A stretch of DNA of 34,254 nt from Candidatus Saccharimonadota bacterium (GTDB lineage: Bacteria > Patescibacteriota > Saccharimonadia > Saccharimonadales > JACDBH01), in assembly GCA_028289135.1 (NCBI GenBank), contig JAQGGW010000002.1:1-34254 (forward strand). Direction: 5' to 3'. Under the pieces are notes generated by a model. It saw only the letters and a list, made by a program, of their open reading frames with translations, did not search any database and was not told where the DNA came from. The position numbers and the translations under genes were made by a program. Shown here one piece after another: positions 1 through 34,254 of this stretch (its first letter is position 1; every line of letters begins with the position of its first letter).

Positions 1-1056
1 CACCAGCACTCCGTTTATCAAGCCGTTTGCCACACTTGCGCCAAGTTCACTGCGCAGCGTCCGCCAAGCGGTCTTAAGCTCAATTTGCTTTAATGCAATA
101 CCGCGCACCAGCACAGCCAACGTCTGAGTGGCAGAGTTTCCGCCCATGCCGGCAACAATAGGCATATAGACTGCCAGCAAAACATATTTGGACAAAGTGT
201 CTTGGAAGCGGCTAACAACAAAAGAAGCTAAAAAGGCAGTGCCAAGGTTAATTATCAGCCAGCGGTAGCGGTTTTTGATCTTGCGGTTGGCGGGGTCAGT
301 GACGCTTTCTTCTTTGCGGATACCGGCAAAGTCGTACAAGCTGGAGCCTTCATTTTCCTGCAAAAGTTTTAAGACGTCGTCCGAATAAATTATACCAATC
401 ACGTCTCCGCCGTCGTTGAGCACCACAACCTTGCCATGCGGGTGAGTCGAGAACATATCGGATACTTCTTCGTAGCTGGCGGCGAATGAGATTGAAGGAA
501 TACGCTTTATATACTTGGCTATTGTTTCACTCGGGCGGGCAAAGCCCAGTTCATGCCCTGGCAAAAAGCCGTTATGTTTGCCGTCTTTGGTGGTCAAAAT
601 TACTGGCGGCCGGCCGGTGCGTTGTTCGTGCTGGCGGAACTTTTTGGCAACGTCGCTAATCCGGTCCTCGACATCGGCCTGGATGTAGTCCAAGGTCATG
701 AGTCCGGCGGCGGTGTCGGCGTCAAATTCTAGCAGCGTAGACAGCGAGTCGCGCATATCTTCGCTTAGCAGCAGCAAAGTCTTTTCGCGTTTTTTTGGAC
801 CTAAAATCTGCAGCAAATCAGTCGCATCGTCTGGGTCAACGCTCTGCAGGATTTCCACTAAATCCTTTTCCGGAATATGCATCAAAATATCGCGCTTAAC
901 AGGCCGTGTCAGCGAATTCAGCATCTCGATCCGGATTTCAGAATCCAGCTCCAAGAAGCTCTGAGTACGAGTGTCCTTACGGAACAAAATGTCACGAAGG
1001 GCGAGCGGATTAATGAGCGGGATAGCTTTTGGAATTTTTATTTTTTTAAAGCGCAT
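1..1056 (-). CDS. mgtE: Magnesium transporter MgtE (CBS pair + TM domain), runs off the left edge
   Basis: Manual translation from ATG at 1056 gives MRFKKIKIPK...EFDADTAAGLMTLDYI...AVYMPIVAGMGGNSATQTLAVLVRGIAL...ELGASVANGLINGVLV, which are MgtE signature segments. It is absent from the ORF track because there is no stop in the window. Confidence 0.92.
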   Translation of the reverse strand, partial: MRFKKIKIPKAIPLINPLALRDILFRKDTRTQSFLELDSEIRIEMLNSLTRPVKRDILMHIPEKDLVEILQSVDPDDATDLLQILGPKKREKTLLLLSEDMRDSLSTLLEFDADTAAGLMTLDYIQADVEDRISDVAKKFRQHEQRTGRPPVILTTKDGKHNGFLPGHELGFARPSETIAKYIKRIPSISFAASYEEVSDMFSTHPHGKVVVLNDGGDVIGIIYSDDVLKLLQENEGSSLYDFAGIRKEESVTDPANRKIKNRYRWLIINLGTAFLASFVVSRFQDTLSKYVLLAVYMPIVAGMGGNSATQTLAVLVRGIALKQIELKTAWRTLRSELGASVANGLINGVLV

Positions 1057-1177
1057 GGACTAATCATAGCAGACCAAATCAAGCTTCTGAGAGTTTTTGT
1101 AAAAATGCTTATGTAAGAAATCAGACATCAATATTGATAATTTACTGATACGGTTAAGCTGTAATAAGGAGGTTAGT

Positions 1178-1255
1178 ATGGGAAAATATATACCAAGGTA
1201 TTACATCCGCGACGCAGAAACGAACGAGCTTTGGTGCTTAAGCTCAATTAAATAA
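1178..1255 (+). CDS. Candidate 25-aa small protein MGKYIPRYYIRDAETNELWCLSSIK
   Basis: Strong SD TAAGGAGG (1165-1172) lies 5 nt upstream of ATG 1178; TAA at 1253-1255; fills an intergenic gap. Confidence 0.45.
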   Translation: MGKYIPRYYIRDAETNELWCLSSIK

Positions 1256-1299
1256 ACATGACTTACATGTATCTCACATATTCCAGGCAGTATTAGCTG

Positions 1300-1590
1300 C
1301 TAGCTGAAAACGCGCAGTGTTCCGAGTAACTGCAATATAACCCCAACAATAATAAGAGTGGTCTTTTCTTTTTGGCTAATTGGTGTATAAACACTATCCT
1401 TACCCCTGTAGACTTCTCCGGAAAACAAAATTAGCAGGCCAAAAATCAGCCCGAAAGGCAGAACTATAAAAATAACCGCAAATGGCCAATACTGGCGGTA
1501 AAACGGTGGCTTTTTATTCTCCGGCTGGCCGGATTGCTGCGGAATCATAGGCTGGGATTGTGTTGGCGGTGGGGTTTGTTCTGGTTGCAT
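1300..1590 (-). CDS. Small membrane protein with Pro/Gln-rich N-terminus and two TM helices
   Basis: Part of ORF 1300..1659. The likelier start is ATG 1590 (MQPEQTPPP), which has an AGGA SD and an upstream TGCTACAAT -10. Two hydrophobic stretches follow. Confidence 0.65.
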   Translation of the reverse strand: MQPEQTPPPTQSQPMIPQQSGQPENKKPPFYRQYWPFAVIFIVLPFGLIFGLLILFSGEVYRGKDSVYTPISQKEKTTLIIVGVILQLLGTLRVFS

Positions 1591-1639
1591 TTTTAACGTT
1601 TCCTGTTTATGCCTGCATTGTAGCATAAGCTTTCTCAGC

Positions 1640-2128
1640 TTAGGCTGAGATGTCGGCAATACGTGGTTCGGCTAGGTTTTTGTAGTCGGCCGATGTCATG
1701 CCGATAGAATAATTGCGTCCAGCATTGAAAATAATTTTCTCATGGTCCATAAGTTTTTCATCGCATACGACTTCAATGCTGAACAGGTTGCCAAAAGGTG
1801 GTACGCCGCCAGGTTTAACACCGTCTGTAACGTTATTTACCTCTTCTTCGGTTGCAAAACGGATGTCATTTGAATGGAGCAGGGTTTTTACTTTGGAGCT
1901 ATCAAATTTTTGATCGCCAGGCATGACTAGCATTACAAATTTTTTCCCAACACCTGAGACTTTGACACGCAATATAATGGCCTTAGCGCCTTGCTGCAAT
2001 GTGTAATTTGGCCGAATTTTGGCAGCTTCCTCACTCGTGCGCACCGGTTCGTGTTCGAATGTTTCGAACCAGCAGCCATTTTTGGTTAGTAAATCCGTAA
2101 TTTTACTTGCGATAGGATGTTCACTCAT
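1640..2128 (-). CDS. YbaK/EbsC/ProX-family aminoacyl-tRNA deacylase
   Basis: Motifs HEPVRTSEEAA, AKAII, RFATEEEV, GVKPGGVPPFG and IFNAG. Confidence 0.9.
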   Translation of the reverse strand: MSEHPIASKITDLLTKNGCWFETFEHEPVRTSEEAAKIRPNYTLQQGAKAIILRVKVSGVGKKFVMLVMPGDQKFDSSKVKTLLHSNDIRFATEEEVNNVTDGVKPGGVPPFGNLFSIEVVCDEKLMDHEKIIFNAGRNYSIGMTSADYKNLAEPRIADISA

Positions 2129-2187
2129 AAACTAATAATAACAGAGAGGTTTGCATAAATGAGCGCAGATTTTGCTATAGTGGCAAT

Positions 2188-2769
2188 ATGCGTTCCGCTT
2201 TGCCAATCGTTAGCGCCATACTGGCATTAATAGCACCGGTTATCTATTGCCGGGCAATTTTGCGCGGTGATGCCAAACCCCATCGCACAACCCGTTTTGT
2301 TTTGCTTCTCATTACAATTTTGACCTTTGCTTCGCTATTGGCCCAGCACAACCACCAAGCCATTTGGCTTGCTAGCGCGTCGGCTATCCAGGCGGTATTC
2401 ATTTTTGCACTTAGCATTAAACACGGCATGGGCGGACGGGATAAATCGGATATTATTTGCCTTGTCATCGCGTTGGCCGGGATGATTTTATGGCGGATTA
2501 CAAAGCAGCCAGTGTTGGCACTTTACTTTGCAATTTTGGCCGATTTTACAGGGATGATACCCGCACTCATCAAAACCTACCGCAAACCCGAAACCGAAAT
2601 TTGGAGCTATTTTGGGATAGACGTTATCGCAGGGATGTTAACACTGTTAGCCTCCAAAGAATGGACCGTCAAAGCTGTTTTGTACGGGCTTTACATAATG
2701 GTAATCAACATCTGTATGGTGAGCATTATTTTATACGGACAACGAAAGCAAAAAGCTACCAGAGCGTAA
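2188..2769 (+). CDS. Polytopic membrane protein (PQ-loop-like duplicated repeat)
   Basis: About 6-7 hydrophobic helices with repeated P-containing loops (KPHRTT; IPALIKTYRKPETE). Confidence 0.7.
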   Translation: MRSALPIVSAILALIAPVIYCRAILRGDAKPHRTTRFVLLLITILTFASLLAQHNHQAIWLASASAIQAVFIFALSIKHGMGGRDKSDIICLVIALAGMILWRITKQPVLALYFAILADFTGMIPALIKTYRKPETEIWSYFGIDVIAGMLTLLASKEWTVKAVLYGLYIMVINICMVSIILYGQRKQKATRA

Positions 2770-2778
2770 GTGTTTTAC

Positions 2779-2807
2779 TTGCAAAAACAGGGGTAACTTG
2801 CTAAAAT
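2779..2807 (+). promoter_or_regulatory. Sigma70-type promoter for tRNA-Lys
   Basis: TTGCAA-17 nt-TAAAAT with an extended TG. Confidence 0.6.
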
Positions 2808-2835
2808 AGTGCTTTGTAACATGCCGCTACAGCGC

Positions 2836-2912
2836 GGGTCAGTAGCTCAGCTGGTTAGAGCGTCTGCCTCTTAAGCAGAATGTCGAGGGTTCAAGTCCCT
2901 CCTGACCCTCCA
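2836..2912 (+). tRNA. tRNA-Lys (CTT)
   Basis: Acceptor stem GGGTCAG/CTGACCC, D-arm TAGCTCAGCTGGTTAGAGC, anticodon arm TCTGC-CTCTTAA-GCAGA, T-loop GTTCAAGTC, encoded CCA. Confidence 0.97.
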
Positions 2913-2951
2913 ACTAAAAAGACTTGCCGAAAGGTAAGTCTTTTTAGTTGG
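2910..2951 (+). terminator. Intrinsic terminator hairpin after tRNA-Lys
   Basis: CCAACTAAAAAGACTTGCC-GAAA-GGTAAGTCTTTTTAGTTGG: 19-bp stem with one G-U pair and A/T tracts. Confidence 0.85.
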
Positions 2952-2965
2952 CCAGGAGTTCAGGC

Positions 2966-3093
2966 AGGGACTTGAACGGGTATGTCCAGTGGACATACCC
3001 CGCCCTTGGCCTCAAAAACATGTTTTTGAGGTGGCTTATAGCAATTTTAATTTTAAATTGCGGAGCCAGGTCAAGTCCCTCTCGCTCCCATCC
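2966..3093. repeat. Multi-hairpin element bounded by inverted copies of the tRNA T-arm sequence
   Basis: AGGGACTTGA (2966-2975) and TCAAGTCCCT (3071-3080) are perfect inverted repeats. Internal hairpins lie at 2978-3000, 3010-3031 and 3032-3068. Confidence 0.7.
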
Positions 3094-3138
3094 ATAAAAA
3101 ATCTTCAAAAAGTTTTATTTTGCTACAATAACCTAGAA

Positions 3139-3753
3139 ATGAACAAGACAACTCCTAAAAGAATAATCGCGTTCCTTATTATCCTGTTAGTAATTTACAT
3201 ATTAACCGGGCCAATGATTAGTAAAGCCATGGCAACTTCACATCTCAAGCAAGTTTCCAACCGGGAGATGCAGCCACTGCTGGAACCAATAAATGCGCTC
3301 ATGCAGGGAGCGGAACCCCGGAGAGTATTAGAATGTGGCGAGAAATCGCATACCCACATTAAAACAAACCTCTTCTGCCAAGATGTAAACTTTTATAAAT
3401 ATAACCCCGAAGCTCTTCCTGATTCATCGCGTTCGAGGATAGCCAGCGAAGCTGCTTACTTGGATAAAATACTGGCTCAAAATGGCTGGACGATTGACCG
3501 CCCGCAGGACGAGATTAAGACTATAGAAGGGAGCATACCGACAACCGCTCTTCAGCGTTTTTATGGCGGAGGTCAAGTTCCATTCCATAAAAATATCGGT
3601 GCTATAAGTTGCAATCTAGAAATTTGGTTTGGCGGTCCAACGGACGGAATTTCACCAGGCGCGGTAAATGTTAATAGATTTTCATGCCAACAGCACATCT
3701 CATATCCTATGCTTCACATTTCAAATCATATCAATCGAAGCTTTGGCGGCTGA
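3139..3753 (+). CDS. Hypothetical membrane-anchored/secreted Cys-containing protein
   Basis: ORF 2989..3753. The likely start is ATG 3139 (MNKTTPKRIIAFLIILLVIYIL), after TGCTACAAT at 3121-3129. It has an N-terminal signal anchor and four Cys. Confidence 0.65.
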   Translation: MNKTTPKRIIAFLIILLVIYILTGPMISKAMATSHLKQVSNREMQPLLEPINALMQGAEPRRVLECGEKSHTHIKTNLFCQDVNFYKYNPEALPDSSRSRIASEAAYLDKILAQNGWTIDRPQDEIKTIEGSIPTTALQRFYGGGQVPFHKNIGAISCNLEIWFGGPTDGISPGAVNVNRFSCQQHISYPMLHISNHINRSFGG

Positions 3754-3800
3754 GAGTTTGTAATAAAAACGCAAGAATATCCGTGATGACCTCAAGTTTT

Positions 3801-5675
3801 CTATTGAGTTTGGGTTGGCGCTGCAGGAGTTGGCGGTGACGGCGCTTGAGTAGGGGCAGGACTTAAAGCGGCTGCTGGAGGTTGTTGAGGCGTTGCAGCT
3901 GCAGATGGTGCGGGTGTTTGAACTGTGGACGCAGCCACTGGTGCAGGTGAGCTAACGTGCGTAGTAGCAACCGGAACGGCTTCGGCAGCCTTTTTGGCAG
4001 CGAGGGCATCGGCTTTGTCTGGCACGTAGATAGAGAACGTTGAGCCTTTGCCGACTTCGCTTTGGACTTCAAAACTGGCGTCCAAGATCTTAGCGAGCTT
4101 TTTAACAATATAAAGCCCCAAACCGGTGCCGTTGGTTGATCGGGTACGGTAGTCTTCGGTCCGGAAGAATTTTTCGAAAACTTTCTTTTGGTCGCTGACA
4201 GAAATCCCGATTCCTTGGTCGGTTACACTATACAAAACACCCTTGTCTTTGGCTCGGGCAGACAGGGTGATCGTGCCTTTGTCGCTGTATTTGATGGCAT
4301 TGGTTAAAAAGTTTTGCAGGATTTCACGGATATACAAACGGTTGCTGGCCATCAATAGCGGCGTAGATGGATCGGCAGAAGTTATGATATTCATGCCTTT
4401 TGCCCGCACGGCTGTAACGTAGTCGTTACATAAATTACTAAGCATTTCACGAGGGTCAAATGATTCCAGGTTTAACTCCAGCGTGCCTTTTTCGGCACGG
4501 GCAAAAGTGGTCAGGTCGTTTAGCATATTGGCCAAAAATACTGATTGGTCGTGGGCGGTTTGCAGTGATTTAGTAAGCTTTTCGCTGCCCTGGATTTTCT
4601 TCGCCAAAAGCAGTGCGTTCGATACCCCGGCCTCGGCAACCGTAACAGGGGTACGAAGCTCGTGGGAAATGACCGAAATAAACTCGTCACGCTCTTCCTC
4701 GAGTGATTTTTCACGGGTGATGTCACGCATCGTAATCACGTAGCCTTCTTCGTCGCGTTCTTGCCCAAAAGTTGAGCGGATAGGGGTAGAGATAATGCTC
4801 AGTGAAGCGGCGTCATCCTTGCTGTAGCGCAAAACCACGTCCGTGCGGACAATGGGCCGGGTATTTTTTGGCAGCAGGTCGGCGGTTGTGATGATGCTGC
4901 CTTTTTCATCCTCTAGCTTAATAAAACCATCTAGGGGCTTGTCACTCAAAGAGTTATTGGTATTAAAAAGCGCTAAAGCCGCCGCATTATATAGCCGGAT
5001 GATGCCTTCTTTGTCCAGCACCAAAACGCTTTCTGTCATGTTGTTGATGAGGGCGCGCAGGCGCTTTTGCTCAACGGCCGATTCGCGGATTGTTTCTTTA
5101 AGTCTTGCGCGGTCCCAGTCAAAAACTTTTTGAATATTTACAAACAAGCTGCTAATGGCAATAAAAACTAACAGGGTAGCGATAATATTAAGTTTATCCG
5201 CGTACGAAAGCCCAATCGTGCTCTGCAGATAAAAATATTTTGATATTGTTATAAAAGCAAAAAATCCAATCGCATACATAACGCCTTTGCTGCCGTAGTA
5301 CAGATTCATCCAGAAAACCATCATAAAAGCACCCAGGGCATAAGGGGTGGCAGGGTCGCTAATGAGCGCAATTCCGATAAATATGACGATTGCGTAAAAA
5401 ACAAGGTAAGTTTTAGGACGGTTGTTTACCCGGGCAAAATCAAAAAACCGGAATAAAATAAGGCATACAAAGCCAATCCCAAGCCCAAGAGCAGTGTATT
5501 TCTGGTAGGCGGGCACGTTCGGTGCCAACCATGTGTGAAGCGTTACGGTAAAGGCCAACAAAAGGTGCGAAAAAACCACTGCGCGCCGGTCAACGGCAGA
5601 TTTTATCGGTGACGAAAGCTCTTCTGGTGAACGTATCAATCTATTAACACCCTTATGTTTAAACTTATTATACAT
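3801..5675 (-). CDS. Membrane sensor histidine kinase (TM region, PAS, HisKA, HATPase_c) with Pro/Ala/Thr-rich tail
   Basis: H-box FISVISHELRTPVT, N-box ILQNFLTNAIKYS, G1 DQGIGI, F-box VFEKFFR, G2 GTGLGLYI; PAS segment LINNMTESVLVLDKEGIIRLYNAAA. Confidence 0.95.
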   Translation of the reverse strand: MYNKFKHKGVNRLIRSPEELSSPIKSAVDRRAVVFSHLLLAFTVTLHTWLAPNVPAYQKYTALGLGIGFVCLILFRFFDFARVNNRPKTYLVFYAIVIFIGIALISDPATPYALGAFMMVFWMNLYYGSKGVMYAIGFFAFITISKYFYLQSTIGLSYADKLNIIATLLVFIAISSLFVNIQKVFDWDRARLKETIRESAVEQKRLRALINNMTESVLVLDKEGIIRLYNAAALALFNTNNSLSDKPLDGFIKLEDEKGSIITTADLLPKNTRPIVRTDVVLRYSKDDAASLSIISTPIRSTFGQERDEEGYVITMRDITREKSLEEERDEFISVISHELRTPVTVAEAGVSNALLLAKKIQGSEKLTKSLQTAHDQSVFLANMLNDLTTFARAEKGTLELNLESFDPREMLSNLCNDYVTAVRAKGMNIITSADPSTPLLMASNRLYIREILQNFLTNAIKYSDKGTITLSARAKDKGVLYSVTDQGIGISVSDQKKVFEKFFRTEDYRTRSTNGTGLGLYIVKKLAKILDASFEVQSEVGKGSTFSIYVPDKADALAAKKAAEAVPVATTHVSSPAPVAASTVQTPAPSAAATPQQPPAAALSPAPTQAPSPPTPAAPTQTQ

Positions 5676-5722
5676 GGTTTACAGAGAACAAATAGTGCTA
5701 AATAAGTTATAATCAGGTGATT

Positions 5723-6532
5723 ATGAAGATGTTGAATGGAAGCGAAATTGCAGGTTTTATCAAAGAGCGCCAGGCCTCCCAGGTCCGAGCTCTGCGTCAA
5801 AACCATAAAATTTATCCAAAACTGGCCATTATTGTCACTGTCGACAACCCCGTTATAGACGTCTACATGCGGCTTAAAGAGCGCTACGGCAAAGACGTCT
5901 TAGTTGATGTTGAAGTGCACCGTATTAAGCAGACAGAAGCGCCAGAACTGATAAAAAAGCTAAATGCCGACGACAGCGTGAGCGCGATTATTGTCCAGTT
6001 GCCGCTCGAAGACCCGACCCAAACAGATGCCATTGTTGACCTGGTTGACCCCAAAAAAGACGTTGACGCACTTGGAAAAAACGCCATTTATGAACCCGCT
6101 ACTCCGCTGGCGATCTTGTGGCTTTTGGCTGGCTATAATGTTGATCTGCGCGGTAAAAACATTTTGCTGATTGGACGCGGCAAACTGGTCGGTGCACCTC
6201 TGGAGCGGATCTTTAGCCACGATGGCTACAACGTTAAGGTTGCAACCCGCGCTACAACTGACCTAAAAGCCGAGACTTTGGATGCCGACATTATCATTAC
6301 CGCGGCCGGCAGCCCAGCACTACTGTTTTCTGACATGATCAAGCAGGGCGCTGTGGTCGTTGACGCCGGAGTCGCCAGTGAAGACGGCAAAACCGTAGGC
6401 GATGTAGCACCCGAAGTCTACGAGCGTGATGACCTAACCATTACACCAACCAAGGGCGGCGTTGGCCCGCTGACTGTTTGCGCGCTGTTTGATAACGTCA
6501 TCCGTGCCGCAACTGGCCTAATTAAAGCTTAG
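5723..6532 (+). CDS. folD: Bifunctional methylenetetrahydrofolate dehydrogenase/cyclohydrolase
   Basis: Motifs YxxxK (YMRLK), IIVQLPL, KDVD, PATP, IGRGKLVG, VVVDAG, GDV and TPxxGGVGPLT. Start is ATG 5723 or GTG 5717. Confidence 0.95.
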   Translation: MKMLNGSEIAGFIKERQASQVRALRQNHKIYPKLAIIVTVDNPVIDVYMRLKERYGKDVLVDVEVHRIKQTEAPELIKKLNADDSVSAIIVQLPLEDPTQTDAIVDLVDPKKDVDALGKNAIYEPATPLAILWLLAGYNVDLRGKNILLIGRGKLVGAPLERIFSHDGYNVKVATRATTDLKAETLDADIIITAAGSPALLFSDMIKQGAVVVDAGVASEDGKTVGDVAPEVYERDDLTITPTKGGVGPLTVCALFDNVIRAATGLIKA

Positions 6533-7775
6533 CGACAGCCGCCTTAAACAAGGTGCCTTTTTCTTCAAAACCGCTCCAGGCAGAGTAGCTTGGCGCGGCG
6601 GTGCTCATAAGCACGACGCTCCCAGCAGGCGCGTGTTCGGCAGCCCATTTAACCGCTTCGTCCATGTCTTTTGTCTCAAAAATTTGTGGTGTGTAGCCTT
6701 CAGGCAGCATTTTCTTAAATGTTTCTTCGGTGTCGGGGAAAAGCACGAGGTTGGGGATATTCGCTTTTGCGACTTCGGCAATAAGCTCGCTAAAGTCATA
6801 GCCGCGGTCTTGGCCGCCCAAAAACAGGCAGCCAATTGGCCCGTGTTTTGCGGTTACTGCCTTCATGCTGGCCATGGTTGATTCTGGCGTCATGCCGATT
6901 GCATCGTTGATAAAAATGTGGCTGTCTTGGGTTGGCACTTGTTCCATGCGGTGTTCAAGCGGTTTAAAGCTGTTCAGCGCGGTTTGGCAATCTTCATCCA
7001 AGACTCCAAGCTCACGGGCAGCCATGCGTGCGGCTAGGGCGTTCAAGCGATTATGCTCGCCGTATAGCGCCGCGTTTTCCATACTAATATTTTCTTCAGC
7101 ATCAATTGCGGCCGTGCGGCAGGTCGCGCCCGCCGCCCATTCTTGCAGAGCAGGAAAATCAGGATTATAAATAAACAGATCCTCGGGGCCTGAGAAACGC
7201 ATAATATTGTGCTTTGCTTCCCAATACTTCTCTTGTGAACCATGCCAATCGGCGTGGTCGTTGAACAGGTTAATACATATGGCAACATTCGGGCTATATT
7301 TGATGTCAGATAGCTGGTAGCTGGAAAGTTCCAATACAAAAACAGTGTCTTTGGTGGCGTTTTCAAGGTTTTCAAATACCGAAACGCCAATATTGCCTCC
7401 CAAAACAACGTCAAGCCCGCCAGCGCGCAGCATGGCCGCCGTCAGGGCAGTGGTCGTACTTTTGCCTTTAGTGCCGGTTATACCAACCGTACGCGCGCCC
7501 AAACGTCCAACCAGTTCAAAAAACAGGTTCATGTTTGTCAGGTACGGCACCGGCATTTCGGTGCTCGGAATTCCTTCATTTTTAACAAAAACCGTCACTG
7601 CCGGGTCGTAGTCTTTTAAAAATGCCAATGGTTCGGCGCCGTCTTGCTTATCAACGCCCATTACAGACAAAGCCTTGCTATGTTTAGTCGCAAAGTCGTG
7701 GAAACTATCAAATGAACGGCCGCGGCCAACACCAACGAACACCACGTTTTTGCCGTCAAACGCGTCTATGTTCAT
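6522..7775 (-). CDS. murD: MurD-family ligase, probably MurD2-type (adds L-Glu to UDP-MurNAc-L-Ala)
   Basis: Motifs GITGTKGKSTT, GGNIG, LELSSYQL, NLFNDHADWH, Y..AK and LEHRME. NDAIGMTP replaces the canonical NDSKATN. The start overlaps the murL stop (ATGA). Confidence 0.88.
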   Translation of the reverse strand: MNIDAFDGKNVVFVGVGRGRSFDSFHDFATKHSKALSVMGVDKQDGAEPLAFLKDYDPAVTVFVKNEGIPSTEMPVPYLTNMNLFFELVGRLGARTVGITGTKGKSTTTALTAAMLRAGGLDVVLGGNIGVSVFENLENATKDTVFVLELSSYQLSDIKYSPNVAICINLFNDHADWHGSQEKYWEAKHNIMRFSGPEDLFIYNPDFPALQEWAAGATCRTAAIDAEENISMENAALYGEHNRLNALAARMAARELGVLDEDCQTALNSFKPLEHRMEQVPTQDSHIFINDAIGMTPESTMASMKAVTAKHGPIGCLFLGGQDRGYDFSELIAEVAKANIPNLVLFPDTEETFKKMLPEGYTPQIFETKDMDEAVKWAAEHAPAGSVVLMSTAAPSYSAWSGFEEKGTLFKAAVAKL

Positions 7776-9121
7776 TGCGCCAGCTCCGCCTGGATCTTAT
7801 CCGCAAGATTAGCAGGAAAGGCGCTGTCTGGCTGCAAGGCCAAAAGCTTTTCGGCTTCAGTGTCCCAGTCTTTGTCCTGAATAAGCCTCGAAGTTTTGGC
7901 CAGTTTCATTAGATGAGTATTCACGTATTTACCCTGTTTAAAAGCCAAGTTAAGCGATAAAACCAGCTCCTCAACAGTTCCAACGCAGTCCAGCGGCGGA
8001 TGTCCTTCTAGACCCGTTAACTCCTTAAAAAGCGGCTCCAAAGTCTCTTCGTTCATAAAATCAATCGTAAAAGTCCGTGCTATGTCGGCTTCGCTGAGCC
8101 ACGGCGCCAGCAAAATATAGCTGCTCAAACTTTTTGGGCTTTCCAGGCTCCAGCGCCCGCTTGGCCGTTTGGCCGGATCAATCCTAAAAACAAAATTGTC
8201 ACTGGTAAACACTTCAAAATACTGCGGCAGCGCAGCAAACTTTTTGGCGACTCCGATGGATGTCAGCGGGCGGATGGCGCTAAAATAAGTAACACCTTCC
8301 GCAATATGCTGCTTAACATAGGCCTGCAAAGACTTTTCAAACCCAAATGACTTGCTCCACTGGTGATTCACGGCCTCACCCTCCCATTCGGTCGTTGGCG
8401 TGCTAGAACTTGCCTCGTTTGCGACCACAACCATCGACGCTCCTTCAGTAAGCGCCATAACAACGCCCACCAAGCCAAAAATCAGCGAAATTGGCACGTG
8501 ACCCTTGTAGGCCCCGGGCTGCATCTGCAAGTTCATGAGCTCAGGCGCCAGCGTGCGGCCAATGGCACTGATGGGGATACCCATAACGTCGGCTACGGAC
8601 TTGGACTGGCCCAGCTGTTCGCCGGTTGCCATCACAAAACCGCTTAAATCCACATTAAGTTTTTTTAATAGCTCGCCAGCCACAATCGAATCCTTGCCGC
8701 CGCCAATGCCCAAAATTGCCTTTTCGTCCAGATCCAGAACCTCGCTAGGGGCAAATTCCTGTCCGTCCTGCGCCGCAAACTGGGCAACCTTGTCTTTAGA
8801 AAGCTTATTTACATACAAAAATTCGCCCAGCCCATTGCGGAAAACATCATTCCAAAAGGCCGCTTCGCCTGCGTCCATTTGATAAGGCTGCTCTATAGAT
8901 GGCGGTAAAAAGATCTTGTAATAACTGACCCCAAGCGCAATATGCAGCGCCCGCAAACCGCGTTGAACAGCGTCCGAACTTGGCAGTACATCAGGAAAAA
9001 CAAGCGTCTCCGTCAACAAATGCGACTCATTGGCCCTTACAATCTCATAAGCAAAACGCACCGTCTTGCCATCTGGCTGAATAGAAAAATCAAGGTAACA
9101 GAAAATGTCAGCGTTATTCAT
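7772..9121 (-). CDS. murL: MurL-like UDP-MurNAc-L-Ala-L-Glu epimerase (PP-loop)
   Basis: Motifs GVSYYK, GLGEFLY, GIGGGKDS, GHVPIS, ANE.SS, VNHQWSKS, YFSAIRP and DCVG; adjacent to murD. The likely start is ATG 9121, 7 nt after TGGTATACT. Confidence 0.85.
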   Translation of the reverse strand: MNNADIFCYLDFSIQPDGKTVRFAYEIVRANESHLLTETLVFPDVLPSSDAVQRGLRALHIALGVSYYKIFLPPSIEQPYQMDAGEAAFWNDVFRNGLGEFLYVNKLSKDKVAQFAAQDGQEFAPSEVLDLDEKAILGIGGGKDSIVAGELLKKLNVDLSGFVMATGEQLGQSKSVADVMGIPISAIGRTLAPELMNLQMQPGAYKGHVPISLIFGLVGVVMALTEGASMVVVANEASSSTPTTEWEGEAVNHQWSKSFGFEKSLQAYVKQHIAEGVTYFSAIRPLTSIGVAKKFAALPQYFEVFTSDNFVFRIDPAKRPSGRWSLESPKSLSSYILLAPWLSEADIARTFTIDFMNEETLEPLFKELTGLEGHPPLDCVGTVEELVLSLNLAFKQGKYVNTHLMKLAKTSRLIQDKDWDTEAEKLLALQPDSAFPANLADKIQAELAQ

Positions 9122-9137
9122 GACTTCAAGTATACCA

Positions 9138-9262
9138 AGAACTTTCATACGGTAGTGCAGTTTGAGATGAAAGCCGAGCACAAAAGCTGAGTCGTACAGA
9201 ACGGTACGGTGAGGCTTTTTGACACAGGCTTTCGCTCAAAATGTGCACCGTATGGAAGTTCT
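9138..9262. repeat. ~125-bp imperfect palindrome with CGTAC-N-GTACG apex (REP/MITE-like)
   Basis: Nested pairings AGAACTTTCATACGGT/ACCGTATGGAAGTTCT, TTTGAG/CTCAAA, GAAAGCC/GGCTTTC, AAAAGC/GCTTTT and CGTAC/GTACG. Its core is shared with 25850-25873. Confidence 0.75.
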
Positions 9263-9626
9263 AGCCAAGTTTTTCTTTAACCAGCTCCGCCACCTGTTTT
9301 GGTGTCATGTCGGCCTTTACAATAAACGCGCTAACGTTAAGTGTCTTCAAGATCTCGGGCGCCTCTTGTTCGCCCATGTTGGTAAGGATAATAACCTTAA
9401 TATCTTTGCCCCAGTCGGTCTTGCGGAGCGCCACCAAGACTTCGTCGCCGTTCATTTCGGGCATCATTAGGTCCAAAAGCACAATATCAGGATGCATTTT
9501 CTCAATAAGCTCCAGGCCGAGTTTGCCGTTTTCGGCACTTTGGACTTCGTAGCCCTCGGTTTCGAACTTGATGCTATACATCTGCGAAATAGCGGAATCA
9601 TCTTCAACAATAGCAATTTTCGTCAT
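9261..9626 (-). CDS. Single-domain response regulator (receiver only)
   Basis: Motifs IAIVEDD, PDIVLLDLMMPEMNG, VIILTN and FIVKA; 121 aa. Confidence 0.95.
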   Translation of the reverse strand: MTKIAIVEDDSAISQMYSIKFETEGYEVQSAENGKLGLELIEKMHPDIVLLDLMMPEMNGDEVLVALRKTDWGKDIKVIILTNMGEQEAPEILKTLNVSAFIVKADMTPKQVAELVKEKLG

Positions 9627-9672
9627 AATACTATAATACTATGAATAACCTCAAAATAAACAAACGAGGTAC

Positions 9673-9701
9673 TTGCAAAATTAACGTGCTTATGGTATAA
9701 T
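9673..9701 (+). promoter_or_regulatory. Sigma70-type promoter giving a probably leaderless transcript
   Basis: TTGCAA-17 nt-TATAAT with an extended TG; the ATG follows 6 nt later at 9708. Confidence 0.65.
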
Positions 9702-9707
9702 GCTAAG

Positions 9708-10487
9708 ATGATCGAAACTATCAACCAGTTAACGGGGCTTGCACAGGCTAGTACTATGTATTATCCGCCTGGTATGGCAGGACGCTTAAAGCTAGCTGGT
9801 GAAGTTACAGCTAAGGCAATTCCCGATTCTATACATAACACTAGTGAAAGCGTAAGAGGTAAGATTAGAAATAGGTCTATAGGTGCTCTTTCTTTAGCTA
9901 TAATTACAGGTGCCCAAGTATATGCTGATGATAATATTTTTTACGGTATATTCTCTAAAGTTAAGGAAATGGCCGGCAATAGTGTTGGCGTAGCCTGGGG
10001 CGTTACATCGGTGGTTGCGGCTGCAGGACAGACTTTTTTCGCACGCAAAAATCAAAAACACATCGCTACTGAGTTAGCTGCCCAGGCTTACGAGCGAAAG
10101 CCAGAAGTAGCTCCTGCCGAAACATTTACGGATAGATTCAGTGAACGTTTTGATGCTGTTAAAGAACACACTAGAAAAGCGAGTGTAACGCTCTTAGCGC
10201 TTGGCGTACCAGGTCATGTTATGGTGGAGCCTATGACGAAGAAAGAAGTGTGGGCTCATGGAATTTTCTGGGGAGCAACTGCACCCGCCTTTTATACCGT
10301 TGCAAATATAAGCTTTGGTGCACTTGATAATCCAGTAGCCCCTTTTGGGGTAGCTGCTTTGTTATCAGCCACGCGTTATATTAATAATAGTTGGGAACGT
10401 GCAGGGGAAGTTGCGAACCTGAATGTAATGGACGCAGCCTCAAGAGAAGCCATTTCATTGCCAGTTGGTACCCCTAACGTAGCGTAA
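9708..10487 (+). CDS. Hypothetical membrane-associated protein
   Basis: 259-aa ORF with several moderately hydrophobic Gly/Ala-rich segments and a clear promoter; no family recognised. Confidence 0.7.
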   Translation: MIETINQLTGLAQASTMYYPPGMAGRLKLAGEVTAKAIPDSIHNTSESVRGKIRNRSIGALSLAIITGAQVYADDNIFYGIFSKVKEMAGNSVGVAWGVTSVVAAAGQTFFARKNQKHIATELAAQAYERKPEVAPAETFTDRFSERFDAVKEHTRKASVTLLALGVPGHVMVEPMTKKEVWAHGIFWGATAPAFYTVANISFGALDNPVAPFGVAALLSATRYINNSWERAGEVANLNVMDAASREAISLPVGTPNVA

Positions 10488-10553
10488 GAATCATTTTATG
10501 GTACGATAGGCTTAGTAAAAAATATAAAAAAGTTTATGGCCACTTAAGTAATT

Positions 10554-11312
10554 ATGAACACTACTGTGCCTCAAACAGATTATGAATCATTTGATCCAGC
10601 AGCTTACTTGCAGGAGTATTATCTTGAGGTCGGTCCCGAAAACAAGTTTTTAGTTGAAACTGCTGCCAGGGCGTATAAAGACTTTCCTAATGATTCACTG
10701 GATATTCTAGAAGTTGGCGGTGGTCCAACAGTGTATCAAATCATAAGCTCTGCCCGTGCTGCAAAAACTATCCATTTTAGCGACTACTCTCAAAACAATC
10801 TTGATGAAGTCCAGGACTGGCTAAATGGGGATGGATTTAACTGGGAAGCCTACATTAAGGTGGGCTTAAAAGCCGAAGGTGTGGCCTCGGACCACGACGC
10901 TGTAATGCAGCGAAAAGCCGAAATGCAGCACAAAGTAACAAAGCTATCCCGCTATGACATTATTAGCGATACAATGCTTGCTACCGGCCAAGATACCTAT
11001 GACCTCGTCTCATGTGTATTTGCCTCTGATGCCATCACGCATTCCGTGGAAGGATGGAAAAATGTCCTGCTAAACCTTGCAAAACGTATTAAGAGCGGGG
11101 GTCAGCTGGTACTTGTGGGCGTAACAGGTTCAAATGCCTGGGTAATGGGTGGTAAGTCATTCAAGGCCACCAATCTGTCAGAGGAAGTTATACGAAAAAC
11201 ACTTAGTGAAGTTGGCTTTACTATTGAGCTTTACGAAAGTACGCCGGCAGAAGACGGCCAAGAACATGGTTATGACGGTGTTTTTTACCTAAGAGCAAGA
11301 AAACAGAATTAA
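10554..11312 (+). CDS. NNMT/PNMT/TEMT-family SAM-dependent methyltransferase
   Basis: FDPAAYLQEYY, LEVGGGPTVYQIIS, SDYSQNNLDEVQDWL, FNWEAY, YDLVSCVF and KSGGQLVLVG parallel the NNMT/PNMT motifs. Confidence 0.85.
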   Translation: MNTTVPQTDYESFDPAAYLQEYYLEVGPENKFLVETAARAYKDFPNDSLDILEVGGGPTVYQIISSARAAKTIHFSDYSQNNLDEVQDWLNGDGFNWEAYIKVGLKAEGVASDHDAVMQRKAEMQHKVTKLSRYDIISDTMLATGQDTYDLVSCVFASDAITHSVEGWKNVLLNLAKRIKSGGQLVLVGVTGSNAWVMGGKSFKATNLSEEVIRKTLSEVGFTIELYESTPAEDGQEHGYDGVFYLRARKQN

Positions 11313-11316
11313 AAAT

Positions 11317-12708
11317 ATGCGCATCTTAAGAATAAAAAAGCCTAAAAAAACCCAGCCTTTGTCGCAGCACCCTCGTGAATTTATAGAAGAATTATTAAAT
11401 ATCGTAATTTATCAACTATACGGAATAGAATATAGCGCTGTTGTGGCGCACCCGGCAAAAACGGTGGCCGCAAAAACCGCGCATAAGATTGACTATGTAT
11501 TTACGAGCTTTGAATTAGCGAACGGCATGGACCAGTCACCAATAAAAGTTTCAGACGAAATTGCTACCCAGATTATCCGCTGGATAGAAAAGAAAAAGCC
11601 AAACTCCCTACAAGACATAAAGCTTGAATCCGTAAATGGGTATGTTAACTTTGAACTTTCCGAGAAATATCTTTCGGAAGCGGCTTATTATGTCGCGCAC
11701 TGGCTCCAAAGACCCCAAGACCGCCAAAAGAAAAGTAAACGAATGAGAATTTTGGTCGAAGGTCCTGTTTTGGGCGAGGACCCCGAAACCAAACCGGTAA
11801 ATGAAACGTTTTCATTTGTGCGGGAGCTTTATGGGGCGGCGGGCTACAGTGTGCTTAGTAAGTATCTTATGTCTGACGCTTCAGAAGACGCAGCTAAAAA
11901 GTCCGCGCCTGGGTTAATGGAAAGCAACAATTTCCGTTTGATGCCAAAAGGACACAACCCAGTGGTAGAATCCGCGCAGTTTGAACGCCGGGTGCGTAAG
12001 CTGCTAAACGGTCAAGTAGCGGCCAAAAGTGACGAAGCTTTAGCGCAACGGATACTTAAACTGCAAAAGAACTATCTGGAACGCTGTATTAAAGAATTAA
12101 AAAAGAGCAATCTTAACCCTGAGGATTTAGTAGCCGAATCTGCATTGACAAAAAAAGTCCATGAATGGCTAGATACAACGGCTAAAAAACGTGATCATAT
12201 AATCTTTAGTACATCTAACCAGTCGGCTTACTACCACATACCGGTTGGGCCTATGGCATCCCTAAGAACTGCGAACGGGTCACTTTTTAGAGCGGCGTAT
12301 CTGTTATATAGCCTTGACACCGTACTTAGCCACGAATCAAGCCGTCATGACTTATTGGTGGCGATCGTACCTAAAAAATACCACCAGCTTTTGTACGGGC
12401 ACGCCGACCTATTAGGAGCAAATATCTCCTACAAAACATTTATCTGTATTGACCCAGAATTTGTATATACAACGCTCCCGCTACGACGCAAAAGTTTGGG
12501 CGCACTGAGCATAGCTTCACAAAAGATAGCCCATGGGCTGGCAAGCGCCCTGCATAAAAACGTGCATAATGGCGAGGCCCGTTCTAGCTTGGTTGGCTTG
12601 GTAGATTTCCCGGTTGAACTTAACGAACTTGCGAGTCATGTCCGTCTTTTAGAAGTTTTTGCACTCATTACCAGCAGCGTGGCTAACGCGGAAGAGTTTT
12701 TAAGTTAA
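11317..12708 (+). CDS. Degenerate arginyl-tRNA synthetase-like protein (no HIGH motif)
   Basis: ArgRS N-domain-like DY...FELA....SP..VSDEIA...VNGYVNF. This is followed by RILVE, GYSV...LMSD, VAES and LRTANG, in the same order as the ArgRS core. Confidence 0.6.
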   Translation: MRILRIKKPKKTQPLSQHPREFIEELLNIVIYQLYGIEYSAVVAHPAKTVAAKTAHKIDYVFTSFELANGMDQSPIKVSDEIATQIIRWIEKKKPNSLQDIKLESVNGYVNFELSEKYLSEAAYYVAHWLQRPQDRQKKSKRMRILVEGPVLGEDPETKPVNETFSFVRELYGAAGYSVLSKYLMSDASEDAAKKSAPGLMESNNFRLMPKGHNPVVESAQFERRVRKLLNGQVAAKSDEALAQRILKLQKNYLERCIKELKKSNLNPEDLVAESALTKKVHEWLDTTAKKRDHIIFSTSNQSAYYHIPVGPMASLRTANGSLFRAAYLLYSLDTVLSHESSRHDLLVAIVPKKYHQLLYGHADLLGANISYKTFICIDPEFVYTTLPLRRKSLGALSIASQKIAHGLASALHKNVHNGEARSSLVGLVDFPVELNELASHVRLLEVFALITSSVANAEEFLS

Positions 12709-13913
12709 ACCCGGTCAGCTAAAATTTCATGTATATCACGGCTTATTAGCATTGGCCGGTCAATCTTAATATCCCCGTATAATAAAAAGTTTGATTTAGA
12801 CCCGTAGCCTCCGTACTGGCCGTTACCAAACTCGACATCGTTAACAATTTGGTTTTCCACTACGGTTGCAAACCCCAACTTCTTTTTGAGGTTTTCATCA
12901 CTTCCAAATAAGCATATATACATCGTGTGATCCTTAAAATCTTGGGACAAAAGCGTCCGTTCCAGCTCTGAGGTGTTGTTGTATTCCAAAATATAAAATA
13001 CGGGCGCGAAAAATTCATGAAAACTCTCGGTGCCGTGTTCTTGTAAAGTTTTTCTGACAATGCTCGGATATACTAAATGCTTGTCGTAGTCTATCTCGCC
13101 CCCAAAAGCTAGGTTTTCGCGTTCTTTGGTTAAAAATTCTTTTAACTTTTCAATGTAAGTGTTTTTAATAGTTTTACTGACCCGTACTTTCGGATCGGCC
13201 GAACTGCCAACTTTTATATTTTCTAATTCTTGCTGCAGCTTTCCTACGAACAAGTCAGACAATGTGTGCGGGACAAAAAAAGCGTCTGGTCCGGCACAAT
13301 CTTGGCCACTGTTAAAACAGCGCATCTCGACTGCTTTTTGTACGGCAAGATCAATATCGGCGTTTTCTAGTACAACAAATGGATTTATGCCGCTGCCGTT
13401 ATAAACCAGCAAGGCTTGCGGGCACTTTTTATGTATATCAAGTGCATTTTCGTATTTGCCCGTAAAGATTATGACATCCGATTCATAAGCGTAAAGGTCC
13501 ATAAAAATATAGCGCTGTACTGCGTGCAGGGAAATGTTTGGAAAAAGGTCATTGATCTTGAGGTAACTATAAAGTTCGGTTAAGACTTCATGCATAACTT
13601 CGGGCGGGCGTATGAATACGTTTTTAGCAAAGGCACTTGGGGCGATTCCAAAGATAACTAGGGAGTAGATGGGCAGGTTTAGCGGAAAGAAAGTCGAAAT
13701 AGTTAGGCTATCCAGTGGCTTTTTGATTGGACTAAATTCTTCTTCCAGACCTTTTAGGGTCGCGATAGCACGATCAATCTCATCATTTGCGGTCTCGTAT
13801 GTTTCGTACTTAGATAATATAGACACAAGTTCATACCTCTGCTGGGAAATCTTTTGAGCAAGGCGGAGACACGAGGCAAAGTAACTGGTTGCTGGGGGAC
13901 TGGTTTTTATCAT
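12705..13913 (-). CDS. Aldehyde dehydrogenase-superfamily protein (short, atypical)
   Basis: Motifs FFPLNLP, IIFTG, GSGINPFVV, ADIDLAV, FNSGQDC (catalytic Cys), EFFAPVF and YGGYG. Confidence 0.85.
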   Translation of the reverse strand: MIKTSPPATSYFASCLRLAQKISQQRYELVSILSKYETYETANDEIDRAIATLKGLEEEFSPIKKPLDSLTISTFFPLNLPIYSLVIFGIAPSAFAKNVFIRPPEVMHEVLTELYSYLKINDLFPNISLHAVQRYIFMDLYAYESDVIIFTGKYENALDIHKKCPQALLVYNGSGINPFVVLENADIDLAVQKAVEMRCFNSGQDCAGPDAFFVPHTLSDLFVGKLQQELENIKVGSSADPKVRVSKTIKNTYIEKLKEFLTKERENLAFGGEIDYDKHLVYPSIVRKTLQEHGTESFHEFFAPVFYILEYNNTSELERTLLSQDFKDHTMYICLFGSDENLKKKLGFATVVENQIVNDVEFGNGQYGGYGSKSNFLLYGDIKIDRPMLISRDIHEILADRV

Positions 13914-13981
13914 GTATTTTTCTTTTTAAATATGCTTATGGTTATATAATCTTTGATTCCATTATATGTTACTATACCATT

Positions 13982-14860
13982 ATGCTTACTAACATTGGTC
14001 AAACTACAGAATCAAAACCAAAAAGTAGCTTCTTCAAAAATGCCTTCAACTTGATAATTGTTTTACTTATAGCCGTAACGCTTGGCATGTGGATTGGTGT
14101 ACACGTCAACGGAACGACAGAGGCTAATCTTAACTATTACTTCTCTTTGATGCTTGGTTTGCTGCCTTTTGTAGCCAGCTTTAAGGGCTTTTTAGCGGCA
14201 AAGAAATGGGGCGGGTTTTCTAGTGTACTTGGCCGTTCGATAGCGGCACTGTCGGCTGGGCTCTTTTTCTGGGGTGCCGGCGAACTGGTATGGTCCTATT
14301 ACAACTTGGTTATTCACCAGGCCGCACCATATCCATCAGTAGCAGATATCTTGTTTGTGCCAGGTTTTATATTTTGGATTATGAGTTCGCTGTTTTTGCT
14401 TAAGTTAGCAGGTGTTAGCCTTGTACTAAAAAAACGGCCTATACTCTGGTGGCTCGTCGGCATTCTGCTTATAGGAGGCACAGCACTTTCGTATTATTTA
14501 CTTGTATATTTAGCGCGCGGTAACGTGCTTTTGACCGATTCAGCAAACCCAACAAAAGTATTCTTGGATATTTATTATCCTCTTGCCGACTTTATATCGT
14601 TTACTCTTGTAACAATTATTGTTGCCGTATCAGGCAAATACATCGGTGGAAAACTAAAAATGCCTATTTTCTTAGTAATGTTTGGGCTTGCGATCATGTA
14701 CATTGGCGACATTGTATTTGGCTATACCACCACAAAAGGTACTTTTTATAATGGAAGCCGCGGGGACCTTATCTTGTTACTCGGCATTAGCGTGCTTTCA
14801 ATCGCCGTACTCAAATATGCTGAAGCTGCTCCAAAGTTAACAGGACAAGGCGAGGGCTAA
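13982..14860 (+). CDS. Stand-alone polytopic membrane protein (sensor-like domain)
   Basis: About 8 TM helices with motifs GELVWSYY, PYPSVADILF and YYPLAD. The likely start is ATG 13982, 6 nt after TGTTACTAT. Confidence 0.75.
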   Translation: MLTNIGQTTESKPKSSFFKNAFNLIIVLLIAVTLGMWIGVHVNGTTEANLNYYFSLMLGLLPFVASFKGFLAAKKWGGFSSVLGRSIAALSAGLFFWGAGELVWSYYNLVIHQAAPYPSVADILFVPGFIFWIMSSLFLLKLAGVSLVLKKRPILWWLVGILLIGGTALSYYLLVYLARGNVLLTDSANPTKVFLDIYYPLADFISFTLVTIIVAVSGKYIGGKLKMPIFLVMFGLAIMYIGDIVFGYTTTKGTFYNGSRGDLILLLGISVLSIAVLKYAEAAPKLTGQGEG

Positions 14861-14865
14861 ATATA

Positions 14866-15144
14866 ATGGATGTGTACGCTCAAATTGCGGAAAGGATCAT
14901 CTCCCAACAGGAAACAATTATCGGTCCTGTTGCTGTTGAGCGGGCAATGACCGTCAAAGGACTTGCGCTTGATTGGCCTAATCATACGGTGACCATAACC
15001 GGCAACGAACCAGCTGTTATAGACCATCTTGTTGCGCAGTACAAACAGCTATTTGGGCAGATTTCGGTTGAGGTATGTAAAGAGGCGGTGGGACGCTTGA
15101 GCCAGCAGCTAACTCCTGAGCAGTTACCCGCTTCGCTTCGTTAA
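14866..15144 (+). CDS. Small (92 aa) helical protein between the membrane protein and the kinase
   Basis: Tight operon spacing (5 nt and 16 nt), GAGG SD, and a pseudo-repeated helix pattern (QQETIIGPVA / QYKQLFGQIS). Confidence 0.75.
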   Translation: MDVYAQIAERIISQQETIIGPVAVERAMTVKGLALDWPNHTVTITGNEPAVIDHLVAQYKQLFGQISVEVCKEAVGRLSQQLTPEQLPASLR

Positions 15145-15160
15145 ATAGGGGCGGCTACGT

Positions 15161-16588
15161 ATGGCTCTGCTTAGATCAAAAACTTCTGCTTCAGCCCCCG
15201 CTTCGTCCGCGGCACCTGTAGTTGATACCAGCCACATTGCCCAAGAAGTATACCGCAAGAACGTTGAGCTGGCGCACACCAACCAGACGCTGTCGCTGCT
15301 GCGCACCATCGACAACCTGGTGTTGGAGTCCCAAACTGGCCTTGATACCCTGACAAAAGGCGTCGCTGACGCCGTGATAGCCAACTCAAACTATCCGTTT
15401 AGCGCCATTTTCCTTCGTCCGCGTGATGAACTAAAAGTTCCGATGGTTCTAAAAGGCTTTAAAACCCAGGTTACGCCTGAGAATTTTGACATGGCAAGCT
15501 TTAACATGGTAGAAGCCTGCGCCGTTGCGGGTTGGGCTGATTCTGTCAGCCAGTGTGTGGTTATCGACCTGCTTGCGACAGATAAAACAGTACTGAACGC
15601 AACGTTTAAAAAAGAAGCTCCCAAGGTGTTAGACCTGGCCAAAAAGCTGCAATGCCAGGCGCTATGTTTTATAAAACTGCTGGCCCGCAAGGATCTGGTC
15701 GGGCTTTTGGTCGTCGGCGTGGCCCAGGCGGCTTCGACGATAAAACTCGAAGACCTGGAGCACATTGGCCGAATTGGCGAAGCGGTGGGGATCGCCATCG
15801 ACAACAAACTGCTGTTCGAAGAAAACCAAGCGGTATTAAAGAAGTTAAAACAGTCCAACCAAAAACTTAAGGCGCTCGACGAGGCCAAGGATGAGTTTAT
15901 TAGCATGGCGTCGCACCAGCTTCGCACACCTTTGACCTCTGTAAAGGGCTATGTTTCGATGGTGCTGGAGGGTGATGTGGGCAAGGTGAGCAGCCAGCAA
16001 CGCGAAATGCTCGAACAGGCTTTTGCCTCCAGCCAGCGGATGGTTTATCTTATTGCCGATTTGTTAAACGTCTCCCGCCTAAAAACCGGCAAATTTGTAA
16101 TCGAAACCGCGCCAACCTACCTCCCAGACGTGGTCGAAACAGAGATGAAACAGTTGCTTGAGTCCGCCAAAGCCCGCAACCTGGAGCTGATTTTTGACAG
16201 ACCGGCCGAGTTCCCGATGTTAAACCTCGATGAAACCAAAACCCGCCAGGTCATTATGAACTTTATGGACAACGCCATCTACTACACCCCGGCTGGCGGC
16301 CATATCCGTGTAGAACTTTTGGCCACCGATAAAGTGGTGGAATATAAGGTTGTAGACGACGGCCTGGGCGTACCAAAAGCCGAAATGGCGCACCTCTTTA
16401 CCAAGTTCTACCGGGCAGGCAACGCCAAAAAAGCCCGCCCAGACGGCACCGGCCTTGGCCTGTTTATGGCCAAAAAAGTAGTCATTGCCCAGGGCGGCAG
16501 CATTATATTTGAAAGTGAAGAAAACAAAGGAAGTACCTTTGGCTTTTCTTTCCCGCGCGCGGCCTTGGAAGTCAAAAAAACATCGTAA
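15161..16588 (+). CDS. Soluble GAF-domain histidine kinase
   Basis: GAF-like segment LVGLLVVG...IGEAVGIAIDN; H-box FISMASHQLRTPLT; N-box NFMDNAIYYT; DDGLGV; LFTKFYR; GTGLGLF. No TM helix is evident. Confidence 0.93.
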   Translation: MALLRSKTSASAPASSAAPVVDTSHIAQEVYRKNVELAHTNQTLSLLRTIDNLVLESQTGLDTLTKGVADAVIANSNYPFSAIFLRPRDELKVPMVLKGFKTQVTPENFDMASFNMVEACAVAGWADSVSQCVVIDLLATDKTVLNATFKKEAPKVLDLAKKLQCQALCFIKLLARKDLVGLLVVGVAQAASTIKLEDLEHIGRIGEAVGIAIDNKLLFEENQAVLKKLKQSNQKLKALDEAKDEFISMASHQLRTPLTSVKGYVSMVLEGDVGKVSSQQREMLEQAFASSQRMVYLIADLLNVSRLKTGKFVIETAPTYLPDVVETEMKQLLESAKARNLELIFDRPAEFPMLNLDETKTRQVIMNFMDNAIYYTPAGGHIRVELLATDKVVEYKVVDDGLGVPKAEMAHLFTKFYRAGNAKKARPDGTGLGLFMAKKVVIAQGGSIIFESEENKGSTFGFSFPRAALEVKKTS

Positions 16589-16639
16589 TTTTTTGAATAA
16601 ACTCCTGCTAACAGGGGTAAATTAAACTTAAGCATAATA

Positions 16640-16668
16640 TTGACAATACTCTAATTGTGTGGTACTAT
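16640..16668 (+). promoter_or_regulatory. Sigma70-type promoter for the surface-protein operon
   Basis: TTGACA-17 nt-TACTAT with an extended TG; GGGAGG SD upstream of ATG 16754. Confidence 0.7.
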
Positions 16669-16753
16669 GTAGCCATAACTGCGCGAACCATAAGGGTCGA
16701 AGCAGGAATCTTAGGTATGAGGATACCTAGGCTAACCAGGGAGGATTAAGTTT

Positions 16754-18277
16754 ATGGGTGAAATAAGTAGAACTGCACGTTTCGGTATGCCATTGGCCGC
16801 ATTAGGCATTGCTCTAGGCGCCGTTGGATGTGCCACAGGACCAAATAATGGTGGTGGTAAACAAGAACTGGCTACAGCAATGTCAATAGATGGCACAGAT
16901 TCAAGTATGCTTGATGATGCTGTAACAGACGTAACAACCGAAGCCCGAACTGAGACTACTGTCCTAGCTACGGATCCAACAGATGTTTCTGTTGCTCCTA
17001 CTGACAGCGTAGACACGACTGACAATCAGGACGTGGCTGATAGCTTGGTTCCTGTCGTAACTTCAACTACTGCAGCTCCAACTACTGCAGCTCCAACAAC
17101 AACTGCTTCAACAGTAGCTGCTTCCATTGATTCCGTTCCTGTAACGCCTGATACATTAAGCCCAGAAGACCAGGCTGCGCTCGACGAAGCAATTACAATT
17201 GCTACATATGATCCAAATGCCTGCGTAGACCTAGTTAAATTTATCGCACCCGACCAGGTTATCTCACTTCCTAACGGCGGCGACTTCGTAAAATTCACGG
17301 TTGGCGCTTTAAACAATAGCGACCGCGTATCTTCAGATGACCTTAGCACTCCTATTGAGTCAGTTGACCCAGTAGCGGGCTTGGTTGAAGTACAAGAAGC
17401 TATCTGTGCCGATCCAGAACTTGGTATGCAGCTTGCAAAGGCATTTGCCGATATGCAGGTTGGAGGACACAACGTTGTTGACTTAAATGCATGGCTTGCA
17501 CCTTATGTAATGGACGCTAGCCAGATTAATGACAAGGCTAAAGAATTTATTCCTGGTCTTGACGTTAAAAAAGCAGATCTAACCGACGAAATCCGCCAAG
17601 CGGCAATCGCTAAGAACGCTGAATATGAAGATCTTGCAAGCAGAATGATTACACTCCTAGACAAATTTAAGAGTGCTGGTATTGGTCCGATGATTGGTAC
17701 TTTGAACTTCCATCTTGTAGCCGGCGGCTTAGAAGTTGGCCAGCTGCCAGAAGTAGAACAAGCTCCAGATGCTGACATAAAGCCCGCTCTACGATTGATC
17801 CTAGATGAAAAGAATGGCCGTTGTTTGGTAATGATTGGCTTCAACACTGAAGACAAGCGTTTCGAAGAGGGAACAGAATGTGTTCCTGCGATTGTACCTA
17901 CTACTCCAAACAGTTCTACTCCACCTGCAAACTCGACTGCGACAACGAATGGTACTCCTACTCCTACAACTCACCCAAACAGCACACCGTCTACATCCTC
18001 TACTCTTGATATTCCTACAACGTCTACTGGTACGACTACTCCTGTAGAAACTACGACTGCTACAACGCAGCCAATTAAATTGCCTAACGGTCCTAATGGT
18101 ACAACCCCTTCAGATACTGTAGAAACTCCTGTAACCCAGGGTACTAATGTTCCAACATCACAACAGGCACCTACGACTGCGCCTGCGACTACACCTGCAG
18201 TAACTTCACCTAACACACAACCAGGTACAACTATTAGCGGTACATCACCTGCAACAGTCCCAACTGGCGGATTTTAA
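16754..18277 (+). CDS. Putative lipoprotein with Thr/Pro/Ser-rich mucin-like regions
   Basis: Signal peptide with lipobox-like GAVGC; low-complexity T/P-rich N- and C-terminal arms flank an acidic globular core. Confidence 0.75.
   Translation: MGEISRTARFGMPLAALGIALGAVGCATGPNNGGGKQELATAMSIDGTDSSMLDDAVTDVTTEARTETTVLATDPTDVSVAPTDSVDTTDNQDVADSLVPVVTSTTAAPTTAAPTTTASTVAASIDSVPVTPDTLSPEDQAALDEAITIATYDPNACVDLVKFIAPDQVISLPNGGDFVKFTVGALNNSDRVSSDDLSTPIESVDPVAGLVEVQEAICADPELGMQLAKAFADMQVGGHNVVDLNAWLAPYVMDASQINDKAKEFIPGLDVKKADLTDEIRQAAIAKNAEYEDLASRMITLLDKFKSAGIGPMIGTLNFHLVAGGLEVGQLPEVEQAPDADIKPALRLILDEKNGRCLVMIGFNTEDKRFEEGTECVPAIVPTTPNSSTPPANSTATTNGTPTPTTHPNSTPSTSSTLDIPTTSTGTTTPVETTTATTQPIKLPNGPNGTTPSDTVETPVTQGTNVPTSQQAPTTAPATTPAVTSPNTQPGTTISGTSPATVPTGGF
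17064..17097 (+). repeat. 15-bp tandem repeat (TTAAP x2) within the lipoprotein gene
   Basis: CAACTACTGCAGCTC x2 followed by CAAC. Confidence 0.8.
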
Positions 18278-18301
18278 AGAAAGAATTAAGGAGATAATAT
18301 A

Positions 18302-19909
18302 ATGAAATTACGAAATATTTTCAAGAAATTCACAACCAAAAAGGCTTTATTGAGCCTTGCGGTTATCGCAGCTGTTGCAGTGCCATTGGCAGTTCACGGT
18401 TCACAAGCAAAAGCAGGTTACGGCCCAACCCGTACTCGTGTTTACGACTGGAACGTTGACGCCGACAAAGTTGGCGCTCAGACTCCAACCCTTGACTCGT
18501 TCATAAACTCACCAGCTTATGGTGACGAGCGTAACCTTACCCGTATTGCTCCAGTTGTTTCCGGCCAGAACGCCGTTGACGCTGACTTTAGCAAAGAAAA
18601 CGTTACAGCAACTGCTGGTAACGAATACTGGGTACGTGTTTATGTACACAACGACGCTAACCAGACTTTGAATGACGCAGAACACAACTATGTTGGTGTT
18701 GCAACCAACACTAAAGTCCGTGTTGCTATCGCTCAGGGCCAGGCAAACGGAATTGATGTTATGGGCTACGTAAGTGCCGATAACGCTGTTGACCCAGTTG
18801 TTTATGACACTGGTACATTGGTTAACGACACTCAGAAGTTCTCTGTTAGCTATGTTCCAGGTTCTGCATCCATCTTAAACCAAGCCCACTTAAGCGGCAC
18901 CCCACTATCTGACGACATTGCTGGCGCTAACGGTGTCCAGATTGGTTACGACCAAATGGATGGCAAGCTCCCTGCTTGTTTCCAATACTCTGCATACGTA
19001 TTTGTAAAAGTTAAAGTAAACGCTCCAAACATATCTATCGCTAAGACCGAACGCCAGGTAAAGCTTGTTGATGGCAAATTGACTGGCCAGGGCGACTTCG
19101 CTGATACTCTTGCTGTAAAGCCAGGCGACAAGGTTTCTTACCGCCTTTACTTCAAGAACAACGGCAGCGACTATTCTGACAACGTTACAGTTCGTGACAC
19201 ATTGCCCGCTGGCCTTACATTAGACCCAGGTACAATTACACTCGTAAGCCCACTGCACCCAACAGGCATGGTACTTAATGACAATGCCCTTGCAAACGGC
19301 GGCCAAAACGTTGGCAGCTATGCTGCCGGCGCTGACAGCTACATCTACTTCCGTGCGATTGTTGGCAACCCTGCTGACGACACATGTAAGATTGTGAACA
19401 CTGCATATGTACACGGCGACAACAGCCCAGAAACAAGTGATACTGCTACTTTGACTTACGACCAGGCTCTATGTAAGAAACCACCAGTTGTTTCATATAC
19501 TTGTGACCTGCTGAAAGTTGTCCAAGACACAGCCGACAAGCACAAAGCTACATTTACCTTTACAACCAGCCAGGATGCAACAACTAAAGTCAGTACTTAC
19601 GTAATCGACTTTGGCGACGGCAGCACTCCATTTACTACGAACCAGAACCCATATACTTACACATATGCAAAAGAAGGTACGTACAACGTTGTTGGTAAAG
19701 TGAACTTCGTCCTTGCTGACTCAACTCCAAAAAATGGCGTTGCTGGAAACAAGTGTATCGGTACGGTTACTATTTCAAGCAAGCCGCCGGTAACTCCTCC
19801 AACAGTATTGCCAAACACTGGTGCGGGCAGCACCATCGCCATCTTTGGCGCGACTACTGTCCTTGGTGCATTCTTGTACCGCATGCGTGCTCTCAAAAGC
19901 TTACGCTAA
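18302..19909 (+). CDS. Cell-surface protein: signal peptide, DUF11-like Ig repeat, PKD-like domain, LPXTG anchor
   Basis: KPGDKVSYRLYFKNNG...NVTVRDTLPAGL (DUF11-like); DFGDG...YTYAKEGTYNV (PKD-like); LPNTG + hydrophobic segment + basic tail; AAGGAG SD. Confidence 0.88.
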   Translation: MKLRNIFKKFTTKKALLSLAVIAAVAVPLAVHGSQAKAGYGPTRTRVYDWNVDADKVGAQTPTLDSFINSPAYGDERNLTRIAPVVSGQNAVDADFSKENVTATAGNEYWVRVYVHNDANQTLNDAEHNYVGVATNTKVRVAIAQGQANGIDVMGYVSADNAVDPVVYDTGTLVNDTQKFSVSYVPGSASILNQAHLSGTPLSDDIAGANGVQIGYDQMDGKLPACFQYSAYVFVKVKVNAPNISIAKTERQVKLVDGKLTGQGDFADTLAVKPGDKVSYRLYFKNNGSDYSDNVTVRDTLPAGLTLDPGTITLVSPLHPTGMVLNDNALANGGQNVGSYAAGADSYIYFRAIVGNPADDTCKIVNTAYVHGDNSPETSDTATLTYDQALCKKPPVVSYTCDLLKVVQDTADKHKATFTFTTSQDATTKVSTYVIDFGDGSTPFTTNQNPYTYTYAKEGTYNVVGKVNFVLADSTPKNGVAGNKCIGTVTISSKPPVTPPTVLPNTGAGSTIAIFGATTVLGAFLYRMRALKSLR

Positions 19910-19983
19910 GCTCTAGCAATAACGCACAAATTGTGCTAAGCTAGTAACAAGTTAATGCGTCGTGACTGACCGCTCAGGCTCGA

Positions 19984-20009
19984 AAAGGCCCCTCTTCGGA
20001 GGGGTCTTT
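19984..20009 (+). terminator. Intrinsic terminator
   Basis: AAAGGCCCCTC-TTCG-GAGGGGTCTTT. Confidence 0.85.
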
Positions 20010-20080
20010 GTTATGGATAACACTTTCAGTTTTATCTCTGTTATGGTAAAATATGACGGTCTGTTCGTATTCGTTTTATT

Positions 20081-20190
20081 GTCTTTTCCGAAATCACAAG
20101 GCCTCTTGTGATTTCGAGAGGAGACGGCTTGGTAAGGCTGCTAATGTTGCCGGGCAAATTTATTTTGCCGGCGGCATAGCGGCCTTACCA
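20081..20190 (+). other. Two long hairpins in the 5' leader of tRNA-Glu
   Basis: CGAAATCACAAG-GCCT-CTTGTGATTTCG (20089-20116) and TGGTAAGGCTGCTA...TAGCGGCCTTACCA (20130-20190), downstream of TGGTAAAAT (20044-20052). Confidence 0.65.
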
Positions 20191-20204
20191 TCACATGCCG
20201 ACGA

Positions 20205-20279
20205 GGTCCCATCGTCTATCGGTTAGGACACTGGGTTTTCATCCCAGCAAGAGGAGTTCGACTCTCCTTGGGATCACCA
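20205..20279 (+). tRNA. tRNA-Glu (TTC)
   Basis: Acceptor GGTCCCA/TGGGATC, anticodon arm CTGGG-TTTTCAT-CCCAG, T-arm AGGAG-TTCGACT-CTCCT, encoded CCA. Confidence 0.97.
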
Positions 20280-21774
20280 TCGTATTCGAATCAGGCACTT
20301 CGGTGCCTGTTTTCATGTTCGCTAAGGTGTAAAGTGTGCTTAATTTGGGCGTTCGAAATTTATTTGTAGTGAGGTCGTATTCTAGGCCTTCTGGAAACAC
20401 CAGGCGTTGGTAGATGATTTGATGTTCTATCGAGGCGTTGCTCCATATTCTTGGGGCGTTCGACATAAAACGCATAGCGTAGTCGATTGCATCAGTTTTT
20501 AGTTCTGACAAGGACCCGATACTCGCAAGGTCTTGCTGTATAGTGTCGGACTCATTTTTTATCTTCGCAACGAGGTCTTTCTTTTCTTCTAGAGAAATAT
20601 CGCCCGAAACAAATGCCTCTACCGTTTTGTTTCTTCTCTCTGTGAGCTGTTCTAAGACCTTATGGAGCTTCTTCTGCTTATTACCTAGGGTTTGTGTTTC
20701 GTCACGCCAGACACGTACAATTATCTCTTTTAGGAACTTCTCCACGTCTGGGTCAGGAGTTAGTGAGGCAAGTAGGTGTAGGAATTGTTCGTGAAGCTCA
20801 CCTGACTGCACAGAGGGGACATGACATCTAGCACAGTGGTAGCGTGGCGAACGCTTGCCTGAGCCACCAACTGGACTGCTACCTGTTAGAGGTTTATTAC
20901 ACTTCGCACACAGCATAAAGCGTCTCAGAGGGAATTCAGGGTTATTCTTCTTATATGTAGCGGCAGAGTTCTTGTTGGTTCTCAGAAGCTCTTGATTACG
21001 GTGATAGACCGCAGGGGTAATGATGCCATCGAATTTTGAGGATACGAGCTGATCCTCTGTGTGACGGTTCTGTTCAAGCCCTGCATAGATAGGGTTACGC
21101 AACATCTTACTGAGAGCCTGTATTTGCATCGGCTTACCTTGAGCAGACTTTAACCCTATGCTCTCGCACATCTTAATTAAGCCAGCTATCGTATACGTAC
21201 CCGTTGTGTATGCTTCGAGGACAGAGGCCACCTTATCGGCGACCCCCTCTATTGGTGCAAGTACAGACTTATCTAGCAGGTCTCTCACGTTTTTAAGACC
21301 ATGAGGTGCTTTGCTCATGCGATAGCCCTCTTTAGCATGGACTTTCATGTTATCTTTTACACGAACAGATTTAACCTTATTGTCGTGCTGAGCAAGTACA
21401 GCCTCTATATTCTGTATAAGCTCCTCATTAACACTATCTTCTAGGCTTGAGTTGATGTTCTTGTACTCAATTCCCAGTTTTGATAGAAGAGTACGTAGTG
21501 CAAAGAAGTCTGTGGCGTTGCGAGTGAGACGATCCGTCTGGTACGTAATGAGATAGTGAATGCGACCCTTGTTTGCCTCAAGGTACGCTAACATCTCTTT
21601 CATAGCAGGACGGTCTAAGGTTTTGGCTGATACACCGTCATCATGGTAGATTTTCTCGACCAGTACATTGTTGCGTGATGCCCATTCTTGGCACATCATT
21701 TGTTGCGTTTCAAGACTCGCTCCCTCTACCTGCTTGGTAGTTGACACACGGAGATAAATGACTGCTTTTTTCAT
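20239..21774 (-). CDS. Large serine recombinase (integrase)
   Basis: YLRVST (catalytic Ser), DDGVSAKTLDRPAM, DRLTRN, recombinase domain LRNPIYAG, Zn ribbon CAKC...YHCARC, and a coiled coil. The 3' end runs antisense into tRNA-Glu. Confidence 0.95.
   Translation of the reverse strand: MKKAVIYLRVSTTKQVEGASLETQQMMCQEWASRNNVLVEKIYHDDGVSAKTLDRPAMKEMLAYLEANKGRIHYLITYQTDRLTRNATDFFALRTLLSKLGIEYKNINSSLEDSVNEELIQNIEAVLAQHDNKVKSVRVKDNMKVHAKEGYRMSKAPHGLKNVRDLLDKSVLAPIEGVADKVASVLEAYTTGTYTIAGLIKMCESIGLKSAQGKPMQIQALSKMLRNPIYAGLEQNRHTEDQLVSSKFDGIITPAVYHRNQELLRTNKNSAATYKKNNPEFPLRRFMLCAKCNKPLTGSSPVGGSGKRSPRYHCARCHVPSVQSGELHEQFLHLLASLTPDPDVEKFLKEIIVRVWRDETQTLGNKQKKLHKVLEQLTERRNKTVEAFVSGDISLEEKKDLVAKIKNESDTIQQDLASIGSLSELKTDAIDYAMRFMSNAPRIWSNASIEHQIIYQRLVFPEGLEYDLTTNKFRTPKLSTLYTLANMKTGTEVPDSNTMVIPRRVELLLLG
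20292..20313 (+). terminator. Element-supplied terminator for tRNA-Glu, embedded antisense in the integrase gene
   Basis: CAGGCAC-TTCG-GTGCCTG-TTTT, 12 nt after the CCA. Confidence 0.7.
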
Positions 21775-22022
21775 TGTGTGGTTGCCTCGGTATTGCTTAT
21801 AGTAACATTATTTTTAATATTTTTCGAACTAATATATGTACGAACTGAAATTCTCACCACTGTTTCAGTGGCTTGTATCAACGCTTTTAATTCTTCGTTG
21901 GTTAGGTTTTTTGCTTTTTGTCCTAGGAGCTTACGGGCTTCTTTGACTGATATGACCAGTTGGCCACTGATATTATTGTGTGGTGCATAGTGCTGTGCCA
22001 CTTTGGTTCTCTCTTGAACCAT
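21771..22022 (-). CDS. Small basic protein coupled to the integrase (candidate directionality factor/regulator)
   Basis: ATGA overlap with the integrase start; helical ISVKEARKLLG...LTNEEL pattern. Confidence 0.65.
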   Translation of the reverse strand: MVQERTKVAQHYAPHNNISGQLVISVKEARKLLGQKAKNLTNEELKALIQATETVVRISVRTYISSKNIKNNVTISNTEATTQ

Positions 22023-22158
22023 GAGAACGACTTATTGCCGAACCCCTACCGAGAATGCCGTAGACCTGTGCGTGACCTGTAATCAAAAGAACGTTGCAGG
22101 TCAGTCGGCTTTAAGTCTACTACTTAAAACAAACTGGTTATGCAACGTTCCACCTTTA

Positions 22159-22187
22159 ATTATACGTAAGCATAATGAATTTGTCAA
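22159..22187 (-). promoter_or_regulatory. Consensus sigma70 promoter for the small ORF + integrase operon
   Basis: The minus strand reads TTGACA-17 nt-TATAAT exactly. Confidence 0.8.
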
Positions 22188-22257
22188 GTATATTTTATGG
22201 TTGTGCTAATTTTGTATAATGAGAACAGAGGTAACGCCGAAAAACAAAGGAGTTTAT

Positions 22258-22491
22258 ATGGAAATCAAAAAAGCTATCGGCAGACCGCCTAAGGTCAATT
22301 ATCGAGTCATCATAAAATTAGCGGATTCAATTCAGCACAACTCAACAATTACTGAAGCCTGTCGCTATGCAGGAATAAGCCGTGATACCTACTACCATTA
22401 CATGAATAACGAAACAGTGTTCGCCGAGAAAATGACCACCGCAAAAGACAATCAGAATAGATTGGTCATGAGTTTTCTGACGGTTTATTGA
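22258..22491 (+). CDS. Small HTH protein resembling phage terminase small-subunit N-terminal domains
   Basis: GRPPK arm followed by TITEACRYAGISRDTYYHY HTH. An AAGGAG SD favours ATG 22258 over 22219. Confidence 0.7.
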   Translation: MEIKKAIGRPPKVNYRVIIKLADSIQHNSTITEACRYAGISRDTYYHYMNNETVFAEKMTTAKDNQNRLVMSFLTVY

Positions 22492-22634
22492 AAAACACGC
22501 TGTTTTGTTAGCAGTTTTTAAGAAAAGTAGTGTCAGTCAATACAGTAGGAGCTAAGTCTAAGTAAAGGCCAAACACACCAAAGTGGCAGAAGAGGTTACA
22601 ACTCTCTGTTTTATTTTTAAGGTATTATAAGATA

Positions 22635-23435
22635 ATGAAATTTGGCACGAGCTTTGGTACACACAAGTTAGTTGAGAGGTATCCTTCTTTAAATGAAGCA
22701 ACTGTTGGCGCAACTTTAAAAATATCTCTCAAGCTATTACTGGAAGGTAAGCTATGGGACCAGGTTGGACGACAACGGGTTCTCACTAAGGGATTTGAAC
22801 ACGGTATCGAACAGATAGATTTTGGTAAGGATAAAGCGATAGTACAAGTAGGTGCTAATGATGGGATGCATAGCGACCCTCTTCGTCCGATTCTTGCCAA
22901 ACAAAATATGAAAGCAGTGCTTGTGGAACCTATAACACTTGCTTTTGAGGCACTATCTCGACTTTATGAAAACAGGCCTGCCACGTATTTAATGAATAAT
23001 GCGATTGCTGCTCAGAGTGGTCATCTGACACTGTACTCACCCAGAATTAAGGGTCGGGAGTTGCAATCTACTTTATGGGCGTGTAAATCAAAAGAACAAG
23101 TTATTCGCGAAATCAAAAGAAATGTAGGCAAGGAGGCTCTAGGAAGTGCAGAAATATCGGAGATGCAGGTAGAGGCTCAGACTGCTGCTCAGCTTTGCAA
23201 GGATTGTGATTTGGATCCGAAGAATATAGCCGTACTTGTAGTAGACACGGAAGGTCAGGATGCTGAAATTGTGGGCTCCTTCTTGGATGCAGGAGCATCA
23301 CCTGAGGTTATATACTATGAGCAGTTACACGTACCACCACACGACGCGACAGTCGTTAAAGAAAGACTAAGTGGTCTTGGGTATAGTTTAGACGAAACCC
23401 ACAAGGATGTACTTGCAAGGCTAGTGCGTAACTAA
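22635..23435 (+). CDS. FkbM-family SAM-dependent methyltransferase (element cargo)
   Basis: Motifs VQVGANDG, VLVEP, NNAI, LVVDTEGQDAEI and PEVIYYE. Confidence 0.88.
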   Translation: MKFGTSFGTHKLVERYPSLNEATVGATLKISLKLLLEGKLWDQVGRQRVLTKGFEHGIEQIDFGKDKAIVQVGANDGMHSDPLRPILAKQNMKAVLVEPITLAFEALSRLYENRPATYLMNNAIAAQSGHLTLYSPRIKGRELQSTLWACKSKEQVIREIKRNVGKEALGSAEISEMQVEAQTAAQLCKDCDLDPKNIAVLVVDTEGQDAEIVGSFLDAGASPEVIYYEQLHVPPHDATVVKERLSGLGYSLDETHKDVLARLVRN

Positions 23436-23516
23436 GCCCTTTAAATCATACTTTATAAGGATATAACTTCTTCTACTGTGGTAGCCCATATAGTACTAAG
23501 TTAATAGTGTTCTACT

Positions 23517-23612
23517 CTAAGCTAGAATGTACTCTGTCGCTGTTATTGCTCTCATGTAGCTATATACTTCTAGTAGTTCAGTACAGATTGCGTTCAATTT
23601 CGACTTCACATA
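23517..23612 (-). other. Orphan 31-codon frame that would become the integrase C-terminus after excision
   Basis: In the integrase register across the att core, it reads YVKSKLNAICTELLEVYSYMRAITATEYILA-TAG. Confidence 0.6.
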
Positions 23613-23632
23613 GATCACCACGTTAGAATCAA

Positions 23633-23661
23633 TAAAAACCCTGCACTATGCGGGGTTTTTA
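23633..23661 (+). terminator. Intrinsic terminator (probably the displaced native tRNA-Glu terminator; bidirectional)
   Basis: TAAAAACCCTGCA-CTA-TGCGGGGTTTTTA, 12 nt after the right att core. Confidence 0.8.
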
Positions 23662-23677
23662 CATTTTTAAGACTTTG

Positions 23678-24250
23678 TTAAAGCGTCAGATTATTTTTAC
23701 GGAAATTATATTGCATTGATGTGTAGAAACACGCGATAAACAAAAGCTCCAAAAGCGGCGCGTTAAAATACCAAGATGTGGACTTTATGAGGACTGCAAT
23801 TATTAGAACAATGCACGCAAGTGACGCCACGGCGGCTAATAAAGTGTTTATGGGCGACCTTTTGCGGAGGCTTATAAAAATTACGGCAATGCTTGAACTT
23901 AAAAATAGGCCTAAGCTAAGGAACGCGTGGATGAAAAAAATTACTTTTCCTTCGTGAAAGGGTAACAGAAACAGCAATACCGCACTGAGGCCCGCCACTT
24001 GTATGCATCGTTTTAAGACTCCATAGCTTTGTTTTATATTTTGCGCGACAAGAAGTAGGAAAATGCCGCTCAAAACACTACCTGCTATGTGTATTCCAGC
24101 CGTTTCGGGGTAGCGCGAATAGCGGCTGAGGGCACTGTCTGGGATGCGCAGTACTGACGGTTTTATCATCATCTCAAGAATCAATGCACTCCAAGTAATG
24201 GCCATAGCGATATTAAGTAATTTTAACGTGGAGATTCTTTGGAGCTTCAT
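23678..24250 (-). CDS. Hypothetical polytopic membrane protein (DUF998-like)
   Basis: About 6 TM helices; ALSRYS motif and a His in FIHAFLS. Confidence 0.65.
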   Translation of the reverse strand: MKLQRISTLKLLNIAMAITWSALILEMMIKPSVLRIPDSALSRYSRYPETAGIHIAGSVLSGIFLLLVAQNIKQSYGVLKRCIQVAGLSAVLLFLLPFHEGKVIFFIHAFLSLGLFLSSSIAVIFISLRKRSPINTLLAAVASLACIVLIIAVLIKSTSWYFNAPLLELLFIACFYTSMQYNFRKNNLTL

Positions 24251-24355
24251 ATGCGGTTACTATACTATGTGCTGTCATCTGGAGCCAAAAAGCTTCTGGT
24301 TATAGCATAAGTGTTTTGCGTAAGTTGGCCTGGCCGTATAAAATAGGAGGTAACT

Positions 24356-25798
24356 ATGGATATAACTAGAAAAGTGCCTGGTGTTCCTTTGGAACAATAT
24401 AAGCGGACCAAGATTATCGCGACCGTTGGCCCGGCTACAGACTCTTATGAAGCCATCTTAAGTGCTATCAAGGCCGGCGCCAATGGGCTGAGGCTTAACT
24501 TTAGCCATGGTGCCTACGAAGAGCGAGAACGCCAGATTAAGTGGATCCGCAAAGCCAGCCGCGAATACGGCAAGCCGGTAGCCATTATTGCCGACCTCCA
24601 GGGGCCAAAGATCCGCCTGGGCGACTTTGACGGCATTATTAATGTGCAGGAGGGCCAGAGTCTGCGCCTGGGCTATAACGCCAACTATGCCAAGGATGGC
24701 ATTATCCCGATGCAGTATGACCTCAGCAAAAAGGTAAAGCGCGGCGAGCATATTTATATCTATGATGGCAAAGTAAAAACACTTGTCACGAGTGTCTCGG
24801 ACGGACTTGTGCATGTCCGTGCCGAAAATGATGGGATATTGATTAAGCGTAAAGGCCTTAATTTGCCGGACACTAACTTTGGCGGCGATGTTATTACCAA
24901 AAAAGACCGTGAAGATTTGGCGTTTTGTTCGACCCAGGACATTGACTATGTAGCCCAGAGCTTTGTTCAGACAGCGGACGACATTAAGAACCTACGCAAA
25001 CTCATGAAAAACCTTGGAATTAACGCCCAGGTGATTGTCAAAATGGAAACCCGTTCGGCGGTTGAAAACATGAATGCCATTGTTGAAGAAACCGATGTTA
25101 TTATGATTGCCCGCGGTGACCTGGCCGTTGAAACGCCGCCTGAGAGTGTCCCGATTATCCAGCGCCAACTAATTGGTTTGGGAATTAAGCATGCCAAGCC
25201 AACCATTGTCGCAACCCAGATGCTGTTTAGTATGACCGAAGCGCCGGAACCAACCCGTGCCGAAGTTTCTGATGTGGCCACGGCGGTGCTTGTGGGGGCA
25301 GACTGCGTGATGCTGAGCGATGAAACGGCTAATGGCCGCTATCCGATCGAGGCCATTAAGATTATGAAGCGGGTGATTTTGTATACCGAGCAGCACGCGC
25401 CTGTAAAGCCGGTGTTTGCCGAAACGATTATGAACACGGCTTTTACGCGCCAGCAGGCCATCTCTACAGCGGTTTTAAACCTGGCCCATGATATTAAGGC
25501 CGATGCGATCGTGGCCGAAACCCGCTCCGGCGCTACAGCGCTGCAGATTTCGAGCAAACGGGCTGACATTCCGCTGATTGCCGTCACGAGTGACACGCGT
25601 GTTGCCCAGCAGCTGGCAATTGTCTATGCCTGCAAGAGCTACGTCCGCCCAGATGACAAATTGGCGGCCGAAAAGATTACCAATTGGCTGCAGCACAACA
25701 AAGTGCTGTCGGCAGGTGATGTAATAGTTTCATGTTCGGGACATTATCCAGGAGTCGTGGGAACAACAGATACTATCAAGGTGCGCGTGCTAGAGTAG
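24356..25798 (+). CDS. pyk: Pyruvate kinase
   Basis: Motifs RTKIIATVGPA, RLNFSHG, DLQGPKIR, MIARGDLAVE, ATQML, PTRAEVSDV and VMLSDETA; AGGAGG SD. Confidence 0.97.
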   Translation: MDITRKVPGVPLEQYKRTKIIATVGPATDSYEAILSAIKAGANGLRLNFSHGAYEERERQIKWIRKASREYGKPVAIIADLQGPKIRLGDFDGIINVQEGQSLRLGYNANYAKDGIIPMQYDLSKKVKRGEHIYIYDGKVKTLVTSVSDGLVHVRAENDGILIKRKGLNLPDTNFGGDVITKKDREDLAFCSTQDIDYVAQSFVQTADDIKNLRKLMKNLGINAQVIVKMETRSAVENMNAIVEETDVIMIARGDLAVETPPESVPIIQRQLIGLGIKHAKPTIVATQMLFSMTEAPEPTRAEVSDVATAVLVGADCVMLSDETANGRYPIEAIKIMKRVILYTEQHAPVKPVFAETIMNTAFTRQQAISTAVLNLAHDIKADAIVAETRSGATALQISSKRADIPLIAVTSDTRVAQQLAIVYACKSYVRPDDKLAAEKITNWLQHNKVLSAGDVIVSCSGHYPGVVGTTDTIKVRVLE

Positions 25799-25925
25799 CC
25801 TGGCCATCGCACAATGGCCAAAATCGCCGTTTTCCTTCATCGGTCTGCTCTCACCGTACCTTCTGTACGGCTCGCTTGCCCGCTCGGAAGAACGGCAATT
25901 TTGACTCATCGTGCGCAGCCCAGGC
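25798..25925. repeat. ~128-bp imperfect palindrome with CCGTAC-N-GTACGG apex (REP/MITE-like)
   Basis: Nested pairings GCCTGG/CCAGGC, CGCACAATG/CATCGTGCG, CAAAAT/ATTTTG, GCCGTT/AACGGC and CCGTAC/GTACGG. Confidence 0.75.
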
Positions 25926-26009
25926 ATCACGGTTACAAAGCCTGTTGTCGTTGTGTGCGTCAACGCTTATACTTGAGGTAATATATAGATAGAAGGGTGG
26001 GGCCTAGTT

Positions 26010-27404
26010 TTGAGTTTTACAAAACAAACTGTTCGCGATATTGACCTTAAGGGCAAGCAAGTCCTGATGCGCGTTGACTACAATGTGCCGATAGAAGACG
26101 GTAAAGTGGCGAGCGACTACCGCATTAGCGAAAGCATCCCCACAATCCTATATCTTTTGGACCAGGGCTGTTCGATTGTTTTGATGTCGCACCTTGGCCG
26201 CCCGGAAGGTATTACTGAACCTAAATATTCATTGCGCCCAACGGCCGAATGCCTGAGCAAGCTTATCAACATGCCAGTCCAGTTTGCTGGTGACTGCTTG
26301 GGGCCGGACACTGCACTGGCGGCCAGGTCTTTGGCGCCCGGCCAGATTCTGATGATAGAAAATGTCCGGTTTTATGCCGAAGAAGAAAAAAATGATAAAG
26401 ATTTTGCTAAAAAACTGGCCAGCTACGGCGAAATTTTTGTAAACGATGCTTTTGGGGCTGCTCACAGGGCACATGCTTCGACAGAAGGCGTGACGCACTT
26501 TTTGCCAAGCGTTGCTGGGCTGCTGCTTGAAAAAGAGGTCGACACCATCACTAATGTTATGAGCAACCCGGCCAGGCCGCTGATGGCCATTGTTGGCGGC
26601 GCAAAAATTTCGGACAAAATTACTGTGCTAGAAAAGTTTATCGACATTGCCGATTTTATCGCTATAGGCGGCGCTATGGCCAACACCTTTTTGTTAGCTC
26701 AGGACATTGCCATCGGTAAAAGCTTGGCCGACAAGGACGAAGTTTCTTTGGCCAAGGAAATTATCGAAAAGGCCGCGGCAAAGGCTAAGAAACAGCCGTT
26801 TGTGTTTTATCTGCCGCAAGACGGGGTTGTGGCGACTGATCTTAAGAGTCCAAAGTCAACCAGGATTGTTGACTGGGACACACAGGCCATTGCCGACATC
26901 GAAAGCTACCCAGGTCAGCCGAAGCATGAGGCTTCATTGGTGGCCGAAAATGAAATGATTTTGGACGTTGGGCCGTTTTCTGGTTCGTTTATCGCGGGCG
27001 GTTCACAGCTGGCGCAAACAGTGGTCTGGAACGGAACTATGGGTGTGACAGAGACTGACGGACCAAATAATGACCCGATTGGGCCTTTTGCGCATGGTAC
27101 CGAGATTATTGTTGAGGCTTTAATGGGCCAGCACGGCCACCGGCCGTTTACAGTCGTTGGCGGCGGCGACACGGTGTCTTATGTCGAAGAGCGCGGCCTA
27201 ACCAAAGCGTTTAACCATGTTTCGACTGGCGGCGGGGCGAGCTTGGAGCTTATGGAGGGCAAAGCTTTGCCCGGAGTTGAAGCGCTGCTAGATAAAACTG
27301 CCACCAAAAGTACCAAACCGGCTACTGCTAAAGCCCCGGCCGCTAAACCTGCCACAAAAACGCCGAAGTCGGGTATAATTAAGCATAAGAAGAAAAGTAA
27401 ATAA
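26010..27404 (+). CDS. pgk: Phosphoglycerate kinase (TTG start) with Lys/Ala/Pro-rich tail
   Basis: Motifs RVDYNVP, SHLGRP, ENVRF, NDAFGAAHRAHAS, GGAKISDK, VGGGDT and HVSTGGGASLE. Confidence 0.97.
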   Translation: MSFTKQTVRDIDLKGKQVLMRVDYNVPIEDGKVASDYRISESIPTILYLLDQGCSIVLMSHLGRPEGITEPKYSLRPTAECLSKLINMPVQFAGDCLGPDTALAARSLAPGQILMIENVRFYAEEEKNDKDFAKKLASYGEIFVNDAFGAAHRAHASTEGVTHFLPSVAGLLLEKEVDTITNVMSNPARPLMAIVGGAKISDKITVLEKFIDIADFIAIGGAMANTFLLAQDIAIGKSLADKDEVSLAKEIIEKAAAKAKKQPFVFYLPQDGVVATDLKSPKSTRIVDWDTQAIADIESYPGQPKHEASLVAENEMILDVGPFSGSFIAGGSQLAQTVVWNGTMGVTETDGPNNDPIGPFAHGTEIIVEALMGQHGHRPFTVVGGGDTVSYVEERGLTKAFNHVSTGGGASLELMEGKALPGVEALLDKTATKSTKPATAKAPAAKPATKTPKSGIIKHKKKSK

Positions 27405-27405
27405 T

Positions 27406-27555
27406 ATGCGTAAACTCTTAATTGTCGGAAACTGGAAAATGCACCTCAGCGCTAGCGCTTATGAGAGGGGAATATCCCCTCTCATCGCGCCATGCACTGG
27501 CGGAGCCAGATGCTTGGGCTACTCTCCCCTAATCCTGGAGAATACAAATGCGTAA
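27406..27555 (+). other. 49-codon ORF whose first 14 codons are a synonymously recoded copy of the tpiA start, followed by a hairpin insert
   Basis: 27406-27447 encodes MRKLLIVGNWKMHL, identical in protein to 27548-27589. The ORF ends at TAA 27553-27555, overlapping the tpiA start. Confidence 0.75.
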
Positions 27556-28345
27556 ATTGCTGATTGTAGGTAACTGGAAAATGCATCTGAACACGATGCA
27601 GGCTAGTATTTTGCTGCATAGGCTCCAGGAACGCATTCGGATTTACCGTGACATCGAGGTAGTTATTGCGCCTAGTATGCTGGTATTGCAGCCGCTTTCT
27701 GTCCAGCTTGACCGCCGCAAGTTCCGCCTGGCCGCGCAAAATGCCTATTACAAAGACGATGGACCATTTACCGGTGAAGTCAGCTTTACGATGCTGCGCG
27801 AACTGGTGCATTACGCCATAATCGGCCACTCCGAACGCCGCCATGTATTTGGCGAAACATTGCCAGAAGTCGCGCTAAAGATGGAAGCCGCCGTCAGAAA
27901 CGGCATTATCCCAATCTTATGCGTCGGCGAAACCAAAACCGAACGCCTGGCCGGCCACACCCGCCGTGTCTTGCACGACCAAGTTACAACAGCACTAAAA
28001 GGCTTAACCGGCGAAGATATTGAAAACCTGGTAATTGCCTATGAGCCTGTCTGGGCTTTAAGCGACGGCGACCCAACCCACCACGTTCACACCAAGCCTG
28101 ATGACGTAGCGGCGGCCGAAAAAGTAATTAGGCACAATATTACCGAGCTTTACGGCAAAAAAGCAGCCGAAAATGTGCGTGTTCTATATGGCGGCAGTGT
28201 TACTCCGGACGTTGCGCGCGGCTACTTGGACGTTCCAGGCATAGACGGTTTGCTGGCAGGCGGGGCGAGTGTCAACTACGCGCAGTTTAGCGGAATTGTT
28301 GACGCGGCTTACAAAATGCGCCGGGAACTTGGGGCAGAAGACTAA
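27548..28345 (+). CDS. tpiA: Triosephosphate isomerase
   Basis: Motifs GNWKM, AQN, GPFTGEVS, IIGHSERR, CVGET, IAYEPVWA, LYGGSV and DGLLAGGAS. Confidence 0.97.
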   Translation: MRKLLIVGNWKMHLNTMQASILLHRLQERIRIYRDIEVVIAPSMLVLQPLSVQLDRRKFRLAAQNAYYKDDGPFTGEVSFTMLRELVHYAIIGHSERRHVFGETLPEVALKMEAAVRNGIIPILCVGETKTERLAGHTRRVLHDQVTTALKGLTGEDIENLVIAYEPVWALSDGDPTHHVHTKPDDVAAAEKVIRHNITELYGKKAAENVRVLYGGSVTPDVARGYLDVPGIDGLLAGGASVNYAQFSGIVDAAYKMRRELGAED

Positions 28346-28366
28346 TGAAACCAAAGAGCCTTTAAA

Positions 28367-29401
28367 ATGGCAGGCCGACCAAGATCTATTGACGATACAA
28401 AAGTGTTTGATGTTGCCAAACCCGGTAACGCCAAGCCAATGGGTACGTCACGCCCGGTTATTACCAGCAACGGTATGCCTATCAAAGACCCGACAATTAT
28501 CACTGTCAGCGGAGCTGAGGATTCATCCGCTACACTATCTCCGCCATCAGTTAGCCGCAAAGTATTGGCACCAATAAGCGAGCCTGAAGCCGCGCCTCAA
28601 AATGCCGGAGAATCTTCGATTACAATATTGCACGAGCCGGAACCAAAAGCAGAAGAAGCACTTCCAACCGCCCCCTTAATTACTAAAAGTAAGAGCGGTA
28701 TGACAGCCGCCCGTGAAGCCTCCGCACTTGCAGAAAATACTCCAGCAGCAACGCCAAAACCTGAAGAAAATACCGTTGCAGAGGAAAGTCCTGCCGAAGC
28801 ACTAGAATCGCCAGAACCTCTGGACCAGCCAGCAGAAGCAGGACAAACCGAAACAGCGGCCAAGCAAGATCCAACACCTGATGATACTGCTACGAAGCCC
28901 GCACCGCTAAAGCCGAACAGGGAATTAGTAATTGAACCATCAGCGTCGGTAAAAGAAGCTGTAGCGGCCGAGACAGCGGCAACAGAAGCTGCTAAGGGCA
29001 CAGCTGAACCAGCTGCGGGTGAGGCAGCCAAAGACAAATCAGAAACACCTGCATCCGATGATACAAATGCGAAAGATGAACCGGCAAAGACTGAAACTGA
29101 TGCTCCAACCGGATCAGAATCGGCTGGGGTGGACGCGCTGGCCGAAGCTTCAGGCAAGACGAAAGAAGACGAAAAAAAGGCCGATGAAGAAGCCAAAAAA
29201 GCTGCTGCCCTCCAAGAACTTATCGACAGTAAAAAATACGTAGTGCCGCTGGCGCATGATAGTTCCAGTCAAAAAAGCAGCGTGGGCATATGGATAGCAC
29301 TGCTCGTGCTGATTATATTGGCAGCTGGTGCCTATGCCGCCATTGACGCCAAGGTTATAAAAACCAATATTAACCTGCCTTACCATCTCTTTAAGCAATA
29401 A
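28367..29401 (+). CDS. Hypothetical tail-anchored protein with a long acidic Ala/Glu/Pro low-complexity region
   Basis: 344-aa ORF with a single C-terminal TM segment (GIWIALLVLIILAAGAYAAI). Confidence 0.75.
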   Translation: MAGRPRSIDDTKVFDVAKPGNAKPMGTSRPVITSNGMPIKDPTIITVSGAEDSSATLSPPSVSRKVLAPISEPEAAPQNAGESSITILHEPEPKAEEALPTAPLITKSKSGMTAAREASALAENTPAATPKPEENTVAEESPAEALESPEPLDQPAEAGQTETAAKQDPTPDDTATKPAPLKPNRELVIEPSASVKEAVAAETAATEAAKGTAEPAAGEAAKDKSETPASDDTNAKDEPAKTETDAPTGSESAGVDALAEASGKTKEDEKKADEEAKKAAALQELIDSKKYVVPLAHDSSSQKSSVGIWIALLVLIILAAGAYAAIDAKVIKTNINLPYHLFKQ

Positions 29402-29451
29402 GCCCGCAATTTTATTGTCTGATACAATGGAATGATGTTTGAGGGAAGCTT

Positions 29452-32400
29452 ATGAACGATAGCCCGATTATAGATCCGTGGGCCCAAGAGGTGGTCGTTG
29501 ATACGACGCGCCTGTTTACTGGGCTTAATCCAGAACAGCGGCGGGCTGTCGAAACCACCGAAGGTCCGCTTTTAATCCAGGCTGGGGCGGGCAGCGGCAA
29601 GACCAAGACGCTGACGCACCGGATTGCGTATATTATTGCGACCAACAAGGCCACGGCTTACAACATACTGGCGGTAACATTCACCAACAAGGCAGCCAAA
29701 GAAATGCGCGCCCGAATTGGACATCTGCTTGGTGAAAAGGCCGACAACCGCGGTTTTATGCCTTATACAGGTACATTTCACGGCATTTGTGTGCGGTTAC
29801 TGCGCCAAGACGGGGATTATATTGGGGTGCCAAAAAACTTCGTGATTTTTGACGAAAGCGATCGCCAAAGCGCCATCAAGCAGGCTAGCCGGCGATTGCG
29901 TTTGGACGAAAAGGCCTTTCCTGCCCGGATGATTGGCGGCCTGATCAGCAATGCAAAAAATGATCTTGTGGGCCCGGACGAATACGCCAGCCTAGCCGGC
30001 TCTCCGGCCCAGGAAGCAGCCGCTCAAGTTTATCCAGTTTATGAAAAAGCTTTAAAAGACGCGGGCGGGCTGGACTTTGATGATTTGATCCTAAAAACCG
30101 TGCAGATGCTGGAAAAAAGCGAAGAAGTCCGCGCCAAATGGCAGCGCCAGTTTGCCTACGTCATGATCGACGAATACCAAGACACCAACGCCGCCCAGTA
30201 CAAATTGGTTAAGCTGCTTACAGGTCCAAACAATAACATCGCGGTCGTGGGCGATGATTGGCAGTGTTTCCCGCCAGGCACAATGATTGAAACGGCTGAG
30301 GGACCCAAAACAATAGAGTCCATCAAAGCTGGTACACTAGTCCGCTCGGCAAGCGGCTATGGCAATTCGGGTCTTTTTAAGGTTACTAACAATAGGACAT
30401 TTGACTACGAGGGTGATCTTATTAGCATTAAGACCGAAAAAGGCCATCACATAACCTGTACACCCAATCACATATTATTTTCGCGTTTTGACAAAACAGA
30501 CGCTTATTTTGTTTACCTTATGTTTTCTAGGGAAAAGGGATATAGGATAGGGCTTACCAAAGGTACACGTTTTGACGGCAAGAAAGATGACATTGGCCTT
30601 AGGGTGCGCGCAAACCAGGAGCGGGCGGATCGTATGTGGGTCTTGCGTGTATGTAAAAACCGTGAAGAGGCGGCATATTACGAAATGCTGCTGGCTTTTC
30701 AATACGGCATTCCAACAGTGGTTTTTCACGCTTATCCAAACCGGGCAATGATGTTTTCGCAGGAACATATTGATAACATCTTTAACAAGATCAATACCGT
30801 CGAGCGCGCAGAGTTACTTATTAAAAATGAAGGGTTGCAGTTTGACTTCCCACATTTTCAACCGCAGGCGACTATCCGTAGTAGCAGGAGACGAGTGAAT
30901 TTAAATGTTGTCATGTTTGGCGATAAAAGGCGGACTGAACAGAGCAACTGGTCGGCTAGCAGGCTTTCCCTGAATACTACGAACGCAAGCGATTTAGATT
31001 TTATGAAGGCAGAAGGGTACAGCGTTCGTTCCGCCAAAGCAGGTACATATAGAAGTGAAATACATAAACTTGATTACGGGGCGATCGAACAGGTATTTGA
31101 AAGTATTCGTCACATTGCTGGGGATGTCCAGGTTAATAAGTATGCCTTTATGACTGATGAAAGGTTCACTTTTATGCCTGCCAGCCAGATTCACCCTGAA
31201 ATGACAGTACCTGTACTTGATGGCGCAGAAAAAGTTACAAAAGACCGGGTGATTTCTATAGAAAAAATAAAGTACCAAGGCAAGGTGTATGACCTTGATG
31301 TCGAAAAGGTTCATAACTACATAGCATCAGGAATCGTAACCCATAATTCGATTTATAGTTGGCGCGGGGCTGATTTTAGGAACATATTAAATTTTGAGCG
31401 CGACCATCCAAAAGTAACTGTTATTAAACTTGAGCAGAATTACAGAAGTACTAAGGCCATCTTGGATGCGGCGCATGCCGTGATCACCAAAAACACCCAG
31501 CGCTCTGATAAAAAACTCTGGACCGAAGAGGGCAATGGTTTGCCGATCCAAATTTTGCAAACCCAAAGCGAACGCGGAGAAGGCGAAGCAATTATCCGCA
31601 GGATCCAAACCAGCCTCGACATGGGCAGCCGCAAATACAGTGACTTCGCGGTTTTGTACCGCACCAATGCCCAGTCCAGGTCGATTGAGGAAATGTTTGT
31701 CCGCTACGGCGTGCCATACCGCGTTGTCGGTGGCGTGCGGTTTTATGACCGCAAAGAAATCAAGGACATTATCGCCTATCTGCGCCTCATCTTCCAGCCC
31801 GAAGATGCTGTTAGTTTTGAACGGATTGCCAATGTGCCGACCCGTGGTTTGGGCCCAAAGTCGCTCAGCACTTTTATGGAGTGGGCTCGCAACCGGGGCG
31901 GTCTGCTCCTCGGGCTAGAAACAGTAAGTGACTGCCCAGGCCTAACGCCAAAAGCACTAAAAGGCTTTACTGACATTGCCGACATTTTAATCAGCTACCG
32001 CAACATTATGATGGACACGGCCGTTGCCGGACTTGTCGACAGCCTGCTAAAACGCTTGGATTATTATGCCTATTTGGAAGACGGTTCGCTGCAGGGCGAG
32101 TCGCGCGCCGAAAACGTCCGCGAACTTATCTCGGTTGCCAAGGCCTACCAAGACGTGGGTTTGGATGGATTTCTAGAAGAAGTTAGCTTGGTGAGCGACC
32201 TCGACTCGGCCGACTTTAGCGGCAACGCCGTTACGCTAATGACGCTGCACGCCGCCAAAGGCCTGGAGTTCCCGGTGGTGTTTATGGTCGGGCTGGAAGA
32301 AACTATCTTTCCGCACAGCCGCGCGCTGTATGACCCCAGCGAAATGGAGGAAGAGCGCCGGCTGATGTACGTGGGAATGACACGTGCCCGTTATGAGCTG

Positions 32401-32718
32401 TATCTGCTCTACGCCTCGGCACGGGTTTTGTACGGCGGTATGCAGCACAACCCGCCAAGCCGGTTTTTGTCAGAAATCGACGGTCAAATTTTGGCAGTTG
32501 AGCCAATCCCAACGCCGGGTGTGTTTGGCCAGGACGCTCATGTAATTTCAAATGAACCGCGTTATGTGGTGGAGCTAAACCAAGGCGATACAGTAAAGCA
32601 CCAGGTTTTTGGCACTGGCACCGTTATGGATGTGGACGGCGACAATGTGGCTGTAATGTTTAAGACAAAGGGCTTAAAACGTCTGAATTCGACTTTCGCT
32701 CCGCTCGAGAAATTATGA
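29452..32718 (+). CDS. pcrA: PcrA/UvrD ATP-dependent DNA helicase containing an intein
   Basis: Motifs AGAGSGKT, TFTNKAA, IDEYQDTN, GDDWQ/SIYSWRGA, LEQNYRST, LYRTNAQSR, TLHAAKGLEF and EERRLMYVGMTRA, plus a C-terminal Tudor-like HQVFGTG. Confidence 0.97.
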   Translation: MNDSPIIDPWAQEVVVDTTRLFTGLNPEQRRAVETTEGPLLIQAGAGSGKTKTLTHRIAYIIATNKATAYNILAVTFTNKAAKEMRARIGHLLGEKADNRGFMPYTGTFHGICVRLLRQDGDYIGVPKNFVIFDESDRQSAIKQASRRLRLDEKAFPARMIGGLISNAKNDLVGPDEYASLAGSPAQEAAAQVYPVYEKALKDAGGLDFDDLILKTVQMLEKSEEVRAKWQRQFAYVMIDEYQDTNAAQYKLVKLLTGPNNNIAVVGDDWQCFPPGTMIETAEGPKTIESIKAGTLVRSASGYGNSGLFKVTNNRTFDYEGDLISIKTEKGHHITCTPNHILFSRFDKTDAYFVYLMFSREKGYRIGLTKGTRFDGKKDDIGLRVRANQERADRMWVLRVCKNREEAAYYEMLLAFQYGIPTVVFHAYPNRAMMFSQEHIDNIFNKINTVERAELLIKNEGLQFDFPHFQPQATIRSSRRRVNLNVVMFGDKRRTEQSNWSASRLSLNTTNASDLDFMKAEGYSVRSAKAGTYRSEIHKLDYGAIEQVFESIRHIAGDVQVNKYAFMTDERFTFMPASQIHPEMTVPVLDGAEKVTKDRVISIEKIKYQGKVYDLDVEKVHNYIASGIVTHNSIYSWRGADFRNILNFERDHPKVTVIKLEQNYRSTKAILDAAHAVITKNTQRSDKKLWTEEGNGLPIQILQTQSERGEGEAIIRRIQTSLDMGSRKYSDFAVLYRTNAQSRSIEEMFVRYGVPYRVVGGVRFYDRKEIKDIIAYLRLIFQPEDAVSFERIANVPTRGLGPKSLSTFMEWARNRGGLLLGLETVSDCPGLTPKALKGFTDIADILISYRNIMMDTAVAGLVDSLLKRLDYYAYLEDGSLQGESRAENVRELISVAKAYQDVGLDGFLEEVSLVSDLDSADFSGNAVTLMTLHAAKGLEFPVVFMVGLEETIFPHSRALYDPSEMEEERRLMYVGMTRARYELYLLYASARVLYGGMQHNPPSRFLSEIDGQILAVEPIPTPGVFGQDAHVISNEPRYVVELNQGDTVKHQVFGTGTVMDVDGDNVAVMFKTKGLKRLNSTFAPLEKL
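30265..31347 (+). mobile_element. 361-aa intein in helicase motif III with a GIY-YIG-like central domain
   Basis: Q/CFPPGTMI N-junction, block B TCTPNH, block F VYDLDV, block G GIVTHN/S. Removal restores GDDWQSIYSWRGA. Confidence 0.95.
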
Positions 32719-33206
32719 AAACTATTAAAAAAATGTGGGGAGGGGTTGGCACGGGGCTATTTTGGCTATTGTGGCCGGCTTGGGTCGTGTATTTCCGTAT
32801 TTCGAATGTGCGGGCTAGGGTTTTGGTTGTGTGCGGCGATGAAGTGCTGTTGGTTCAGGGCTGGTTGGGCACGAAAAACTGGAATCTGCCCGGCGGTGGT
32901 GCTACAAAAAATGAAAAAACAGTCAGCGCCGCCGCGCGTGAACTGCACGAAGAAACTGGTATTCTGGCACCAGAAAGCAGCCTGACAAAACTTGCCTCTT
33001 TTAAGCACAAAAAATACAATTTTAAATACCACGGCGACCTGTTTGTACTGAGCCTGAACGAAAAACCAGAGCTTAGTCTTAGAAAAGGCGAAATTTGGAA
33101 TGCCGCTTGGGTGCCGCTTGCTGAAATGAAGCAGTACGACCTTGACGACGAAGCCCGGCTTGCCCTCAGGCGCTACCAGCCGCCGGAACGCCCAAGTTTG
33201 TTATAA
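32715..33206 (+). CDS. Nudix hydrolase with hydrophobic N-terminus
   Basis: Nudix box GGATKNEKTVSAAARELHEETGI; ATGA overlap with pcrA. Confidence 0.9.
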   Translation: MKTIKKMWGGVGTGLFWLLWPAWVVYFRISNVRARVLVVCGDEVLLVQGWLGTKNWNLPGGGATKNEKTVSAAARELHEETGILAPESSLTKLASFKHKKYNFKYHGDLFVLSLNEKPELSLRKGEIWNAAWVPLAEMKQYDLDDEARLALRRYQPPERPSLL

Positions 33207-33276
33207 TACTAGTACCTTAAACGGGAGGCAGTGTTTGCATGCGCAAATGATGGTCCTTTCTAAATTAGGTAAAACT

Positions 33277-34254
33277 ATGAATCATCACATCAGAAAATAC
33301 CGTATGCATTTTAGGCGTAAGTCACGCCGGCTTGATAAATATTTCCATCACCATCCTCTGCGCATGTTCGCGGCCGTAATTATTGCTGTTGTCGGCCTGT
33401 CGGCGATTTTGTTTGTGTCGTTAAGCGGGCAAACTGTCGGCGCGCCAAATTCACACATTGTAATTTTGTATGCCGACCGCAAAACCAAAACTTTGCCCAC
33501 GCGTGAAGAAACCGTTGGTGACTTTTTAAACAAAGCCGCAGTGACATTGCATGACGGCGATGTGGTCGAACCAGCGCTTAACAGCAAAATTGAAGAAGAT
33601 AACTTCCACATTAATGTCTACCGCGCGGCACCAGTGGTTGTTTATGATGGAACCCAAGTTATGCATGGCTTGAGCGCCGCTTTAACACCGCGCAGCATTG
33701 CCGAACAAGCCGGGGCGCAGCTATATCCAGAAGACGGCGTAACAGCCCAGCCAAGTGACGATTTTTTAAAGGATGGCAGTATCGGCACCAAAGTAACAAT
33801 TGACAGGGCAGTGCCAGCAACGCTAAATCTGTACGGCTCGCAGCTAAATGTCCGCACGCATGCCAAAACGGTCGCCGATTTGTTAAAAGAAAAGCATGTC
33901 AAAGTGGCCGCAAACGATGTTGTAACTCCTGCGGCAACCACTGTGCTAGCCCATGATACCCAAGTTTTTGTAACACGTTTTGGCACCCAAGTCGTGACCA
34001 CCCAAGAAGACATCCCGGCGCCAAGCGAAACCGTCCAGGACAACAGCCTTTCGTTTGGTACAACCGTTATCCGCCAGGCCGGCGCGGCAGGCAAGAAGTC
34101 GGTGACTTATCAAATTGAGCTGAAGAATGGGGCGGAGGTTAGCCGGCAGCTTATCCAGGAAGTTATAGTGCAGCAGCCGGTCGCCCAGATTACCGCCCGC
34201 GGCCAGGCTGTCCAGATCCCGTCCGACAAAGAGTCAATTATGCGCGCCGCTGGC
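33277..34254 (+). CDS. RpfB/YabE-like protein (TM anchor, DUF348 repeats, G5 domain), runs off the right edge
   Basis: Manual translation gives MNHHIRKY...MFAAVIIAVVGLSAILFVSL...TREETVGDFLNKAAVTLHDGDVVEP...INVYRA...RTHAKTVADLLKEK...TVIRQAGAAGKKSVTYQIELKNGAEVSRQLI. The start could also be 33247 or 33250. Confidence 0.85.
   Translation, partial: MNHHIRKYRMHFRRKSRRLDKYFHHHPLRMFAAVIIAVVGLSAILFVSLSGQTVGAPNSHIVILYADRKTKTLPTREETVGDFLNKAAVTLHDGDVVEPALNSKIEEDNFHINVYRAAPVVVYDGTQVMHGLSAALTPRSIAEQAGAQLYPEDGVTAQPSDDFLKDGSIGTKVTIDRAVPATLNLYGSQLNVRTHAKTVADLLKEKHVKVAANDVVTPAATTVLAHDTQVFVTRFGTQVVTTQEDIPAPSETVQDNSLSFGTTVIRQAGAAGKKSVTYQIELKNGAEVSRQLIQEVIVQQPVAQITARGQAVQIPSDKESIMRAAG

Follow-up and report, generated by a model that had tools for sequence, protein, structure and literature searches.

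What becomes of a serine integrase when the site at which it recombines lies inside its own gene? The question is raised by a 34,254-nt stretch of a Candidatus Saccharimonadota genome (contig JAQGGW010000002.1 of assembly GCA_028289135.1; hereafter the window), where the reading frame of a large serine recombinase (20239–21774, minus strand) extends 41 nt into the antisense strand of an intact tRNA-Glu(UUC) (20205–20279, plus strand, identified by ARAGORN). A first-pass annotation had read this arrangement as an att core lodged in the recombinase gene, with an alternative tail hidden at the far end of the inserted DNA, and had proposed that the integration state might set the stability or the directionality of the integrase.

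The reading frame and a domain search identify the product as the 511-aa, integrated-state isoform of a large serine recombinase. It comprises an N-terminal resolvase-type catalytic domain (Resolvase, PF00239, E 1e-25, residues 4–150), in which R9, V10, S11, and T12 are invariant across 24 family members, a recombinase domain (DBD1; PF07508, 2e-05, 25.2 bits against a cut-off of 21.1), and a Zn ribbon (0.0023). PF13408 scores 18.7 bits, under its cut-off of 25.3, and the Zn-ribbon/coiled-coil domain (DBD2) is assigned through the invariant cysteines C289, C292, C314, and C317 and the model of a homologue, P0019. The protein also matches the PHROG 95 integrase family (5.4e-68), and its fold is that of a serine, not a tyrosine, recombinase. 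The AF2 model of P0019 has a mean pLDDT of 88.4, and its residues 1–485 superimpose on the complete SPbeta integrase (Z 17.9, rmsd 12.7, 453 residues aligned); the model also matches Bxb1 (Z 15.8, rmsd 13.4, 374 residues) and contains two long helices, 342–389 and 395–423. Past the portion alignable to solved structures (model residues 1–485 to 487) follow a linker, residues 487–503 with pLDDT ~49, and a tail helix, residues 504–528 with ~60–81.

The 3' end of the gene is composite. Element DNA supplies the first 499 codons of the integrase and the opening base of codon 500, ATG-GTG-ATC spans 20272–20280, and the ten final codons (20242–20271) are antisense tRNA. The integrated protein consequently reads ...NTMVIPRRVELLLLG* at its C-terminus, and its stop codon (20239–20241) arises from TCA in the tRNA anticodon loop, read as the reverse complement. 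The borrowed C-terminus and the position of the core within the recombinase frame were both called correctly from the sequence.

The 8-mer GATCACCA at 20272–20279 has a second copy at 23613–23620, exactly where it had been placed by the first-pass annotation. By itself this repeat is weak evidence of a boundary and is not significant: the window holds three copies against 0.54 expected, three of 100 shuffles reach three, and the remaining copy falls within an unrelated gene. The boundary rests on comparison with relatives, not on the repeat. TGGTGA followed by the same in-frame tail is found at the far junction of all 24 related elements; as GGTGA was the search seed, its presence there is not independent evidence, but a T precedes the seed in 24/24 elements and AC follows it in 22/24. 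Only TGGTGA is common to both junctions in the 24 elements, the host B arm being unconserved, a pattern compatible with the short att sites of large serine recombinases, which cross over at a central dinucleotide. In two further metagenome runs, X2 and X3, similarity to related elements ends exactly at 23620. The core common to the family is the 6-bp TCACCA rather than 8 bp as first described, and the window's longer repeat reflects one additional matching position, an A in 22/24 relatives. Far-end searches that required a match of 7 or more bases to the tRNA end of the element in question yielded few boundaries because the shared core has only 6 bp; the GGTGA seed combined with an open-frame requirement recovered them.

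Crossover probably falls inside TCACCA, which forms the attL core in the final six tRNA bases (20274–20279) and the attR core at the right end of the element (23615–23620). The tRNA, the target of integration on the attB' side, is identical in a sequence comparison to the uninterrupted tRNA-Glu of a relative, G013. Positions 20280–23620 are almost certainly a 3,341-bp integrative element, put into the last six bases of tRNA-Glu(UUC) by its own large serine recombinase and carrying attP within the integrase frame. An element reaching over the DUF998 gene (23678–24250) was considered and rejected on the family boundary and the displaced terminator (23620–23661).

The far end of the element holds the 3' end that the integrase gene lacks in its integrated state. 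On the minus strand, the frame 23517–23621 translates past V-I into the 31-residue tail described in the first-pass annotation. This detached segment (23517–23612, minus strand; 31 codons and a stop) would form the C-terminal helix of the free-form enzyme; it lies where it had been predicted and is homologous to the contiguous tail of P0019. A hidden tail is present in 26 of 44 rows, or 24 elements once two duplicates are dropped, and in these 24 it lies 3.3–7.2 kb away from the tRNA, the elements themselves measuring 3.3–7.2 kb. Four integrated relatives with 3.9–6.0 kb of flank (L045, L096, L100, and L115) show no tail.

Rebuilding the tails of homologous elements, as the first-pass annotation had suggested, gave evidence of conservation at the protein level. 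In 24/24 elements the tail frame stays open over 32 codons or more, whereas each of the remaining five frames contains stops in 18–24 of the 24. Its dN/dS (JC) is 0.12 in the seven closest elements, in which the C-terminal domain of the integrase gives 0.06, and 0.42 across all 24, with pS close to saturation in such wide comparisons; two shifted control frames give 0.99 and 1.10. The expected attP half-site is overlapped by the first ~8 codons of the tail, which include a conserved TCGAA block similar to the tRNA T-loop. Beyond the typical half-site, codons 10–32 give dN/dS of 0.43 overall and 0.13 in the closest seven; flanking DNA to either side is unrelated (26–31% ungapped identity). N9 and I11 are conserved in 24/24 tails, E14 in 23/24, and Y19 in 21/24. 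The conserved residues belong to the helix (positions 6–23); conservation is lowest at the very C-terminus, and 13/24 tails extend 2–23 residues past the conserved I-P position with unrelated sequence. Codon comparisons indicate that the tail is under purifying selection in a family 42–89% identical. This selection argues that the tail is translated and matters, which in turn implies regular passage through the free form.

A wider survey shows that the arrangement is not peculiar to the window. Among 150 loci fetched, some of which represent the same genome twice, 118 contain a full integrase reading frame, and 89 of these frames continue into a tRNA gene read in antisense (66 Glu, 12 Arg, 6 Leu, 2 Met, 2 Ala, and 1 Lys). 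The crossover falls at the same codon over integrases down to ~28% identity and over all six tRNA target types; attP lies inside the integrase frame, and integration replaces the C-terminus. The uninterrupted gene also exists. Among the 61 best database homologues, ten have a contiguous tail, including P0019, whose tail matches the one hidden in the window, and further contiguous natural forms occur at loci L095, L037, and L144. Some contiguous long forms stand in complex or decayed contexts rather than in clean circles: L144 adjoins two other recombinases, and the integrase of L103, on a 165-kb contig, is N-terminally truncated. Run X2 contains a 3,454-bp contig that is circularly permuted relative to the window element. 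Terminal overlap, the sign of circularity, was absent in 39/39 whole contigs tested; the start of L037 does not continue its run-off tail, and a tRNA-Glu 3' fragment is found there. No relative was found among IMG/VR viral contigs. The only run that contains the window stretch (X1, probably its source) shows only the integrated form and no joined element ends, in assembled contigs that are blind to rare forms.

Other features of the element bear on how the gene is expressed and on what accompanies it. A promoter-like site of the sigma-70 type, identified by its match to the consensus (22159–22187, minus strand; TTGACA-17-TATAAT, 12/12 positions), lies upstream of the integrase and of an 83-aa reading frame (21771–22022, minus strand) that overlaps the integrase start. 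A homologue of the latter is found directly upstream of the integrase gene in 25/25 loci, and searches of Pfam and PHROG returned no match for it. Excision by serine integrases needs a separate directionality factor; the 83-aa protein, a conserved partner of the integrase, is a candidate for such a factor or for a regulator. On the plus strand, 22219–22491 encodes a small helix-turn-helix protein (terminase-small-subunit or transposase type), with homologues in 9/25 related loci and probably with its true start at ATG 22259, which is preceded by a ribosome-binding site. This gene, the sole HTH gene, is intact and away from the junctions; the split gene is the integrase and not a repressor. An FkbM-family methyltransferase (22635–23435, plus strand) is cargo of the window element only (0/25 related loci). 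Outside the element, a DUF998 gene between tRNA-Glu and pyk was seen only here.

The tRNA gene appears to be compensated for the insertion. A hairpin with a T-run immediately 3' of the tRNA (20292–20315, plus strand), located within integrase codons and present in 23/24 related elements, is predicted to be a replacement intrinsic terminator supplied by the element. The predicted original terminator of tRNA-Glu (23633–23661, plus strand, in the host B arm) has been moved 3.3 kb by the insertion, and many relatives have a terminator-like hairpin on the host side of the far junction. The element would thus repair the displacement that it causes: it restores the 3' end of the tRNA and brings a terminator hidden in integrase codons. 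The linker codons of the integrase double as the attP P arm and as the opposite-strand new tRNA terminator.

Taken together, these features almost certainly give the gene two forms. In the free form, with the element ends joined, attP would lie ~32 codons ahead of the natural stop of the integrase, and the gene would encode ~532 aa ending in a flexible linker of ~17 residues and a conserved amphipathic helix. In the integrated form, the promoter-driven gene crosses into the antisense tRNA, acquires 10 foreign residues, and stops in the anticodon loop, leaving the tail codons at the far element end (23517–23612). On the sequence comparisons, and jointly with the architecture of the element, it is close to certain that integration swaps a C-terminal helix under selection for residues derived from the tRNA. 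It is about evenly balanced whether the two isoforms also differ in activity, with the tail helix docking on the enzyme and tuning synapsis, directionality, or partner binding. If they do, integration would automatically switch the behaviour of the enzyme, as in the report on Mx8 IntP/IntX, and the co-transcribed 83-aa protein would be the likeliest partner in excision. Architecture and isoform switch together form the best explanation of the locus, and one towards which we lean.

A predicted complex of the tail with the body of the enzyme scored 0.59, with 0.01 for the best control, a result classed as 'weak support' and reported without an interface. The docking runs agreed in at least 75% of contacts, with partner pLDDT of at least 66. 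In calibration, the mark was passed by 58/80 solved complexes and 2/110 mismatched pairs; scores of 0.60 or lower comprised only 7/80 solved complexes and both passing mismatches.

A more specific version, in which the tail is a built-in directionality module, is unlikely. The tailed enzyme of the circle would be locked to attP x attB integration, the helix perhaps occupying the hinge between Zn ribbon and coiled coil where directionality factors bind; replacement of the tail by tRNA-derived residues would open the same enzyme, constitutively transcribed, to the co-transcribed 83-aa protein and thereby to excision. A DNA state would then rewrite its own reader. Such a self-resetting toggle would work without external control in a large clade of serine integrases that target tRNA genes.

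The same architecture could exist without any switch, which we consider appreciably less probable than the favoured reading but the strongest of its rivals. The tail would then be the normal C-terminus used for integration from the free form, attP and gene would overlap for compactness, and the tail-less isoform would be a tolerated by-product, either inactive or as good as the long form. The small size of the elements fits this account, as does the strong compaction seen in three overlapping functions on the linker codons. Large serine integrases are, moreover, described as intrinsically unidirectional without extra devices, and purifying selection requires only that the tail be useful in the free form. 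Three observations weigh on the other side. Because the crossover codon is constant over divergent integrases and six tRNA types, the split is ancient and maintained. An equivalent swap is reported to change the properties of the Mx8 integrase (PMC6070905). C-terminal elements of SprA and PhiC31 are reported to bear on directionality or RDF contact, the extreme C-terminus of the PhiC31 integrase contacting its RDF.

The first-pass annotation had likened the terminal YILA of the tail to an ssrA tag, which would make the free-form integrase unstable and let integration stabilize it, or the reverse. Mycobacteriophages provide a real precedent for tag loss upon integration, but there the tag belongs to the repressor of phages with tyrosine integrases (PMC9934374). 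Although 8/24 tails end in a single A and 3/24 in LA, none of the 24 ends in AA, and the variable ends contrast with the conserved helix; a degradation tag is very improbable. Least credible of all is a chance repeat, or a far-end block acting as an untranslated DNA signal (the attP P' arm, a promoter, or a terminator): the 8-mer alone is not significant and the first tail codons do overlap the attP half-site with its T-loop-like block, but the open frame in every element, the dN/dS well below 1 past the half-site against ~1.0 in shifted frames, and in-frame fusions of the same tail to integrases from independent assemblies all argue against it.

The favoured reading, a selected tail exchanged upon integration and possibly switching the enzyme, has consequences beyond this locus. 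The ends of tRNA genes are indeed targets of serine integrases, a habit widespread in Patescibacteria, and many related elements of these ultra-small bacteria share the design. Because attP lies within the integrase gene, recurrent '511-aa' recombinases ending in ...IE[LP]xLPG are junction products, and the orphan 31-codon frames found at island ends represent detached ends of genes instead of genes in their own right; both are annotation artefacts. Genome engineering relies mainly on serine integrases for one-way DNA insertion, and cryo-EM papers of 2025–2026 treat the control of their direction as a live structural question. The family offers a natural experiment on this point: a single gene yields two isoforms, distinguished by nothing but a tethered C-terminal helix, and the state of the DNA chooses between them.

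How does this integrase compare with known systems? Our literature search, mostly at the level of abstracts, yielded no paper on a serine integrase gene that spans attP. A tycheposon preprint counts serine recombinases without mentioning attP or C-terminal features, and the term tRNA does not occur in the main text of a large survey of these enzymes (PMC10083194). The canonical large serine integrases (SPbeta SprA, Bxb1, PhiC31, and LI/A118) share the domain set, the fold, and a short shared core with the window integrase; in the papers searched, their attP lies outside the gene, and for none of them is a change of the enzyme's own sequence upon integration described. The target here is a tRNA 3' end, a site that, according to the Islander paper (2014), no serine integrase was known to use.

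The precedents named in the first-pass annotation are real, but they are tyrosine-recombinase systems. Integration-dependent immunity in mycobacteriophages such as BPs and Brujita resembles the present case in that attP lies in a gene whose product is shortened and changed in behaviour (PMC9934374). There, the integrase is of the tyrosine type, and the gene that is split encodes a repressor, which sheds an ssrA-like -AA tag; none of this holds here. For the SSV1-type archaeal integrases, which are tyrosine recombinases, the integrase gene spans attP and is interrupted on integration into a tRNA gene. Integration splits that gene into two parts, whereas here it provides a short substitute tail and an in-frame stop from the tRNA. 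The closest precedent appears to be myxophage Mx8 IntP/IntX, a tyrosine recombinase, which the Islander paper lists together with SSV integrases as extending across attP. In Mx8, as in the window, attP lies within the int coding sequence, and integration is reported to alter the properties of the integrase by creating a recombinant gene whose 3' end is new, the prophage form being altered rather than inactivated (PMC6070905). The window integrase would work like the attP-spanning Mx8 IntP type without being a member of it, with the fold, mechanism, and directionality logic (coiled coil and RDF) of a serine enzyme.

The integrase gene of the element ends inside the tRNA gene at which the element lies. 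The final 41 nt of its ORF (511 aa, 21774 to 20239, minus strand, by ORF translation) are antisense to the 3' part of tRNA-Glu(UUC) (20205–20279, plus strand, ARAGORN). Codons ATG-GTG-ATC cover 20272–20280; the next ten codons (PRRVELLLLG) derive wholly from antisense tRNA, and the anticodon-loop TCA, read on the opposite strand, provides the TGA stop. The octamer GATCACCA occurs at both 20272–20279 and 23613–23620, and a minus-strand frame at 23517–23621 encodes a 31-residue tail. The first-pass annotation had placed the att core inside the integrase frame and had derived the end of the integrated protein from antisense tRNA-Glu; both points hold, and its positions for the repeat and the tail frame proved exact to the base. 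Taken alone, the repeat is weak evidence: the window contains three copies against 0.54 expected, a count matched by 3 of 100 shuffles, and the third copy sits within an unrelated gene. The 511-aa protein is a large serine recombinase (LSR) by every sequence and fold feature examined; Pfam returns Resolvase (1e-25), Recombinase (25.2 bits, cut-off 21.1) and a weak Zn-ribbon match, and PHROGs return integrase (5.4e-68).

Synteny at the tRNA-Glu/pyruvate kinase locus provides the first real support beyond chance for an insertion. tRNA-Glu(UUC) lies roughly 50–1000 bp upstream of pyruvate kinase in 7 of 11 loci from relatives (L005–L015; one of the four without this arrangement, L015, is from the unpublished genome G003, which enters no other result). 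The distance in the window, whose host genome is ~1.05 Mb, is 4 kb. In the related genome G013 a tRNA-Glu identical to that of the window is followed directly by host sequence and therefore represents an empty site. The window also carries a DUF998 membrane-protein gene (23678–24250, minus strand), located between pyruvate kinase and the right end of the element, which may be an older insertion or a lineage-specific gene; no homologue of this gene was found in the 11 loci, and in the seven with tRNA-Glu by pyruvate kinase the tRNA is the upstream neighbour. The same genome has a second tRNA-Glu, CUC (1502–1576 of locus L002, contig C6), unoccupied, with the same TCACCA end and a near-identical T arm; because relatives of the integrase use tRNA-Glu(CUC) as a target, it is a potential second landing site. 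In L009, a locus of genome G009, a second copy of the tRNA's last ~20 bases (ending GGGGTCACCA), ~170 bp downstream of tRNA-Glu and before pyruvate kinase, resembles a scar left by an earlier insertion. In three loci (L024 near 4103, L030 near 2163, L037 1–60), longer pieces (12–19 nt) from the tRNA-Glu 3' end also lie beyond the serine-integrase far junction; they suggest that insertions at this tRNA were stacked or are older, perhaps involving a different type of element.

The integrase matched 214 entries of the protein collection, and 25 of the best 61 are exactly 511 aa long. Their C-termini are variants of ...V[IT][PS]R[RG][IV]E[LP]xLPG, which is the translation of antisense tRNA-Glu from various hosts, as established by hand comparison with the relatives' tRNAs. 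Ten of the best 61 (P0009, P0019, P0028, P0030, P0033, P0038, P0042, P0043, P0052, P0059) have a different, longer tail past the conserved valine. P0019 (532 aa) has a tail with clear homology to the detached frame of the window, and the long protein that had been predicted from joined element ends is a contiguous gene in other assemblies. Counted as rows rather than independent elements (a few genomes are present twice, from two collections), 118 of 150 fetched loci contain a full integrase ORF by the criterion used: 89 read into antisense tRNA (66 Glu, 12 Arg, 6 Leu, 2 Met, 2 Ala, 1 Lys), 9 run off the contig and 20 lack a called tRNA, although several of these 20 integrases nonetheless end in tRNA-like residues. 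The attP-spanning design extends to integrases only ~28–30% identical to that of the window. Where the host tRNA-Glu(CUC) is 76–77 nt long (L026, L111, L116, L141, L142), the integrase skips the anticodon-loop stop and is 3–8 codons longer, with C-termini like ...FEPAIFWMRT...; how long the junk tail becomes is thus fixed by the host tRNA.

We reconstructed the far-end tails by searching each locus, left of the integrase, for GGTGA with an open frame behind it that keeps the register of the integrase. A homologous tail, 3.3–7.2 kb from the tRNA end, is present in 26 of 44 rows whose integrase reads into the tRNA, or 24 after two duplicates were dropped. Among the 18 rows without one, 14 have a flank under 3.1 kb; no tail was found in L045, L096, L100 and L115 despite 3.9–6.0 kb of flank. 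The seed is preceded by T in 24/24 elements, yielding TGGTGA, which corresponds in reverse complement to the final six bases of the tRNA, and is followed by AC in 22/24, TC in the window and GC in L019. The core common to the family is therefore 6 bp, with one extra matching base in the window; the 8-bp core of the first-pass annotation is thus present as a repeat but is not the family core. The host side of the far junction is unrelated among genomes and often resembles the tRNA terminator that the insertion displaced.

In 24/24 elements the tail frame runs for at least 32 codons without a stop, whereas each of the five other frames is interrupted by stops in 18–24 of the 24. Its dN/dS (Nei-Gojobori with JC correction, summed over pairs) is 0.42 across all 24 elements and 0.12 among the seven closest, against 0.06 in the integrase C-terminal domain of those seven. 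Codons 10–32, past a normal attP half-site, give 0.43 and 0.13, whereas the same DNA in two shifted frames gives 1.10 and 0.99. N9 and I11 are invariant, E14, Y19 and R23 occur in 23, 21 and 19 of 24 tails, and an I-P pair occupies positions 31–32 (20/24 and 18/24). Rebuilding the homologous tails, which the first-pass annotation had proposed as a check, thus bears out its reading of the frame: the substitution pattern indicates that the tail is under protein-level selection, although its DNA belongs to no complete gene when integrated. The joined form must therefore be translated through the tail, often enough for its upkeep.

P0019 was modelled with AlphaFold2 (57-row alignment; mean pLDDT 88.4). 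Its residues 1–485 match both the complete SPbeta integrase (Z 17.9, rmsd 12.7, 453 aligned) and Bxb1 (Z 15.8, rmsd 13.4, 374 aligned), with Foldseek E-values as low as 4e-20. The last canonical helix (480–486) is followed by a low-confidence linker (487–503, pLDDT ~49) and a further helix (504–528, pLDDT ~60–81). As the crossover falls within the linker, integration takes away exactly the extra helix 504–528. A predicted complex of tail (495–532) and body (1–492) scored 0.59 (best control 0.01), rated 'weak support': the mark is passed by 58/80 solved complexes and 2/110 mismatched pairs, and passing scores of at most 0.60 comprise only 7 of the 80 solved complexes, yet both passing mismatches. 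Runs agree in at least 75% of contacts, with partner pLDDT of at least 66; the output gave no interface. The predicted complex hints that the tail helix may fold back onto the enzyme.

From the tRNA, the element contains the integrase, an 83-aa ORF overlapping the integrase start (21771–22022), a promoter-like site, a small, divergently oriented HTH gene, an FkbM-family methyltransferase as cargo, the detached tail (23517–23612, minus strand) and the core. All 25 loci tested have a homologue of the 83-aa ORF immediately upstream of the integrase, 9 have one of the HTH gene and none has one of the methyltransferase. The 83-aa protein, with a core of I-S-V-K-E-A-R-K-L-L-G and then conserved residues spanning two helices, matches no Pfam or PHROG family. 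The putative sigma-70 promoter (22187–22159, minus strand), identified solely by a 12/12 consensus match (TTGACA, 17 nt, TATAAT), looks unusually strong for an integrase. As this promoter lies inside the element, integrase expression is expected in the free and the integrated form alike, the C-terminus alone changing.

Directly after the tRNA CCA, a GC-rich plus-strand hairpin with a T-run (20292–20309 plus TTTT; 20292–20315 overall) lies within the integrase linker codons. The same hairpin and T-run occur in 23/24 relatives (−11.6 to −19.5 kcal/mol; weak in L036, −5.0), and the widespread integrase motif M-K-K-D-P (MKKDPS in most relatives) corresponds, on the opposite strand, to the stem end and U-tract. 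The element thus equips the tRNA with a new predicted terminator, having displaced the original one (23633–23661). Judged by its sequence, one linker stretch is at once coding sequence, attP arm and predicted terminator. The pS of the last 15 integrase codons is 0.38 versus 0.67 further upstream, which fits a DNA-level constraint from the attP P arm and terminator.

Evidence bearing on a free form comes from metagenomes. Contigs of the probable source run contain the integrated arrangement only, and contigs are uninformative on rare circles. In run X2, a 3,454-bp contig (depth 50.9) of a related element shows a circular permutation of the window's order: the initial 193 bases match 22081–22274, the next 1,525 have no match, and 1719–3451 match 20310–22046. 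Its two ends abut in window coordinates, which fits a circle or a tandem copy. Short contigs from runs X2 and X3 match 23505/23509–23620 and diverge on either side; their loose ends exactly at 23620 mark the right boundary independently and indicate that the tail module moves with varied cargo. Tails joined to the integrase are likewise present in L095 (552 aa), L037 and L144, in contexts that are not clean circles. In L103 (6160–11844) the integrase is truncated at its N-terminus and runs uninterrupted into a long tail, beyond which lie a gene for a PLD-like nuclease, further cargo and an ORF of 86 aa that again reads into antisense tRNA-Glu. L104 likewise carries an N-terminally truncated integrase, and both loci look like a decayed tandem array (two elements in L103) ending at another tRNA-Glu. 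In L095 a PLD-like gene follows the tail, as in L103, and L144 (2713–5725) carries two adjacent further LSR genes (461 and 565 aa) on the contig of its long-tail integrase.

Together, the data establish an integrase gene that spans attP, a crossover within TCACCA, an exchange of tails and selection on the tail exchanged. Recombination within this tRNA-terminal motif restores the tRNA, gives it a predicted terminator and turns a ~532-aa protein into the 511-aa form with a 10-residue junk tail. We propose that the long form is the integration enzyme and that the short form has different properties. In the free form, the tethered helix might occupy or shape the zinc-ribbon/coiled-coil hinge; its loss on integration might alter the action of the coiled-coils or of the co-transcribed 83-aa protein. 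We regard it as an even call whether the two isoforms differ functionally. Such a difference is plausible because of published observations, among them that an equivalent swap in the tyrosine integrase of Mx8 is reported in a review (PMC6070905) to change the enzyme rather than inactivate it, and that the extreme C-terminus of PhiC31 integrase contacts its recombination directionality factor (RDF). The main rival, that compaction produced the split as a neutral by-product, is less probable but a serious contender; that the tail is a specific directionality toggle seems unlikely. The ssrA-like degradation tag of the first-pass annotation is highly improbable, because the end of the tail is its least conserved part and never AA. 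The design makes direction control in serine integrases accessible to a two-construct experiment.

Among openly accessible article texts, we found none that describes a serine integrase whose gene spans attP; according to the Islander paper (2014), tRNA genes were not known as targets of serine integrases. Mx8 IntP/IntX works alike, by swapping the integrase C-terminus, but is a tyrosine recombinase, whereas the enzyme of the window is a serine recombinase and not a member. SSV1-type integrases bear a looser likeness and are also tyrosine recombinases, so the enzyme does not belong with them either. What sets it apart from described LSRs is an attP within the gene, an extra helix that can be detached and a target at the 3' end of a tRNA.
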